Positions 1-64,000 of a DNA stretch of 64,000 nucleotides are shown here, in pieces. Every line of letters begins with the position of its first letter. Within the stretch, counting starts at the first letter, position 1. Under the pieces are notes generated by a model. That model did not search any database and was not told the DNA's origin. It saw only the letters and a list, made by a program, of their open reading frames with translations. Origin of the DNA: a virus. The DNA lies in the IMG/VR virus record IMGVR_UViG_3300025687_000029, positions 1-64,000 of that record; one strand, written 5' to 3'. A program made the position numbers and the translations under genes.

Positions 1-661
1 CACCAGATCCATTTGTATTATCTATCAAATAATCTTGATTTGCTCCGTATGTGACATCCTTTAAGTTTAGTACCACATATAATGCATTAATATCATCACC
101 TGTACCAACATACCCGGTATCTACCAAAGCTGTACCATCAAGATATAAGTAGTCTCTGTTTGTTCCAAGTTCATTAAGTATATAACCTGTTCCAGAACTT
201 ATTGCAGATTGCTTAAATACAAGATCCGATGTTGGTATCTCTAAAGGCTCCTTAATATATTTCAGTATTTTCTTATAGCAATCATAATCTGGAACTACTG
301 AATAAATTAATAATTTAGTTATCCCTATTAATACCTCAGAATCATCTTCTACTATCCCAAGAAATATCTTTGAGCCTACATCTGGCAGAGCAATTAATTC
401 ATCAACTGAAACAATTCCATATCCAAAGACTGTTAAGTCTAGTTTCCCGTCAGCGCGGCTAAATACAGCATTACTTGCATTCGTTGTGTATTGCTTCGTG
501 TACCCTACAATACTGTCTCTAGTTGGGTTGCCTGAATAGTCGTAAGGGACATATATAATGTCTGATCCGTTACTATACACATCAACTTTAACAACATGAT
601 TCCAATAACCTACATTGCCCTGCTGTATAGATACATCTGTTAATGTTAGTTTCTTTGCCAT
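1..661 (-). CDS. Fibre/spike-associated protein, N-terminal part (runs off the window)
   Basis: ATG at 661 overlaps the stop of the 479-aa ORF (TAATG). The frame MAKKLTLTDVSIQQGNVGYW... appears open toward position 1 and lies in the fibre block. Confidence 0.6.
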   Translation of the reverse strand, partial: MAKKLTLTDVSIQQGNVGYWNHVVKVDVYSNGSDIIYVPYDYSGNPTRDSIVGYTKQYTTNASNAVFSRADGKLDLTVFGYGIVSVDELIALPDVGSKIFLGIVEDDSEVLIGITKLLIYSVVPDYDCYKKILKYIKEPLEIPTSDLVFKQSAISSGTGYILNELGTNRDYLYLDGTALVDTGYVGTGDDINALYVVLNLKDVTYGANQDYLIDNTNGSG

Positions 662-2100
662 TAGTTCAATTCTCTAATTTGATCGAAGTCAACAGTACCA
701 CTTGCTACTGTTAACCTTAATTTATAGCTTCCTTTCTTCAATCCAAACAACCTAGTTACCTGTGTTAATGAATCTGCTGTTATATTAATTGTATCGTGCC
801 AATTCTTTTTAACTGAGAAACTATAAGTCTGGCCAGTTGTAATAGTACCCCGCCAATTGTTCACGCTTGCATAATTAGCAGGTATTTTTAATTCTCCACC
901 TGTTACCGTAAAGGTTTCGTCTTGAGTGATTAAAGCACCTGTGCGTATATCTACTGCATTAGTAACATCACGCAATGTGTATTCAGTCGCACTTGTCATT
1001 GTCACGAGAAACTCTCTTTCAGTCTCATTATTAGAAAGGATATTACTATTAACGATTATCTTATGTAAGCCTGTAAGATAATTATTTGCTGCTGTCGCAT
1101 AATCTTTAATTAAAGTGCTAGGTGCTACACCATCAACTAATACATCAACACTGCCAACACCACTACCGAACATTGCTATCTCAACACCAACACCATCGAA
1201 GTCTACTTCAATGTAATCGGATACAGTCGAACTTCTTAATGTATTGACTGTCTTGTCCGTATTTATTTCTTGACTTGCAAAAGTGCCACTTGACACAATT
1301 TCTGTAATATCACTCAACTCGACTGCATCAGCGCAATTATAACTATTTTCCTTATTGGTATAAGAAATACTTAAATGTTCATTAAGGTGTAGTTCTTGAA
1401 AGAATACATCAAACAAATCACTTGCATATACATCATAAAAGTACTGCAACCTATGCACATTATCTGCTGTTACCTGCTCTTTGGTTACATCACCATTAAT
1501 CAAATCTCTGATCAACTTTAAATCCCAATCATAAACACCGCATCCGTATTTTGCAGCTAACGAATACATGTATTGCCGGATAATATAACTACCAGAAGCT
1601 TTGAATCCTGCAATATTTCCATTAGATAATAAATCCATATCACCCCCAGAAATTGGAAAAGGATTAATTAAAACAGATGCGCTTGTGTATTCTCTAATTC
1701 TTTTTAGTAAGCTTTCAAATATTTCAGCCTGCCTTGCTCCACCTTCATATTCTTCAATAATAAGTAGATCAGGATTGTAATTAATGATTTCCTCAACTAA
1801 AGCTGCATGGTAATCTGAACCTGTTCCACCTAACTGAGCATGCTTATATTCAATATCAACATTCGGAAACCGTGCATCTAAGGCAAGTTGAAATTCATTC
1901 AAGTAACTATTCCAAATCGAGTCAGCCCAAACGCTTACTCTTATAGTATTATCTTTATATACATTCTTACTACTTCGAATCTTAGATATAAAATTCTGTA
2001 TTGCGAAATTAGGGAATTGGAATAATTGATTAAAATTGTCGTTTAAATTAGGTTGTAAATCAACGCCCCATGTACCTCTATGTGCTATATCTTGTCTCAT
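661..2100 (-). CDS. Virion-associated SGNH/GDSL-type esterase with a beta-rich C-terminal domain
   Basis: GDS-like block VWADSI, a GG-rich block, and DxxH motif DNVH; located among fibre genes. Confidence 0.6.
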   Translation of the reverse strand: MRQDIAHRGTWGVDLQPNLNDNFNQLFQFPNFAIQNFISKIRSSKNVYKDNTIRVSVWADSIWNSYLNEFQLALDARFPNVDIEYKHAQLGGTGSDYHAALVEEIINYNPDLLIIEEYEGGARQAEIFESLLKRIREYTSASVLINPFPISGGDMDLLSNGNIAGFKASGSYIIRQYMYSLAAKYGCGVYDWDLKLIRDLINGDVTKEQVTADNVHRLQYFYDVYASDLFDVFFQELHLNEHLSISYTNKENSYNCADAVELSDITEIVSSGTFASQEINTDKTVNTLRSSTVSDYIEVDFDGVGVEIAMFGSGVGSVDVLVDGVAPSTLIKDYATAANNYLTGLHKIIVNSNILSNNETEREFLVTMTSATEYTLRDVTNAVDIRTGALITQDETFTVTGGELKIPANYASVNNWRGTITTGQTYSFSVKKNWHDTINITADSLTQVTRLFGLKKGSYKLRLTVASGTVDFDQIRELN

Positions 2101-3605
2101 TAGCTTAATTGTGTGTATTCGTGAATATAGGTTTCAGGTTCAATCTCTGATAATTGAATATTAGGCAAATCTTGCTTTATCGTCAGATTAGAAATTGCAC
2201 TTCCTGACTTTGTTTTTTCAATATTTTCCGACTCAACAAGTGCATCAATCGCAGCGTAATTATAATTACCTGCCGATAGTATTAAATTCAATGGATAAAA
2301 CTCAGGAACTACATATTGATTAGGCAGCCCGTCAATTATGCCAGAACCTTTAGGATATTGTATTGCATTTCCTTGTGCATCTGCCGATTCATCTTCTAAA
2401 GCACATACCACATCAGCACCATCAAATGAAAACCCTTTAAATAAATGATACGGGTATATATTTGCTTTGCCCGATTTCAAGCTTGCCAAATCAGTACTTG
2501 ATTGTGTTAGGTGATTACCATTTCCTGATACATCGTAAGGAGCTGCGAAATTAGGGATATAAACATCATCATTAAATTTAAAATGATAATATAAAGCGTC
2601 TGAATTGAATGAGTCTGCTGTTCCTAGAACATTCTCATGTGCAAAACGAATTATACTATCTGTTTGAATAGTTGTCACTCTGCTTTTACTACCAATCAAT
2701 AGATCATCCACAAATAAACTAAACTCATCACCTCTACGAGTAATCTTACAAACATAATCAGTGTTTAAATCTATAGTCTTAAATAGTTTTGTAGAATTTG
2801 CAATATCAAATTCTAAAATCAAATCACTAGCTGGTCTATATGTGACAATCCGAAAATATTCACCTGTTGCAGATTGCAACCTATTAACAAATAACAAATT
2901 AATATCTTGACGTGCATTAAATGCAATTTCAAGATCAAAATCTTGATTAAAATCTAATATATTTGCAGGCAATTCATACTTCGACTGCTCTCCCATGACC
3001 ACATTCCCACATGGTGAATCTATGATATTTACATCATTATTAAATCCACTCGAATCTTCATATTTGTAATCTGTTCCGGATACAACAGGTATTGAATTAA
3101 ATACATTCATTAGTGATTGAAGCGTGTAATCATCTTCATATACTGCTCCACTTCTATCATCTTCCTCAGTTGTATCACCTGAACTCATTAAGAATTCCAA
3201 TACAGGATCCGATTGTATAGAATCCGCATAACATTTAACTCTTGAATAGTAACCTGCTACATAAAGATCGTTAGCGTAGCCAATCAGTAACTTGAATGCA
3301 TCAATAGAAAATACATCTTCTGTTTTAGTTTCCCATGTAACATTATCTATTGAATACAATACTTCAACCCTATTGACATAACCGACTATAATATCTTCAA
3401 TCTCCCCAATTGATGTTAACCCATCAAATTGCAAACAGTTGCTTATTACTTCAACATCATTACCCGCATCAGTCTTATCTAATACTTGAGTGTAATCTGA
3501 ATTGTACAAGCCTTGCCAGAAGTCAAGATTGTCGGTGCATTGTAATAAAACTCCACTCCTACTTCCTATAAAAGGAATTGGTATAATTGAATTTATTAAA
3601 CTCAT
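2100..3605 (-). CDS. Fibre protein with LamG/concanavalin-A-like lectin domain(s)
   Basis: Beta-sandwich pattern (CKITRRGDEFSLFVDD; YDVSGNGNHLT); translationally coupled to its neighbours. Confidence 0.55.
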   Translation of the reverse strand: MSLINSIIPIPFIGSRSGVLLQCTDNLDFWQGLYNSDYTQVLDKTDAGNDVEVISNCLQFDGLTSIGEIEDIIVGYVNRVEVLYSIDNVTWETKTEDVFSIDAFKLLIGYANDLYVAGYYSRVKCYADSIQSDPVLEFLMSSGDTTEEDDRSGAVYEDDYTLQSLMNVFNSIPVVSGTDYKYEDSSGFNNDVNIIDSPCGNVVMGEQSKYELPANILDFNQDFDLEIAFNARQDINLLFVNRLQSATGEYFRIVTYRPASDLILEFDIANSTKLFKTIDLNTDYVCKITRRGDEFSLFVDDLLIGSKSRVTTIQTDSIIRFAHENVLGTADSFNSDALYYHFKFNDDVYIPNFAAPYDVSGNGNHLTQSSTDLASLKSGKANIYPYHLFKGFSFDGADVVCALEDESADAQGNAIQYPKGSGIIDGLPNQYVVPEFYPLNLILSAGNYNYAAIDALVESENIEKTKSGSAISNLTIKQDLPNIQLSEIEPETYIHEYTQLS

Positions 3606-3901
3606 TATCTATATATTACTAGACCTGTAGCTGTTGTTCCACTATTAAAAACTTTAGTAATTCTTATTGGTAACCATGATCCATCTGGTATATTGGTAAG
3701 AGTTACTTCTCCACAATTCATTCCTTGAATAGCAATATTACCTCCAGTACCAACAAAGACACCAAATCCTTTAGCATCTTCATAATCATTTGATGATACA
3801 TCAATCTCTTCAAATGCAGATCCTTGATAGATCACATCATTATTATATGAGTCTACAGTTCCAACTCTTTTTGTACTTACATTCTCTTCTTTTAATGCCA
3901 T
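3605..3901 (-). CDS. Spike/fibre base protein resembling the RcGTA Rcc01079 head-spike base
   Basis: Motif VFVGTGGNIAI...IPDGSWLPIRITKVFNSGTTATGLV; 98 aa; directly upstream of fibre genes. Confidence 0.6.
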   Translation of the reverse strand: MALKEENVSTKRVGTVDSYNNDVIYQGSAFEEIDVSSNDYEDAKGFGVFVGTGGNIAIQGMNCGEVTLTNIPDGSWLPIRITKVFNSGTTATGLVIYR

Positions 3902-3907
3902 AATATT

Positions 3908-4540
3908 TTATTTTTTTAAACCACCTTGTAAATGAAGATAGTGATTAAATACATTATATGTTAATCCATTATCTTCTATATAATTTGCCAGAGTTATCTC
4001 TTCTACATGCCAAAGTGCATCAAAATCAACTTCTCTAATAAATGAATTTTTTATCTTATTTAATACCTGATCTGCATACTCAATAGCTTTATTTGGATCT
4101 TTAAATCCTTCTAAACCTGTACAAGGAATACCGGGTAATTTGTCAATTGGTTTTAAATTATATTCTTTTAAATATTTACCAAATATACCTGATCTAAATC
4201 TTTCTAAATATATATCTTCTTGAAGTGATTCCAATTTATCATATAGAACTGCATCAGGATCTACCATTATAAATGGCTCTGTTTGTAGTTTATATACTTG
4301 CAATTTACCTATTGAATAGTACCTATCATCAATATTTTCAAAATCTATTACTTCTATATTAACAGGAAGAACGTCTTTAATAACTTCATATCCTACAGAA
4401 TCAGTATAAATAGTTACATCATAATTTTCGTTATGAATAGCAGTAGTTTTTTTCCAAAAATCTAATAAAGATCTTTTAGTTGGAAAACCACACTTTATGT
4501 TATCTCCTTCAAAAGTATTATATATTTGTATTAATTTCAT
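3908..4540 (-). CDS. Putative GT-A glycosyltransferase-like protein (DUF6734-like)
   Basis: VTIYTD...GKLQVY...EPFIMVDPD (DxD motif). Confidence 0.5.
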   Translation of the reverse strand: MKLIQIYNTFEGDNIKCGFPTKRSLLDFWKKTTAIHNENYDVTIYTDSVGYEVIKDVLPVNIEVIDFENIDDRYYSIGKLQVYKLQTEPFIMVDPDAVLYDKLESLQEDIYLERFRSGIFGKYLKEYNLKPIDKLPGIPCTGLEGFKDPNKAIEYADQVLNKIKNSFIREVDFDALWHVEEITLANYIEDNGLTYNVFNHYLHLQGGLKK

Positions 4541-6201
4541 ACTAAGTCATCTTTTATTTTAGTACCTCTTAAAGTTATTATTCTTTCATAATCTCCTTGA
4601 TCTGAGCCTGTAGTATTATCTTCCCCTGTACTTCCACAAGAAGAAAAAAATTGAAAAGTTATATCTTTATCTGATAAATCTATCATTCTAGTTCCACTTA
4701 CTTGAGTATAATCAGGGGAAAAGTCAGTTTGATTTGTTTCATACAAATACTGACCCTTTTCTCCAGAATAAGTTAATACTGAAGATTTTAATTGAAAACT
4801 CTCTCCATAAAAATGATTTATCCTCCAAGATAACCACTGAGTTCCTAAACCAGCAATAGGTACAAATCCATCTATACTATTTGTAACAGTACTATTATAT
4901 AAAAATGTAATATCTTTATCACCAAAAGCTGACGAAGAATCAACTGATATATCAGGCCCACCCCCACTATCTGTTACAACGACACTCGATATAGTCTTTA
5001 AATTAGACCTGTTTACAATTTGTAGAGAATCACTTGCATATATAACACCCTGACAATCTACAGAACTACTTGATAATCCAATCTCCAATTGTTCAAATAC
5101 TTCTGACCAGTTCTCACTAGCTGTAGTATTAACTAAGTCAGCTCCTACTACTGCTATGGAACTAATAGTAAAAGTACCATCAGTTATTCTTAAATATCCT
5201 GTATCTTCAGTATTATATTCAGTTGTACATTTCTCTGATAATCCTGCTTTTATTTCTTTTAAAACCATTTCCCAAGTATCACCTGAGCCATTTGTAGTGT
5301 AAGAGGATGTCTCTGTATTACCATTATCATAAGTAATTGTAACACTGTACAATGTAGATCCTGTAGGAGAAGCTACACTACCATTAACTCTCACACTGGC
5401 AGCATCAGTAGTATAATCAACTACATCAGTACTTGCATCATTATATGTAATAGTTAATTCATATTTTTGCCCTGCATCAGGATATGATTCACTAGGGGTT
5501 ATGTTATATATTGTTCCTGGATACCATAAAAAATATGCTTCAATACTATCTAATCTACCGTATCTTTGTAATGAAGGTTTATAATTTATAAGTAAAGAAT
5601 CATAAGAATTATTACTATAATTTTCTCGTACTACTGAATCAATTCCAACTAATGCAAGAGCATCTTTTATTTCAGTTAATATGTCAACAGTTGTGTATGT
5701 AGGATCATTTGGAATATCAATATTAACTACTCTATCTATAGAACCTGTTATCAACGTTGGATAATCCTGAATTAAAAATCTAAGTGTTAATTGGGTATTA
5801 TATGGAAAAATCTTTATATTTTTATTTATTCTCAAATAACAATTAAAATAAAATCCACCAGGCTCAGTTACTACCACATCTAACATATTATCAAAATATA
5901 ACTGAGCATTTTCTTGTTCAAAAAGAGTTATGGTATAATCTCTATCACAAGATACTTTATATTTAATTTTAATATCAAATTCTCCATTAGGATACTCCGT
6001 TTTATACATTGTATAGTCATCAGTAACCTCAGTAGTACAAATATTATCACACTCCCCAACACCAACTCCGGCAGCATTTAAATATTCTAATACAGGTGCG
6101 CGATGATACTGTAATCCTGATATTTCACCTTTCTTCCTCCATATTCCTATTTCATCGGAAGGATGATAATCTTCTCTTCTTTGTGCTGGATATTGTGACA
6201 T
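4537..6201 (-). CDS. Structural (tail/fibre) protein with a nested repeated domain
   Basis: S/T-rich beta protein in the structural block; internal repeat Y.(L/V)TITY...YTT. Confidence 0.55.
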   Translation of the reverse strand: MSQYPAQRREDYHPSDEIGIWRKKGEISGLQYHRAPVLEYLNAAGVGVGECDNICTTEVTDDYTMYKTEYPNGEFDIKIKYKVSCDRDYTITLFEQENAQLYFDNMLDVVVTEPGGFYFNCYLRINKNIKIFPYNTQLTLRFLIQDYPTLITGSIDRVVNIDIPNDPTYTTVDILTEIKDALALVGIDSVVRENYSNNSYDSLLINYKPSLQRYGRLDSIEAYFLWYPGTIYNITPSESYPDAGQKYELTITYNDASTDVVDYTTDAASVRVNGSVASPTGSTLYSVTITYDNGNTETSSYTTNGSGDTWEMVLKEIKAGLSEKCTTEYNTEDTGYLRITDGTFTISSIAVVGADLVNTTASENWSEVFEQLEIGLSSSSVDCQGVIYASDSLQIVNRSNLKTISSVVVTDSGGGPDISVDSSSAFGDKDITFLYNSTVTNSIDGFVPIAGLGTQWLSWRINHFYGESFQLKSSVLTYSGEKGQYLYETNQTDFSPDYTQVSGTRMIDLSDKDITFQFFSSCGSTGEDNTTGSDQGDYERIITLRGTKIKDDLV

Positions 6202-6211
6202 ATATTATTCT

Positions 6212-7192
6212 TTAAAAACTAATACTATAAATATTACCTTCTGGATCAACCAATATTCTAATTTTATAAACATCGTCAGGTGTTACTCCTAAAAATTCAA
6301 TTGGAGTTCCTATATTAACAGTTATGTTATATCCTCCGGTAGAGTCAACGTTTAAATATAATAGATATTCTCCACCTAAAACTTCATTAGTAGCAGTAAT
6401 AACTGTATTACCTGTAATAGGCATACTTTGTACTTTTGCTTTAGACAAATCAAATTCTTTAGTTGTACTAAATATTTCTACAGAAACATTATTAGATATT
6501 TCATAAAAATCACTTATAGTTAAACTATTAGCAGTACCTTGAATCATATTGATATTTCCCAATGTATTTATATTTACATCAGCATTAGCTCCATCTGCTG
6601 TAACAGTAGATGAAACAGAAGCAGTCATATATCTTACCTTTAAAGTAACTGTTCCAAGGCCATATGCATTACTAAAAGAAGTAAAAGTACCTGTTATATT
6701 TAATCTAGATCTTATGTCTAATATAAAAGTCCCTGCACTAAAAGATCCAAAACCTGCTACTCCTCCTGACGCTGGAATAGTTAAAGTATATAATCCATCA
6801 ATAAATACATTCCTTGCTGAAATAAAAACAGCATTACTACTAGCAGTTATGTCAGCAGTTAGTATAATATATATAGGAGAGTCTGTATCTCTTATCAAAG
6901 CAGCTTGCAGCTCAGCATAAGTTGCTACATAAGTAATAGAAGAACCTCCTACAGACTTCCAATTAGCTGTATTAGTCCAAGTAGAGTTAGCTGTATTAGC
7001 TCCAAAAAATTTATAAGTAGTTTGTTCAGAAACTACAACAACCTCTCCTCCTACTTTTCTTTTATCAGAAGCTATAGCATCTCGTTCTGCTACATTATTA
7101 ACAATCTGTAGTCCTCTGATATTATTAGTATCAGCAATTGCAAAATTGTCTTCATTTGAATGTTTATATTCGTCTGGTCTAAATAATGCCAT
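6212..7192 (-). CDS. Tail fibre-like protein
   Basis: N-terminal VNNVAERDAI...RKVG..V.V motif typical of fibre modules; beta-rich middle region. Confidence 0.55.
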   Translation of the reverse strand: MALFRPDEYKHSNEDNFAIADTNNIRGLQIVNNVAERDAIASDKRKVGGEVVVVSEQTTYKFFGANTANSTWTNTANWKSVGGSSITYVATYAELQAALIRDTDSPIYIILTADITASSNAVFISARNVFIDGLYTLTIPASGGVAGFGSFSAGTFILDIRSRLNITGTFTSFSNAYGLGTVTLKVRYMTASVSSTVTADGANADVNINTLGNINMIQGTANSLTISDFYEISNNVSVEIFSTTKEFDLSKAKVQSMPITGNTVITATNEVLGGEYLLYLNVDSTGGYNITVNIGTPIEFLGVTPDDVYKIRILVDPEGNIYSISF

Positions 7193-7197
7193 AATTT

Positions 7198-8145
7198 TTA
7201 AGATATTGTTAATGTTTGACCATTCTGATAAGCCCCTGTTGCTGTAGAAATATAAACTCTATAACTTTCAGTATGCCCGTAACTATTAGTATAATTAAAA
7301 TCTCCTACTTTTGTAAATGCACTTAGTACAGGAGTTGATCCATCAAGAACTACATTACTTAAATCACCAAACTTTGCAGCATATGCTATATATGTATAGT
7401 TACTTGCATTTTGATTATCAGCAGTACAAGTAACACTTCTATCCTTACCTGCTCGTAGTTCAGATTGTTGTAAATTAGGTAATACTGCTGTAGCAGTAGT
7501 TTGATCAGTAACTTCAGTAGAATTTGCACCAAATAAATGAGCAAATCTCCAAGTTGCTGTATAAGTTCTATTTAAAACATCTTGTTCTGCATTTTCTCCT
7601 GTTATTGTCCAAGCTTGAGTTGTATTTGAAGTTTTGGTTACATCTTCAGTTGCCGCATCATCAGCAGCATGAGGAGAACTGGTAATAACAGTAGTAGGAT
7701 CAAATCCAGGACCTACTATTTGAATATTACTAGGTGGATCTCCTTCTGTATCATTTACTACTGTATAAGTTGCCTGAGTTACTGTTATTGTTCTACCAAC
7801 TTCTATTATATTGGTTCCAACATCATTTGTTACTGCAAAACTACTAAATGCTGAAGTTAGATAAGGAGCTAATAGATCTTTTACAAATTGAGTTAAAGTA
7901 GTTCCTTCAGGAATAACATCTGCAACTTCATATCCTCCAACTGATACAACTGAGGTTATATCTTCTTCAATTACAGGAGTATATGAGCCTGGAGGTAAAG
8001 TACCAGGGTCTCCTGTATCACCTGTTTGATCAAAATTAGGTATTAATTCCTTTACTTTAATTTTTGATCTTACAGGAGTACCTCCTTTATTGATAATAAC
8101 TTCTATAAAGTCATCTCCTGATATATTAATTACCTTTGGTGGCAT
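7198..8145 (-). CDS. Structural fibre-associated protein
   Basis: T-rich; VGGY...IPEGTTLTQFVKDLL and YTYIAYAAKFGDLS motifs are typical of Bacteroidota phage virion proteins. Confidence 0.5.
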   Translation of the reverse strand: MPPKVINISGDDFIEVIINKGGTPVRSKIKVKELIPNFDQTGDTGDPGTLPPGSYTPVIEEDITSVVSVGGYEVADVIPEGTTLTQFVKDLLAPYLTSAFSSFAVTNDVGTNIIEVGRTITVTQATYTVVNDTEGDPPSNIQIVGPGFDPTTVITSSPHAADDAATEDVTKTSNTTQAWTITGENAEQDVLNRTYTATWRFAHLFGANSTEVTDQTTATAVLPNLQQSELRAGKDRSVTCTADNQNASNYTYIAYAAKFGDLSNVVLDGSTPVLSAFTKVGDFNYTNSYGHTESYRVYISTATGAYQNGQTLTIS

Positions 8146-8146
8146 A

Positions 8147-8470
8147 TTAAAAAGTTTCCCTAATTGATTTATAATTCTCTACATCTGTTAAGAATGTAGG
8201 TTTATATCTAGTTCCTAGTAATTTATTTAAAGTCTCTGATAAGTTAATTACTTCTGGAATAGTTAAAATGTTTATACTAAATCCATTAGTAGAAGTTACC
8301 TGGAGATCTTCATTTATATATTTTATAATAAACTGAGCTATCTTAACTCTTTTTTTATATTTATTCAAGTCTTTGCTGAAAATATCATACTTATTACATA
8401 GATCCATAACAAGATCATGATAGTCTGAATTAATTTGGCTTTTATATGTTGAAAACTCAGTTAGTGTCAT
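8147..8470 (-). CDS. Putative tail hub protein (small)
   Basis: Position and size after the Cys-tailed hub gene, as in crAss-like gene order. Confidence 0.35.
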   Translation of the reverse strand: MTLTEFSTYKSQINSDYHDLVMDLCNKYDIFSKDLNKYKKRVKIAQFIIKYINEDLQVTSTNGFSINILTIPEVINLSETLNKLLGTRYKPTFLTDVENYKSIRETF

Positions 8471-8473
8471 ATC

Positions 8474-9325
8474 TTAATAGCATTGACAATCCTCATCATC
8501 ACATATAGCTTCAAGTTTACTAATAACATCTTGAGCTTCTGTAATATCTTCTGTATTGTTAATTTCTTTAACTTCCAAAGATAACATTAAGCCTGAAGCT
8601 TCAATTATATATCCTATACAATCATCATTACAGGAATTACAATTTTCAAGTTCAGGTATTCTTCCAATCAATCTTAATATACATTGTTTAATACTACAAT
8701 ATACAGGAAGATAATAATCTCTGGTATAATCTACTCCTCCTACAGTATAAGCTACTTCAACAACATATACATCATTAACAAATGTACTTGTTGTCTGAGT
8801 TGGGGTTACTATAGCTGTATCACTATTGTCAGAGGTAATAATAATTCCACTTATAGTTTTTGTACCATTACCAATAAATACTGATTGTAAAGTATTATCA
8901 TAGTTTGCTGAAGCCCAACCTTGAGTATTAATATCTGTTACTATATCATCAAAAATATCCAACCATGTATCAGGAGGAACTGTTGCAGCATAACTAGCAT
9001 TAGCAGAAGCCCCATCTGTAAATGATATATTTATTGAATATGTTGTAGAATTTGTAGGGAAAGTTGTAGTATTATAATATCTATAACTTACAAGATCGCT
9101 TGCTGCTATAGTTCCCCATGTTGTTGCTGTTTGTGGCGAGGTTACACTCAGGGCCTCTGCTAAATATTCTGTCTGATTATATCTCCTTAGTCTAAAACTT
9201 AATGCTGATATTGTATCAGCAGGATCTCCTTCTTCAATACATAAATCAGAGTATATGTCATTATATATCACTAATGATTCACAATCATATTGATATTGTA
9301 TCTTTGGACAAATTTTATAACTCAT
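8474..9325 (-). CDS. Putative tail hub protein
   Basis: Cys clusters (CNSCNDDC; C-terminal CDDEDCQCY) and synteny. Confidence 0.45.
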   Translation of the reverse strand: MSYKICPKIQYQYDCESLVIYNDIYSDLCIEEGDPADTISALSFRLRRYNQTEYLAEALSVTSPQTATTWGTIAASDLVSYRYYNTTTFPTNSTTYSINISFTDGASANASYAATVPPDTWLDIFDDIVTDINTQGWASANYDNTLQSVFIGNGTKTISGIIITSDNSDTAIVTPTQTTSTFVNDVYVVEVAYTVGGVDYTRDYYLPVYCSIKQCILRLIGRIPELENCNSCNDDCIGYIIEASGLMLSLEVKEINNTEDITEAQDVISKLEAICDDEDCQCY

Positions 9326-9342
9326 AGTAATACAAAGATAAA

Positions 9343-9379
9343 TAAAAAAAGGAGACTATTATAAGCCTCCCTTTTTTTT
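9343..9379 (-). terminator. Intrinsic terminator after the 499-aa gene
   Basis: GGAG...CTCC hairpin flanked by A and T runs. Confidence 0.55.
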
Positions 9380-9402
9380 ATTATCAAAAATCTATTTAGA
9401 TA

Positions 9403-10902
9403 TTATGCAAACATTGTTGCCCAAGTTGGATAACGCACTGTTGTATCAGCAGCTATTACAATATCATTAGTAGTTGTACCACTGTTAGTTGTAATGGTAG
9501 CAGCTCCATATGCATAGATGATATTGGATCCATTACCTGATACTTGCTCTCCTCCTGCTACAAGCAATGCTAGTAATCCTGCATAAAGTTCAGCAGTAGT
9601 AGCTGAAGCGTCAGTAGTAAAGCTATAAGTAGTACCATCAATAGTCAATTCATATGCAGTAGCATTATCTACAGTTGCAGGTATTGTAACTGATTGATTA
9701 GTTGCAGGTACTGCTAGTTGAATTGAATAAAGTGAATCACTTGCAGCTCCAAGTCCTGTATAAGAATTATCTTTAGTTTGGATCTCAACTATATCATACT
9801 TTGTAGTAGTAACTGCTTCTTTCAACTGATCATCATTAGTATAAGAATCATTAGGATTCTGCATACCATCAGAGAAGGCTTGTCTTGATCTAAACTCTTT
9901 ATCAGCAACTTGCTTACCAAGTCCTCTAGGATAAGTCAATGCTGTAGTATTCTTAATAAGAGTAGTAGGAGCATCTTCAAATCCTGAACCAGAAGTTTCA
10001 AGCAACCAATTAGTCATTTTATACTCTCTATGGTTACGTTTCCATTCAGTATCTTCTGTACCTGTAATTTGAATACCAAAACTACCGGCAGTTAAATCAG
10101 CAGCAGTAATTTGTTCCAATCCTGTATCAGCAATAGTTGTAGACTCACCTTGATAAGGCATATGCAAAGTAGCAGTATTATTTGTAGCATCTATAGCTTC
10201 AATAATATAGATTGGGGAAGTTACAGTTGTACCAACTCTAAGAGCCTTACCTACTGCAAGTGCAGGATTAGTTGTAGCATCATCAATATCAGTAGCTGTA
10301 ATTGTTCTACTTCCTTTAGTAAATACTACATTATCTACGCCTGTACCAATAGCATCACCAGCATCATCATGGATCAGTTCTACTTTCAAGTCATAGGACT
10401 CACCATTAACACCGGCAGAAACAGTACCTAAATCTTTAGTAAGATAAGTAACTACTTCCTGTTCAGTAGCTCCAGAAGTAGTAGAATAAGTAGCAGAGAT
10501 TCTATCTCTATTTACCATTCTAGCTTTAGAGCCGTCTTTAACTGTAATAGTTACAGTAAAATCTTCATTATCTCCTACAGGAAAACTACCTGTTGTACCG
10601 TTAGATCCTATATGATCTACTTTCTGTACAGGGGCTATATATTTAGCTCCACTTGATTTAATGACATTAGTTGTTTTGATTTTAGGAGAAACCAATTGAT
10701 CTCCATTAGAAGTCTTAGCAATAAAATGATAAGTACCTGCTGTTGTCAAAACAGTTTCTACAGTATTTGCAAATATATCTACAAATACACCTTCTCCGTT
10801 ATCCAAAGAGTCAAAATCAAATGCAGCTTCATCAGCAAGAGATGCTCCTCCAGTACTAGGAGTTTTTAGAATAAAAAGATAACGTTGTTGTCTAGTATCC
10901 AT
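9403..10902 (-). CDS. Auxiliary capsid/decoration protein (conserved crAss structural gene)
   Basis: Third gene downstream of the MCP; T/A/G-rich; YIAPVQKV..IG.NG and RGLGKQVADKE motifs. Confidence 0.55.
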   Translation of the reverse strand: MDTRQQRYLFILKTPSTGGASLADEAAFDFDSLDNGEGVFVDIFANTVETVLTTAGTYHFIAKTSNGDQLVSPKIKTTNVIKSSGAKYIAPVQKVDHIGSNGTTGSFPVGDNEDFTVTITVKDGSKARMVNRDRISATYSTTSGATEQEVVTYLTKDLGTVSAGVNGESYDLKVELIHDDAGDAIGTGVDNVVFTKGSRTITATDIDDATTNPALAVGKALRVGTTVTSPIYIIEAIDATNNTATLHMPYQGESTTIADTGLEQITAADLTAGSFGIQITGTEDTEWKRNHREYKMTNWLLETSGSGFEDAPTTLIKNTTALTYPRGLGKQVADKEFRSRQAFSDGMQNPNDSYTNDDQLKEAVTTTKYDIVEIQTKDNSYTGLGAASDSLYSIQLAVPATNQSVTIPATVDNATAYELTIDGTTYSFTTDASATTAELYAGLLALLVAGGEQVSGNGSNIIYAYGAATITTNSGTTTNDIVIAADTTVRYPTWATMFA

Positions 10903-10933
10903 TTTTGTTTAAATTTAAAATATTAATATATAA

Positions 10934-12061
10934 TTATTCACTTTGTTGTTCTTCAATCATTTGTGTTTGAATCCTTGGATCTTGAAGTGATGATAGTGTT
11001 TTAGTTACTGCCATTTCTATAATCTCCCTATGTGTAGATTCATTTAATTCACAATGTACTTGATTTAGAGGGTTGTCAAAATCAACAACAATACCTCTGG
11101 GTTTTTTAATATATCTAAGATAATAATTTTGTATTTCAAAACTACCATCTGTAATTAGCTCATGTACTTGATTATCTGTACCTACCAATGTCTGATCGTT
11201 ATTTAATTGATCAGGGACAGGTAAATAGGTTACAAATATAACTATATCATTAGTAGTACTACCTGAATTAGTTGTAACTTCTGAATCAGATAATACATAT
11301 ATAGTTAATCCATCTGAAGAAGTTCTAAATTCTTCACCTCCAATAGTCATAGCCTGAACTAAATCAGTTATTACTCCTAATTGAGTAGTAGAAGTAGAAT
11401 TATATGTATTACCATTTACAACTAAATCATAGTTAGCAGGACTATCAACTGTAGATGGAACAGATACTCTATACCATTTTGTTGTTGTTGTAGATGTAAC
11501 TGCTAATTCTGTATTAGCATTATACTCACTGGAGTATTCCATTCTCCAAGTTTCTTTAAACCAAGGTTGTTTGAATGAATTATCAATCCACTGATTATAT
11601 TCATCATGTGTAACAGGTTTAACAGAATATCTATTTCCTGAGTAACATGATTCTGATGTGTTCCATGATACTTCTTCTTTAATGGCCCAAAGGAAGTCCT
11701 TTGGAAGTTTCCAAAGGGTTCCATTGGGATTTATTATGGAAGAATCACGAAAGAAAGCATTTGTATCTTCTATACTATAAGTATTACCTCCCTGAATACT
11801 ATATACATACTCAGCAGTTGTAGTATTATAACTTATAGTTATTGCCTTTATCAATTGAGCTAAATCCTTACGTCTTTTCTCAGAATTTTCAAACCCTTGA
11901 TTATAAGGATTACCTCTCCAATTATATTTACGTTTCAAGTATTCTTCCTGGGCTTGAGATAAGGTAAATGATATTTCCTCATCTGTAAATCCAGGAGATG
12001 AATTACTTGTTCTTTTATCCAGTATATCTAAATACTCTTTAGCTTGATCGTTTGCCTGCAT
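10934..12061 (-). CDS. Tail ring/adaptor protein
   Basis: PGFTDEEIS..LSQAQ, GFENSEKRRKDLAQL, YYLRYIKKP, CELNESTHREIIEMAV: crAss ring-protein pattern. Confidence 0.7.
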   Translation of the reverse strand: MQANDQAKEYLDILDKRTSNSSPGFTDEEISFTLSQAQEEYLKRKYNWRGNPYNQGFENSEKRRKDLAQLIKAITISYNTTTAEYVYSIQGGNTYSIEDTNAFFRDSSIINPNGTLWKLPKDFLWAIKEEVSWNTSESCYSGNRYSVKPVTHDEYNQWIDNSFKQPWFKETWRMEYSSEYNANTELAVTSTTTTKWYRVSVPSTVDSPANYDLVVNGNTYNSTSTTQLGVITDLVQAMTIGGEEFRTSSDGLTIYVLSDSEVTTNSGSTTNDIVIFVTYLPVPDQLNNDQTLVGTDNQVHELITDGSFEIQNYYLRYIKKPRGIVVDFDNPLNQVHCELNESTHREIIEMAVTKTLSSLQDPRIQTQMIEEQQSE

Positions 12062-12911
12062 TTAATTCTTCAGTAATAGCTGTAATAATTTCTTGCTTAC
12101 CTTCATCAGGATCTAAAAGTTTCAACATATCTCTTTTATTACCTGCAATAGGAGTTGAATTATCCCATTTTGTAAAGTATGCTTGATTCCTTGTTTTAAT
12201 TATTCCTGCTCTAATTGCCTGAAGTAAAAATGCTTTATTTTCAAAATTATCATCTGAAATAAGATAAAACAAATCTTCAGGTTTAGTTCTGGCTATATTC
12301 TTTAAAGATTTTTTAACTTTCTCAATACTATCATTAGGATGTATTCTTTTAGTAGGATCTTTTTCATAGAAGTACATATCTAACAATCTTCTAAGTTTTT
12401 TCTCCTGCTTATCATATTCAGCAAGTTTCATATATACTGAAGCTTGCATATCAGCAATATTATCTATTTCATCATTCTCATCCTCATCTGTAATAATAAT
12501 ATATCTACATAACGGTTTATTTTGAACATCTCCATAACCATCTGCAAATGTATCTTTATAACTAAGAGCTATAAGATATTTAGCATAATCTACAGGATTA
12601 TTTAATCTCAAAGTTACTTCACTACCTCTAAGTTCAAGAAATGCTGTATCCCAGTAAGAATCAGGATGATTAATATTTAAAGCTTCTATTTCAATTCCTA
12701 ATGCCTTTGCAAAGGTTTCTTTATTCTTAATATGCATTCTGTCTACAGTATTATCTACAGATCTCATTGCATATCTAAAATATGATTTATTTAATTGTCT
12801 AAGCTTTTCTTTATTCAAAAGCCCTTTAAACTCTCCTGCTTTAACAGGAACAAGCTTAATTTCAACGTCTTTATTAAAGTTTATAATATCTTTTTTTAAT
12901 GTTACTTCCAT
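12039..12911 (-). CDS. Conserved crAss protein downstream of the MCP
   Basis: LRLNNPVDYAKY motif and synteny. Confidence 0.55.
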   Translation of the reverse strand: MEVTLKKDIINFNKDVEIKLVPVKAGEFKGLLNKEKLRQLNKSYFRYAMRSVDNTVDRMHIKNKETFAKALGIEIEALNINHPDSYWDTAFLELRGSEVTLRLNNPVDYAKYLIALSYKDTFADGYGDVQNKPLCRYIIITDEDENDEIDNIADMQASVYMKLAEYDKQEKKLRRLLDMYFYEKDPTKRIHPNDSIEKVKKSLKNIARTKPEDLFYLISDDNFENKAFLLQAIRAGIIKTRNQAYFTKWDNSTPIAGNKRDMLKLLDPDEGKQEIITAITEELNAGKRSS

Positions 12912-12948
12912 AATTAATTTCTTTCTATTCTTCGTTTATTAAAAGTAA

Positions 12949-12968
12949 GGGGAGGAATTAACCTCCCC
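12949..12968 (-). terminator. Hairpin/terminator after the MCP
   Basis: GGGGAGG-aattaa-CCTCCCC. Confidence 0.6.
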
Positions 12969-12977
12969 ATCATTATA

Positions 12978-14498
12978 CTATGATTCTAGAATCGTTGGCT
13001 TGATTATAGCAGATCTTGTAGGATCTTTAAGAATCGCACAGAACTCAGGAGTTACCATATGATACTCACATCCTTCATCAGGCATTGTAGCTATACTATA
13101 GCCCATTCCACCTGCTTCTTTGATAAGAGGACCATAAGGAGATGCAACACCAGGTTTGATAGAAGCTATATCTTCTTTCTGATTAACATAGATCAATTCT
13201 AAGTTATTATCTCCACCTTCAGTACTAAGATTGGTAATTTGATAAGTATAAGAACTAGCCGGTCCTTGTAGACTAGGATCTACTTCAGACATTCTTATAG
13301 AAGTTCTGGCATCAGCTCTATCATCAAATATTTTATTTACTTTGAAGGTAACAATAGTTCCATCAGGAGCTTTATACTGAGTAAAAGTAGTATCAAGTTT
13401 TCTACCTCCATAAGCACCAGGTTTATCAGAATTATCAGATTGAAGAACTGTAAATCCTTTAGCTTTTTCAGTTATCCAGTTATGTGCAAACATTGCACCC
13501 CATCTACCAGTTTCAACAAGAATATTACGTTCTTTTTCAAAACCTACTTCATTATCAGATAGATCCATAATAGTATCAACTACCCCTTGAATATTAGGTT
13601 TAGTTTGAAGTACTAAGTTACCTCCTGATTCAATTTGTTGTTGAATACCTGCACCTGTTTTAGCAGAAAATCCAGAAGAATCTTTATCAAGTATTCTACC
13701 TGTACCATCAACATTAAGGACTCCATAATAAAGCATTCTGTCTTTATACATCTTCATCTGCTTCATCATCTCATATCTCAAATAGTCATCCCATACCTTG
13801 AATTTCTGACCATTAACATCAAGAGTCCAAGACAAAGCTCTACCAATCATGTTATTTGGTTTGATAGTTTGGAATCTACACTTAGTATAAGTGTTTCTCA
13901 TTTCAAATGGAGAAGTGAAGTTAAAGTCAGCACCTTTCTTAGCTAATGTAGAAGCTACAGGCGCACCATCAACAGAAAATTCTTTTCCTGAAATAAGTAA
14001 TTCACCAGGCATAAAATGATTAATATCATATCCCCATAATTGTACAGGATACCTAAATTCATTACCTAGATCATCAGGTTCACCTACTATCTTCAATTGA
14101 TATTTACTACCCTTCTCACCAGCAAGAAGTTGTACATCTGAAAAATACTTTTCTCCAAATACAAGATAAAAGATTGATTTACCTTTACCTGCTTGAGAAG
14201 CTGCCGTAATAACAGTACCATCTTCCAATTCAGCTCTAACAAGAGGAACAGTTTTGATAGCAGAACCTTGAAGTTTCCACTTAACCCATCCATCTTCATT
14301 CTGAGATACTACTCTAGTATTACCTATCATGTCAAGGTAATCAGCAGTACCGAGTTCAAATTGAGATCTGTACAGCATAGTAGTCAATCCATCAATATTA
14401 AAATCTGATGAATATCCTAATGCCTGAAGACTGTCTTTCAGTACTAATCCTGAAAAGTCTTTACTTTGCGTTGTTTGTAAAATTGATATATTGCTCAT
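12978..14498 (-). CDS. Major capsid protein
   Basis: 506 aa; WKLQG, KTGAGIQQQI, TGRWG, QYKAPDG, LKDPTR motifs; follows an acidic scaffold-like gene. Confidence 0.85.
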   Translation of the reverse strand: MSNISILQTTQSKDFSGLVLKDSLQALGYSSDFNIDGLTTMLYRSQFELGTADYLDMIGNTRVVSQNEDGWVKWKLQGSAIKTVPLVRAELEDGTVITAASQAGKGKSIFYLVFGEKYFSDVQLLAGEKGSKYQLKIVGEPDDLGNEFRYPVQLWGYDINHFMPGELLISGKEFSVDGAPVASTLAKKGADFNFTSPFEMRNTYTKCRFQTIKPNNMIGRALSWTLDVNGQKFKVWDDYLRYEMMKQMKMYKDRMLYYGVLNVDGTGRILDKDSSGFSAKTGAGIQQQIESGGNLVLQTKPNIQGVVDTIMDLSDNEVGFEKERNILVETGRWGAMFAHNWITEKAKGFTVLQSDNSDKPGAYGGRKLDTTFTQYKAPDGTIVTFKVNKIFDDRADARTSIRMSEVDPSLQGPASSYTYQITNLSTEGGDNNLELIYVNQKEDIASIKPGVASPYGPLIKEAGGMGYSIATMPDEGCEYHMVTPEFCAILKDPTRSAIIKPTILES

Positions 14499-14513
14499 AA
14501 TTTATAAAATTTC

Positions 14514-15722
14514 TTACTTCTTTGGAAAATGCTGTTTTAGAGCATCCAATAATCCAGATGATTGACCATTTGAATTGGTGTATTTACCAGCTTTTGGTCC
14601 TGACTTCATCTGTTTCATTATAGTATTAACTTGTTTCGTACCTCCAAGTTTTAATATAGAATCCCAAGCTTTTTTATTATTATTAAATAATCCAAGATGT
14701 TCAAGATAAGCCAGCTTCACATCAAATGCCATTGGGTCTTTATCTCTTGCTATTCTAATAGCAGTAGTCATTCCTTTATCAGTTTTAATAGGTTTAAATA
14801 AAGATTCAAATACTGCATCTTTTGTCTTCTTAGTGATTTTCATACCAGGAATAATCTCATCCTGAGAATCAATTAGATTCTTATATTCTTTTCTTGTTAA
14901 CTCTAATTGTTGTTGTTGTCTCTGATACTCTTCTTGTGCTTTAGCTTCTTTAATTTTTTCTTGTTCAGCTAATGCCTTCTGTTGATTACTTAAAGCACTT
15001 TTTGCATTACTTTCAAGTTTATCTTTAGCTTCATAAAACTCTATCCTTTCTGTTATCTCCTCTTCAGGTAATCCTGTACTTCTTAGATAATTAGCTATAG
15101 TCTCTTTTTGAAGATTAACATTACCACTTAAATCCTGCTCTTTTATAGCAGCCAAAGCATTTTGTTCAATTGCTAATTTGATTGCTTCAGTTTCATCTAT
15201 ACCTCTACTAACCATATCAATAATAGCTCTGGTTTTTTCAGGTAATGATCCTATACTCTCATCAATTAGTTTTGCTGCTTTAGATTCTATTGCAGCTTCA
15301 GTATTTTCATTTTGAAATTGTAAATACTTTTCTAACTGCTGTTCTCCTTCTAATTCTGCTAATTCTTGTTGCTGCTCTTCAGTTAATTCTTGAGTAACTC
15401 CATATTGAGACAATACATTAGTTATTCCATCAAAAGAAAACTCTTCTTGAGAATCTGTTTGAATTTCTTCCTCATTAGTAACTTCAGTATTAGTTTCAGG
15501 CTCCTCACTATCATCTTCATTAGATATATCAGGAGTATTTCCTGGAGTTGTCATATTCTCTAATTGAGAATCATCCTGAGTTTGAATATCACTGTATTCA
15601 TTACTTTGTTGGGATTCTGTCAAAGAACTTGTTGTTTCTCTTTCATTCTGTTCTTTTGCCAAACTTTCAAGACCTGTTACCAGATCTCCATAAAGTCCGT
15701 CATCAGTTATTAAATCTTCCAT
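14514..15722 (-). CDS. Scaffold-like acidic coiled-coil protein
   Basis: Highly acidic N-terminus and coiled coil; IIPGMKIT motif; upstream of the MCP. The second ATG is preferred because the first overlaps a promoter motif. Confidence 0.65.
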   Translation of the reverse strand: MEDLITDDGLYGDLVTGLESLAKEQNERETTSSLTESQQSNEYSDIQTQDDSQLENMTTPGNTPDISNEDDSEEPETNTEVTNEEEIQTDSQEEFSFDGITNVLSQYGVTQELTEEQQQELAELEGEQQLEKYLQFQNENTEAAIESKAAKLIDESIGSLPEKTRAIIDMVSRGIDETEAIKLAIEQNALAAIKEQDLSGNVNLQKETIANYLRSTGLPEEEITERIEFYEAKDKLESNAKSALSNQQKALAEQEKIKEAKAQEEYQRQQQQLELTRKEYKNLIDSQDEIIPGMKITKKTKDAVFESLFKPIKTDKGMTTAIRIARDKDPMAFDVKLAYLEHLGLFNNNKKAWDSILKLGGTKQVNTIMKQMKSGPKAGKYTNSNGQSSGLLDALKQHFPKK

Positions 15723-15921
15723 ATGCAAATATATTAATTACGTACTTTTTACTTATTATTTTTTATTTAGTTTATTATCAATAGGTTACTAAAACTTAAT
15801 TTTTAAGATTATTTTTTAGAAATTAACTTCCAGGTTCCCTTGTTACAAGAACATCTCTTCAATCTACATGAACATCCTGAGTGTGAGGTAGTTTTACCAC
15901 ATCCTGTACATTTATATGTAT

Positions 15922-16122
15922 TCATTCTTTCCAGTATTTACAAGTTATCCATTCACACATACATTTAGCCGGAATATAGCATCCACAATCTAAACATAAA
16001 TTAATTTTTGAGATATATCTACAGTCTGCACATATAGACCTTCTCCTAAAATAGGAAGAGGTCCTCTTTTTAAAAAGTAAAGAGAACCATCCAACTATTA
16101 TTGTTTTAATTTTAGAAATCAC
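15922..16122 (-). CDS. Small Cys-rich protein
   Basis: RRSICADC...CLDCGCYIPAK...C..W. Confidence 0.55.
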   Translation of the reverse strand: MISKIKTIIVGWFSLLFKKRTSSYFRRRSICADCRYISKINLCLDCGCYIPAKCMCEWITCKYWKE

Positions 16123-16505
16123 AATTTTCCGTATGACATTATAATATCATTCTTATACATTAATCTATAAGCCTTACTCTCATGGATAATGTAAACAGCA
16201 CTCTGTTGTAATTTTTCAATTTCATCAGGTTTTAGTTTACTATCTATCCAGATAGTTTGTTGTTGTTGAGGAGATGGAATAACTGTATCCCCTTCTTCCA
16301 GCCAAGTAACATCATCAGCTTTTTTAATAACTTTAAGTCTGAATGGATGCAATTTAGTTTCTACAGCAGTATTTCCTTTAGAATCTGCTTTACTACCATC
16401 AGGTAAAATAATACCACTAGTTGTCTTCTTTTCTAATTCAACCTCTAAAGGCTCTACTAATAAATATCCAGGTTGTAATTTACCTGGAATTTTTACTTCT
16501 CCCAT
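16119..16505 (-). CDS. groES: GroES-like co-chaperonin
   Basis: KLQPGYLLVEP, KKTTSGIILPD mobile loop, EGDTV, YRLMYKNDII. Confidence 0.75.
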   Translation of the reverse strand: MGEVKIPGKLQPGYLLVEPLEVELEKKTTSGIILPDGSKADSKGNTAVETKLHPFRLKVIKKADDVTWLEEGDTVIPSPQQQQTIWIDSKLKPDEIEKLQQSAVYIIHESKAYRLMYKNDIIMSYGKL

Positions 16506-16507
16506 AA

Positions 16508-18934
16508 TTATTTATTTGTTTTATTACTATTATTAATTTTCTTTCTTTCTAAATTTAGTTTCTCTTTATCATATAATTCTTTTGAACTCTGAGATCTTTC
16601 AGCTAATTGTTGTTTTCTTTCTTCAATACTCCTCTTGTGTGCTTCAGATTGTTCATTATTTGGAGTACCTTCATTTTTCAATTGTTGTATATCAATATTA
16701 TTCTGATTCTCCATATCTCTAAGTAGAATATCAGCTTCAATTTTTCTAGCTTCTTGTTGTGCTTCATATTCTCTCTGCAATTGTTCTCTTCTAGCTTGTT
16801 CCTCAGCTTGTTGTTGTTGCAACTCCATTGCTTCCTGTTGTCTCTTTTCATTAAGCATTTCACGCTCTAATTTAGACTCTCTAAGAATTTGTTTTTGAAT
16901 AACAGGATCATCAACTTCCATAAGTGCAATATAAGCTTCCTCATCTAATCTATCATTCTGGAACATTATAGGAGCCATTTGTTGAATAGCTTTAGATATA
17001 TCTGTGTCTTTTCTAATATTACTAAAGAATATTCCCCAATCATAAGAAGCATACTCTTCACCACTTAGTTCAATATATCCCTGCATTACACCATTCATTA
17101 TATTTTTAACAGGTATGGACTGACCGTCATATACTACTTTTGCAAGTTCCATAGTGTTCATATACACTAACTTCTTAAACTCATCATGGGCTTTAAATAA
17201 AGGCTCAGTAGTATTTGAAGATTGAACTACTGATCTTTCAACTCCTCCTACAGTTTCTCTATTAGAAATATTACCTAAACGTTGTTGTGTTATACCCAGG
17301 GTTTCTCCCATCTCAATTTTAATTCTTTGTAGTATAGTATCATATAGTTGAATATGATCTATTTGATTAAGATTGGATTGTTTTCCTGTTGTATTGTATG
17401 CACCTGCTGCATTACCTGTAATTGGATCTTTAGCAAAAGAATCTACATATTTAATCTTACTGACTTTCATCCAATACATAACTTGATCTATAGACCAGTC
17501 TTGAGGAATACTTGCCATATCTATTTCAAGAACATTACCTATATTTGCTCCAATAGCATGTTCCTTTTCTTTATTAATAAGATTATAAGTATATTTATAG
17601 TTCTTGATTGTTGACATTGGACAATTAACTTTTATACCTCCAGCGGTATAAATATATCCAATATAAGGAGCTGAACATAATTTTAAATCTTGCTGAGAAT
17701 AAACATTACCAAAGAATACCCCCCATTTAGTATAAATATCATACCCAATCTTAGTCATTTCTCTCCACTCAGGTACTCTTATTTCTTCTACAGTTTCTCC
17801 AATCTCAGTGTTTGGGGTATATTTACCATCAACTATTTCTCTAGTGATAGATCCATCATCATTCTCTGTAGTTAACACTTTAACAATTCTAAATGATTTC
17901 CAACATACTCTAACTACTCTAAGATCACCATTAGATCTTACTTCTTCTCCTATAGATGTACTATCAATATTATTAAATCCATATTCATATGAAGGTAATC
18001 CTGAACCAAAACTTTGATATTCCTTTTGTTCTGTAAACCCTGTCCTAACATAATCAGACTTACCATCTCCATTCTTGGAATATGTTTCATCAATAGTTTT
18101 TATCTCTGATTTTGTAAGAACATCTTTGTACTCATCTATTATAGTAAATGGAGATTTATAAGATACATGTAATATAACATCTGCATCTTGAATTAATTTA
18201 GAATCTCCTGATCTAATAATATATAAATCTTCAGGATGTACTTTATCAACATAAAGCTGTCCACCTCTTTCTTCAAAGGAAACAATCTCTTCACCTACAT
18301 GTAATTGGTCCCAATGAGTATCTTTGAATAATTGATCAAAATTATTTAACTCAGCTACATACTCTACCAATTGTTGTCCTCTAATTTCTTCTAATTCCCT
18401 GGTATCATATCTATAACCGTCAAGCTTTTTTTGTAATTCTTGTTTTGTTTTAACCTCATCAATGGAATTTTCCATTATTTTTTGTGCAGCAAACTTGTAA
18501 ATATCATCTATCTTTTTAGCTTGCTTCATCTCATTCATCTCAGGATTCATAATAGAGAGTTTATAATTAAAACTCCTTTCTGTACCCTCGCCAATCAATT
18601 GATTGAAGTATTCATATTCAATGGGAAAGTTTTTAACTTCTTTATACATATCCTCCATTGCAGGATTCTTAGTTGGATTAAATAATCTGGCCATATCTCT
18701 AGGGTCTGTCTCATCTTGAGCTAATCTTCTATTTATAACCATCTCACTTTTAGTGAGTCTTAATCCGTCTCTATAATTCCAATTCCCAATATTACTCTCA
18801 TTTGTTCCTGTAATATTAATAGCAGCTTCTACATTTTCTTTATGCCAATCTTTATTTTTTCTACTATCTGCTATTAACTGGCTTGGATACTTTGTAACTA
18901 TTGAATTATGATATGATGTTGGTGTAGTTGACAT
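16508..18934 (-). CDS. Portal protein
   Basis: ~810 aa between TerL and the scaffold; VVRVCWKS, GITQQRLG, ETVGGVERSVVQS. Start placed at MSTTP. Confidence 0.85.
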   Translation of the reverse strand: MSTTPTSYHNSIVTKYPSQLIADSRKNKDWHKENVEAAINITGTNESNIGNWNYRDGLRLTKSEMVINRRLAQDETDPRDMARLFNPTKNPAMEDMYKEVKNFPIEYEYFNQLIGEGTERSFNYKLSIMNPEMNEMKQAKKIDDIYKFAAQKIMENSIDEVKTKQELQKKLDGYRYDTRELEEIRGQQLVEYVAELNNFDQLFKDTHWDQLHVGEEIVSFEERGGQLYVDKVHPEDLYIIRSGDSKLIQDADVILHVSYKSPFTIIDEYKDVLTKSEIKTIDETYSKNGDGKSDYVRTGFTEQKEYQSFGSGLPSYEYGFNNIDSTSIGEEVRSNGDLRVVRVCWKSFRIVKVLTTENDDGSITREIVDGKYTPNTEIGETVEEIRVPEWREMTKIGYDIYTKWGVFFGNVYSQQDLKLCSAPYIGYIYTAGGIKVNCPMSTIKNYKYTYNLINKEKEHAIGANIGNVLEIDMASIPQDWSIDQVMYWMKVSKIKYVDSFAKDPITGNAAGAYNTTGKQSNLNQIDHIQLYDTILQRIKIEMGETLGITQQRLGNISNRETVGGVERSVVQSSNTTEPLFKAHDEFKKLVYMNTMELAKVVYDGQSIPVKNIMNGVMQGYIELSGEEYASYDWGIFFSNIRKDTDISKAIQQMAPIMFQNDRLDEEAYIALMEVDDPVIQKQILRESKLEREMLNEKRQQEAMELQQQQAEEQARREQLQREYEAQQEARKIEADILLRDMENQNNIDIQQLKNEGTPNNEQSEAHKRSIEERKQQLAERSQSSKELYDKEKLNLERKKINNSNKTNK

Positions 18935-18957
18935 ATTAAAATTTTTTATGTACAAAG

Positions 18958-21174
18958 TTAATTAATAATTCTTTTTTCTCCAAACATTTTATTAACTCGT
19001 TTAAATGCCTCATCTTCATATATCTTTCTATGAGCTAGATTTGGATTCTTAATATATGCAAGATTTTTTTGATAATTTTCCCGGAGTATCATAACCATGC
19101 CCATAGCAGAAATTCTATCAGTATTTAAATCAGGATTCCATGCTATACATTCTTTTAGTAATCCTATGGACCTTATGGTATGCATCTTTAAAACTGTCTT
19201 AGTTTCTTCTCCTTCAGTTATCTGCTTATCTTCCAACATCCAGTTTGCTAATAATTGCATACCCCAAGCATTAATTTCTTTTGTTGCATGTGTACCTTTA
19301 GCTTTATTACCAAAACCTATAGCTTTAATCATTTGAGTATCTGTAAGAATCTTTGGAGTATCAACAAGCCAATCTAATCTATTTTTACTATCAAAATAAG
19401 CATATAAACCTTTAATGTTATTTTCATAATTAATTTTAGCCTTATAGTAAACAGCCAATCTATAAACTATTTCATAAAAATCTTTTGCCAATTGAGGTCT
19501 ACCTGAATATTCAGCAACTATTTTATCTTCAACAAGATCAAATACAAATGCAGATCCTAATGAACCATCTATAACATTATCATTGTCAACAGTATCAACT
19601 CCAACCAAGTATCTAAATACTGAAGATTCTTTAGGAGGTTCAAATATTTCAACAGCTCCTAATCTATTATTTCCTTTAATTGGAAATGTTCTTATTGGAT
19701 AACAATCTGAACTATTTTTAAAAGAAACTCCTCCATCTGATTTTATAACAAATTCACCTGTCATATGAGAAGATACAAATTTCTCTTGTGCTATTTCTAT
19801 GTCAGCCAAATATTCCTTTAAGTCTCCTACCGGAAATACAGTACCTCCAACTCTCAACATACATTCATCAGGAGTAATAGGTTTTTCTGCTTTTCTTTGA
19901 GTAAGAGCCTTTACATCAGAGGAATTATACTTAATCTTAACTCTCTCTACTATTAATTGGTATAAAGCTTTAATTACATCTGGATTTCCATTATCATCAT
20001 AACAGTTAGCTCTGTTAAGATAAGCTCCCCAAAAGAATCCACATTTAGATTTACCATCTGCATTTTTATCAAATACATTTGGGATACCATAAATATTATA
20101 TGAGTCAGGGTATCTAAACATATCCTCAGCCCCTGCAAAATCAGCTTCCTCAGATCCACCAGTACCTCCTGCAATTAATACAGAAAAGACATTCTCCCCA
20201 TCTTCAGCAGAATCTCTACAAGTATTCCATACATCTTTTATATTAGGAAATATACCATACTCTTCAAAGAATATCCAGCCTCTTTTACCCCTAAGACGAC
20301 CACTTTCATCTTTAGATGTAACACCTATTATAGAAGATTTCTGTCCTCGTTCAGCCCCTGTATCAGTATCTTTATATCCAATAATTTTTTCCATTATTGT
20401 ATCTTTCAGTCTTAATCTAGGGAAAGGGGTATTATTAGCTAAAAAGTCTAGAGTGTCCCAGGCTTTATTCATAACACCGTCTTTAATAAGATATTCTTTT
20501 TCAAAAGCTGTATAGAAAAATCTGGAATCTTTATAAAATAATGCAAGTCTTGGAGATAAAGCTCCTCCTTTATATGACCAACCAATACCTCTCTGTTTTA
20601 ATACCTCAACATGTTGACCATTATTCCTTGCTTGTTCAAGATAATGAAAAAATAAATAATCCCCTAGCCAAACATTAGGAAAGTCTCTAACTCTATCAGC
20701 TCTTTTACTATTAATATCAGTTTTTTTTGTTAATAGGATAGGAGAGTAATTCCAATAAAAATATAATTCTCCAGGTACCCATTCTCCATCAGATTCTCTA
20801 ACCATACCATTCCTAATTCTATCAGCCTCACGCTTCCAGAATTTCATATATTGGGAATTAGGATTTTTATTAGGATATAGCTTAGTATAAACTCCGTGCT
20901 TCTTAAAATAATTTCTAGTCTGACAGAAATAATCCATATCCTCAAGTTTATGAGGATTAGTTAAGTTAACTATAATTCTATTATTTGAATCTCTGGGTAA
21001 ATCTTTAGCTTGTTTAATATTAATATCACATAGATTTCTAATAAACTGTACGCTACCTATAGCATCAATAATATCAGCTTTAACTTCTTTTCTCTTAGAC
21101 TCAGCTAGGTCAGACTCCCCTAGCCATTCTTCCACATCTAGTATTGTAGAATTATGATCATTAAAAACCACCAT
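18958..21174 (-). CDS. terL: Terminase large subunit
   Basis: KQRGIGWSY (Walker A), FFEEYG (Walker B), GGTGG, YLVGVD nuclease motif, C-terminal DRISA. Confidence 0.9.
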   Translation of the reverse strand: MVVFNDHNSTILDVEEWLGESDLAESKRKEVKADIIDAIGSVQFIRNLCDINIKQAKDLPRDSNNRIIVNLTNPHKLEDMDYFCQTRNYFKKHGVYTKLYPNKNPNSQYMKFWKREADRIRNGMVRESDGEWVPGELYFYWNYSPILLTKKTDINSKRADRVRDFPNVWLGDYLFFHYLEQARNNGQHVEVLKQRGIGWSYKGGALSPRLALFYKDSRFFYTAFEKEYLIKDGVMNKAWDTLDFLANNTPFPRLRLKDTIMEKIIGYKDTDTGAERGQKSSIIGVTSKDESGRLRGKRGWIFFEEYGIFPNIKDVWNTCRDSAEDGENVFSVLIAGGTGGSEEADFAGAEDMFRYPDSYNIYGIPNVFDKNADGKSKCGFFWGAYLNRANCYDDNGNPDVIKALYQLIVERVKIKYNSSDVKALTQRKAEKPITPDECMLRVGGTVFPVGDLKEYLADIEIAQEKFVSSHMTGEFVIKSDGGVSFKNSSDCYPIRTFPIKGNNRLGAVEIFEPPKESSVFRYLVGVDTVDNDNVIDGSLGSAFVFDLVEDKIVAEYSGRPQLAKDFYEIVYRLAVYYKAKINYENNIKGLYAYFDSKNRLDWLVDTPKILTDTQMIKAIGFGNKAKGTHATKEINAWGMQLLANWMLEDKQITEGEETKTVLKMHTIRSIGLLKECIAWNPDLNTDRISAMGMVMILRENYQKNLAYIKNPNLAHRKIYEDEAFKRVNKMFGEKRIIN

Positions 21175-21688
21175 CTTCTAACTCTCCTTTACTTATACTA
21201 CCTCTTGCATTAGATTTATTTTCCTGTTGCTTTTTAATCTGTTCCTCTAAAGTATCAATTGTTTTTGATAATTCAGGTAATTGTTTAGCACTACTAAATA
21301 TCTTAGGTAGATTTATATCTGTTATATCAGCAGTCTTTATAAACTCTTCTATCTTATGAACTGCCAATCTAGCAGTAGATAATAATCTAGATGAGACAGT
21401 TTGACTATGTTCTTTGTAGAACTCTATAGCTTCATATACTCTTTTATGTACTTTATATCCTTTACTAAATGCAAGATTTTGAAGTATTTCCTTCTCTCTT
21501 ATATCCTCATCAACTATATAAGCAAAATCAGATCTATAGTCTGCCATAAAATAAATAAAAGATAATTCATTAATTGCTTTAGATTTATCTTTAGTCTTAT
21601 CTGCATCCCAAATAGCTTTAAATGGTTTCAATGCTAAAGCTTGTGGACTAAATGTAACATTAAAGTCATTAAGTTCGAATAAATTCAT
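21161..21688 (-). CDS. Conserved protein upstream of TerL (possible small terminase)
   Basis: Helical; overlaps the TerL start; synteny. Confidence 0.45.
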   Translation of the reverse strand: MNLFELNDFNVTFSPQALALKPFKAIWDADKTKDKSKAINELSFIYFMADYRSDFAYIVDEDIREKEILQNLAFSKGYKVHKRVYEAIEFYKEHSQTVSSRLLSTARLAVHKIEEFIKTADITDINLPKIFSSAKQLPELSKTIDTLEEQIKKQQENKSNARGSISKGELEDGGF

Positions 21689-21938
21689 CTCTTTCTTCTT
21701 TTGTAATTTTTGTACTATTTGATGCTAGTACTTTATCTTTCCAGTCTTTCCTTGGTACTAATCTACCTAAACCTCTTATATTAATTTCTCTCATCGGAGC
21801 ATTAGTACTAAGTTGCCTATCAATAGCTGCCCACATACCTCTCCACATCAAATATACTTCACTAATTGGTATATTATAGTCAGAAGCTACTTTTTTAAAT
21901 ACCTCTTTAAATTCATTAGGCATATCATTGTACTTCAC
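21669..21938 (-). CDS. HU/IHF-like DNA-binding protein
   Basis: KVASDYNIPISEV...EINIRGLGRL. Confidence 0.6.
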   Translation of the reverse strand: MKYNDMPNEFKEVFKKVASDYNIPISEVYLMWRGMWAAIDRQLSTNAPMREINIRGLGRLVPRKDWKDKVLASNSTKITKEERDEFIRT

Positions 21939-22320
21939 CTAACTTAATTTTTATATCATATTTAGTGTTTAGATTTAATACAGGAGCCAAATAAGTATAA
22001 GGCTTTGGTATATTATAGTTATCAATAACTCCCAGATTCCTCATATCACTAAGGGTCTGATAAAAGCTGTTAATAGAAGCTCCATTCATATATTCATGGG
22101 CAAATGCTTTCAAATCTCCTTTGCTTGACATCAACTCTCTTAGTTCCTCTTTAGAAGAAAACTTACCTCTAAGTTCATTAATTCTAATTATTAATAATGT
22201 AAGTATTTCAAGATGGGAATCTCTAGTAATACCTAGAGGTTCTTTAATCATCCCAATATACTTTCTAATTATTTCTTTCTTAGAATTACCTTTAATTTCA
22301 ATTGTTAATTCTCCATTCAT
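21925..22320 (-). CDS. Hypothetical protein (possible HTH)
   Basis: SINSFYQTLSDMRNLGVI resembles a winged helix. Confidence 0.4.
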   Translation of the reverse strand: MNGELTIEIKGNSKKEIIRKYIGMIKEPLGITRDSHLEILTLLIIRINELRGKFSSKEELRELMSSKGDLKAFAHEYMNGASINSFYQTLSDMRNLGVIDNYNIPKPYTYLAPVLNLNTKYDIKIKLGEVQ

Positions 22321-22778
22321 CTTTCTAATAATTCTATAGATTGTTTTAATATATTCAACTCTTCTTTTGTAAAGCTATCTTTGAAATAAGGGATTACACA
22401 GTATTTTGTTAAATCGTTTATACATAATTGTAATAATACTTTACACATATATTCAATTGCTGAGTCAGCAACTATATTTCTATATTCAGACAAATCAACA
22501 ATATTATCAATACTATATTGAAAATCTGTACACGGAGGGTTACTTTCCTTTAAAAAATATCCTACTCTAGGTTCTCCGGTAATAAATTCAGGAGATCCTA
22601 GAGAAATGATACCATCTTTCGTGTTTAATATCAAATGATCAGGATAATACATATTGAATATTTCTAATTTTGATTTATCATCATGTTGCTCTAGAAACTT
22701 AGCTACTCCTTCTAATAAATCATCTTTTTTATATGTATTAACTTTTGTAATTATTTTTGCTATTTCCTTTAGTTCCAT
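22317..22778 (-). CDS. Hypothetical protein
   Basis: Translationally coupled ORF. Confidence 0.6.
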   Translation of the reverse strand: MELKEIAKIITKVNTYKKDDLLEGVAKFLEQHDDKSKLEIFNMYYPDHLILNTKDGIISLGSPEFITGEPRVGYFLKESNPPCTDFQYSIDNIVDLSEYRNIVADSAIEYMCKVLLQLCINDLTKYCVIPYFKDSFTKEELNILKQSIELLER

Positions 22779-23737
22779 TACTTAATTATTTCATCTAAAT
22801 TATCAACTACAAATCCTGCGGCCCCAAGATGTCCACCGCCTCCATATTGTTTAGCTATAGCAGAACAGTCTACTTTTCCATTATCATTGTATAATGAGAA
22901 ACTCCATTTACCATCTTTATACCAGAAACAAGCAAATCCATCATATCCATCTTTATGATAATCTATACCAAAGTTAATAGGATTGAATCTTTCTTGATTT
23001 ACACATAAGAATTTTCTAGTAGTTGCTCCATATTGTACATTTCCTACAGCGGGTTCCATTAATTCAATAGGAAAAGCTTTCTTATAAGTTTGTTCAGCTT
23101 CAGCACAGAGATAATTATATATTATCCTACCACTTTTAATCCAATCTTGTGTAAGATCATGATCTATATCTGCACATAAAGCATCATAAGCATCATCATA
23201 ATTACTTATTTCTTCTCTAGCAGCATATTGAAATTCTAATACTTTTTGTTCTTCATCAGTACCTTTATGACCAAAACAATCATATCTACCTAATAACCTA
23301 ACTATTTCAGGCATTTCTTCGTTCGGAAAGAAATATTCCCAAGTAAGTTCACAGGCTGCGAATTGATCATCTTGAAGACCTTCAATTATAGGTTGATTAT
23401 CAATAATATTTTCATTTTCATATTTTACTAATTCTTTAATAGCAGAAATGTGATGATCTATCCATATAAAGTTTTTATTTGAAATAAGTTCCACCATATT
23501 CTCAAAGGAAAAACTCACATCACACATTATTACTTTATCGTATTCTGATAAGTCTGGAATAGGGTCCCCATAATCCCAACCTAACATATAAAGAGTATCA
23601 GGATTAGCTATCATTTTACCACCTTCTTCTCCAGTATTTAAATCTATTAATACATCATGTTTAATAGCTTTTTTAACTATAGCTGCTGACACCCAGCCAT
23701 CAAGATCTCTACTGTGATAAATACAAATTGTTTTCAT
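22778..23737 (-). CDS. DHH/DHHA1 phosphoesterase
   Basis: YHSRDLDG, CDVS, WIDHH, GGGGHLGAAGF. Confidence 0.9.
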   Translation of the reverse strand: MKTICIYHSRDLDGWVSAAIVKKAIKHDVLIDLNTGEEGGKMIANPDTLYMLGWDYGDPIPDLSEYDKVIMCDVSFSFENMVELISNKNFIWIDHHISAIKELVKYENENIIDNQPIIEGLQDDQFAACELTWEYFFPNEEMPEIVRLLGRYDCFGHKGTDEEQKVLEFQYAAREEISNYDDAYDALCADIDHDLTQDWIKSGRIIYNYLCAEAEQTYKKAFPIELMEPAVGNVQYGATTRKFLCVNQERFNPINFGIDYHKDGYDGFACFWYKDGKWSFSLYNDNGKVDCSAIAKQYGGGGHLGAAGFVVDNLDEIIK

Positions 23738-23752
23738 AATTCTTTCTAATTT

Positions 23753-24685
23753 TTATTGTGTCATTAATGCTTTACTTTTATTCTCTCCTACTCTACTTCT
23801 ACTCCAACCATTACAATCCTCACATTGATATAATTTGAATACTTTAGTATTAGTATAAGTATCCTTTACATATTCTAACTTATGAGATCCACATTTAGTA
23901 CAAGACATAGAAGGATCTTCATTAAATACTGACATACTTGGATGTCTTGAATCCCAAGGTCTTAATTCTAAATAAATATTCTCTAATTCTGTAACATCTT
24001 GGATATTGTATTCTAACATTGTATCCCAGGCATTAAGATCTCCTTCCATACATTTTTTCCATAGAGTAAATCCTTCATTATCCATCTTACCTTCGTACCC
24101 CAGATATTTAGATAAAAAATCTAATCTATGATAAGTAGTACCAAAGTTAGTTCTTGCTATCTGTAAAGTATCTACTACTTTGTATGGAGAGGGTGGAGTC
24201 ATACCATGTGCTAAGAATCTTGCATTAGCTTTTTTCTTATCAAATCTGGAGCAATTGTGAGCTATGATCAAATCAGCTTCATCAAATAATCTCCATAACT
24301 CATTACATATTTCAAAATCATCATAATCTTCCTGATTCTTAGCTGTTCCAGAATATATCTTATCTTCTCCCAGGAATTTACCTGCATATGTAAGAATAGT
24401 CCAATCTCTAATAATCTGATCAGGTTGGATAAACTGCTTTCTTACTCCAAAATGATAACTAATAATAGGGGAAGTTTCAAGATCAAATATAAATATTTTA
24501 CCTCTAGATTTAGTTTCATATTGAATATTTTCATTACTCCAGTAGAATCCTCCACATAAAGAGCTATTTCTAATAGCATATCTAATACTTGCTTCATCTA
24601 CATTTATAGATTCTGCTGCTGCGGATTGACTTGGAAATTCATCTACCAGTTCCTCATCTCTATTATACTTGAATACTGTCTTCAT
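23753..24685 (-). CDS. RNase H-like 3'-5' exonuclease with N-terminal NUMOD1-type domain and C-terminal Zn ribbon
   Basis: FPSQSAAAES; FDLET, AHNCSRFD, YNIQDV; CTKCGS...CEDC. Confidence 0.8.
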   Translation of the reverse strand: MKTVFKYNRDEELVDEFPSQSAAAESINVDEASIRYAIRNSSLCGGFYWSNENIQYETKSRGKIFIFDLETSPIISYHFGVRKQFIQPDQIIRDWTILTYAGKFLGEDKIYSGTAKNQEDYDDFEICNELWRLFDEADLIIAHNCSRFDKKKANARFLAHGMTPPSPYKVVDTLQIARTNFGTTYHRLDFLSKYLGYEGKMDNEGFTLWKKCMEGDLNAWDTMLEYNIQDVTELENIYLELRPWDSRHPSMSVFNEDPSMSCTKCGSHKLEYVKDTYTNTKVFKLYQCEDCNGWSRSRVGENKSKALMTQ

Positions 24686-24692
24686 AAATACA

Positions 24693-24721
24693 AAATGCCC
24701 CTATATCTCTATAGAGGCATT
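24693..24721 (-). terminator. Terminator hairpin
   Basis: AAATGCC-CTAT...ATAG-GGCATTT inverted repeat. Confidence 0.55.
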
Positions 24722-25188
24722 ATTAAGTTTAATTAATTAATGATTCGTGTTTCTTCCATAACTTACTGATTCATTGCAAACTTAATCAATAATAATTATA
24801 TTTCCAAATATATCTCAAATTATTTTTTAATTATCTTTTAAATCCAACTCCTTTAGTACCACTCTCATCAATAATTTTAGCTTCTAAGTCTTTATCTTTA
24901 TTAATTTCCCATAATTTAATACCTAGAAAATAAACTTTTTTAATGATGTTTTGCTTACCTACTTCATAAATAGTACTAACATCTCCATTACCATTTCTAA
25001 TAATTGTAGGCTCTAATTTTGCATCATCATACTTCTTAATTTTAATCATACCATAATTGTTTTAGTTATTAATTCTTCTCTTTCTTTAAAATACTCATTT
25101 GTCCACAATTCTAATAATGTTTGTTTTTGTAATACATCAAGAGAATAGAAAAACTCATAAAATTTACCGTCTAATTTATCTTTCATAT

Positions 25189-25623
25189 TTATTCTAAGAT
25201 TTTTATATATACACCGGGATTCTCTTTATCATAACTATACCACTTATTATCTCTTTTATAAGGCATTGGTATCAAGAAATCCATATTATCATCTTCTATT
25301 AAATCTAAAGCTGTAAGTAAATCCAACACTATTTGACAAATATTTCCAAAATCAAATTTATGCTTAGTACCTCTTACAAAATGGAATCCTAATACTAATG
25401 GTGTTTTATGATCTTTTAGAAAGCCTTTAAGCTCTTCTTCAGGAAATGTATATGAAATAGTTTTATATTTAGTTACTGTCTTCTTAGAAGAAGAGAATGT
25501 TTGTATTCCAAAGCTTCTTAAATATTTCTTTACTGTCTTTGACATAAAAGATCCTCTTGTAGTATTTATCTTACTATTTTTAGAAGAAGGGGTATTACCA
25601 GGTATAAAAATTTCTTTACTCAT
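25189..25623 (-). CDS. RusA-like Holliday junction resolvase
   Basis: TPSSKNS, FDFGNICQIVLDLL, IEDDN, ENPGVYI. Confidence 0.7.
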   Translation of the reverse strand: MSKEIFIPGNTPSSKNSKINTTRGSFMSKTVKKYLRSFGIQTFSSSKKTVTKYKTISYTFPEEELKGFLKDHKTPLVLGFHFVRGTKHKFDFGNICQIVLDLLTALDLIEDDNMDFLIPMPYKRDNKWYSYDKENPGVYIKILE

Positions 25624-25915
25624 AACATTTATTTATACTTTCAATCACTTGTTCTGATTTTAACTTATATAAAGTATTATAAATATTTTCATACATTACT
25701 TCTCTCTTAGATTTAATTTTCTTAAATTTACAACTTCTACAAACTCCAGGCTGTGATAATTCTAGTAAACAGTTACAGGTTTTCATATTTCTCTATATTA
25801 GTTACAAATACAGGTGCTGAAATTGGCTTTTCCAATTTATACATTAATTCCCTATTCTTAGGGAATAAGCTACTTCTGAAAAACTTCGCAAATAAATCTA
25901 TCCTCTTCTTTTTTA

Positions 25916-27105
25916 TCATAAACAAATTTGAAATATAAATAAACAATTAGCTGTTACAAATACAAAGAACTTTAGAAATACATTACCCCATAATTTATAA
26001 TCCCAAGGCTTATCTCTAAAAGCATTCAGAATAAAATCAAATGCTGCAAATCTCCAAGCTAGTATTAATATAGATCCGTAGACTATTACTAATGGATCAT
26101 CAACTTTTAAGAATAAAGCTGTAGAAATTCCCAGAGCCATTATTAATATTTGCATGGACTGTGATAAATGAAAGTCTTCCTGTTCTATAAACTTCTTATT
26201 AAACCAAGCATTAAGAACTGTCCACACTAATCCGTAAATTGTAATAAATAAATATATAATCATTTCTTTAAAGTTTTAACAATTCCATATACTAAATACA
26301 TACTGATAACGGTAAACATGCTCCCCCAAATTGGAAGTGTTACTAATTCCCATCCAATATCAATAGTATTATTCCATTTAAGTATTGCAAGAACTATACT
26401 GATAGCTCCCAACATAACAAAACTGGCTATTATACCTCTTATTCCTTCCAGTAAGGAACTACTTAACTTCTTCATATTTCTCTAATTTAACTACTTTAAA
26501 GTCTCTATCTCCGTGATGATATTTAACAACATCTTGTATATATTCTACAGGATGAACATAAGTATATTCTTTTCCTTCTATTTCTACTGTAACCTTTTGG
26601 TTTTTAATTAACTTATAGCTTTTCATATAATATTTATTAAGATGAATCCAATTAAAATATTAACCATACTAATAATTTCAATCCAAAAGATAGGATCTGG
26701 AACCTTGAACTTTGCAATAATTCCTGCAAATAATAAATTAGGTAAAATTATTACAACTCCCATTGGAGGATTTTCCAGGAGTATCCCAATAAATGTAAGG
26801 GAGATTCCACCGAATGCACCTATAACATGTATAATCTTCTTCCATTTAGTATGAAGATCAATAAAAATACATACTAAAGCAAGAAATCCAGAAGCTATAT
26901 AAAATATAACATCTTGACCCATAGCTGAAATACTGAGAGCTAATCCCCAAACATACCATCTAAATATAAAATCTTTACGATGAGGTAAATCATCTACAGA
27001 AGAACTAATGGAACTTGGTATTCCATATTTTGATACTATTCTAGCCAAATACATTATACTGGCTATTACTACATAAGTAAATCCTAAAATCTTTAATTCT
27101 ATCAT
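25916..27105 (-). other. Block of small membrane proteins (25916-26263, 26260-26475, 26623-27105)
   Basis: Each has multiple hydrophobic helices. Confidence 0.6.
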
Positions 27106-27285
27106 ATCTTTATAATTCTACAGCTACAAAGATAAAAAGATTATTTAGATATGCAAGAATAAAAAAATAAAAAAGGTAGTATCCATGTTTTTGCGACGCG
27201 CAGATACTACCTTAAAATAAATGAAAGGATTAAATCTAAACTACTCTCAATGTGGTACACAAGCCCACATTTAGATGTAATATAG

Positions 27286-27358
27286 AGCTTCCAATAGGAC
27301 TTGAACCTATAACCTATTCATTACAAATGAATTGCTCTACCAATTGAGCTATAGAAGC
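27286..27358 (-). tRNA. tRNA-Thr(UGU)
   Basis: Full cloverleaf GCTTCTA/TGGAAGC; anticodon arm ATTCA-TTTGTAA-TGAAT; GGTTCAAGTCC T arm; CCA not encoded. Confidence 0.9.
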
Positions 27359-27619
27359 ATAAGGATGTAAATATACAAAACTTTTAATACTAAGTCAAGT
27401 ATTATTCAATTAAATCATCAATATCTATATTATACTCTTCTAATAATTCATGAATCTTACTCCAAGCCTTAGTATAATCATAATTAGTATGCTTAAATTC
27501 TCTCCAACCATTATGGACTAATTCCCATATAAAAGAAGCCATATTTTCAGATTGTAACATCCTTTTAGCTTCTTTTATATTATTTGTTTTAAATTCTGCT
27601 ATCATAATTATTAATTTAG

Positions 27620-27690
27620 TTGTCCCTCCAGGATTTGAACCTAGACAAGCAGAATCAGAATCTGCTATGCTACCATTACATCAAGGGACA
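27620..27690 (-). tRNA. tRNA-Gln(CUG)
   Basis: TGTCCCT/AGGGACA acceptor; GCAGA-TTCTGAT-TCTGC anticodon arm; GGTTCAAATCC T arm. Confidence 0.9.
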
Positions 27691-27736
27691 TTGACCAGCT
27701 TTGCAGGGCTTCTATCATTAAACTAAACCCCTAAAT

Positions 27737-27821
27737 AAAGTAAACTGCTTTGACCCACATATAACGTTCTATGTTTGAAGCAGACAGACAATGGTATCTG
27801 TGCTAATTCTAGCTTTACTTT
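27737..27821 (-). ncRNA. Candidate perfect four-way-junction RNA
   Basis: Four abutting helices with no unpaired junction bases; a G-U pair favours the minus strand. Confidence 0.55.
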
Positions 27822-27823
27822 AG

Positions 27824-27863
27824 AGGCTCCTGATAGATTCGAACTATCTTCACAGACTTACAA
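27824..27863 (-). pseudogene. 3' half of a tRNA (no 5' half)
   Basis: GTCTGT-GAA-GATAG-TTCGAAT-CTATC-AGGAGCC-T; the upstream sequence is not tRNA-like. Confidence 0.65.
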
Positions 27864-28080
27864 ATGTATAAAAAATTACACAAAATAATCCAATTTTGTT
27901 TGATTTATTGTACATTATCTACTAATCCTCATCATATATCTCCTGTACAGCATCACATTCAAAATCACCATAGCATTCCATACAAACTAAATTACCTTCC
28001 TTAGTAATAATATGCCAATCTTCATTCTCATCAATTAGCTTATTACATCTACTACATAGTTTTTCTTCTTCCATAATCAT

Positions 28081-29232
28081 TTATTTAAAAGGTTGTGAAT
28101 AAGTTACTTTTCCATTTTCATCTATTACATAACTTCCCTCAGGCAAGTTCTTTTTAAAACTTTCAACTAATAATTCTATTTCTTCTTCAGATAAACCTAA
28201 CTTAGTATACATTTGTTTCACAAACATTATAATTCCAAATTTACCGGTAGCTATAATATTATTATGCTTTCTTTCTTCATCAGGAGTATCTGATAGCTCC
28301 ATTATTAGCTTTTCTATTTTATCTGTTTTAGATTCTTTAGTCATTTTAAATTAACTTTAATGATTTCATTACATTCAGGACAGATAAATCTTTCCTTAGC
28401 TTTAATTCTAGATTTAAATACGCCAGACTGATTAATAAGTTTATTCTCTAATTTTTTAATTCTTACTTCAAGAAATTCAACTATCTCTGTAGTGGCTTGG
28501 AGCCTCTTCTCAAGACTATTAAACTTTAATCTCATCTCATCTTCATTCATAATACTCCAACTTGAGTTAATACTTTCTTTAATTCACTAATATTCTTTAT
28601 GGTTCCTTTAAAAAGCTGTTCTCTTATAGATTGTCTGTTCTTACCTAAATCTTCCCAATATTCTATAATAATATCTTGAGAGTATTTATCAAAGTCTAAT
28701 TCATACCAAGAGTGTCCTTCTGGAAACTCATGAATTACTGTTTGAAATATAATTTGATCAGAATAATCCTTAACCTTTCTAAACCCTAAATCTTCTATGT
28801 CAGAAGAGCCTAGGTACTTTACTCTAATTCTATCTTTAATATCTAAATCATAAGAAATATCTTCAAAATCTGACCATCCAATTATTTCAAACTTTGAATA
28901 TGCACCTTTAGAGAAATGTTCATATTCAAAACCTACATAAAATTCTGAAATATCAGGAGTATAATATTTATTTTCTTCTTCCATAGTATTTATTTAAATA
29001 AAGTATCTAATTTAGATGTTTATTGGGAGTTTTTACTATATTCTGATATTAACAGTTCATAATCCTCATCTCTATTAGATTTAGATTCATATGCTATAGT
29101 TGTTGATCTATTATGACCTAAATATAATTCTATACGATAGTATGTAGAGTTATATAAATCATCAGTCCAGGTATATATTCTCCATAAGCCTGTAAGATCA
29201 ATATATCCATTATTTTCTCTTAGCTTAATCAT
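28081..29232 (-). other. Block of small hypothetical genes (28081-28344, 28341-28550, 28547-28984, 29020-29232)
   Basis: Tightly packed co-oriented ORFs. Confidence 0.65.
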
Positions 29233-29260
29233 AAGTTATATCTTTAATTCAACAACAGTA

Positions 29261-29268
29261 CAAATATA
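29261..29268 (-). promoter_or_regulatory. Bacteroidota-type -7 promoter element TAnnTTTG
   Basis: TATATTTG heads the leftward unit. The same motif is intergenic or at gene starts at 9333-9340, 15726-15733, 18953-18960, 24777-24784, 27127-27134 and 27861-27868 (minus) and 37193-37200 (plus). Confidence 0.65.
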
Positions 29269-29458
29269 TAAAATAAAATAGTAAAAACAATACCCCCGGT
29301 ATAAAATTATTTAAAAAAGATACCCCCTATTGGATTATATGTGAATGGGTATGGTTAAGAGGAAATAAAATTATATAGTGATGAGAGTGGGGGTTATACT
29401 ATCCTCCAACCCCCTATCAAATCTTAGTGGGGGTAATACCTACCCTTCATTTGAGTCA

Positions 29459-29637
29459 CGCTTATACTCTGAATTAGGCGGATATTGTCCAGCATGAACT
29501 GAGTGAATCATGCAACCTTATAAACTGATCCTCTTTGGGAAGGCAATCAGTTATAACCTTATTGTTAATGAACAGTAAGGCAATGTAACTGATGAAATTA
29601 GCTGGTTAACAGCTTGCGTACTCCAAAGAGGATTAGT
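29459..29637 (+). ncRNA. Structured RNA leader/ncRNA at the start of the rightward unit
   Basis: 15-bp stem ACTGATCCTCTTTGG/CCAAAGAGGATTAGT enclosing further helices; the non-WC pairs are G-U on the plus strand. Confidence 0.65.
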
Positions 29638-29693
29638 ATTTACAACTATTATCTTCAAATTGTATTCATTTATAAACCAAAACTTATATTATT

Positions 29694-29981
29694 ATGGCAA
29701 CTGTAGCTAATGCTTCTAACGAAGCTAAATTTACTAAAGATCAAGAGTATGTTATCAGAATAACAGGCTTCACTTATGTTAAGGAGTGGGCATTGATTAA
29801 AGGTACAGAAGAAAGTACTGGTGAAAAGATTGGTGTTATCATTGGTGATAAAATGTCCTTTGGCATGCGTGATATGTTTGAGTTAAAGAACTCTGAAGGT
29901 ATCAAGGCAGGTTTCTCAGGTGAGAAGATCATCAATGGTAAGACATACAACCAGTTCTACTTAACTGAAATATTATTCTAA
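29694..29981 (+). CDS. Hypothetical protein (first rightward gene; OB-fold-like)
   Basis: Clean ORF with an AT-rich leader and a terminator immediately after it. Confidence 0.65.
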   Translation: MATVANASNEAKFTKDQEYVIRITGFTYVKEWALIKGTEESTGEKIGVIIGDKMSFGMRDMFELKNSEGIKAGFSGEKIINGKTYNQFYLTEILF

Positions 29982-30003
29982 AAGGGATTTAGTTCCCTTT
30001 TTT
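29981..30003 (+). terminator. Intrinsic terminator
   Basis: AAAGGGA-tttagt-TCCCTTT followed by a T run. Confidence 0.75.
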
Positions 30004-30728
30004 TCTTTTTATATTTACTTATTACACATAAGACTAATGCTATGACTAAGACAATATCTAAGACTTGTATTATTTGTAAAAAAACTATTTTAATGATTGT
30101 ATCTATTGAAGGATATAATAATTGGATTAATGGTGAAACTATTCAATCCTCTCTACCTGAATTATCAGTCCATAATACAGAAATGTTGATTACTGGTATG
30201 TGTGGTATATGTTCTGATGATTTAGATCTTGAACTAATTAATGAATTAGACAATGAATAAAGCCAGTAGAAGATTTACAAGTTACAAAACAGCTAAAAAG
30301 TTTGCTGAATTTGTAAAAGGAGAATTAAAAGATTTACGTAAAATAAAAGGGTCTAAATCTAATTTTAAAGTTATTTATGATAAGAATTACGTAAAATCTA
30401 TACCCATAACTGATTGGGATGAACAATTTTATTAACCAAAAAACTCAATAACTTCCCAAGATGTTGAGGGCACCAGTTTCTTTGATTAACACACGAACCA
30501 ATATATAGGTACAGGGGATGGAATCAAAGTTTTAGGTGTAAAACACAATCAATTAAAATTTAACAATCATGGAAATAACAAACGCTTATTACTTCTACAT
30601 CACTGATGTAGGTACATTCGGAAGACTAACTCATGGAGTAGATTGTAAAGATCATGATCTACTTGAAGATAATGAACCATATCATCTAATACAAGATGGT
30701 AAGATTGAAGTAATTTATTAACCATAAT

Positions 30729-30753
30729 ACTCCTCAGAAATGGGGAGTTTTTT
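30729..30753 (+). terminator. Intrinsic terminator
   Basis: ACTCCTCA-gaaa-TGGGGAGT-TTTTT. Confidence 0.75.
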
Positions 30754-30891
30754 CAATAGTTCATTTCGCCTATCAGTAAATCATTGATTATCAATGGATA
30801 GTAAAAAAATAAAAGTGTATATATACCACTTAGATTTTTTTATAACTATTCTGATTATCAATCTTTTATAAATAGCCAAAATGAACTATTG
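30754..30891. repeat. Long inverted repeat with internal TGATTATCAAT boxes (candidate origin/operator)
   Basis: CAATAGTTCATTT/AAATGAACTATTG terminal arms. Confidence 0.65.
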
Positions 30892-30923
30892 TATTTTTGT
30901 CCCTTTATTTATACCTTTACAAA

Positions 30924-31391
30924 ATGAAAGAAATTAAAGAAATTAATCCTTTTATATGTGAACAACAAATTGAAGTTTTTTCATATAAAAAGACAGAAAC
31001 ATTAGGTAATCCTGATATTGATGGTATAAATAGAATAACTACTATTAATACTAGTAAATTAATGGATAGGTCTAATAAGGTTAATATCTATATGACTCCT
31101 GAACTTAGACAAATTTATATGTTATTAACTGAAACCAGTCATAAGTTATTAAGATATATTGAAGGTATTCTACAATATAATCAAGATGTGATTAAAATTA
31201 ATGTAGATAAGTTTATGAAGGAAGGTTTAATAAAGTCTAAAGCTACTGTTTATAAAGCTATTGAAGAATTATGTAGATATGGATTTATTACTAAATATCA
31301 TAAACAAACTTATTACTGGATTAATCCTTTAAGATTTTTTAATGGTAATAGAATAGTCAAATATCCTGAGAATTTGGTTATTAAAGAGTGA
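30924..31391 (+). CDS. RepL-like winged-helix replication protein
   Basis: SKATVYKAIEELCRYGFI...YWINPLRFFNGNR. Confidence 0.65.
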   Translation: MKEIKEINPFICEQQIEVFSYKKTETLGNPDIDGINRITTINTSKLMDRSNKVNIYMTPELRQIYMLLTETSHKLLRYIEGILQYNQDVIKINVDKFMKEGLIKSKATVYKAIEELCRYGFITKYHKQTYYWINPLRFFNGNRIVKYPENLVIKE

Positions 31392-31512
31392 TTTAAAATG
31401 CTGTAAGTGGTGGATTATCACCCAACCATATCTTCCCCTAAACTTCAAAAATATCATAAATACCAAAATATTGCTTTTAATACCAATTCTAAACCCTAAA
31501 TTAAATAAAGAT

Positions 31513-32870
31513 ATGAAAATAGAAATAATAAACAAACCAATGTTATGTTGGGATAATGATGAATCAGAAGCTAGAGAATACCATGTACTAGCTAAAGTTA
31601 CTGAATGTAATAGTAATTATCCATTCAAAGTTGTAGTTAACGAAAATACTTACAAAAGAACAAAAATCAAAGCCAGGCCTGGTCAGGCAGGGGGATTTAA
31701 AAACGCTAAACCTCTACCAGAAGTAACTGAATTAACAGTAGCTGAAATATCTAAATTATTAGGAAAAACAGTTAAAATCATTAAATAATTGAGAAGATTA
31801 AACTACTCCCTTTATTAACTATTATGAATTTAAACCATAACAACTATGAACATATATCTACTAAAACAAGACCTTATAACAGGAAAAGATACCTATAACT
31901 CAGCAATAGTTATAGCAGATACAATAGAAGAAGCTAAAAGTATTCATCCTGCTAATTATACAGATAAAAACTATTGGTGTGAATATACCTGGCCTTCTAG
32001 AGATCAATTAGATCATATCAAAGTAATTCAATTGGGAATTGCTTATGCTCACCTAAAGAAAGGTGTAGTATTATCATCATTAAATATAGATTAAACTTAA
32101 AAAGAACTACTATGAAAGTCCTATTTACAGATACATGTAATATGTTTGAATCAGCTAACCCTGTTGCAAACTTAGTCGAAGTATTTAATACTTCTGAAAC
32201 TATAATGAAGAAATTAGAATTATCTCAGGTTGGAGTCAGTCGAAGAGGTGGATCTTGGCGTGAAATAATGGATGATGGAAATATTAAATTTAATCACCTA
32301 TCTAAAGGTAAAAAAAGTGATTATGATTCTAGTGACTATGATCTAGAGTATAAATTAATTAGTGGAAATTATTAATTCTAAACTTAAGAATTATGACAAT
32401 CTCATTAATACTTATAATTATATTATTAAGTTGTATAGCCACATTAGCATTTGTTAAAATAAACAGATTTATTGTATTATTGATGTGTACATCAGTATTA
32501 GTAAATATTCTAACATTGATGGATTATACAACAAAAGAAACCTACCAAAAAGCTCTAACTAATAACCCTTATGAAATGGTTATATTATATGATATTGAAA
32601 AACAACCAGTAGATACAATCTATAAACTAAAGAAAGATGAATAAACTACCAAAATAGTTTGAAAATAGATGGTTTTAACTTTAAAAAACTAAAATTATGT
32701 ATACAGAAGAACAAGCAAAAGAATTAGCTGAAAACTTAGACATTCTTTCTAATGGAAGTGTTCAATATATAGTAGAATTTTTATTATCTAATAAAGATAG
32801 AACTATAGAAGAAATGATAGAGCATACTAACTATGCAGTTGATATGCTGATAAACTGTATTGAAGAATAA
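31513..32870 (+). other. Small early hypothetical genes (31513-31788, 31846-32094, 32112-32375, 32393-32644, 32697-32870)
   Basis: Co-oriented short ORFs with AT-rich leaders. Confidence 0.6.
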
Positions 32871-33647
32871 AGTGCCATATTGCACATACTCATCCTAAAT
32901 GGTTGCCATGCTATAATTATTAGGTATGTGCTGTCAACACTTTAATACAATCTTTTGGTGGTTGGTTTACGTGGAGAATATGGATTGGGGAAAGTATTGG
33001 TGAAAGGCCAATAATTAGATTGTATTTTAAACAATGATAATGTTAGCAAATCGTTGTACCTAAAAAGGTTTTATAGCTAACGGCAAACTCTAAATTAACA
33101 CCAAGAGTTATTTTGGTCATAAGTAGATTCATTTCATCTACATTGCGTCCCACTCTGAAAGGAGATTAAGCTGAATTGACAGTCTCGCAGTAATTTATTA
33201 GAATTTTATAATCAAGATTTAGGAGGTGTTATAGGGGATATAGTAATTAAGTGGAAAATCAGGGTCTTCATCGTCGCTGTTGTCTGTTCGAGCCAGGCTA
33301 TCCCCACTAATTAACAATATTCGATAGGGGTATGGAACATCACTATACTAATTCTAGTTAATGCGAATTATATAAAATGGAAACCTTTATATACTAGATT
33401 TAAAAAGGTGAAAACTTGGTAATAAATTAATCTCCTTTTACCAAGGATCATTATAGATATAGACTTTGGAGCCATATTAACTTATTTCTATAGATAAATC
33501 TAGTGAGTAAGTTTCTAAGTTATTATGGATGATAGAACGATAACTGAAGCTAGTTAAACTAAGAGTAAAATAAACTCCAAGTAGTTAGTCTACAATTGTC
33601 TCAATAAGATGGTTTAGGGTTTAATCCAAATTGAGAACTCTTAGTTT
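32869..33647 (+). ncRNA. ORF-free cluster of structured RNAs
   Basis: Successive closed multi-helix domains plus a tRNA-like element. Confidence 0.5.
33234..33306 (+). tRNA. tRNA-like RNA with an aberrant D/anticodon region
   Basis: GGGGATA/TATCCCC-A acceptor and GTCTG-TTCGAGC-CAGGC T arm; no canonical anticodon stem. Confidence 0.55.
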
Positions 33648-33700
33648 ATTTTTAATAAAAAACTAATTAACAATTAAATATTCACAAAAAATTTAAAGTT

Positions 33701-36700
33701 ATGAATGTATTTTATTCAATGATATTACTAACACCTAAGCAATTTATTGATAAGTTTAAAATTTATGATACAATTGTTTTAGGTGCATTAAATGAAACTA
33801 ATGTAAAAGGGCTAAGTAATGATTTTTACGTAGATAAAGTCTTACCTAAAGTTAGAGAATCAATACCTAATTTAAGTATTGCTGCGAAGCCAATTACTAA
33901 AGACAGAACCCTATGGCTTATCTCTACTAAAAATTTAGATAAAGAGAATATAAAACAATTAAATATAGTATTAACTAAAATTTAAAGGAGTTATGAAACT
34001 TAAATATTACAGAGGAAATATTCTTCCTCCAGAAGATGACAATCTTCCTAAATATTGGGCAGTTGTTAATGACAATTCTGAATTATATATTAATGTTGTG
34101 GTTGGTTATGTGAATAAATATTATGGGGGAGGACATTCTGCATTAAAACCAGAAAATTATTGCAAATTTCATGGAAGATTAGATGATTATGGATGCACTA
34201 ATGGAAGTCATATGAATTATATGAAATCTGAGTTAAAAATTTTATCCATAGAAGAATTCATAAAACTTACCCAACCACAAGTTGATTTTGAGATGTTGAA
34301 AGGAACGTTACAACATTTAAGACATGATCTACAATATATGATGGTAGAAGATAAATGTATTGATAATGTTGAACTATTCTTCCACCTATTATCAACTAAA
34401 CCAACATTTGCAGCTAAAGCACATGAGGAGTTAAAACGATTAAACAAATAACTATGAAAAGATATACAGTAATAAATAACAAAACAGGTTATAAAAGCAA
34501 TTATAGTTACTTTATGTGGAATTTAGCTTGGAGTTTGGTGTTTATATTTGGAGTATTAACAGGTATATTTATATCTTAAATAAATAACTATGGAACTAGA
34601 ATTAGTAGACTTTTCTTTAGCCCAGGAGCTAAAAGAAGTTGGGTTTAAGGAATTATGCTTTTATTATTATGAAGATGAAAAACTAAAAGAACCTTATTTA
34701 GAAAATGGAAGCTCAACAGATACAGACTTTAGAGTTGATTTGGAAGACTTGCGAGACAATTACAATTATTTGTCTTATAGATGTAACGCTCCGTATCTCG
34801 AAGAAGCTAAAATGTGGTTTAGGGAAGTACATGAGATTGATATATGTATTAATCCACACTATAAAACTAACAACGACATAGCAGGATTTATGGTAGATGT
34901 TTACATTAGAAAAGTAAAATACAACTCACATAAATACGGTGATGCTAAAGATACCTACAACCAAGCTCTATCATCAGGATTAAAGGAGGCGTGTAAACTA
35001 ATTAAGAACCAATTAAGATGAAAGCAAATAAAACATATCAGGAAAAAGTTGATGATTATGTTAAACAACAAGTAGAATTAGCTAAAGAAAATGACGTTAC
35101 TGGTATAATTGTGATAGACCACTCACATATTATCTCAGATAAAGACAAAGAAGAGTTAATTAAACTAAGTGAATTAATTAAAACTGATTAAGATGAAAGC
35201 AAAAGTAATAATGTTGGATAGTAAAACGAGTACTATCCACAAACATCAAAAAGAATTAAAAATTACAAAGTTTGAATTAGAAGAAACTGATTTTTTTATA
35301 CCCCAATATTTATATCTAACCAACCCAAATGCTAAAATTGAAGTTGGAGATTATTTTATTAAAGATAAAATGGTTTGTCAATGTAATGAAACTACTCAGA
35401 ATGAGTTAGGCTGTATTCCCGACAATGAAGTATATTGTAATACTCAAACTTATTTTGATAGAAGAAATTGTGTTAAAATAATAGCAACTACTAATTCTTC
35501 TTTAAGAATATTATTTGAAGGTCAAGAAGTATTAGAAGAACCTTATCCATTATCAGAACAATCAATCAAATTATTAGTAGATTACTACAATAGAAAAGGT
35601 AAAATGCCTGATGAGGTTGAGGTTAATTTTGAATACATAAATAAACCAATGAGTGACTTATTTTTAGACAAAACTATAAAACTAAACTCCAAAGGAGAAG
35701 TAGATATTATTATTCCTGAAGAAAAGATGTATAGTAGGGAAGAGGTTGAAACTTTGCTTACTAATATGGGTATTGATGCATTATTGCCTGAAGAAGAAGT
35801 TGATGAATGGATTAATGAAAACTTATAAAAACCTAAGAGTAGGTAACTTTTGAATTTTGGAAATAAGGAGAGTTGTGCGACTCTCCTTTTTAATTTTAAA
35901 ACTATGAAAAAACTATCACTAAAAGATCTAGAGCTGGAATTATTAGCTATTGCTTTACCGGGGACTAAAGTAAATGTGCTGTATTACAGTTCTATATTAG
36001 ATAAAAGAGAAATTATCTATTTAAACTAACAATTATGAGAAAAGTATTATTATTGACTATTATCATTCTAGGAATGATTAGTTGTGACAAAGAGGAACTA
36101 GTACCAATAAAAGAAACTACAACTAGAGACTCATTAATAAATGAGCTTGTAGATTTAAATACAATTTATACAGGAAGAAGTAAGTACAAATATACAATTA
36201 GATTAACAGAACAATGGTCAGATACTTCAGGATTACTTGTAGTAAAAAGATATGGACCTATAACTGTTAAGGAATATAGAGGATATTTTGATGAAGATTT
36301 AAGATTTATAGAATTATATAAAAATCAAGATACAATACTTCAAATAAATAAATTTACTGTTGATACATTATATTTAACATATTATCCAGATATAAATTTA
36401 ACAAAATTATGGAAGTAATTATAGGAATAGGAATATTAGTTTTTGCAATGATTTTAAGTTATCTGGTAGGAATTAGATTAACTAAAATTGAAGATAATGG
36501 AGACACAGAAGCTTAAAGAACAACAAGATAAGATTCATAGTATAATGTTACAATTTTCTAAGGAAGATAAGACTTCGGAGATTGATGTTATACTTATGAA
36601 TCTTATTACAATCTCAAAAGAAATTAACAATTTAATCAATAAATCAATAGTAGGAGATATTGAAGATCATTGAGAAAAGATAGAGTAGATTAAACTCATC

Positions 36701-37142
36701 GAAGTATAATGACAATTCTAATACTATTAACAATTAAATCAATATTAATAATTATTAAATTTTAGAAATTATGAAAACACAAGTAGCAGTAACAGTTAGA
36801 GATTTTGTAAATGGTGAAGTAGATAAAAATGGTAAAAGCCCTGTATTATTATATGTATTGGGTGGAAAATGTCCTAATAGAAATGTATTATCAGGTACAT
36901 TTGCTGAAAATGAAGGATTTGAAATAGGTAAATCTTATTTAGTTCAAGTAACAGAAAGAGAAGAAGATCCTACTTATGGTAGACAGTTTCAATTTACTAA
37001 AATAGGTGAATTGAATACTCTGGACCTTATTGGAATAGCGGATAAGCTTGGAGAACCTACAATGATAGATGTAACTGTTAAAGCTGAAATATCTGCTCCT
37101 GCTGATATTAAAGCAAAGACAACATCTGATGATGTACTTTAA
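33701..37142 (+). other. Early hypothetical gene block, including a probable lipoprotein at 36035-36418
   Basis: Co-oriented ORFs; 36035 has signal peptide MRKVLLLTIIILGMIS-C (lipobox). Confidence 0.6.
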
Positions 37143-37152
37143 ATAAAACAAT

Positions 37153-37179
37153 TAAGAGGAGTTTAATACTCCTCTTTTT
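37153..37179 (+). terminator. Intrinsic terminator
   Basis: AAGAGGAGT-ttaat-ACTCCTCTT-TTT. Confidence 0.8.
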
Positions 37180-37209
37180 CACAAATATTTACTAAATTTG
37201 TGACATTTT

Positions 37210-37295
37210 GGTCCAGAAGTTCATATGGTAGAATGTTGCCGGGTATACGTTAAATAATTATGGCAGAGGTATAGGTTCAAATCCTATCTGGACTA
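37210..37295 (+). tRNA. tRNA-like RNA (Asp-like scaffold) with an enlarged anticodon loop
   Basis: GGTCCAG/CTGGACT acceptor, GTTC/GAAT D stem, TTGCC/GGCAG stem with a 21-nt loop, ATAGG-TTCAAAT-CCTAT T arm. Confidence 0.65.
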
Positions 37296-37576
37296 CTAAA
37301 AATCACTCATTTTGATTTTCATAATAATGGTTTATATAAGTTTTGATTGATGAGTTGCAGTATAGGTAGGTTTGAGTGAGCCTACCTTTTAATAGAAATT
37401 TAGCGAACTGTGATGAAACATTTTAGCAAACTGATTGCTAACGATGGGTACATGAAGCGTATGAGGCACGAATATGATTTATGTACCGTATTAGGTGTCT
37501 GTATTTATTTTTTTAAGGGAGGGTTGTTTTATTGGAATGTTATTTGTTTGTTTGTTACAAATTAAAATATATAGCA

Positions 37577-37780
37577 ATGGGAAGAAAAATAGGTTCAATA
37601 GAAGCATTTGCGCTTCAAAACTTAAAACAAGGACAGTTTTTTTATACGCATAAACAAGACAAAGATATGACTGCAATTGCAGGATATTATAAAGTTAAAA
37701 TAACAACCGAGAGAATGGTTGCTATTGATACTACAAGGCACGAAAGAATAGAATTTATAACTAAAGTAACAATACTATGA
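37577..37780 (+). CDS. Cassette A gene 1, hypothetical
   Basis: MGRKIGSIEAF...; coupled to the next ORF (ATGA). Confidence 0.6.
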   Translation: MGRKIGSIEAFALQNLKQGQFFYTHKQDKDMTAIAGYYKVKITTERMVAIDTTRHERIEFITKVTIL

Positions 37781-37962
37781 AAGATTTTAATTTTAACATC
37801 AGACTATTTTGTATATGGAGATGTTTTATGGCTTGTCAGTTTGAATTTACGATACTAAGCATAACAATTGGTGAAACCGAAAGGAGTTTATTGTCTTATT
37901 TTAAAGACGATAGTAACAAAATACTCGACGTCTGTTTTTTTAGAGTGCGGTGGCAAAAATAA
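37777..37962 (+). CDS. Cassette A gene 2, hypothetical
   Basis: Stop lies 5 nt before GCACCTAAC. Confidence 0.55.
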   Translation: MKDFNFNIRLFCIWRCFMACQFEFTILSITIGETERSLLSYFKDDSNKILDVCFFRVRWQK

Positions 37963-38000
37963 ATATTGCACCTAACGTTTATAAATAATATTAGTAGCGT

Positions 38001-38312
38001 ATGAAAAGAGATAAATATACAATAACCGACTATCTTCGATATGGTAGAAACCTTGCAAATTTGCTGTGGTGGAAGCTATTAATTTTATTTGGTATTAGGC
38101 GTAGTGCTTCACCAATACCAGAAGGAGTGTACTGTTACGAACCTGATTATGTAGACACAAAAACATTTACATATTACGTAAAGCCATGTAAATACTACAA
38201 AAACTTAGGGTACGGATGGAATGGATGTAGTTATTTAGGTGTGATTACGGATGATTTTGTATTTAATGACCAATGCAAACTATGTAATGAGAATTATTGC
38301 AATATACACTAA
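38001..38312 (+). CDS. Cys-rich protein spanning a cassette junction
   Basis: Starts inside attC-like site 2; IPEGVYCY...PCKYY...DQCKLC. Confidence 0.65.
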   Translation: MKRDKYTITDYLRYGRNLANLLWWKLLILFGIRRSASPIPEGVYCYEPDYVDTKTFTYYVKPCKYYKNLGYGWNGCSYLGVITDDFVFNDQCKLCNENYCNIH

Positions 38313-38381
38313 CGGAATTACGCCTAACGGTTGGGGTATGGCATGTAATTTTACGAATTTGAAACACAAAATTATAATACG

Positions 38382-38609
38382 ATGGAAAAAATAAAAGAAA
38401 TAGTTGCAGATTTAATGGAATGTTATGATGGAACAGGAACACCAAACCAACATTACATAAAGAACAAAGTTACCGAGTTGCACAACATAGTTAAAAATAT
38501 TAATTATGACACTGTGTTAGCACCTGTTATTTGTGATTGGTGCGAAAAAGACATTACAAACAAAAGTAAAATTTGTGCAGATTGTGCAGATAGAATGAAT
38601 GAGCATTAA
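38382..38609 (+). CDS. Zn-finger protein spanning a cassette junction
   Basis: Starts inside attC-like site 3; CDWC...CADC follows the junction. Confidence 0.65.
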   Translation: MEKIKEIVADLMECYDGTGTPNQHYIKNKVTELHNIVKNINYDTVLAPVICDWCEKDITNKSKICADCADRMNEH

Positions 38610-38845
38610 TGGTTGCTAACTATTATATATTAATAATATCAATAAAATAAATACTTATACTATGATAGGAATAATAATTTTTTCAATTATATTTACAATA
38701 ATCGCTGTATTTATAATTTATGATCTAACTGTTTTTATTAAATATAAAGGCAAGAAAACACTACTAATAGGACCCTTCCTATTCTATATTTGTTTAGAGT
38801 TAATAATAACTTTAGTATTAATAGATTTAATGAAAAATTTATGAA

Positions 38846-40057
38846 ATGAAAAAGAAAGTAGAAGATTTAGATTATCCTGATGTAGTCCATTGTAGGAGTA
38901 AGGAAGAATCTGATTTAATAAATAAGTATAATAAGAATGGAGTTTATGATTGGACTGAAAGAGAACCTTATTTGTTATTAGGTAAAGCAGGACATAGTAA
39001 CAGTTCTTATGGTAGAAACTACAATAATTATGATTTCTCAGATATAATATTTCCAGAATCTAAAGAAAAAGCAGTTCACTGTACTACTCAGGAAGAATGG
39101 GATTTTGTATTAGATGTAATTAAAAATCCTTTGTGTTGTAGCAATGATTGGGATGTATATTCTGAAAACTCTATTTTATATATGAATGATGGGTCCAGAT
39201 CTAATACTGATTGGGTTAATCAACATAGTAATAAATTTAAATTGTTAACCTTCTCCCAATGGCTTAAAGAATCAGGTAATGAAGAGAAGTGGGTAGAAAT
39301 AACTAAATCTGAAGAACCTAAACCTAAATTTAAAGTTGGAGACTGGGTAGTACAAAGACAGTCTCAATACTATAATTTTATTGATAATATTACTCAAATA
39401 GTTAAAATAAAAAATGACCAGATTTGGGTAAGACAAAAAAGCGGTGTGGGAGGGGTTCTTGGTTTAAACCGATTTTGTGATGTTTTTAGAGAAGCAACCC
39501 AAAAAGAAATAGATTCTGTTACTAAATCCAAACTATCAGAATTAGATCAATGGATTGAGGATAATAAGGATTTTGAAGGGAGTTTTGAAGAATTTTTAAA
39601 ACAATTTAATGACAGTGATAGTTATAGTTTAATATCATATGAATTATGGTATAAAGTTCCTGGAGATTGGAGTAAAGAAAAAGCCCAATATATTTGGAAT
39701 AAATGGGGTAGGAGTAAAGGTATTGAGGAACAACTGAAGAGTGGTAAAAAATTAACTTTTGCTAAACCTGATGTTCTAGATATTCGGGAAACACTAGGAT
39801 TGCCAGAATTTGATGCTAAATTTCCTTCAAAGCAAGATAAATATCTAGAAGACAATCAAGAATCTATATGTAAATATTGTGAAGATCATATAATTGAAGG
39901 TTGTAGCATAACTTCTACTTTTCAATGTGAAGGTAGTTTTTGTGTACAAGCTACAGAATCTTGGTTAGAAGATAATCCTTTACCAAAACCTCAAGAAACA
40001 ACTATTGTAGATAAATCTGTTTATTTTCCTAAAACAGATGAAAATGAAATTTATTAA
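38846..40057 (+). CDS. Modular hypothetical protein
   Basis: Repeated VHC(R/T)..EE.D modules and a KFKVGDWV module. Confidence 0.6.
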   Translation: MKKKVEDLDYPDVVHCRSKEESDLINKYNKNGVYDWTEREPYLLLGKAGHSNSSYGRNYNNYDFSDIIFPESKEKAVHCTTQEEWDFVLDVIKNPLCCSNDWDVYSENSILYMNDGSRSNTDWVNQHSNKFKLLTFSQWLKESGNEEKWVEITKSEEPKPKFKVGDWVVQRQSQYYNFIDNITQIVKIKNDQIWVRQKSGVGGVLGLNRFCDVFREATQKEIDSVTKSKLSELDQWIEDNKDFEGSFEEFLKQFNDSDSYSLISYELWYKVPGDWSKEKAQYIWNKWGRSKGIEEQLKSGKKLTFAKPDVLDIRETLGLPEFDAKFPSKQDKYLEDNQESICKYCEDHIIEGCSITSTFQCEGSFCVQATESWLEDNPLPKPQETTIVDKSVYFPKTDENEIY

Positions 40058-40090
40058 TAACTAGTTATAAACAATTAAAATTAAATTAAA

Positions 40091-40519
40091 ATGACAAAAG
40101 TATCATTTGTACAAAGAGTACTAAGTTTTATTAAAACTGATGATGAGTCAGCAGTAAAAAGCACTCAAAAGCAAGCTTTAAAGATTTGGAGTAAAGAAGT
40201 TAGTCTTGCTGAAAGAGCTATTAGTAGGCTTAAACAAGATTTAGCTGAAGAAGTTGAGTCTAAAGAAGAGTATATTGCTGAAGCTAAAGAACAACTTGCT
40301 AATTCCTATCTTAATATTGATGTTGAGGCAGTTAAAACTGTAGACGATAGAAAGGATTATGTTGAAAATGTATATCAACAACAAATAGCAAATGCTAAAG
40401 CTAAAGTTGAAAGCTTGGAAAAAGAACTTTCTGATCTTAAAGATGAAGTAAATGCTAAAATTGAAAGAAAAGAAAAAGCAATTGCTATGTATAAAGAGAA
40501 TATTGAAGCAATTTCATAG
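40091..40519 (+). CDS. Coiled-coil protein
   Basis: Heptad-rich; followed by terminator GAGGGG-tgaaaat-CCCCTC-TTT. Confidence 0.6.
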   Translation: MTKVSFVQRVLSFIKTDDESAVKSTQKQALKIWSKEVSLAERAISRLKQDLAEEVESKEEYIAEAKEQLANSYLNIDVEAVKTVDDRKDYVENVYQQQIANAKAKVESLEKELSDLKDEVNAKIERKEKAIAMYKENIEAIS

Positions 40520-40565
40520 TTTTAAGTTTTAATATGAGGGGTGAAAATCCCCTCTTTTTTTAATT

Positions 40566-42485
40566 ATGAAGAAAATATATGTATATGATATTGAAACATA
40601 TCTTCATTGTTTTTTAGCAGTTTATTATGAAATATATTCCAAAGAAACCAGAATATTTGAGTTATCTAAAAATAAGAATGATTTAGAAGAACTAAAAAAC
40701 TTTCTGTATAGTAATAGTGATGAATATTTTGTTGGATATAATAATATTGAATTTGATTATCCTGTAATCCATGATATACTTTTAGGTCATTCTAATACAA
40801 CTGAAGAAATATTTAGTAAAGCCCAAATAGTAATAGATACTGAAGTTAAATGGCAAATAACTATTCCTGAATGGAAAACTGTAGGTAAGCAAATAGATCT
40901 CTTTAAAATTAATCATTTTGATAATGATGCTAAAAGAACTAGCTTGAAAGCTTTAGAAATTGCAATGAAAATGAATAATGTAGAAGATCTACCTTATGAT
41001 ATTGAACAACCTCTAAATGAATCTCAAATAAAAGAATTAACTGATTATTGTATTCATGATGTAAGAGCTACAGCTTTATTCTTTTTTAAGAATCAAAATG
41101 AAATTAAACTAAGATTAAATTTATCAAAAGAATATAATCTTAATCTTCTTAATCATAATGATCCTAAAATAGGTGAAGCTATTTTTATGAAATTTTTATG
41201 TGAAGAATTAGATAAACCAAGAAAATACTTTGTTGAGAATAATACTAAAAGACCTTATGTAGATCTTAAAGATTGTATTCTTGACTATATTACATTTGAA
41301 AACAAATCATTTAATGTATTACTTGATTGGTTAAAAGAGCAAAGAGTTTATCAAACCAAAGGGTTTTTTACAGAGATTCAACATAAAAAACTACATACTT
41401 TATTACCATATATGAATAAGAAGCAGAAGAATGGTAATATAGCTAAATTAAACATAATTTATGATGAAGTTCAGTATGATTTTGGTACTGGGGGATTACA
41501 TGCTTGTATTGATTCTGGGATTTATAAAGAAGATGATGACTTAACTATTATTGACTTAGATGTTGCCAGTTACTATCCAAATTTAGCAATTGTTAATGAC
41601 TTTTACCCAGAACATTTATCAAAGACTTTTTGTAAAATCTATAAAAATATTTATGACAAAAGAAAAGCTATTCCTAAATCTGATAGTAGAAATTATGGAT
41701 TAAAGATAGCACTTAATGGTTGTTTTGGTAAAGCTGGAGAAAGTAATTCACCATTCTTTGATATTAAATTTCTTTTATCAATTACTTTAAATGGTCAATT
41801 ATTACTTCTAAAGCTTGTTGATATGTTATATTCTCAATTAGATATTAAAATACTTCAAGCAAATACAGACGGTATTACATTTAAAGTTAAAAGATCTGAT
41901 GTAAATAAAGTTCAACAGATTAGAAAAGAATGGGAAGATTTGACCAATTTAGAATTGGAAGATGCTGTATACAAACAAATGATAATCAGGGATGTAAATA
42001 ATTATATTGCTGAATATCAAGATACTAAGATCAAACTCAAGGGTATTTTTGAAATAGAAAAAGCTTGGCATAAAAATCATTCTATGTTAGTTATTCCAAT
42101 TGCTTTGAAAGAATATTTCATTAATGATATTCCTATTGAAACTACAATTAAGAATCATAAAGATGTATATGATTTCTGTCTTAGAGAAAAGTTTAATAAA
42201 GGTTTCCAAGGAGAATTTCATTCAATAGATGGTCAAGATATTAAAATAGAGACTACTCAAAAGAATGTAAGATATTTAATATCAAATTCAGGTAAATATT
42301 TCTATAAAAGAAAACTTGAAACTGATACATTAAGTGTTGTAAATAAGAATACAAGATCTATTGAGATGAATAGAATACCAAAAGAATATAATATTGAAGA
42401 TTATGATATTAATTATCATTGGTATATCAAAGAAGCTTACAAAATTAAAAACACAATAGAAGATGGACAATTAAAATTATTTTAA
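40566..42485 (+). CDS. DNA polymerase family B
   Basis: Exonuclease motifs YDIET, GYNNIEFD, YCIHDV; polymerase motifs DLDVASYYPN, KIALNGCFGK, QANTDG. Confidence 0.9.
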   Translation: MKKIYVYDIETYLHCFLAVYYEIYSKETRIFELSKNKNDLEELKNFLYSNSDEYFVGYNNIEFDYPVIHDILLGHSNTTEEIFSKAQIVIDTEVKWQITIPEWKTVGKQIDLFKINHFDNDAKRTSLKALEIAMKMNNVEDLPYDIEQPLNESQIKELTDYCIHDVRATALFFFKNQNEIKLRLNLSKEYNLNLLNHNDPKIGEAIFMKFLCEELDKPRKYFVENNTKRPYVDLKDCILDYITFENKSFNVLLDWLKEQRVYQTKGFFTEIQHKKLHTLLPYMNKKQKNGNIAKLNIIYDEVQYDFGTGGLHACIDSGIYKEDDDLTIIDLDVASYYPNLAIVNDFYPEHLSKTFCKIYKNIYDKRKAIPKSDSRNYGLKIALNGCFGKAGESNSPFFDIKFLLSITLNGQLLLLKLVDMLYSQLDIKILQANTDGITFKVKRSDVNKVQQIRKEWEDLTNLELEDAVYKQMIIRDVNNYIAEYQDTKIKLKGIFEIEKAWHKNHSMLVIPIALKEYFINDIPIETTIKNHKDVYDFCLREKFNKGFQGEFHSIDGQDIKIETTQKNVRYLISNSGKYFYKRKLETDTLSVVNKNTRSIEMNRIPKEYNIEDYDINYHWYIKEAYKIKNTIEDGQLKLF

Positions 42486-42521
42486 TATAAACTTAAAACA
42501 CTTTAAAAACAATAATAGAAG

Positions 42522-43097
42522 ATGAAAAAATTAAGTACATTATTTAAAAAAGATCCTAATGATTTGGGAAAAGTAATAAATGAAATTAATCCTGAAAATC
42601 AATGGGTATTTGAAAATGAAGGTATACCTACTCGTAAATTTGATGGTACTGCTTGTATGATACAAGATAATATTCTTTATAAAAGATATGATTGTAGAAT
42701 TGATAAAATTACAGGTAAATATAAAAAACCAATACCAGAAGGGGCAATACCATGTCAAGAAGCAGATAAATTAAGTGGACATCATCCTCATTGGATTAAA
42801 TGCGATAGAAATAATCCTTCTGATAAATATCATTGGATAGCTTTTGATGCAGAACAGAGAAATTTACCTAACGGTACTTATGAGCTATGTGGCCCTAAAG
42901 TTCAAGGTAATCCTGAAAACCTTTCTACTTATCACTTAATTAAACATGGAGAAGTAGAGTTAATAATAAATGACCTTTCATTTGAAGGAATTAAGGAATA
43001 TCTTAAAATTCATAATATTGAAGGTATTGTATTTCACCATGTAGAAGATGATAGGATGTGTAAGATCAGAAAGTCTGATTTTGGAATTAAAAGATAA
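42522..43097 (+). CDS. RNA ligase-like nucleotidyltransferase
   Basis: TRKFDGT (motif I KxDG), TYELCGP, EGIVF, KIRKSDF. Confidence 0.7.
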   Translation: MKKLSTLFKKDPNDLGKVINEINPENQWVFENEGIPTRKFDGTACMIQDNILYKRYDCRIDKITGKYKKPIPEGAIPCQEADKLSGHHPHWIKCDRNNPSDKYHWIAFDAEQRNLPNGTYELCGPKVQGNPENLSTYHLIKHGEVELIINDLSFEGIKEYLKIHNIEGIVFHHVEDDRMCKIRKSDFGIKR

Positions 43098-43100
43098 ATA

Positions 43101-44363
43101 ATGAACTTAACACACTTCAAGAACGATAGACCTGAATTTCAGAAATATTGTGAAGATTTATGGTTTGAAAATGATTGTGTAGGTTCTTTTTTATTAGGTA
43201 CAGGTACAGGTAAAAGTAAAATTGCTTTAGATTGTTTAAATAGATTGTTTAATAAAAACCAAGATTTAAGAGTTGTAATTGGAATTCCATTAATCAGATT
43301 AAAAGAAGATGTATGGATTAATGAAATGAAGAAATGGGATTATGATTACATGATAGACAAAGTAGAAATACATTGCTATCAGACTCTTAGATCTTGGAAA
43401 ACTGAAAAGATTGATCTATTAATAGGAGATGAAATTGATGAATGTATATCTCCTGTTAATCTTAATCTGTTTAAAAACAATCAAATAGACAAGAGACTAT
43501 TATTAACTGCTACTGCATTTGATGAAAAAAGAACTAAACTTGAAGAATTAGCTCCTGTATTATTGGAACTATCTAGAGAAGATGCTCAAGAATTAGAATT
43601 TATTAATTATTCTAATCATTGGATTATTGAATATGAATTATCTACTATAAATAATATACCTGTTAAATATCCGAAGAATGGTAAAGAACAAGTATTTTAC
43701 ACTTCTGAGAAGAAACAGTATGATTATTATGATAATTCAATGAAACAATATGGAGCTAAACTTATGGATAGAGGATTTAAAGTAGGAGCTAACATATTCA
43801 AGTTAATAGGATATTTAAAAAGTAAAAAAGATGAGCAATCTAAAGCTTATCTGACTTGGGCTTATAAATATTCTAATGCAATGAGAGGAAGAAAGAATAT
43901 TCTTCTAAATAATCAAACCTCAATAAGCTTAACTCATAAGCTAGGTAAAGATATTCTTAATGGTAAGACTGGAATTAAAGATCCTAAAATTCTAATATTT
44001 AGTGAAAGTATAGAGCATATTGAAAAGATATGTAAAAATACTATTCATTCAAATAAAACTTTAGAAGAAAATAAAGAAGTAATAGAAAACTTATCTAAAG
44101 GTAAAATAAGAGCCGCTGGTGCATGTAAAGGACTTACTGTAGGTGTTACTATACCTGGAGTGAATTGTGGTATATATGCAGGTTATTTTGGTGCTAAAAG
44201 AGTATTATCACAAAGAGTTGGTCGAACTATTAGAGATGCTACTGCTGACATAGCAAATAACTACTATCTTGTTGCTAAAAATACTCAACAAGAAGAATGG
44301 TTAAAGAATATGTTAGAAGATATTGATAAGGAATATATTAAATATTTAGATTATAAACAATGA
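43101..44363 (+). CDS. Superfamily 2 helicase
   Basis: GTGTGKS, DEID, LTAT, QRVGRTIR. Confidence 0.85.
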   Translation: MNLTHFKNDRPEFQKYCEDLWFENDCVGSFLLGTGTGKSKIALDCLNRLFNKNQDLRVVIGIPLIRLKEDVWINEMKKWDYDYMIDKVEIHCYQTLRSWKTEKIDLLIGDEIDECISPVNLNLFKNNQIDKRLLLTATAFDEKRTKLEELAPVLLELSREDAQELEFINYSNHWIIEYELSTINNIPVKYPKNGKEQVFYTSEKKQYDYYDNSMKQYGAKLMDRGFKVGANIFKLIGYLKSKKDEQSKAYLTWAYKYSNAMRGRKNILLNNQTSISLTHKLGKDILNGKTGIKDPKILIFSESIEHIEKICKNTIHSNKTLEENKEVIENLSKGKIRAAGACKGLTVGVTIPGVNCGIYAGYFGAKRVLSQRVGRTIRDATADIANNYYLVAKNTQQEEWLKNMLEDIDKEYIKYLDYKQ

Positions 44364-44929
44364 ATATAGAAATAGATGAAAAGAATATTCCTCAAGATAT
44401 TATGCTTCATGAATATTTTCTTTTATATTTAGTTTACACTAAAGATAAAGAATTAGGTAATATATTAAAGACACTATCTGAAGATTATCTGGATAAAGTA
44501 TCAAGTGGACTTGAATATAGATTATACATTAAAAGAACTTGTATTAATCCTGAAGGATGGATATTTAGAAAGAAAACATTGGATATGTTTAATGGACTAA
44601 ACTCCGTATCTTCTGTAGATACTCTGGCTGAAAGAATTAGAGATTTATTTCCAAAAGGTCTTAAATCAGGAGGATATTTAGTAAAATCTTCTTTAAAAGA
44701 TATTAAAGATAAACTAAAGAAATTCCAGAAAGATTATAAATATTCTGATGAAGTTATTATTAAAGGAACTAAAACATATATTACTGAAATGCAAAAAAAT
44801 GGATATGCCTATATGATGTTAGCTAAATATTTTATTCTTAAACAAGATAAAGGAAGTACTTTAGCAGATTATTGTGAAATGGTTGAAAATAATGAAATTC
44901 CTGATGAAGAATTTGTAGATAGGATGTGA
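44360..44929 (+). CDS. Replication protein (putative helicase loader/initiator)
   Basis: Conserved position before DnaB; YFILK...STLADY. Confidence 0.4.
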   Translation: MNIEIDEKNIPQDIMLHEYFLLYLVYTKDKELGNILKTLSEDYLDKVSSGLEYRLYIKRTCINPEGWIFRKKTLDMFNGLNSVSSVDTLAERIRDLFPKGLKSGGYLVKSSLKDIKDKLKKFQKDYKYSDEVIIKGTKTYITEMQKNGYAYMMLAKYFILKQDKGSTLADYCEMVENNEIPDEEFVDRM

Positions 44930-46011
44930 TGAACAAGTATTATGAAAAATCCAAAGAATATAGAGATAGAGGTAAAAAAGGTGAAAATAAAGGTATTCCG
45001 TTAAATTTACCAAAGTTAAAGAAAGTAATACCTAATATACAAAAAGGTAAATATTATTTAATTTCAACTGACTCTGGTGTCGGTAAAACCAAACTAACTA
45101 ACTATCTATTCCTCTATACTCCATTCTTTAAATATATGGAAAATCCTTCTTCATTTGATATTGATATTAACTATTATACAGCAGAAATGCCAGAAGAAGA
45201 GCTTTTAGCTGAATTGCAGGCATATTGGTTATTTACTAAAAAAGGTATTTTGGTTGATACTGATCATATATATTCTCAGGGTGAAAATAAAATATCAGAC
45301 AAAGTGGATAAATTATTGGATTCCTCTGAATGTATTGAAATGATGGCTCTTTTTGAAGAGAAAGTTAATATTGTTAATGAAGGCTTTGGATATAAGTATA
45401 TATACAAAGAACTTATTAAATCTGCAAATAAACATGGTAAGATTGTTTGGGGTAAAGAAGAAGATGGACAAAAAGGATTTATAGAATCTTATACAGAATA
45501 TAATCCTAACATGTTTAATATTAACATACTCGATAATTTCCAAAGACTTCAAAGAACAAATGGTGAGTCTGCAAAACAAACTATAGATGAATTATCTAGA
45601 AGGATGGATTGGGCAAGACAGAAGTTTAATCAGATTTGGGTAGGATTACAGCAAATTAACAGAAATACTAAAAACCTTGATAGATATAAACTGGAACAGT
45701 TCTTTCCAGGACCAGAATCATTAAAGGACTCTGAGAATCCTTATCACGATTGCCAAATATGCATTGTGGGTATTTCTCCGGCAGGATTAAGACTAAAGAC
45801 TTTTGATGGATACAAAGTATTACATGACAAAGAATCTAAAGGTCTACTGGATAGATTAAGACCTATCAGAGTTATTAAAAATAGAGGAGGTATATCTAAT
45901 AAAGTAGGTTATTTAAAGTTTTTTGGAGAGTGTGCTTATTTCTCTGAATTACCGGAACCTGAGAAAATAACCAGAGAACATTATAATAATTTCTTTGAAA
46001 AATACGGATAA
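44926..46011 (+). CDS. DnaB-like SF4 replicative helicase
   Basis: DSGVGKT, YTAEM, ILDN, LQQINR, LKDS, IKNRGG. Confidence 0.85.
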   Translation: MMNKYYEKSKEYRDRGKKGENKGIPLNLPKLKKVIPNIQKGKYYLISTDSGVGKTKLTNYLFLYTPFFKYMENPSSFDIDINYYTAEMPEEELLAELQAYWLFTKKGILVDTDHIYSQGENKISDKVDKLLDSSECIEMMALFEEKVNIVNEGFGYKYIYKELIKSANKHGKIVWGKEEDGQKGFIESYTEYNPNMFNINILDNFQRLQRTNGESAKQTIDELSRRMDWARQKFNQIWVGLQQINRNTKNLDRYKLEQFFPGPESLKDSENPYHDCQICIVGISPAGLRLKTFDGYKVLHDKESKGLLDRLRPIRVIKNRGGISNKVGYLKFFGECAYFSELPEPEKITREHYNNFFEKYG

Positions 46012-46282
46012 TTTCGTATCTTTACAGACTGTTTGCAAATTAAAATTTATGACAAAAGAACAATTTTTAGAGGTCTTAAATAAAGACCCTACTGAGGTAA
46101 CTACCCCTGAGATTATAGAAGTATGTCAATATTATATTGACAATTATCCTGTTAATATTAGACAACCTATGGGTTATACTAAATCAAAACTACTTGTTAA
46201 AATAACAGGAGGTTCACCTGAAAGCTGTATAAAAGCATTTAAAGGATTAAAGAAAAGAATTAATGAATTTAAAAATTAAATT

Positions 46283-46645
46283 ATGTTCAAAACAAAAACT
46301 AAAGTAACAAGAGGAGGTAAATCCTCAAATGAGGAGTATATTGTAATTGCAGATACTCCAACAATTGCAGAAGCAATTCTAATAAAAGAATTAGAAGGAA
46401 CTACTGTAGAGAAAACTACTAATGTATCTGAGTTAAAAGTTCAAGATATATTTGAGAATGGAGGAGGTACTTTCTATGAGATTAAGATTCAATATGAAGA
46501 TGAGTCAGGTACTAAAACTATTAAAGAAACTTATATCCAAGAAGGAGCTGGTATATTAGATAGTATTGATAGATTTAGAAATAGCATAGATTGGGGAGAA
46601 TTAACAAGTGTAAAAGAATTACCATTTTTAGGAATTTTAAAATAA
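46283..46645 (+). CDS. DUF4494-like protein
   Basis: EEYIVIADTPTIAEA duplicated-fold pattern found in Bacteroidota. Confidence 0.55.
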   Translation: MFKTKTKVTRGGKSSNEEYIVIADTPTIAEAILIKELEGTTVEKTTNVSELKVQDIFENGGGTFYEIKIQYEDESGTKTIKETYIQEGAGILDSIDRFRNSIDWGELTSVKELPFLGILK

Positions 46646-46963
46646 ATCATATGGAAAAATTTAAAGAATTGAAAATCTCTAGTGAAAAATTAAGAGATCT
46701 AGTTTATGAAAATTACTTAGTGATTGATGATGTTGAATTAGATATTAAAGAAGTTGATTCTTCTTATGATGGTTCAGGTAGACATACAGAGTATCATAGT
46801 AAAGTATTTTATATTAAAGATACTGATCAATATTTTCAAGTTTCTTACGAGGAATCTGTTAAAGATGAAATGGGTTGGTTTGAATGTAATTATGGAGAGG
46901 CTGAATTAACTGAAGTAGAGCCTTATACAGAAACAATAACTAAATATAAAATAAAGAAATAAT

Positions 46964-47707
46964 ATGGAATTACCAATTAAACCAAAAACACCTGCAAGAA
47001 AGAATCCTTCTTTTATGATATTATTCAGTAAACCTAAAGCTGGAAAAACTACCGCGTTATCATTACTTGAAGATAATCTTATTATAGATTTAGAAAATGG
47101 TTCTGACTTTGTAGGAGGATTAACAGTAAAAGCTGATTCAACTTCTGACTTGGTAGAAATTAAGAAATCTCTAATTGAGATGAAAGATAAAGGTAAGCAG
47201 TATAAGTATATAACGCTTGATACAGCTACAGCTCTTGAAGATATGGTAGGAGATTTAGCTATTAAGATATATAAAGAAACTCCTATGGGAGCTAAATATG
47301 GTACTAAACCTGGAGAAGATAATATAAAGAAACTTCCTAATGGTGCTGGTTATCTTTATATTAGAGAAGCTTATGAAAGAGTTATTAACATGCTTAAACA
47401 ATTTCCAACTGAATGTTTAATCTTAACAGGTCATGTGGCTGATAAGATGATTAATAAAAATGGTGAAGAAGTTTCTGAAATGCAATTAGATTTATCTGGC
47501 AAACTGGGTAGAATTATGTATTCAAGAGCTGATGCTGTTGGGTTTATGTATAGAGAAGGAAATACATGCAAACTCAACTTTAACGGAGGAGGAGATATGA
47601 TTGTTGAAGCAAGAGCTGACCATTTGAGAGGTAAGGAATTTATACTATCTGAGATGGATGATAAAGGTAAAATTAAAACTTATTGGGATAAAATCTTTAT
47701 AAAATAA
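46964..47707 (+). CDS. Sak4-like (AAA_24) ATPase/recombinase
   Basis: SKPKAGKTT, IIDLENGS, ITLDTATALE, GAGY, ILTGH. Confidence 0.8.
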   Translation: MELPIKPKTPARKNPSFMILFSKPKAGKTTALSLLEDNLIIDLENGSDFVGGLTVKADSTSDLVEIKKSLIEMKDKGKQYKYITLDTATALEDMVGDLAIKIYKETPMGAKYGTKPGEDNIKKLPNGAGYLYIREAYERVINMLKQFPTECLILTGHVADKMINKNGEEVSEMQLDLSGKLGRIMYSRADAVGFMYREGNTCKLNFNGGGDMIVEARADHLRGKEFILSEMDDKGKIKTYWDKIFIK

Positions 47708-47711
47708 TATT

Positions 47712-48050
47712 ATGGAAATTAATATAAATAATTTTACAGGAACAGTTCTATTTGAAGAAAATAGAATTACTATGACTACTAATGAACTTGAAGTTATATA
47801 TAAAAAAATAGCTTCACCTACACTAAAAGTAAAAAAGTCTACTGACATACAAACGGATGATAGAATTTATTCAGATAATGCTAAAAACTTCAATAACTCA
47901 ACAAAAGTATGGTTAACTAAAAACGGTATAGATTATAAATTTCAATCTATGGTAAAAGCATCAAAAGCATTGAAAATTCCGTACAGTAAACTTAGAAATG
48001 CTATCAATGGGGATAAAATAAAAATACATGGTTTTAAGATTATAAAATAA
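47712..48050 (+). CDS. NUMOD1-type DNA-binding protein
   Basis: FQSMVKASKALKIPYSKLRNAING. Confidence 0.5.
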   Translation: MEININNFTGTVLFEENRITMTTNELEVIYKKIASPTLKVKKSTDIQTDDRIYSDNAKNFNNSTKVWLTKNGIDYKFQSMVKASKALKIPYSKLRNAINGDKIKIHGFKIIK

Positions 48051-48054
48051 TATT

Positions 48055-48537
48055 ATGGAATTTGGAAAATTAAAAAAAGCAAGTAAAAGAGTTACTAAAG
48101 AAGAGAAGTATGATTATCCTGTTATGACAGTACATACTAAACCAGAAAAAGGATTTTCAAATAAAGTTAGTTTTAATAAAGCTGCAATTAAAGAATTTGG
48201 CTTTGAAGAAGGAGGTAAATTAGCATTTGCCTTTGATGGAGATAGTCTATTCTGTAAGATAGGAGAAGATGCTTATACAGTAACTAAAACTGAAGGAACA
48301 ATTAGTGATAAATCTTTATGTGAAGCTTTATGGGAACATTTTGAAGTAGACGGTACAGAAGAAATAGAATTAGCTATTTATGAAGAAGCTGATAATATTT
48401 ATGGATTTAACAATATAGATATTCTGGATAATACTTCGGAAGAAAATAATTCTGATAATGACTATTATTCAGATATGACAGGCGAAAGTGTGGAAGATTA
48501 TGAAGAAGAGAGTACAATAACATCAGGAATAATTTAA
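48055..48537 (+). CDS. Hypothetical protein with acidic tail
   Basis: ORF in the replication block. Confidence 0.55.
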   Translation: MEFGKLKKASKRVTKEEKYDYPVMTVHTKPEKGFSNKVSFNKAAIKEFGFEEGGKLAFAFDGDSLFCKIGEDAYTVTKTEGTISDKSLCEALWEHFEVDGTEEIELAIYEEADNIYGFNNIDILDNTSEENNSDNDYYSDMTGESVEDYEEESTITSGII

Positions 48538-48562
48538 TAATTAATTTTAAAAATATACATAT

Positions 48563-49381
48563 ATGTTTGATTTAAGTAAAGAAGTTACAGAAAGTAAAGA
48601 AGTTGGTGGTGGTAATTTTGTACAAAAAAACTTAGAACCTGGTATTCATAAAGTAACAATTATGGATTTTGAGGTTAAGATTGCAAGTACAGGTAAATTT
48701 AAAGTAAATGCCTTAGTTGAAACTGCTCCTGTAGAGGCTATTGGAGATAAAGGATTTAAGTATGATGGTGTTGGTGGAGAACATGTAGCTAAAGGATTAT
48801 TTGGTAGAGTAGCTTTGAATAATATATGGTTTGATTTTGATATTAAATCAATGGTTCAGGAGATTGGTAATGACTTAATCCAATTTGGTACAAAAACAGG
48901 CACAATTGATGAATTATCCAAAATTGAAATGTCTACTACAGGCAATCCTCAAGATGATTTAGAAAAAAACCTAAAGAAAGTAGCTAAAGTATTAAGAGGT
49001 GCTTATTTTTATGCTTCTATTAATTCTGAGCAATATATTAATGGTAAAGGTTATCCTGCTGATAATATGTATTTTAACAAAGGATTTATTAAAAATGAAT
49101 CTGGAGAAAAAGTAAGACATGAAGGTACTAAAATTTATCTAAATACAGCAGCATCGGCTCATTCAGTAGAAGCTATTAAAGAAGTTATTATTATAGACAC
49201 TCCTACTGAAGAAGGATTTAATCTTATTGATATTAATGACAAGACTATAAGTACTTGGAGAAAAAATAAAGATAAGACAGATAGTTGGAATTTTAAATGG
49301 GCAGAACAGCCTGATACTGATGAAGATGATGTAGATTTAGGAGATATGCCTGATCTTGATGATGATTTGGGAGGTATTTAA
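48563..49381 (+). CDS. Putative single-stranded DNA-binding protein
   Basis: LEPGIHKVTI, acidic C-terminal tail, position between Sak4 and primase. Confidence 0.55.
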   Translation: MFDLSKEVTESKEVGGGNFVQKNLEPGIHKVTIMDFEVKIASTGKFKVNALVETAPVEAIGDKGFKYDGVGGEHVAKGLFGRVALNNIWFDFDIKSMVQEIGNDLIQFGTKTGTIDELSKIEMSTTGNPQDDLEKNLKKVAKVLRGAYFYASINSEQYINGKGYPADNMYFNKGFIKNESGEKVRHEGTKIYLNTAASAHSVEAIKEVIIIDTPTEEGFNLIDINDKTISTWRKNKDKTDSWNFKWAEQPDTDEDDVDLGDMPDLDDDLGGI

Positions 49382-50400
49382 TGTTTGAAATAAAACCAAA
49401 ATTAACTAAAGAGAATATTCTAAATAGAGTGAGAGACAGTGAAATATTTAATTTCTACTGTCCTCACTTCAACAAGGGATTTTTCCCTGGAGAATTTAGA
49501 ATAGGTGAATCAGATAATCATCCATCTGCTAATATCTTCTTAGGAAGAGATGGTAGATGGAGATATTCTGATTTTGGTGAAGCAGGGACTTATGACTGCT
49601 TTGCTTATGTACAACGAAAGTTTAATTTAGGTTTTAAAGAAGCATTGGATAAGATTAATATGGATATGAATTTAGGATTAGGAGGGTTAAATAATAACTC
49701 TCCTTCTTCTTACTCTAATTTTCATCCAATTAAGCCTAAGTTATCAACATCAACTACTTCACTATCTGAAACAATTATTAAAGTTAAAAAGAGACAATAC
49801 GAATCAAGAGATAAAGACTACTGGTATGGTAAATATTATATACCTCAGAAACTATTTGAATATCATAATAATTTTGCTATAAAGACATATTGGATATTCA
49901 ACAATAAAGAGACTTATCCTATAAGTCCTAAAGATATTACTTATACTCAGAATTATTATAAAGACTCTACAGGAATATATAGAAGGAAAATATACAGACC
50001 TCTCAGTGACTACAAATGGACAAGTAATATTACAGGTTTAGTAGTACAGGGGATAAAACATTTACCTAAATATGGAGATATTCTTATAATAACAAAGAGC
50101 ATGAAAGACCTACTAGTATTAAAAGTTCTTGATTTTAAAGCAGTTATAGCAACTAATAATGAAACCAGTTGGATACCTGATAAAGTTAGATTAGATCTAG
50201 AATCCAGATTTAAAAATATATTTATAAACTTTGATAATGATGCTACAGGATTAGAAATGGGTAATTATATAGCAAGTCAGTATGGATATACTCCAATATT
50301 TACTGAAGATTATGATTATAAAGATCCTTCTGATATGATAGAGAAGTACGGAATTAAATATTGTAAGGAATTTTTTGAAGAACTTATTTATGCAGAATAA
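49381..50400 (+). CDS. DNA primase (DnaG/TOPRIM, crAss type)
   Basis: DNHPSA, YSDFG, IITKSMKD, FDNDATG, KDPSD. Confidence 0.85.
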   Translation: MFEIKPKLTKENILNRVRDSEIFNFYCPHFNKGFFPGEFRIGESDNHPSANIFLGRDGRWRYSDFGEAGTYDCFAYVQRKFNLGFKEALDKINMDMNLGLGGLNNNSPSSYSNFHPIKPKLSTSTTSLSETIIKVKKRQYESRDKDYWYGKYYIPQKLFEYHNNFAIKTYWIFNNKETYPISPKDITYTQNYYKDSTGIYRRKIYRPLSDYKWTSNITGLVVQGIKHLPKYGDILIITKSMKDLLVLKVLDFKAVIATNNETSWIPDKVRLDLESRFKNIFINFDNDATGLEMGNYIASQYGYTPIFTEDYDYKDPSDMIEKYGIKYCKEFFEELIYAE

Positions 50401-50613
50401 AAAAGAAAAGAAACTAAGAGTCTTAGTTATAGCTAATGTAGCTGAGAAGACTAAACATGGTAGATATAAAGTATCTACTGTATATGAGGCTGATACAGCT
50501 AAAGAAGCTATAGAGTTATTTAAAGAAGAATATACTCCAGTTGGAGAGATAAAAACAACTTTTTTAAAGAATGCTCATATTGATCACTATTTAAACTTTG
50601 AAGATAGATTATA

Positions 50614-51624
50614 ATGTCAAATAAATCAACATTTAAAGTAGGACAGATAAAAGGTATCTTAGAAGGTATCTATAATAATCCTACACTTAGAAGAACTGTA
50701 GTTCCTTTATTTATGAGTAATGCTGGAATGGGTAAAACCCACATCATAGAGGAATTTATGAGAGAAAAGGGTGTTTGGCGACCACCTTTTGTATTATCAC
50801 AGAGAATGCCATTTGAAGTATCTGGTATGGCTTTAGTAGATAGAGAATTAGATAAAATGAAATATTATGACTTTGATTTTCTATTAGATTTAAAAGATGG
50901 AGATATACTATTTATTGATGAGGTATATAATGCTAATCCCACTACACTTAATGCATTTTTAACTTTCTTAGAAAGTAGAATTATGATTTCTGGTAAAAAG
51001 CTTCCAGATATTATGATTGTAGGTGCAGGTAATCCTCAAGGCCAAGGTACTTTAACTCCTCAAATTAAACGTAGATTCTTACAATATGATTTAGAATTTG
51101 ATACTAATTCCTGGAAAGATTATATGTTTAAGAAATACGGATTAGTCAAATCTATTAGTAGTAAATTATGTACTTTAATACAAGGAGAAGATTATACAGG
51201 ATATAACTTTAATTCTCCTGCTGATATTGATAAAGCAGTAGAAATGGTTATCAATAATATTGATACTCCTTATACTATAATAGTAGAGCCTATTCTTAAT
51301 ACTATTATCAAAAATCCTTTAGGTAAATCAATTAAAATAACTGAAGATAGAACTTTAGAAGCTGAAGAACAGATTTCTTGGTTAGAATTAATTAGATTAA
51401 ATAAAGGTATTAGATTAGAAGAAGATAAGAAGGTAGAAAAATCCTTAAATGAGTATGAATATGTAATTATGGATAAAGATGATAATGTTTTAGGGGAAAT
51501 TAAGGACATTGAAACATTGAAAAATATGTATTATTTTACTGATGATCAGCTAAATAATCTGGAATTAGGTAAAAAAACCCCCTCCCGCCGGACCCCCTCC
51601 CTTATTTTTCAAAAAAATAATTAA
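50614..51624 (+). CDS. MoxR-like AAA+ ATPase
   Basis: SNAGMGKT, LFIDE, GAGNP, RRF. Confidence 0.8.
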   Translation: MSNKSTFKVGQIKGILEGIYNNPTLRRTVVPLFMSNAGMGKTHIIEEFMREKGVWRPPFVLSQRMPFEVSGMALVDRELDKMKYYDFDFLLDLKDGDILFIDEVYNANPTTLNAFLTFLESRIMISGKKLPDIMIVGAGNPQGQGTLTPQIKRRFLQYDLEFDTNSWKDYMFKKYGLVKSISSKLCTLIQGEDYTGYNFNSPADIDKAVEMVINNIDTPYTIIVEPILNTIIKNPLGKSIKITEDRTLEAEEQISWLELIRLNKGIRLEEDKKVEKSLNEYEYVIMDKDDNVLGEIKDIETLKNMYYFTDDQLNNLELGKKTPSRRTPSLIFQKNN

Positions 51625-51629
51625 ATAAT

Positions 51630-52646
51630 ATGGAATTATTAACAAGTAGTAAATTTAAACTACCTTATCTGTTTTTTATTACAGATAGAGAAGAGATAAA
51701 AGAATTACCCCTAGGTGTTCCTTTTATTTATGGAGATGAAAGTATTAAATCTGATATTATTAGAATTTTAGAATATGAAATTTTATATCAGAAAGCTATT
51801 TCAACAGGATTACCTTTTGATTTTAGACAAATTCTATTAGATGAGGGTTATACTGGACTTCAAGATTGTCATTATGAATTGCCTGCTTATATGGACTGTA
51901 TTTCAGATGATAATATAGATGAAGATATTTTAGGAGATGATTATGATTTAGGTAAATCTATTAAAGAAGATCCTACATTATTTAATACTTTTATTAGAGA
52001 TTCTGCTGTATATGTGAATATACAAAAGATAAAAGAACTTAATGTATTTCCTCTATGGTTTGATAAATTAGAAAATGCTATTGAAACGAATATACATAAT
52101 TTTGCTGTATTCAATGATTATATGTATAATAAGAAATTAGATGGTATGTATGGAGGAGTAGAATTATCTTCTCCTAATAGAAATCTAATTATTATTGATA
52201 TTTCCGGGAGTATTCCAAAAGCTGTATCTTCAACATGTTTAACCCTATCTAAATCTCTAGCTGAGACTTTCTATGCTGATTTATTGATTACTGGAACCAT
52301 ATCTACATTATATCCTTATGAAAATCTTCATGAATTGAATGTTCAAACTATTTATAATGAAAATGGTATGGATAATGATCAGATTTATTTTAAAAAGTTA
52401 GTTACAAGTGAAAAAAGAACATATAAAACTTGCATAGCTTTTGGAGATAATCACCACCCAGGATCTAATTATTGGAAAAATGCTGTAAGTATTAGTGATG
52501 AAGATGGTAAAAAGATGTGTTTATGGGAAATAGATAAGTTAATATCTTTTCATACTGAAGGTACAAAGCATATAGCAGGATATGCAAGATGGTTTGATCC
52601 TAAAGAAATTGAAAAGATAGATAATTGGTGTAAATATTTAAAATAA
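51630..52646 (+). CDS. vWA-domain protein (MoxR partner)
   Basis: MIDAS motif IIDISGS; adjacent to MoxR. Confidence 0.7.
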   Translation: MELLTSSKFKLPYLFFITDREEIKELPLGVPFIYGDESIKSDIIRILEYEILYQKAISTGLPFDFRQILLDEGYTGLQDCHYELPAYMDCISDDNIDEDILGDDYDLGKSIKEDPTLFNTFIRDSAVYVNIQKIKELNVFPLWFDKLENAIETNIHNFAVFNDYMYNKKLDGMYGGVELSSPNRNLIIIDISGSIPKAVSSTCLTLSKSLAETFYADLLITGTISTLYPYENLHELNVQTIYNENGMDNDQIYFKKLVTSEKRTYKTCIAFGDNHHPGSNYWKNAVSISDEDGKKMCLWEIDKLISFHTEGTKHIAGYARWFDPKEIEKIDNWCKYLK

Positions 52647-52674
52647 TTTAATAAACAATTTAAAAAAAAGTAAA

Positions 52675-53166
52675 ATGAGTAAATTTTTAGAAAGTAAAGA
52701 AGTATTTGTAGTAAAAGGTTATTTATCAAGCAGTAAAGATAAAGTACAACCTATTTATAATGAGGAATTTATTAAAGCACAACAAGATGCTGAGTTTATA
52801 ATTACTTTTGCAAAAAAAGCTAAAGGTAAAGATTTTACGGGTAAAGAAGCTGACTCAATTACTGATATGTTAGCAGAAACTGCTTTAGAATTGTCACAAA
52901 AAGATACAAAATATCTAGCAGCTCCTAAAAAAGTAGGTAAGAAACTATCTGAGCAATTAAAAGAAGAAGCTTTAGCATTTGTTAAGTATAAAGAAGAATC
53001 TTCTAAAGTTGATAAAGTAAATGATTATCTTCAAAGATATAATGTAGTTAATGAATTTGAAGAGATTGGCTTATTCTTTGAAGATGGTATCTGTAAACTT
53101 AATAAGATCTACACTATGAAGGAGATTGTAGATGCTGCTAAAATCTTTATTGAGATTACTGATTAA
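52675..53166 (+). CDS. Hypothetical protein
   Basis: Followed by terminator AAGCCTG...CAGGCTTTT. Confidence 0.6.
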   Translation: MSKFLESKEVFVVKGYLSSSKDKVQPIYNEEFIKAQQDAEFIITFAKKAKGKDFTGKEADSITDMLAETALELSQKDTKYLAAPKKVGKKLSEQLKEEALAFVKYKEESSKVDKVNDYLQRYNVVNEFEEIGLFFEDGICKLNKIYTMKEIVDAAKIFIEITD

Positions 53167-53230
53167 TTAATTACTAATTATTAATTTAAAGCCTGGATAT
53201 TAATTTATTCAGGCTTTTTTATTTAAAACT

Positions 53231-53986
53231 ATGAAAGAACATATAGATTACATAATTGAATATTTAAAGAAACAACCTTTTGTAGATGGCTGTATTACAG
53301 GAAGTTGTATGTTAGATGAATATTGGGATGGGATGGATGTAGATTTATTTTTGTATTCAGAAAAATCTTTCCAAGCTATTCTTTGGAATTTATACTACAA
53401 TGAAGATTTTTTAATCTTAGATAAAGCAGAACAATGGAAATTTGAACAGTATGTTACAAAAGATAATGGTAAATCTCCTTTTGGAGTTACTAGCTTGAAA
53501 TTTGTCTATAATACCTGTATTCCTGTAAATATCATATATAAGAGATATTGTAGCAGTATATTTGATATACTTGCTACATTTGATATGAATATTATAGCTA
53601 AAGGATATGATATTAAAACTGGACAAATTTTAGATTTATCAGGAGATTCCTTTAAAACTAAAATAGCTAATCCAAACTCTTGGAATTCTAATTATTATGA
53701 TCCATCTCTTTGGCAAATTTCCAGAGTATTAAGGCAATTGGAGAGATGTATTAAATATTATAAAAGAGGATACAATACAGATGCAGTAGTTCTAAAATAT
53801 ATAGAACTTATTGATATTATCCAAAACTATCAGAATATATTTGATTCTCCTACTTTTAATGAAAAACTTAAAATAAGAAAAGCTAATACTAAACTTATTA
53901 AGCAAATACTAATAGTATGGCTTAATACCCATGAGATTACAGATAAAGAAATTGAATTAATGAAAACTAAAATAAAAGAAATATAA
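53231..53986 (+). CDS. Pol-beta superfamily nucleotidyltransferase
   Basis: ITGSCM...DVDLF, FDMNI, R..KY..RGY. Confidence 0.7.
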   Translation: MKEHIDYIIEYLKKQPFVDGCITGSCMLDEYWDGMDVDLFLYSEKSFQAILWNLYYNEDFLILDKAEQWKFEQYVTKDNGKSPFGVTSLKFVYNTCIPVNIIYKRYCSSIFDILATFDMNIIAKGYDIKTGQILDLSGDSFKTKIANPNSWNSNYYDPSLWQISRVLRQLERCIKYYKRGYNTDAVVLKYIELIDIIQNYQNIFDSPTFNEKLKIRKANTKLIKQILIVWLNTHEITDKEIELMKTKIKEI

Positions 53987-54440
53987 TTATGGCAAGTATA
54001 GAAGAATTACTTAATGCTTTACAAAATCCTGAAGGATTAGAAAATACTTTAGAAAACTGGTCTAAAGTAGCTAGAAAAGAATTAGAACCTTCTGAAATAG
54101 AAGAATTTTTAGCAGAACATGGTGATGATTATGAAGATGCACTTTAAAACTAAAAGATATGAATAAAATACAACAATTTATAGTAGATAATGATCTTGAT
54201 TTAGATGATTTAGGTAGTGGTTTAAACGGTGTATGTTTAGCTATTGCAGGATATGCTTGTTATTTAGAATATGATAATATTGATGATCTTTTAGAGGATA
54301 TTTGGAAAGATGAGTTTAATGATGGAACTACCTCAGAGTTTGATTCTGAACTAGAAAGAGTATTTGATTATGCTTATGAAAATGGATATGAGGATTGGTG
54401 GAGTAAACCTGAAGCTAAGAAAATTTATAAGTTTTAGATT

Positions 54441-54881
54441 ATGAGAACATTTCTGGTAAGTAAAGAAAACAAAAGACCTCTTGTTAAATGGGGATCTATA
54501 CCAGATAATACATTCTATAAAGGAGTTGTACCTAGCAATTATAAGCTAGGTATTTCTCCTACTCCAGGATATGTTATTGTTGATATAGATAGACATGGTA
54601 AAAAGAATGGTTTTGAGCATATTCCTCAACATATTTATTATGAATTAATGACCACTTTTAATTATGCAACTAAAAATAAAGGTCGTCATTGCTGGTTTAA
54701 ATATACAGGAAATAAGCCTTTAGGTAATAAAACAAGTAAATATTCTATCGACCTTAGAAATGAACGAGGGTATGTTGCATATTGGGGAAAAGAACCTATT
54801 GAAAATATTACTAAATTAACTAAAGAATCTTCTCCTGAAATGAATAAATGGTTAGAAGAGTTATTTAGTTATAAAGATTAA
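54441..54881 (+). CDS. Stand-alone Prim-Pol (bifunctional primase/polymerase N-terminal) domain
   Basis: PLVKW, VIVDID, KGRHCWF, IDLRNERGYV. Confidence 0.75.
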   Translation: MRTFLVSKENKRPLVKWGSIPDNTFYKGVVPSNYKLGISPTPGYVIVDIDRHGKKNGFEHIPQHIYYELMTTFNYATKNKGRHCWFKYTGNKPLGNKTSKYSIDLRNERGYVAYWGKEPIENITKLTKESSPEMNKWLEELFSYKD

Positions 54882-55441
54882 AAAATGAAAAAACCTGAAG
54901 AATATGTAGATTACTTCCAAGGAACTTATATGAGTTCTTGTGGAATAACTGAAGAAGCTAGAAGAGATTTAGAAACTGTATTTAAACAAGCCCAAAAAGA
55001 TACCATAGAATATGCTTTAAATGAAGCTGCTGAGAATGCTGAGATTGGCTATGATTGGGAAACTAAAGAAGCCCCTAATTGTATGGAATGTGGTAATACA
55101 GGTGTTAATAAAAACTCAATCCTATCACTAAAAGATAAATTATTTAAGGAGGTTGATGATGAGTCATACTGAAAAACAAAAATTACAGAAAGCAAGAGCT
55201 TGGTTTAAGTTTCAATTATCAGGTTTACATTTAAAAATTAAGTCAACTCATCTTACCAAGTATGAGAGGGCTATGTTAGCACAGTTATGTGTATATAGAA
55301 ATATTTTATTAAATGATTTTGATTCTAATTCTAAAAAATTAGGCTTAAATGTACCAAAACATAGATGTTGGTGTGGTAGAGAAGGTAAATATGAAGCTGA
55401 ATATAAACATGATGGATTAGTTTGTTATAAACATAGAAAAA

Positions 55442-56230
55442 ATGAGTAAAATACTATTAATTGATGGTGATTTTATTCTTTGGAAAACTGTACCTATATC
55501 TGCTTTAAGTGAGACAGAGAAAATGTATGGGGTTTCTAATGAAAAATCACTAGAAGACATTCAAGAACATATAGATTGGTATCTTGAAAATAAAATATTT
55601 ATACCCACAGGTTGTAAAGATTATCTTGCTTTTTTAGGAGGTAAAGGTAATTTTAGGAAAGAGATAAATACTGGATACAAAGAGAATAGGAAAGATATAG
55701 AATACCCTGATTATTTTTCTGAAGCTAAACAATATCTTATAGATAAATATGATTTTCATCCCATAGATAATATAGAAGCTGAAGATGCTATAGGTATCTG
55801 CATTGATTACTTTCCTAATAATATAATTGTTAGGGAGGATCATGATTTAAACCAACTACCTGGAGTTCATTATAATCCGACTAAAGAAAAATTTAAAGAA
55901 ATCTCTTTTAAAGATGCTCAGTATTATAAATACTACCAGTGTTTAACAGGATGTACTTCTGATAAAGTAGTCGGTATAAAAGGTATTGGAGACGCTAAAG
56001 CTAAAAAACTATTAGCTGGAATATCTACAGACTATCTGTTATTTAAAGTTATTGAGGAGTATTATAAGAAGTATAAACACGAAGGTCTTCAAAAGTTTGA
56101 AGAAAACTATAAGTTACTTCATATTTTAAGAACTCTTGATAATTTAAAAGATGCAGGATTGGAAAAGATAATTGAAGACAAATTACAATTTATTAATAAA
56201 CAGTCAGAAGACTTAAATTTTGATTTATGA
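55442..56230 (+). CDS. 5'-3' exonuclease/flap endonuclease (T7 gp6-like)
   Basis: LLIDGD, NFR, YKENR, EAEDA, DHDL, GIKGIG. Confidence 0.85.
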   Translation: MSKILLIDGDFILWKTVPISALSETEKMYGVSNEKSLEDIQEHIDWYLENKIFIPTGCKDYLAFLGGKGNFRKEINTGYKENRKDIEYPDYFSEAKQYLIDKYDFHPIDNIEAEDAIGICIDYFPNNIIVREDHDLNQLPGVHYNPTKEKFKEISFKDAQYYKYYQCLTGCTSDKVVGIKGIGDAKAKKLLAGISTDYLLFKVIEEYYKKYKHEGLQKFEENYKLLHILRTLDNLKDAGLEKIIEDKLQFINKQSEDLNFDL

Positions 56231-57003
56231 TAGGAGAAACTATTGAGTATTTAAATCCTGAAAAAACCCGGTATATTAAATATACTATGGAGAATGCTAT
56301 TAAGATTGTATTATCTGGTAGATATACTGTTAATATTGAAGACTTTGATAAAAATAATAATATTAAGGAGCTTGTTTTGGATGATTTAGTGTTTGAAAAT
56401 GGTCAGACTATAGAAGTAAAAATCAATGATATTACTTACAATCTACGTATTATAACTATCAAAAAAAATAAAAATAAATATGAATTATTATTAGAAAACA
56501 GAAATAAATCTTCTATATTTGTAGTTCCGTCTCTGGGATATGACAGTACATATTTCAGCTATGACAAGCTGTTTGTTAATTCATTTCTAGCAAGAAAAGA
56601 ATTAAAAGAAGAAGTGAGTGAAGTATATTTAGTATATAGATCTACTAAAGCAAATGATTATATTCAATTAGATGAAAAATTAAGAAAACATCCTAATTAT
56701 GTAGATAGTTATGACTTTGGTAATACTGATATATTACTAAGATTTGATATTCCTGAGAAGTATATTCCAGAAGTAAAGAAATTTGTAGAAGGTAGTTATT
56801 CTATGTTCTCAAAGGACTTTAAAATAAGAATCTTAAACTTCTTCAATGGAAGTAGGACTTTAATTGAAAATCTAAAGATGATATTTAATAAGGATAAACA
56901 GTATATAAAGAATAAATATCCTAAGTTAGATGATGAATCTCTAGAAGAAGTAGATGAAGTTTTCTCCAAAGTAAATATGGAAGATGAGAAAATAAATGTA
57001 TAA
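56227..57003 (+). CDS. Conserved crAss hypothetical protein
   Basis: NKSSIFVVP...FVEGSYS motifs. Confidence 0.5.
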   Translation: MIGETIEYLNPEKTRYIKYTMENAIKIVLSGRYTVNIEDFDKNNNIKELVLDDLVFENGQTIEVKINDITYNLRIITIKKNKNKYELLLENRNKSSIFVVPSLGYDSTYFSYDKLFVNSFLARKELKEEVSEVYLVYRSTKANDYIQLDEKLRKHPNYVDSYDFGNTDILLRFDIPEKYIPEVKKFVEGSYSMFSKDFKIRILNFFNGSRTLIENLKMIFNKDKQYIKNKYPKLDDESLEEVDEVFSKVNMEDEKINV

Positions 57004-57006
57004 ATT

Positions 57007-57705
57007 ATGTATGAATTATTAGGAAAAGAATGGTATGATGATAAATTTCAAAAGTTAATAAATAGTGATTATGGAAGATGGTTGGAAAAATTCTTAGTTC
57101 ATGAATGGGCTAAGAAAACCATTATTCCAAGTAAAGAAGATACTAACCTATTCAGATGCTTTAGGGAAACTCCTTATAGTAAAGTCAGTGTAGTTATAAT
57201 AGGAGAATCTCCTTACCCAACATATGTAGTTGAACCTGAAGTTCCTACTTATGATGGATTGGCTTTTAGTAATGGTAATTCTTTTAAAATATCTCCTTCA
57301 CTAAGGAATATATTTAAAGAATTAGAGAGATCCTATCAATTACCTCAATCTATGCAGGATTGGGATCTAACCAGATGGGCTAAACAAGGAGTATTCTTAA
57401 TTAATGCTGCTCAAACAGTAATTAAAGGAAATCCTGCAAATAAAGTAGCAGAATACCAAAAAGTATGGAATGGGTTTATGAGATATACAATATCAGTATT
57501 AAATACTAAAAATGATATTGTTTGGATGTTGTGGGGTAATAAAGCACAGAAGTTTGAAGAATATATTAAAAATACTACTCATGCTATTATTAAAGATGGA
57601 CATCCATCACCTCTCAACACAACAAATCCTTTTATAGGATCTGGTACTTTTTTAAAAGCTAATGAAGAACTTAAAGCAAGAAATAAACAAGAAATACAAT
57701 GGTAA
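57007..57705 (+). CDS. ung: Uracil-DNA glycosylase, family 1-like, with variant motif A
   Basis: VVIIGESPYP, GLAFS, PSLRNI, WAKQGVFLIN, WGNKA, HPSP. Confidence 0.85.
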   Translation: MYELLGKEWYDDKFQKLINSDYGRWLEKFLVHEWAKKTIIPSKEDTNLFRCFRETPYSKVSVVIIGESPYPTYVVEPEVPTYDGLAFSNGNSFKISPSLRNIFKELERSYQLPQSMQDWDLTRWAKQGVFLINAAQTVIKGNPANKVAEYQKVWNGFMRYTISVLNTKNDIVWMLWGNKAQKFEEYIKNTTHAIIKDGHPSPLNTTNPFIGSGTFLKANEELKARNKQEIQW

Positions 57706-57880
57706 AACACTTTGATAATTTTATTATAGAATTTGAATTTATAGTAGATAGATATGAAATTAAAGATATTCTACCTAAACCTGGAAAACTTATGATAGAT
57801 GTTCTAAAAGAATTAGAACTAATACTAGCCAGTGATATATTAGAAAATCTTAATAAAGCATCTAAAATTAATTAATAACC

Positions 57881-57959
57881 AAACCTGTAGTACGCAATTA
57901 ATATGTATTTATAAATACTGTTAAATGATTTCTATTCCCGTAGAATGTACTACAGGTTT
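57881..57959 (+). ncRNA. Three-way-junction hairpin element
   Basis: AAACCTGTAGTAC/GTACTACAGGTTT enclosing two hairpins. Confidence 0.5.
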
Positions 57960-57973
57960 TAACTTTTAAAAAA

Positions 57974-58417
57974 ATGTTAAAGAATTTTATTTTTGATACA
58001 ACTTTTAAAGTATTTTCAATTGACAAAGAAATCTTATTTAATAAAAAAAGAGGATTGGCATGTATTATTAAACAGTATTTATGTTACTGGTTAGATACTT
58101 ATACTAAAATGTCTAATGATGATATAGCTGCAATTTTAGAGTATAATAATAGAGGATCTGTGTCATATAATATAAAAATAATAGCTGATAAAAAACAAAA
58201 TAATCCTGGATTACTATATGATGAATTTTTTGTAATTGAGAGTGAAATACGACAACATATAGACCTAGATATAAAGATTTCTGATAAGCTTATGGGCCCA
58301 TTGAAAGAAGATATTGAAATATTAAAAGCTATACTATTAGAAGTAGGTCCTAGAAAACGTTTAGGTGTAAAAAGATATGATAAAATAGTAGAAATCTGTA
58401 AAAAATATAAATCATGA
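57974..58417 (+). CDS. DnaA C-terminal (domain IV)-like HTH protein
   Basis: KQYLCYWL..YTKMSNDDIA..L..NRGSVSYNIK. Confidence 0.55.
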   Translation: MLKNFIFDTTFKVFSIDKEILFNKKRGLACIIKQYLCYWLDTYTKMSNDDIAAILEYNNRGSVSYNIKIIADKKQNNPGLLYDEFFVIESEIRQHIDLDIKISDKLMGPLKEDIEILKAILLEVGPRKRLGVKRYDKIVEICKKYKS

Positions 58418-58893
58418 CTTATAAAGATATGACTTTCTGTAAAGCAAGTAAAGAATGTAAAAAAGGTAATAAGTGTGAAAGAGCTTACAATGAAGAACTT
58501 AAAGTACAAGCTACTATTTGGTGGGGAGGTCCAAATGCTCCAATAGCTGTTACTGATAAATTTGATTGTTTTGAATTAAAAGAAGAAAAAGATGAATGAA
58601 CAAGTATATAAAAAGAAAGGTAGAAAATATATACCTATAGGATACTCTGATGGTTTCACAGGATTTCCTACAGATGGATTCTGGTTAGTTCAGCAGAAAG
58701 ATGGATCTAAATCATCAGAATGTATTATTAAAATAGATGAACTAGAATCTCTCAGACCTGCTGCTGATTTAATCTTAGAGTATAAAAATAAGATTATAAG
58801 ATATTTAGCAGAAAGTGAAAATTGTAAGGTATATAATGTAAGCTATGATGCTTTTGTATCTAAAATGTTAAAAGAAATTACAAACAGTAGATA

Positions 58894-59277
58894 ATGATAA
58901 AAGGAACTAAAAATCAATTATTTAATATTAACAATAATTTCCAAGGAGATTTTAAGAAAGTATTAACTGTATGTAGTGCAGGTCTATTGAGATCTGCTAC
59001 ATTACAGAATACTCTTATTAAAGAGTATGGATATAATGTAAGAAACTGTGGTACTGAAGATTATGCTTTAATACCTATTAGTGAGGCTTTGGTTAAATGG
59101 GCTGATGAGATTGTTTTTGTTGAAAAGTATAACTTTAATAGAGTTAAGCCTGATCTAGAGAAATATGATGTATTGGATAAGTGTATCATATTAGATATAC
59201 CTGATATTTATGGATTCTGTGATAAAGAATTAGTTGAAATTTGTAAAGAACAGTATGAAACAAGAAACAAGAATTAA
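58894..59277 (+). CDS. Low-molecular-weight PTP-like phosphatase
   Basis: VCSAGLLRS (CX5R), WADEI, LDIPD. Confidence 0.8.
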   Translation: MIKGTKNQLFNINNNFQGDFKKVLTVCSAGLLRSATLQNTLIKEYGYNVRNCGTEDYALIPISEALVKWADEIVFVEKYNFNRVKPDLEKYDVLDKCIILDIPDIYGFCDKELVEICKEQYETRNKN

Positions 59278-59390
59278 ATTAGAAGCTTTGTATGAAGTTC
59301 AATCAAGAACTACTCAAGCTAAGTACACTAAAGAAGAGTATGTTAATAAAATTGCTAAAGAAAAAGATCTAATTGATAAAAACAGAGATA

Positions 59391-60413
59391 ATGAGTAAAA
59401 TAATTTATTTAAAACAAGAAGTGTCTATTGGAGAAATAATAGACTTTGAAGGAATGAAAGTTACTGTGAATAGTGAACTTATAAATAATAATCCTGAGTT
59501 ATTTGAGGTTAAAGAAGAAGTTCCTGAATATGTTAAATACCTAGGTGAGGGTCCGTGGAGTATTTTTAAAACAAATGAAATATATAAGACCAGTACTGAT
59601 TTTATATCTAAAAATGCTAATTATAGGTGTTGGGTTAATGCTGACGGATCTTCAGGACAAGTTATATATCCAGAAGAAGAAATTTATTTTTCACATAGTT
59701 CTAAAGAAGAATTTGAGCGTCAGGAGCTTTTAAAGGAAGCTAAAAGAAGATTTCCTATTGGAAGTAGGTTTAAAGATATACTTCCTAACAATCCTGAAAA
59801 AGGAATACACACTGTAGAAGAATATCACATTAATGACCTTGTTAATGAAATGAACATTTGTGCTAAAAACAGTAAAAATACTAAAGCAAATAATGTTTAT
59901 ATTTATTGGGATGGTAAATGGGCAACCAAGTTAGAACCTATACTCACTACTGAGGATGGTAAAGAAATGTATGACGGTGATGATGTTTATTTTGTATGTA
60001 ACGATTATAATATAGTTACTCTTAAAAATATAAACATTGCTACAGATGTAATACTAAAAGGTAAATTCTTTGCAGACAAGTCTAAAGCTGAACAATGGGT
60101 TAAAGATAATAAACCTAAGACTTTAGAGGATTATGAGGATGAATTATTAACTTATAAAACTCCTTTATACGTAGAATTAAAAGAGAAAGAACCTAAACTT
60201 TATTGGTTAAAAGTTATGAAAATTATAGCTGAAGATCTTAATAAAGGTAATAAAGGTGAATATTTTATTGTTTGGGAACAAGATAAATTTGAACCCTGGA
60301 TGAGATGTGATTCTGATAAATATTCAGAACCTTTATTTGATACTAGCGAAAATGCTCAAAAAGCTATAGATATTATGGGTAATAAACTTAATTTAATTTT
60401 TGGTAATGAGTGA
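59391..60413 (+). CDS. Modular hypothetical protein
   Basis: LLKEAKRRFPIG and TTEDGKEMYDGD modules. Confidence 0.6.
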   Translation: MSKIIYLKQEVSIGEIIDFEGMKVTVNSELINNNPELFEVKEEVPEYVKYLGEGPWSIFKTNEIYKTSTDFISKNANYRCWVNADGSSGQVIYPEEEIYFSHSSKEEFERQELLKEAKRRFPIGSRFKDILPNNPEKGIHTVEEYHINDLVNEMNICAKNSKNTKANNVYIYWDGKWATKLEPILTTEDGKEMYDGDDVYFVCNDYNIVTLKNINIATDVILKGKFFADKSKAEQWVKDNKPKTLEDYEDELLTYKTPLYVELKEKEPKLYWLKVMKIIAEDLNKGNKGEYFIVWEQDKFEPWMRCDSDKYSEPLFDTSENAQKAIDIMGNKLNLIFGNE

Positions 60414-60705
60414 TAATAAAGAAAAATCAGATAGGTTTAATGAAGGTAAACTTAAATGGTCTTTAGTACACTATAAATCTCTGGAACCTATGATTAAGGT
60501 TCTGGAGATGGGTGCTAAAAAATATAGCCCTGATAATTGGAAGAAGGGTTTAGATCTTAAAGAAGTTCAAGAATCTATGCAAAGACATTTAGCTTCATTA
60601 ATGGACGGTGAAACTCATGATAAGGAATCTGGAGAATTACATATGGGTCATATTATGTGTAATGCTATGTTTTGGGTATATCATTATAATAAAAATATTA
60701 AGTAA
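60406..60705 (+). CDS. dATP/dGTP diphosphohydrolase domain protein (DUF5664-like)
   Basis: GKLKWSL, GAKKYSPDNWKKG, MQRHL, DKESGELH..H..CN. Confidence 0.8.
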   Translation: MSDNKEKSDRFNEGKLKWSLVHYKSLEPMIKVLEMGAKKYSPDNWKKGLDLKEVQESMQRHLASLMDGETHDKESGELHMGHIMCNAMFWVYHYNKNIK

Positions 60706-60717
60706 GGAAGGGATTAT

Positions 60718-61368
60718 ATGAACATTGAAACAATAGAAGTATGTGGTTTTCCTGGAGTATTAAAAGCTCTCAGGAAGCCATTTAAGAAAGAAATGAGGAG
60801 TACTTATAATATTGATGTATTCTATGGAGAAAATACAGGACTACAGGACATTATTACTAAATCTAGTACTATTAGGATTCACCCTGAAGATATTAAACTA
60901 ATGAGTAAATTAGTTAAAGCTGGTGATGAGCATAGTAAGGCACTCAGAGGATTAATAGTATATGCTGATTTTGAACTCCCAAGATACATTTGGTCAGAGT
61001 TTGATACATATCGTATAGGTAAAGAATGTTTAAGTTCTGAAAGTACTATGCATACTATTCTTAATGAAGATATTACAGAAAATAATTTTGATGGTATAGA
61101 TGATAATATTTCAGATATGATTATAGATCAATTTATTGATGCTGTCGATACAATTAAACAATCACAATTACCAAATAAAATAAAAAAGTTATCTATTAAA
61201 TCTATTCTTCCAGAATCATATCTTCAAACTAGAACTTTAATGTTATCTTACCAAGCTTTAAGAAGAATATACTTTCAGAGAAGACATCACGAATTACCTA
61301 TTTGGAAATCAGTATGTAACTGGATAAAAGAATTACCTTATAGTAAAGAACTAATAACAATTGAATAA
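60718..61368 (+). CDS. ThyX-like flavin-dependent thymidylate synthase-related protein
   Basis: EHSKALR, PRYIWSEFDTY, SESTMH, LPESYLQ, RRHHELPIW. Confidence 0.6.
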   Translation: MNIETIEVCGFPGVLKALRKPFKKEMRSTYNIDVFYGENTGLQDIITKSSTIRIHPEDIKLMSKLVKAGDEHSKALRGLIVYADFELPRYIWSEFDTYRIGKECLSSESTMHTILNEDITENNFDGIDDNISDMIIDQFIDAVDTIKQSQLPNKIKKLSIKSILPESYLQTRTLMLSYQALRRIYFQRRHHELPIWKSVCNWIKELPYSKELITIE

Positions 61369-61889
61369 TGAAAGTAAAAATAAAGAAAACACACAAAGAT
61401 GCAATAATTCCTAAATATGCAAAACCAGGAGATGCTGGGATGGATTTAACTGCTGTAAGTAAGATATATGATAAATACGGTAATGTATCTTATGGTACTG
61501 GATTAGCTTTTGAAATACCTAAAGGTTATGTAGGATTATTATTTCCTAGAAGTAGTAATTGTAAAAAAGATTTATTATTAAGTAATTCTGTAGGTATTTT
61601 GGATTCTGGATATAGAGGTGAGGTTTTTGTAAAATATAGACCTTCTGCTATGTTTTTTGAAGATGCATATGCTCCTGAAAATGATATAGGTACAAACGAG
61701 GATTTCTTTGACACAATTGTATTACCTAGAATTGACGAAGGGAATCATCAAGGATATGAAGAATATGACGTAGGAGATAGAATATGTCAATTAATAATTA
61801 TGCCTTATCCTCAAATAGAATTTGAAGAAGTAGATGAATTATCTGACACTGAAAGGTCTACAGGAGGATTTGGATCAACAGGAAATTAA
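61368..61889 (+). CDS. dut: dUTPase (trimeric)
   Basis: AGMDL, PRSS, GILDSGYRGE, RICQL, RSTGGFGSTG. Confidence 0.95.
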   Translation: MKVKIKKTHKDAIIPKYAKPGDAGMDLTAVSKIYDKYGNVSYGTGLAFEIPKGYVGLLFPRSSNCKKDLLLSNSVGILDSGYRGEVFVKYRPSAMFFEDAYAPENDIGTNEDFFDTIVLPRIDEGNHQGYEEYDVGDRICQLIIMPYPQIEFEEVDELSDTERSTGGFGSTGN

Positions 61890-61941
61890 TATCGGCTAAT
61901 AACCCGATATTTTCAATTATCGTTTAAAAACCCGATATTTT

Positions 61942-62757
61942 ATGAAAACTGTATTAATAACAGGAAGTGCTGGTAATTTAGCCAGAGAAATAATTAAAGA
62001 ATTAAAAGGTAAATACTTTACTATTGGTCTTGATATGTTACCAAGTAAGACTGATATTAGTCAAGAAGTAGTTTTATCTGATTATAATATAGAAGAATTA
62101 CTACAAACTTATGATCCGGATATAATAATTCATCTTGCAGGTACAAGTAGACCTGTAGACTGTCAGAAAGATGTTTTATCTGCAATGGATAATAATTTTA
62201 AAATAACAGATCAAATTATTAGATATTGTAATAAAACAGATGTTCATCTTATATATCCTTCTTCTATTCATGTATTTAGTGATAGTACTGAGGAATATAT
62301 AGAATCTTCTCATTTAGATCCAATAAACTCTTATGGACTCACCAAAGCATTATCTGAGAAATATATTATAAGAAATCTTAAAAAATATACTATTCTTAGA
62401 CTAGATGGAGTTATTGGAGAAGAATCCAGATTAATTAAAGATACTGTTATAAGAGGTTTAAATGGTATTTCTTCAGAAATGTATGTTAATACTATACGAA
62501 GCTTTCTAAGAGAAGATGACTTAGCTAAAACTGTTGAATTTATTATAAAAAATAATAAATATGGTATCTATAATTTAAGAGGCCCTGAGTCTAAAACAAT
62601 GTATGAATGGGGAATAAATATAGCTGATAAGTATGGATTTGATAAAGATCTTATAGTAGCTACACATTCCAGAAATATTCATGATGTAAAGAGAATTATT
62701 CTTAATATTGATAAAGCTAAAGAAGAATTAATGTTTGAACCTAAAAGTATATTGTAA
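61942..62757 (+). CDS. NAD-dependent epimerase/dehydratase (extended SDR, RmlD-like)
   Basis: ITGSAGNLA, IIHLAG, YPSS, YGLTK. Confidence 0.85.
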   Translation: MKTVLITGSAGNLAREIIKELKGKYFTIGLDMLPSKTDISQEVVLSDYNIEELLQTYDPDIIIHLAGTSRPVDCQKDVLSAMDNNFKITDQIIRYCNKTDVHLIYPSSIHVFSDSTEEYIESSHLDPINSYGLTKALSEKYIIRNLKKYTILRLDGVIGEESRLIKDTVIRGLNGISSEMYVNTIRSFLREDDLAKTVEFIIKNNKYGIYNLRGPESKTMYEWGINIADKYGFDKDLIVATHSRNIHDVKRIILNIDKAKEELMFEPKSIL

Positions 62758-62762
62758 TTATT

Positions 62763-62789
62763 AGGAGGGATTAACTTCCCTCCTTTTTT
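62763..62789. terminator. Terminator between convergent units
   Basis: AGGAGGGA-ttaact-TCCCTCCT-TTTT. Confidence 0.75.
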
Positions 62790-64000
62790 AAAACTTCTCA
62801 TAATAATCAAAAAAATCTAATATTTCAGACCAAAAAGGTACTTTCTTCATAGTATAGTGACCAAAACCGGTCTGATCATTTTTTTTAGTATCCTCATTAT
62901 ACCAAAACCTCTCCTCTCCAAAAGCAGTATCTATAGTTTCATCAAGGGTATTTCCAAGTATATTACTAGCATCTTCCAGTAGTCTATAAATTACTAGAGG
63001 ATTCTGTAATAACTGATCAGCAGAGCCTTTATCATAGAAAAAGGTTAGCTCTAAAGCTGATCTCTTAACTAATCTATAAGCATATAAAGTAAATAAATTA
63101 GTTTCTTCATCATCATCCCATCCTGCAAAGAATCCTAACATTGCAGCAGCAGTAGATAGTATCATTATAGTTCTAGCTTCTTGAATAGTAGCTCTAAGCT
63201 TTCCTTCCAGCATTGGAATATACCACTCTTTAAATTCATCAAATGTAAATTCTGTTTCAGGATTCTTTAACATAAATCTTTGATAAGACTTTTCAAGATT
63301 TTGCTGATTAATTTCTTTTGAATACATACCAAAAGATAATAACTCACCAGATACTTTACCTAACTCTTTAAGAGTTGGAATAAATCCATTACCAATTATA
63401 TCACCCCAAGCTGCTCTAATTCTACCTTCATTATAAGACTCTAAGGTGTTATCATATTTTAGTTTACCAAATCTTGACATTGCAGAGCCTGGAATCCACT
63501 GTTTGAATTTCATTAATATTCTATAAATTAGAGCAGTGTCCATAATAGAAGTATTTTCTCTATTAGTAGATCCTTTTATTAAATATGCAATACGTTGTAC
63601 TTTTGCTCTAAAACTATCAAATTCTTCATTTAGATTTTCAATATTCTTAATCTCTAACTTATCATCTTTTATAGAAATGCTGTCATAAAGGCTTGGAGCA
63701 TCTTTATTAATAAGTTTATCAGTCTTTGGATTCTTAATTTTACCATCTGAATCAACTTTATAATGCCTTACCATTGATAATAATATCTGATTATCAACAG
63801 AATTATCACCCCATTCATGTAACTTTAAAGCATTCCTCATGGTAATTGTAGAAACTAATTTAGAAGCTGACTGCTCTATAGCTTGCTCATAATTAAAGTT
63901 TCTTGAAGTAGGCTTAAACAATTCAACTATAGAAACTCCTTTCTTATCTTTGTTAGTGAGTTCTTTCCTTGAATCTTTAAATCCCATATTAGTAAAAAAT
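62788..64000 (-). CDS. C-terminal part of a large virion-injected protein (RNA polymerase/cargo block)
   Basis: Frame is open beyond the window end; MKFKQWIP, YNEGR and a C-terminal TM segment; the position matches the giant-gene block of crAss-like phages. Confidence 0.55.
   Translation of the reverse strand, partial: FFTNMGFKDSRKELTNKDKKGVSIVELFKPTSRNFNYEQAIEQSASKLVSTITMRNALKLHEWGDNSVDNQILLSMVRHYKVDSDGKIKNPKTDKLINKDAPSLYDSISIKDDKLEIKNIENLNEEFDSFRAKVQRIAYLIKGSTNRENTSIMDTALIYRILMKFKQWIPGSAMSRFGKLKYDNTLESYNEGRIRAAWGDIIGNGFIPTLKELGKVSGELLSFGMYSKEINQQNLEKSYQRFMLKNPETEFTFDEFKEWYIPMLEGKLRATIQEARTIMILSTAAAMLGFFAGWDDDEETNLFTLYAYRLVKRSALELTFFYDKGSADQLLQNPLVIYRLLEDASNILGNTLDETIDTAFGEERFWYNEDTKKNDQTGFGHYTMKKVPFWSEILDFFDYYEKF

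Follow-up and report, generated by a model that had tools for sequence, protein, structure and literature searches.

A freshwater crAss-like phage with a probable relic of an integron-type cassette array

A 1.2-kb block of foreign DNA (positions 37442-38620) lies in the genome (95,666 nt) of a freshwater crAss-like phage. We consider it probable that the block is a horizontally acquired, partly decayed three-cassette fragment of an integron-type array; because no integrase accompanies it, it would represent a CALIN. Judged with the covariance models R1 and R2, which were built in this analysis, it is probably a degenerate phage-borne CALIN of an attC variant from Bacteroidota. Coordinates refer to the window, i.e. 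the whole stretch of 64,000 nucleotides that was analysed. A sequence-only reading of this DNA had already proposed an integrase-less, integron-type array in a crAss-like phage, and this core is upheld: the major capsid protein is 27-30% identical to capsid proteins of Crassvirales, a PF00589 search of the phage's own genome found no tyrosine recombinase, and the sites have attC-type architecture.

The composition of the block is foreign. Its CpG observed/expected ratio is 1.09 versus 0.22 in the backbone (30 CpGs where 5.9 would be expected at the backbone ratio; Poisson P 1.8e-12), which bears out the CpG richness noticed earlier, and no stretch of the 95,666-nt genome is richer. The first CpG within the block lies at 37442 and the last one at 38543. 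Phage loci bearing similar sites have ratios of 0.7-1.2 and crAss-like relatives 0.10-0.26; the block resembles the former, not the latter. The 8-bp direct repeat reported to bound it, TTGCTAAC, occurs on the plus strand only twice genome-wide, precisely at the two block ends (37435 and 38613). For the flanking 403-aa gene, the relatives found share just 36% identity and are not syntenic, too distant for comparing the locus. A megablast search with 35000-41000 retrieved nothing from GenBank phages. The organisation of the block is as follows (a slash within a box marks the presumed crossover point).

37423-37442, plus strand: left junction, a small hairpin TTAGCAA-ACTGA-TTGCTAA ending in box 1 (TTGCTAA/C, 37435-37442), with the TTGCTAAC repeat and the first in-block CpG
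37435-37497, plus strand: site A, compact and attC-like (box 1, spacer GATG, L stem, 9-nt loop, spacer GT, R' ATTAGGTG)
37442-37975, plus strand: cassette A, site A with ORF1 (37577-37780) and ORF2 (37777-37962), from AA/C to AA/C
37962-38108, plus strand: site B, attC-like and better preserved than A and C (box 2 ATTGCACCTAAC, ending at 37976, then spacer, L'', loop, L', spacer GGT, R' ATTAGGCGTAGTGCT)
37976-38327, plus strand: cassette B, ORF3 (38001-38312), ending in box 3 AATTACGCCTAAC (38316-38328)
38314-38530, plus strand: site C, eroded (box 3, conserved leader GGTTGGGGTATGGCATGTAATTTTACG, loop with ATG at 38382, decayed L', R' GTTAGCA at 38516)
38328-38619, plus strand: cassette C, ORF4 (38382-38609), ending in box 4 TTGCTAA/C (38613-38620), which is the right backbone junction

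All strings on which the sequence-only reading was built are in place: TTAGCAA (37423) and TTGCTAAC (37435), TTAGGTG (37491) and CACCTAAC (37969), TTAGGCGTA (38095) and TACGCCTAAC (38319), GTTAGCA (38516) and TGCTAAC (38614). Boxes 2-4 had been described as lying a few nucleotides past stop codons, and the distances from the stops of ORF2, ORF3 and ORF4 are indeed 6, 6 and 4 nt. The four boxes TGCTAAC, ACCTAAC, GCCTAAC and TGCTAAC all fit ..YTAAC, and the cassettes are complementary to their own boxes over 7, 9 and 7 nt. The R' core is GTTAGCA at site C, ATTAGGT at site A and ATTAGGC at site B; as had been pointed out, the latter two read ATT rather than GTT, with a G>A change at 37490 and 38094, respectively, and the spacers, which are of 5-6 and 2-3 nt in the site family, differ from those of canonical attC. 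The inner palindromes exist as well. At site A, the 16-nt arms of the L stem (37447-37462 and 37472-37487) are 81% complementary. At site B, the L'' and L' arms (37983-37998 and 38075-38090) form 14 Watson-Crick pairs out of 16, one G.T and one mismatch around a loop that contains the ATG at 38001 plus 24 codons, and the R pair of cassette B (38094-38108 with 38314-38328) retains nine contiguous pairs plus a G.T. The third palindrome is degenerate, as claimed. With the L''/L' stem, short unpaired spacers and a variable loop present at both A and B, the architecture R''-spacer-L''-loop-L'-spacer-R' is supported.

Taken alone, the window does not rise above chance. There are 21 inverted pairs anchored by GTT...AAC genome-wide versus 13.5 in shuffles, none of the block's own pairs (repeats of 7-9 nt) reaches the threshold, and the intervals from a box to its inverted copy fold no better than shuffles (z = -1.66 and +0.46). 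These unremarkable statistics would suit an ordinary moron-like insertion with short inverted repeats produced by chance, as would ORF1, whose homologues in seven other phage contigs (42-55% identity) have no such sites. The significance of the sites rests on comparison across genomes, because it comes from covariation and covariance models. A custom covariance model had been advised by the sequence-only reading; R2, trained on five sites that all lie beside unrelated genes and so independent of this block, finds site B (37966-38108) with 41.5 bits and E 3e-6, its sole significant match in the window and in the 95.7-kb genome, and R1 gives 78 bits (E 5e-15) for the same site. CALINs require at least two co-oriented sites within a few kb; among the three co-oriented sites here only B is significant. 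Site A, the second-best R2 match in the local scan, scores 16.4 bits with filters off (E 0.028 for a 2-kb search) and aligns over its full length; site C scores 19.1 bits with R1 (E 0.12), and its leader aligns with positions 3885-3950 of locus L013, where the site is intact. Moreover, the same boxes stand beside ORF3 homologues in more than 10 unrelated contigs, and the TTGCTAAC repeat is confined to the block ends. A chance origin is thus already contradicted by the boxes at ORF3 loci, the covariation and the R2 match, and we regard it as the least probable of all readings, very close to dismissal. Of the expectation that homologues elsewhere would be flanked by boxes, the part concerning ORF3 stood and the part concerning ORF1 did not. 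An Rfam scan returned a tRNA as its only match; Rfam contains no attC family.

What the block preserves in part is found in full in other phage loci. In these intact relatives, a box ..ATTnnnnnnYTAAC closes each cassette at the stop codon or shortly past it, and a folded site opens the next cassette. The box is followed by 5-6 nt and an L stem of 15-21 bp that includes invariant G.T pairs; the loop of this stem contains the start codon and the first 10-50 codons of the next gene. After a further 2-3 nt stands GTTRnnnnnnAGT, whose GTTR arm pairs over 13-15 nt with the box that ends its own cassette. Compensatory changes are present, so the per-cassette complementarity seen earlier in the block extends to many other phage loci. 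The cores are GCCTAAC with GTTAGGC, and also GCATAAC with GTTATGC, which departs from YYY. Loci with ORF3 homologues in unrelated phage contigs share the same boxes and a covarying two-stem site with an R core GTTR.... Distinct composite sites number six in L008 (eight overlapping calls), five in L013 (six calls, one of them an R pair), four in L022 and three in L011 (four overlapping calls); they are strand-specific and absent from shuffles. L013 has 18 GTT..AAC pairs versus 1.3 in shuffles. Over 213 kb of loci, R2 identified 36 sites, 35 of them on the gene strand. Five crAss-like relatives, the seven loci with ORF1 homologues and 50 kb of phage phi14:2 yielded none.

The L stem of the cassette-B site, compared over nine copies, has 98.6% of its positions paired, with two-sided changes at four pairs and a G.U that is invariant in 9/9. 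RNAalifold on 17 sites, 13 of which lie beside genes other than ORF3, recovered the R core and the L stem, with compensatory changes in 17/23 pairs and the G.U again invariant (17/17). The stems are mostly bulge-free; in place of extrahelical bases they carry invariant G.T mismatches at fixed positions (17/17 sites). Terminal inverted repeats of MITE-like elements or invertons were considered as another identity for the GTT..AAC pairs and rejected, because the arms differ between units yet stay complementary and a second, nested stem completes the attC layout. We conclude that other Bacteroidota phages, and Bacteroidota chromosomes too, commonly carry the cassette system in intact form; such phages therefore appear to trade small early genes as cassettes.

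The two stems could instead be RNA elements for mRNA stability, processing or translation control, the first made of the 5' leader with N-terminal codons and the second of the N-terminal region with the 3' end of the cistron, while the boxes would serve as short homology for ordinary homologous or illegitimate recombination, like the PeSL motifs of T4-like phages. At all sites the fixed mismatches take the form G.U on the strand that is transcribed, the start codon sits inside the L loop, sites are co-oriented with genes in 35/36 cases in phage loci, and PeSL-mediated shuffling is an established precedent (PMC2839356, PMC4122927). Nevertheless, the cores match the integron R-box consensus (GCCTAAC and GTTAGGC), 80-nt units devoid of a gene exist (L013:2307-2387 and 5406-5487), and both stems would melt under translation. 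In each of the two stems, the G.T marks are some 11-12 nt distant from the central spacer, a placement that suits a protein dimer on a pseudo-duplex. In the Winogradskyella chromosome described below, the sites are antisense to genes, so that no G.U fold would form in those mRNAs, and a Xer/IntI-like recombinase adjoins them. We hold the RNA explanation to be unlikely, though it is the strongest competitor to an integron-type array.

The sequence-only reading placed cassette starts at the TTAG.. motifs (38095, 38517) of an active array, which means that ORFs would span the crossover and halves of proteins would be reshuffled. ORFs do start inside the site loops; at one pair of loci homology ends immediately after R' GTTA (L007:1366-1430 versus L014 and L016); and the metagenome contig L039 contains ORF3 only up to codon 23, with unrelated DNA beyond. 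However, homology between genomes breaks at the box, CTAA/C. Loci L007, L021 and L022, which are of high identity, share a segment bounded by ..AAC boxes at both ends, L014 and L016 provide a further case of box-bounded sharing, and the segment shared by L008 and L011 has its 5' end at the box (the L011 locus stops before the 3' box). Similarly, the match of the window to ORF3-type loci ends immediately after ...CCTAAC. The L'' arm, loop and L' arm accompany the body of the downstream gene, whereas the upstream gene varies, and the supposed start TTAGGCGTA falls within conserved codons (G-I/V-R-R-S) of a conserved 100-aa protein. N- and C-terminal parts occur together in 19/19 ORF3 homologues, the frame in L039 simply ends (LW, then stop), which indicates truncation, the R' sites of the window read ATT, and in both arrays that bear a recombinase the side on which it lies makes the box the crossover. 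Borders at TTAG.. had to be abandoned, and the probability we leave to that version is slight, below that of the RNA elements. One cassette therefore consists of a gene and the hairpin holding its start codon; whole genes move, and chimeric proteins do not arise.

Candidate enzymes come from related arrays. R2 detects arrays in genomes of Winogradskyella and Saprospiraceae. The chromosome of Winogradskyella thalassocola DSM 15363 encodes a recombinase recognised by NF040815, 'tyrosine recombinase/integron integrase', with 234 bits (cut-off 220), and after it follow at least five R2 sites, four of them directly past a gene's stop codon. The sites there are antisense to genes, and in the array of a Saprospiraceae MAG genes and sites occupy the same strand; gene orientation is therefore not a fixed rule. 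The phage contig G001 (IMGVR_UViG_3300042257_000210) carries about 14 cassettes, and its array ends 50 nt before a recombinase homologous to that of Winogradskyella (32% identical, E 2e-36), with XerA and IntI4 as the best solved relatives. The two recombinase-bearing arrays agree in polarity: the box end of each site points away from the enzyme, as R' does in integrons. The two enzymes score 74 and 193 bits on TIGR02249 (cut-off 265) and appear to be without the IntI-specific insert. When the G001 recombinase was used as a query in IMG/VR, its sole match was itself. A recombinase linked to such sites, which the sequence-only reading suggested looking for, is seen beside the arrays of G001 and Winogradskyella and not in the phage's own genome. 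Integrase gp034 of phage phi46:3 was also considered as the cognate enzyme and rejected, because its type differs (SAM_5, 428 aa) and there is no box next to it.

We suggest the following mechanism. The plus strand, which is the gene strand, would fold when single-stranded; on this strand the fixed mismatches are G.T, on the other one they would be C.A. The fold may mimic a double-stranded core site with two recombinase-binding arms, and a tyrosine recombinase of the Xer/IntI clade would cut AA/C in the box. Whole genes with their own site at the 5' end would then leave as circles and insert elsewhere, which would put genes on the recombining strand, the opposite of classical cassettes. The block probably arrived in a single event that used a GTT-type secondary site, ...GATTGCTAA/CTATTATAT..., and the left junction (37423-37442) is presumably the backbone target or such a secondary site. 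The donor would be a CpG-normal array of a Bacteroidota phage or host, and, the crAss-like phage having no enzyme, this would have come from a co-infecting phage or from the host. A single insertion would imply an empty site ...GATTGCTAAC/TATTATAT... in relatives.

Since entry, the sites have probably been eroding. The copies in the block are eroded: R' reads ATT twice and the R stems have shortened to 7-9 bp, versus 13-15 bp in intact relatives. Present recombination in trans, another element of the sequence-only reading, is not supported: besides this erosion, the third site scores only 19 bits, and the block is unchanged (0 differences) in contigs from three other samples. Neither the empty site nor the circle junction that had been anticipated, nor other joints, was seen in contigs from 4 runs, which cannot show rare forms, and the predicted empty-site junction was absent from IMG/VR.

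Several traits are shared with integron cassettes, attC sites and CALINs. The order R''(..YAAC)-spacer-L''-variable loop-L'-spacer-R'(GTTR..) is the same, structure is kept rather than sequence, a cassette begins with bases that can pair with the distal R box of that same cassette, arrays are co-oriented, the R box beside AAC/GTT is where junctions lie, and the defining trait of CALINs, no integrase nearby, is shared by the block. Compared to canonical attC, the R pairing per cassette comprises 13-15 bp in intact relatives instead of about 7, fixed G.T mismatches replace bulged extrahelical bases, the spacers are unlike, and the loops of 50-190 nt hold a start codon and N-terminal codons. Unlike in classical cassettes, the folding strand of the phage arrays is also the gene strand and the site occupies the 5' end of the gene, and unlike in a complete integron, the recombinases beside related arrays are Xer-like and under the IntI model cut-off. 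Xer enzymes are known from comparable systems: the CTX phage uses a folded single-stranded attP, the pdif modules of Acinetobacter plasmids are Xer-dependent with double-stranded sites, and both employ a dif-like 11-6-11 sequence. Xer-clade recombinases acting on short sites that bound gene modules are common to those systems and ours, but no dif-like sequence is seen here. Morons of tailed phages are also small blocks of foreign composition between a terminator and backbone genes, but they are defined by their own promoter and terminator and not by structured recombination sites.

Integrons are regarded as bacterial devices, and phage-borne attC clusters, seemingly rare, were first reported in 2023 by Qi et al. 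(Front Microbiol, PMC9892861), with 17 CALINs in 10,705 phage genomes; Cellulophaga or crAss-like phages are not named in that survey. Those CALINs are likewise phage-borne, integrase-less and from Bacteroidota hosts, whereas the arrays of the present analysis are long, reaching about 14 cassettes, and one of them is accompanied by a recombinase of its own. P12002L_attC1 of a Polaribacter phage shares the layout described here (TGCTAAC-GGCTA-stem-AT-GTTAGGCG) and was the only site that failed to recombine with IntI1 (PMC9892861). PeSL of T4-like phages resemble our sites in that conserved structured motifs flank small early genes in plastic regions and modules are swapped between phages at these motifs. 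They are, however, compact local stem-loops of conserved sequence, acting as promoter and terminator, shuffled by homologous recombination (PMC2839356, PMC4122927), while our sites vary in sequence with covariation, pair over long range within each cassette and have cores that match integron R boxes. No conserved-sequence local stem-loop overlapping a promoter was found, and promoter-like sites are not enriched (18 versus 19 in shuffles).

Through this locus, an attC variant of distinct structure came to light that abounds in phages and chromosomes of Bacteroidota. Its hallmarks are R stems that are long and specific to each cassette, G.T mismatches at fixed positions, gene starts within the site and, next to two related arrays, Xer-like recombinases. 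If the sites recombine, this would explain the exchange of small early genes between unrelated phages, crAss-like ones included, and the sites would provide an intermediate, open to testing, between Xer and IntI in the recombination of folded single strands. The exchanged genes are likely host-takeover or counter-defence factors. More tentatively, and with somewhat less than even confidence, we propose that Bacteroidota phages run an integron-like platform of their own, with up to about 14 'inverted' cassettes, a site that doubles as 5' leader and first codons, and a Xer-type recombinase without the IntI insert that reads G.T mismatches instead of flipped-out bases; G001 would be its complete example and the crAss-like block a captured fragment. 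Were this true, cassettes would cross between unrelated phage lineages and host chromosomes. For the crAss-like phage itself, the block is a relic, of practical value as a marker of past transfer.

The four small genes are today probably ordinary accessory early genes. The closest homologues are P0001 (88%), P0021 (91%) and P0028 (94%). ORF1 has homologues at 52-91% identity. ORF3 encodes a conserved Cys-rich protein of about 100 aa with 19 full-length homologues (52-88% identity); a metagenome scan with it found no near-identical relative. Cassette B occurs in differing contexts with junctions at the R box, which ORF1 of cassette A does not, and of cassette C only the leader is shared with L013. 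Searched by tblastn, GenBank phages contained nothing that matched ORF1, ORF2 or ORF4, the Protein Atlas returned viral hypothetical clusters only (below 0.8), and Pfam and PHROGs were uninformative for the four genes and their neighbours, with a weak zinc-ribbon in ORF4 as the sole match; this protein has a CxxC...CxxC motif at its C-terminus.

Two further features precede the block.

37210-37295, plus strand: tRNA-like gene with an anticodon loop of 21 nt (Rfam tRNA, 46.6 bits, E 4e-8)
37364-37390, plus strand: terminator-like hairpin AGGTAGG...CCTACCT followed by a T run, read from the sequence, between the tRNA-like gene and the block

ARAGORN makes no call for the tRNA-like gene, and as an exact pattern it has no match in IMG/VR. 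It stands immediately upstream of the block and belongs to its context, outside the array.

The phage that carries the block (37442-38620) can be placed, by its protein sequences, among distant crAss-like phages. Its IMG/VR record (95,666 nt, completeness 94%) encodes portal, terminase, DNA polymerase, helicase, primase and a major capsid protein 27-30% identical to those of Cellulophaga phage phi14:2 and gut crAss-like phages; public sequencing runs containing the stretch are freshwater metagenomes. The composition of the block is foreign to this genome. As the sequence-only reading had observed, it is richer in CpG than the backbone (observed/expected 1.09 vs 0.22): it holds 30 CpG against 5.9 expected at the backbone ratio (P 1.8e-12) and represents the richest 1.2 kb of the whole genome. 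Its ratio is like that of site-bearing phages and unlike that of crAss-like relatives. Distant crAss-like relatives (L002-L006) have ratios of 0.10-0.26, near the backbone value; the backbone thus avoids CpG very strongly. The block and its upstream surroundings comprise:

36771-37142, + strand: 123-aa gene upstream of the block, followed by a terminator hairpin
37210-37295, + strand: tRNA-like gene (Rfam tRNA, 46.6 bits; anticodon loop of 21 nt)
between tRNA-like gene and ORF1, + strand: second hairpin with T run
37577-37780, + strand: ORF1
37777-37962, + strand: ORF2
38001-38312, + strand: ORF3
38382-38609, + strand: ORF4

The tRNA-like gene has intact acceptor, D and T arms and is flanked by two terminator-like hairpins; an ARAGORN run gave no call for it. 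The foreign block lies directly downstream of this gene and its hairpin.

All sequence strings on which that reading based an integron-like array are present where it placed them. Three CTAAC boxes indeed lie 4-6 nt past stop codons, and the + strand of the entire genome has just two copies of the 8-bp direct repeat at the block ends, TTGCTAAC (37435 and 38613). Inverted repeats in the block are 7-9 nt long, and matches of such length are common (115 inverted pairs within one 1.8-kb stretch). The genome shows no enrichment of GTT..AAC pairs (21, with 13.5 in shuffles), and the supposed attC intervals of the window fold no better than shuffles.

ORF3 is a member of a conserved family whose proteins are Cys-rich and ~100 aa long; it has 19 full-length homologues of 52-88% identity, and gp032 of Cellulophaga phage phi46:3 is in the same family. 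Because of this conservation, TTAGGCGTA, formerly taken for a cassette start, falls in conserved codons (G-I/V-R-R-S). We compared 16 viral loci with ORF3 homologues, which have no other gene in common with the window. In most of them the same box, approximately ATT[AG]CnC[CA]TAAC, stands on both sides of the homologue, once directly past its stop and once ~50 nt before its ATG. With a weight matrix derived from the boxes, the two ORF3-flanking copies are the only strong matches in the phage's own genome; in several loci the matrix reveals a regular series on the + strand.

The mapped loci display two nested stems. Firstly, each box pairs over 13-15 nt with a GTTR... sequence located 80-340 nt upstream. 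Inner bases of these R arms vary between units yet remain complementary (for example GTTATGCCCC/GGGGCATAAC, GTTAGGCGTAGTGC/GCATTACGCCTAAC, GTTGGGCGTAGTGC/GCATTACGCCCAAC), always with one G.T pair, at arm position 11; locus L013 contains 18 GTTR/box pairs vs 1.3 in shuffles. Secondly, an L stem of 15-21 bp sits between the box and the next GTTR, beginning 5-6 nt past the box and stopping 2-3 nt short of GTT. It also has fixed G.T pairs, and the next gene has its start codon in the loop. The layout R''-spacer-L''-loop-L'-spacer-R' is that of attC. A scanner for such composite sites yielded 6, 5, 4 and 3 distinct sites in loci L008, L013, L022 and L011 (8, 6, 4 and 4 raw calls, respectively) and 2-3 in L007 and L009, all on the gene strand; shuffles give essentially none. 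Across nine copies of the ORF3 site, L-stem pairing amounts to 98.6% and the G.U is invariant; four of the stem's pairs change on both sides despite one arm being coding. RNAalifold, given 17 sites (13 of them next to non-ORF3 genes), arrives at this structure on its own, with compensatory changes in 17/23 pairs and G.U invariant in 17/17.

A covariance model of these 17 sites (R1) matches the window at 37962-38108 (78 bits) and 38314-38530 (19 bits, E 0.12); a chance-level match (12.4 bits, E 4.1) falls on the strand opposite to the first site. Model R2, built from five sites all adjoining genes unrelated to ORF3, has its sole significant match in window and whole genome at 37966-38108 (41.5 bits, E 3e-6), followed by the compact site A (37432-37504; 16.4 bits, filters off). 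R2 detects 36 sites over 213 kb of loci, and 35 lie on the gene strand; it finds none in five crAss-like relatives, seven loci with ORF1 homologues and 50 kb of phi14:2.

Cassette borders had been proposed at the TTAG.. ends; homology between genomes instead breaks at the box. L007 and L022 have in common ~360 nt at 93% identity, from AAC to AAC; L007 and L021 match from box to box (95%); the L008/L011 segment (94%) starts at the 5' AAC and is cut at its 3' side by the end of the L011 locus. Neighbours of these segments differ both upstream and downstream, and L014 and L016 share another cassette bounded by boxes. Judging from such breakpoints, crossover would take place between AA and C of the box. 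As homology runs from box to box, the L'' arm, the ATG-holding loop and the L' arm move with the downstream gene; protein chimeras are not implied. Crossovers at this point divide the block as follows:

37442-37975: cassette A, with ORF1 and ORF2
37976-38327: cassette B, with ORF3
38328-38619: cassette C, with ORF4

The window's own site copies are eroded and the locus is a relic. Per-cassette R pairing spans 7, 9 and 7 nt vs 13-15 in intact relatives, R' reads ATT at 37490 and 38094, and site C has mostly lost its L stem, its leader being still alignable with an intact L013 site. The simplest history would be a single insertion at a GTT-type secondary site, between ...GATTGCTAA and CTATTATAT..., and subsequent decay. 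Contigs from three other samples that span both block ends show zero differences and no joints. CTAACGG occurs twice within 38301-38330, 15 nt apart (38309, 38324), the earlier copy overlapping the stop codon of ORF3, which suggests a partial duplication of box 3. The 37-nt leader past box 3 (38330-38366, GTTGGGGTATGGCATG...) recurs with 3 differences in further contigs from these freshwater samples, which are more abundant (depth 10-20) and have unrelated flanks. Metagenome contig L039 (2960-3075) carries a truncated cassette remnant: box, leader and the first 23 ORF3 codons, 87% identical to the window version, after which the frame stops and the DNA is unrelated.

ORF3 homologues are also present in two Bacteroidota genomes, where R2 finds 17 and 23 sites, many at contig ends. 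In Winogradskyella thalassocola a 375-aa recombinase precedes an array of at least 5 sites (L058:5239-10768, to contig end), four directly past a stop codon, antisense to genes. This protein scores 234 bits with NF040815 'tyrosine recombinase/integron integrase' (cut-off 220) and 193 bits, below the cut-off of 265, with TIGR02249. There is a second similar recombinase near another contig end (L059), at a distance of 1.7 kb. Short contigs carry many more Winogradskyella sites, as would follow if arrays interrupt the assembly. Phage contig IMGVR_UViG_3300042257_000210 (G001; L027:1-7808) contains ~14 consecutive cassettes with intact sites, ending 50 nt upstream of a Xer/IntI-like recombinase of 269 aa that is encoded on the same strand; past this gene, 8 kb are free of sites. 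XerA and IntI4 are the best solved relatives of the recombinase, and it is 32% identical to the Winogradskyella recombinase (E 2e-36). We regard G001 as a candidate for a complete, phage-borne platform resembling an integron.

Sites in the Winogradskyella and G001 arrays turn their box end away from the recombinase, the position that R' takes in integrons; this polarity agrees with breakpoints at boxes. It also puts phage-array genes on the strand folding with G.T, not C.A, and their orientation is the reverse of the classical integron one. A Saprospiraceae contig has genes and sites co-oriented, as in phage arrays; with the antisense Winogradskyella sites, this means that orientation varies.

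The proposal of a phage-borne array of integron-type cassettes lacking an integrase was right in kind and wrong in where it put the cassette borders; a search of the phage's own genome found no tyrosine recombinase. Qi et al. 2023 (PMC9892861) reported CALINs, clusters of attC sites without integrase, in 17 of 10,705 phage genomes; several of the sites proved to be substrates of IntI1. Polaribacter phage P12002L_attC1 has a layout equal to the sites found here and is the one site that failed with IntI1 (PMC9892861). That paper and its supplement name no crAss-like or Cellulophaga phages, and our literature search turned up no crAss-like phage reported to carry integron parts. Among analogues of a different kind, T4-type PeSL motifs come closest in function. 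The site family is of the integron type known before, the variant seen here is new, and the family revealed by the relic locus deserves an experimental test.

The dinucleotide TC is depleted in the block on the gene strand only (observed/expected 0.25, 11 TC in 1179 nt; GA 0.92; backbone TC 1.12). Phage arrays of the same site family (L027:1-6950, L008, L011) give 0.31-0.45, and TC is not depleted in the remaining G001 (0.91) or the Winogradskyella array (0.90). A nuclease specific for TC/UC, the codon bias of the donor, or deaminase pressure acting on the folding strand could account for this depletion.

Follow-up and report, generated by a model that had tools for sequence, protein, structure and literature searches.

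In the usual picture, an integron-type gene cassette is a complete promoterless gene with an attC recombination site behind it; reports of such cassettes in phages are only recent. In sedentary chromosomal integrons, cassettes in inverted orientation (e.g. toxin-antitoxin cassettes) are exceptions; their gene depends on a promoter of its own, and the attC adjoins its 5′ end. Shufflons and invertible tail-fibre segments (R64 Rci/sfx with PilV; Mu Gin, P1 Cin) place a recombination site in frame between a constant N-terminal part and alternative C-terminal parts, and they invert segments within one genome while keeping the alternative tails adjacent. In T4-type phages, the stem-loops known as PeSLs flank small accessory ORFs in hyperplastic early regions and mark the borders of insertions, deletions and replacements (PMC2839356, PMC4122927). 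Clusters of the kind described below were reported in phages as attC sites and CALINs by Qi et al. 2023, who included Polaribacter phage P12002L and described phage CALINs with methyltransferase cargo; five of the six phage sites tested recombined in an IntI1-dependent manner, while the site P12002L_attC1 failed (PMC9892861).

The locus studied here lies in a 64-kb window (the whole stretch of DNA analysed), which belongs to a virus record of 95.7 kb, 94% complete. The major capsid protein has its closest counterparts in Cellulophaga phage phi14:2 and in gut crAss-like phages, and the phage also encodes a portal, a terminase and a family-B DNA polymerase; the source is a freshwater crAss-like phage. 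In the literature searched, no paper made a meaningful connection between crAss-like phages and attC sites. We read positions 37436–38620, with a probability of about 0.55, as three integron-like gene cassettes that form a short, integrase-less array in the phage early region, a plus-strand, replication-side block of small ORFs. Three sites fall within 1.1 kb on one strand and lack an integrase; they would make a CALIN, defined by at least two attC sites within a few kb in the same orientation and no integrase, if these candidate sites count as attC. A complete integron has an intI gene with attI beside the array, but a search for tyrosine recombinases (PF00589) gave no match anywhere in this record. 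A blastn search of positions 36000–41000 against phage genomes returned no match. The three cassettes are delimited at 37442–37975, 37976–38327 and 38328–38619.

Site 1 (37436–37496, plus strand) is a compact intergenic hairpin with a 5′ box TGCTAAC (37436–37442), a 3′ box ATTAGGT (37490–37496) and arms that begin with GGGTACATGA and end with TTATGTACC; it forms the 5′ end of cassette A. Its arm-duplex energy of –18.4 kcal/mol falls in about the top 0.7% of a simulated background whose 1% and 0.1% tails lie at –17.4 and –19.8 kcal/mol, and its arm consensus agrees with sites of related loci and of phage P12002L. The cargo of cassette A (37577–37962, plus strand) consists of two overlapping small ORFs (37577–37780 and 37777–37962) with no family match in Pfam or PHROG, and the cassette closes with the 3′ box GCACCTAAC (37968–37976), complementary to TTAGGTG at 37491–37497.

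Site 2 (37970–38106, plus strand) is a long-loop hairpin with a 5′ box ACCTAAC (37970–37976) and a 3′ box ATTAGGC (38094–38100) that continues into the extension GTAGTG. Its arms, assigned from inverted repeat I25, occupy 37983–37998 in the 5′UTR of the downstream gene, ORF1, and 38075–38090 within it (codons 25–30); the ORF1 start codon sits in the loop, and the arm duplex has an energy of –18.1 kcal/mol. ORF1 (38001–38312, plus strand) encodes 103 aa, an N-terminal helix and a domain with five invariant cysteines. Directly after its stop codon comes the cassette 3′ end AATTACGCCTAAC (38316–38328, plus strand), which is complementary to the internal box of ORF1 plus extension (38094–38106) and whose ..AAC doubles as the 5′ box of site 3.

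Site 3 (38322–38522, plus strand) is a weak or decayed long-loop site with a 5′ box GCCTAAC (38322–38328) and a 3′ box GTTAGCA (38516–38522), enclosing the start and 47 codons of ORF2. Its arm duplex reaches only –8.5 kcal/mol and its fold z-scores are +0.6 and +0.9. The left arm resembles that of locus L019, the right arm resembles L033 2597–2789, and the box and the roughly 25 nt that follow are similar to the final cassette of record G003. ORF2 (38382–38609, plus strand) encodes 75 aa, with a head of residues 1–46 (38382–38519) joined through V-L-A to a CxxC..CxxC tail (38523–38606). A terminal box TGCTAAC (38614–38620, plus strand) lies 4 nt past the ORF2 stop and is complementary to GTTAGCA at 38516–38522, a 7-nt match that is not significant alone; no hairpin arm follows it. 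The outer junctions of the array both read TTGCTAAC, which at the left end occupies 37435–37442.

Both ORFs exist as the first-pass annotation had described them, including GGT-ATT-AGG-CGT at 38091–38102 and GTG-TTA-GCA at 38514–38522, and the two boxes are indeed read in different frames, frame 0 in ORF1 (A/GTT being a codon) and frame 2 in ORF2. The annotation had also placed the Cys-rich modules entirely 3′ of the boxes; the Cys-rich and CxxC modules do lie there, but one conserved cysteine, C14, is inside the ORF2 head.

The window sites measure 61, 131 and 201 nt, against 52–237 nt for the family sites described below. All their 5′ boxes are intact, but in two of them, sites 1 and 2, the 3′ box has ATT in place of GTT. 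Because of these two ATT boxes, the barely pairing site 3 and the lack of an encoded recombinase, the three cassette copies were probably acquired and are now fixed or fossil. A contig from an independent sample (X2) is identical across 37821–38757, and contigs of independent samples from four runs show the same arrangement and no joints, which counts neither for nor against rearrangement since rare variants are invisible in contigs. A contig of run X7, from a close relative, that is 93% identical over 37521–37977 changes to a different family-type left arm right after ..CCTAACG, and this we read from the alignment as a natural cassette difference at junction 37977.

Taken alone, the window offers attC-like sites that are no better than chance. 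CCTAAC occurs 16 times, where 20 are expected. Each strand has 35 TTAG-cored 7-nt inverted pairs, compared with 39 ± 7 in simulated sequence, and clusters of three such pairs turn up in nearly every simulation. Single-strand DNA folds of the three sites give z-scores from –0.65 to +0.89. A complement of the post-stop 7-mer near the gene start is found for 41–68% of all window ORFs; this test is non-discriminating and was dropped as evidence.

Comparison with other loci changes this picture. Scans of viral, genome and metagenome contigs yielded 66 loci related through ORF1. They show that the window sites belong to a real family of hairpin sites of Bacteroidota phages with the form RYYYAAC, arm, loop, arm, GTTRRRY. 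A duplex scan (box plus arm against arm plus box) over 336 kb of these loci gave 153 hits in the sense of ORF1, 81 antisense and 41 in simulated sequence, and many family sites score –25 to –38 kcal/mol. Arrays reach up to seven sites, with one site per small gene.

Among 55 strong and distinct sites, 27 contain an ORF start and the ORF reads out through the 3′ box, as the first-pass annotation had seen in the window; this layout is therefore genuine and recurrent. In a further 20 of the 55 an ORF begins no more than 80 nt past the site, and 44 are immediately preceded by the stop codon of the upstream ORF. Sites longer than 110 nt mostly have the ORF start inside. The ORFs that start in this way encode many unrelated small proteins and one methyltransferase, and 23 of the 27 read the GTT box as a valine codon, part of this bias being due to the TAG that one other frame would create. 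Several unrelated cassettes have a helical head and a CxxC..CxxC tail split at the box. The start of genes inside sites is a recurrent property of the family, and we found no description of it in the literature.

The arms of seven different sites align only at boxes and arms. For the same reason a putative ‘leader family’ of L019, L032 and L021 was rejected. In L033 and L035 one and the same compact site occurs with an inverted interior. Folding is better on the sense strand and G-T/G-U pairs are conserved, features that an RNA structure would show as well. In attC sites, strand-specific extrahelical bases mark the recombinogenic bottom strand; the ORF1 hairpin has a bulge of extra bases (GG) on its 5′ arm. 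Extra bases on the 5′ arm are expected for the top strand of a canonical attC, which conflicts with the mirror-image assignment made below.

Phage P12002L has the same site type between methyltransferase genes, and the published P12002L_attC1 primer sequence is a compact family member, one that had been called by HattCI only (PMC9892861). A recombinase is absent from nine of the ten related viral records. The only related contig with a tyrosine recombinase abutting the array, on the same strand, is G003, whose Xer-like enzyme of 288 aa scores below the IntI cut-offs and has its start overlapping the last junction box. G003 has the geometry of a canonical integron provided that the top strand of the cassettes runs antisense to the genes.

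The homologues of ORF1 comprise 19 database proteins of 94–160 aa with 52–88% identity over 80–100% of the length. The junction codons, FG(V/I)RRS, lie inside the best-conserved block of the protein, from L22 to Y46, and invariant residues span the junction (L27, F30, R34, I39, P40, G42 and C45 onwards), all five cysteines being invariant. Distant members, at 38–55% identity, include several without any box motif (e.g. L056, L062). Among the ORF1 homologues (about 60 loci and 19 proteins) we found no C-terminal domain with another head, nor the reverse. The shuffling of protein halves proposed in the first-pass annotation is thus refuted for ORF1, whose full-length homologues, the distant site-less members included, run unbroken across the junction. 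ORF1 has no match in Pfam, PHROG or NCBIfam, and a protein atlas returned only unnamed viral clusters; it represents a phage protein family without assigned function. Its AF2 model is of low confidence (pLDDT 53) and too poor for a fold search.

At the DNA level, related loci keep the internal sequence GGT-GTT-AGG-CGT-AGT-G, and a complementary sequence ending in ATTACGCCTAAC comes after the stop codon. This post-stop box pairs with the internal box at 11–13 of 13 positions in most loci, and the distant loci L014 and L015 alter the two together. A conserved left arm lies about 45 nt upstream of the ORF1 start, after another ..YAAC box. In 15 diverse loci, the ORF1-type sites form a 17-bp helix between the 5′UTR and codons 24–30 that is 99.6% paired and includes four compensatory pairs, while sliding the partner columns as a control leaves 38–60% paired. 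For instance, a Phe-to-Arg codon change in L014 and L015 is matched in the 5′UTR. AAC and GTT are paired in 14–15 of the 15 sites, and 14 of the 15 relatives have GTT where window site 2 has ATT. The conservation of the helix and its compensatory changes indicate that the hairpin at the ORF1 start is under selection, with window site 2 as its homologue.

The surroundings of ORF1 differ from locus to locus, and the neighbouring genes are unrelated. We distinguished 20 upstream flanks, which share only ..YAAC before the left arm, and 39 downstream flanks, with conservation ending right after ..CTAAC. In all-against-all alignments homology ends at the C of the 5′ box in 122 cases on the left and 104 on the right, and at the GTT box in 3 and 7, an excess biased towards the ORF1 cassette because all loci were collected through ORF1; the few alignments without ORF1 contain breakpoints of both kinds. 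The RYYY positions upstream are often unpaired with the internal box of ORF1, as expected if they derive from the neighbouring cassette. From these boundaries, the mobile unit of ORF1 comprises the hairpin and the entire gene; the outer ..AAC boxes delimit it, and it is seen in at least 20 different contexts. The first-pass annotation had ORF1 crossing the crossover; the exchange points are instead the outer 5′ ..AAC boxes and not the internal box. A unit cut at AA|C on the sense strand would correspond to the canonical G|TT on the other strand, which would make it a mirror-image cassette.

A different pattern emerges for ORF2. Its head is a conserved pair of helices (residues 1–46) joined at V-L-A to the tail. 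An exhaustive profile-free search with residues 1–47 recovered about a dozen proteins of 72–101 aa with the same head, and in pairs such as the window protein and P0021, P0029 and P0030, or P0028 and P0033, heads that are 83–98% identical are attached to tails without BLASTP similarity. The 12 family proteins fall into three subgroups that break at V-S, C-C-E and V-L-A, in the peptides ..NDIHDVS, ..INYIPCCE and ..NYDTVLA respectively. These peptides would spell the right arm and the GTTRRRY box if codon usage is like that in the window and L033. CxxC..CxxC tails occur in 6 of 13 aligned members (including ORF2 and the product of L033 2656–2940), and the other tails are unrelated. AF2 predicts helices at residues 2–15 and 23–38 of ORF2 with pLDDT 75–87 and a tail below 56, and residues 45–72 give a weak Pfam zinc-ribbon match (E = 0.0024, below the cut-off). 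The possibility that the P0021 tail is a frameshifted window tail was rejected by eye, the other frames being dissimilar. No locus was confirmed when viral and metagenome contigs were scanned with the ORF2 family, and tblastn of the family proteins on the collected loci hit the window only.

In another cassette type, L021 841–946 and L052 737–840 are 82% identical over the left arm, the start and 22 codons, and the similarity stops after 106 nt, just before the GTT box. The chimera signature predicted in the first pass is present in the ORF2 family in that the break falls at the box codons, but it is the reverse of the one described: one N-terminal module is found with many unrelated C-termini. 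The ORF2-family pattern agrees with head/tail recombination, and a crossover at the internal box is a candidate route to it, plausible but unproven since sites within one family resemble each other anyway. A shufflon-like inversion was rejected, as tails inverted in silico stop after 16–19 junk residues. Overall, the layout seen in the first pass is partly confirmed and its interpretation partly supported, being refuted for ORF1 and plausible but unproven for ORF2-type genes; the rule that each cassette supplies a headless C-terminal module plus the next head gives way to a dominant unit of site plus whole gene.

Set beside the described systems, these loci are closest to integrons and CALINs. 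RYYYAAC and GTTRRRY boxes flank imperfect palindromic arms in which structure is conserved over sequence, each small gene has one site and the arrays keep to one strand, the cassette end is complementary to the cassette's own box, and the homology boundaries in ..YAAC are consistent with an exchange point at AA|C. Relatives carry methyltransferase cargo and, as in CALINs, no integrase is nearby. The differences are equally clear. Here the site lies 5′ of the gene, on the sense strand, whereas in integrons the gene lacks a promoter and has the site on its 3′ side; in half of the strong sites the gene start plus 20–47 codons fall within the site; attC sites measure about 57–141 nt, whereas sites here reach about 200–240 nt; and there is no IntI, the only neighbouring enzyme being the Xer-like recombinase of G003. 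Inverted integron cassettes share a gene that is read against the canonical cassette direction with its 5′ end beside the site, but here this is apparently the rule and the gene overlaps the site. Shufflons likewise have a recombination site in frame at a head/tail border; here, however, no alternative tail is nearby, inversion yields junk and the variation is between genomes. PeSLs, too, are conserved stem-loops that flank small early accessory ORFs and mark gene-exchange boundaries, but they combine promoter and terminator motifs and act via homologous recombination (PMC2839356, PMC4122927), whereas here the boxes match the integron core, only about 4 nt are common to the flanks and the hairpin extends into coding sequence. 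None of the hairpins carries a terminator-like site, and a scan for sigma-70-type patterns, which do not fit Bacteroidota or phage polymerases, gave 7 promoter-like hits where 14 were expected.

There are several possible explanations for these observations. One is that shuffling is the designed function, with crossover at the internal G|TT, the head being part of the upstream unit and the tail part of the following one, so that combinatorial proteins arise or tails are switched on and off by frame. The 12 ORF2-family proteins with similar heads, unrelated tails and a break at the GTTRRRY codons speak for this, as do the end of L021/L052 similarity at the same position, the autonomous two-helix fold predicted by AF2 for the ORF2 head, and the helical heads and CxxC..CxxC tails split at the box in unrelated cassettes. 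ORF1 contradicts it outright. The array would moreover finish in an orphan half-site (38614–38620), the inverted tails give only junk peptides, and the likeness of family sites, also seen in chromosomal integrons, means that the same head with different cargo needs no internal crossover; we think this explanation unlikely. At the other extreme, the window could hold ordinary small phage ORFs with chance inverted motifs and no special element, a reading with which every window-only statistic agrees. The ORF1 hairpin, its boxes and their positions are nevertheless conserved with compensatory changes over dozens of loci. Chance origin is contradicted for site 2 and possible for site 3 only, and as an account of the whole it is very improbable.

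The hairpins could also be regulatory 5′ elements, either RNA structures or PeSL-like promoter/terminator cassettes, whose repeats aid general recombination. This would account for the better folding of the sense strand with conserved G-U pairs, for the position of sites exactly between a stop and the next start codon, and for a start codon in the loop, like that of translational control elements; modular shuffling mediated by PeSLs is documented (PMC2839356, PMC4122927), and most of these phages lack a recombinase. We nonetheless rate it as quite unlikely. The 20 unrelated left flanks of ORF1 share only ..YAAC, too little for general recombination, and the box consensus equals the integron core plus inverse core. 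Further points against it are the Xer-like recombinase that starts on the junction box of G003, the lack of terminator-like sites on the hairpins with promoter-like hits below expectation, and the IntI1-mediated recombination of one P12002L site, attC2, which is atypical and not a typical family member (PMC9892861).

To the explanation that we favor, integron-like cassettes without a linked integrase, we give slightly better than even odds; it includes the proposal that these cassettes belong to a family widespread in Bacteroidota phages. Each cassette would consist of a hairpin site (folding best on the gene-sense strand), a small gene and, closing it, ..ATTAC-RYYYAA as a 3′ end that is the complement of its own internal box. 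In a long-loop site the loop would carry the 5′UTR, the start codon and the first 20–47 codons; with the start inside the loop, the right arm and GTT box are translated, GTT usually as Val. Exchange at the outer 5′ ..AA|C box, where the exchange points of ORF1 lie, would move one whole gene, and head/tail recombination at the 3′ box may be a second, less frequent outcome that joins one head to different tails (the ORF2 family; L021 versus L052). The recombinase would be supplied in trans, by the host or by an Xer-like enzyme such as that of G003. Against this explanation stand the window sites, indistinguishable from chance and very weak in the case of site 3, the contigs of independent samples, which show no recombination, and the failure with IntI1 of P12002L_attC1, the only family site tested (PMC9892861).

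In Bacteroidota phages, crAss-like phages included, the sites of this large family stand in front of the genes and often hold the gene start, which points to a cassette system that is a mirror image of the canonical one, adapted to phages and in most cases without a linked integrase. For annotation they carry a warning: conserved ‘N-terminal domains’ in such genes may reflect constraints of DNA structure. A rather doubtful extension is that the site serves as coding sequence too, such that a site-embedded and independently folding head would be joined by crossover at the 3′ box to interchangeable tails, e.g. zinc ribbons. If in-frame box recombination truly swaps tails, it would be a new route to diversify small phage proteins and would offer a handle on the question of how cassettes arise. 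Bacteroidota phages would then build combinatorial small early proteins, possibly anti-defence factors, much like a shufflon but by exchanging cassettes between genomes.

A 288-aa Xer-like tyrosine recombinase is encoded directly at the end of a cassette array, and on the same strand, in the related viral record G003 (locus L083 1-1500, equivalent to 50900-52400 of the G003 contig, reverse strand of the contig). The GTG start of this recombinase overlaps the last junction box, GTGCTAAC, and the box of the last G003 cassette, together with about 25 nt, resembles window 38516-38540.

Two related loci, L033 and L035, carry the same compact hairpin site 3′ of ORF1 (L033 3313-3374 and L035 691-754). 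Because the site interiors are in opposite orientation while the outer boxes face the same way in both, comparison of the two sequences suggests an inversion between the two boxes of a single site. In our window, the outermost junctions on either side of the three-cassette block share an identical 8-nt TTGCTAAC (37435-37442 and 38613-38620); judging from these junctions, the block looks as if it had been inserted at one TTGCTAAC-type site.

Other features in and near this region were also considered. A sigma-70-like TTTACG-17-TATAAT is present at window 38350-38378, in the loop of site 3 and immediately 5′ of the ORF2 start, and carries little weight, since sigma-70-like matches in the region are fewer than expected by chance. 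ARAGORN found no tRNA or tmRNA in window 32500-39000, a span that includes two stretches noted as tRNA-like, 37210-37295 and 33234-33306. A 33-nt direct repeat (38884-38916 and 39073-39105; 76% identity, 189 nt apart) lies within the 403-aa ORF at 38846-40057 and may be the trace of a small domain duplicated inside this ORF.

Two bacterial assemblies carry ORF1 cassettes as well, Winogradskyella thalassocola (NZ_FNCZ01000005.1, locus L018) and a Saprospiraceae MAG (L017), and one of these cassettes lies at a contig end. Many contigs with ORF1-cassette loci end inside the cassette or a few bases from it (L003, L004, L009, L010, L016, L040, L057 and L063-L066). Cassette arrays appear to be points where assemblies break, which fits the expectation for a region that is variable within populations.
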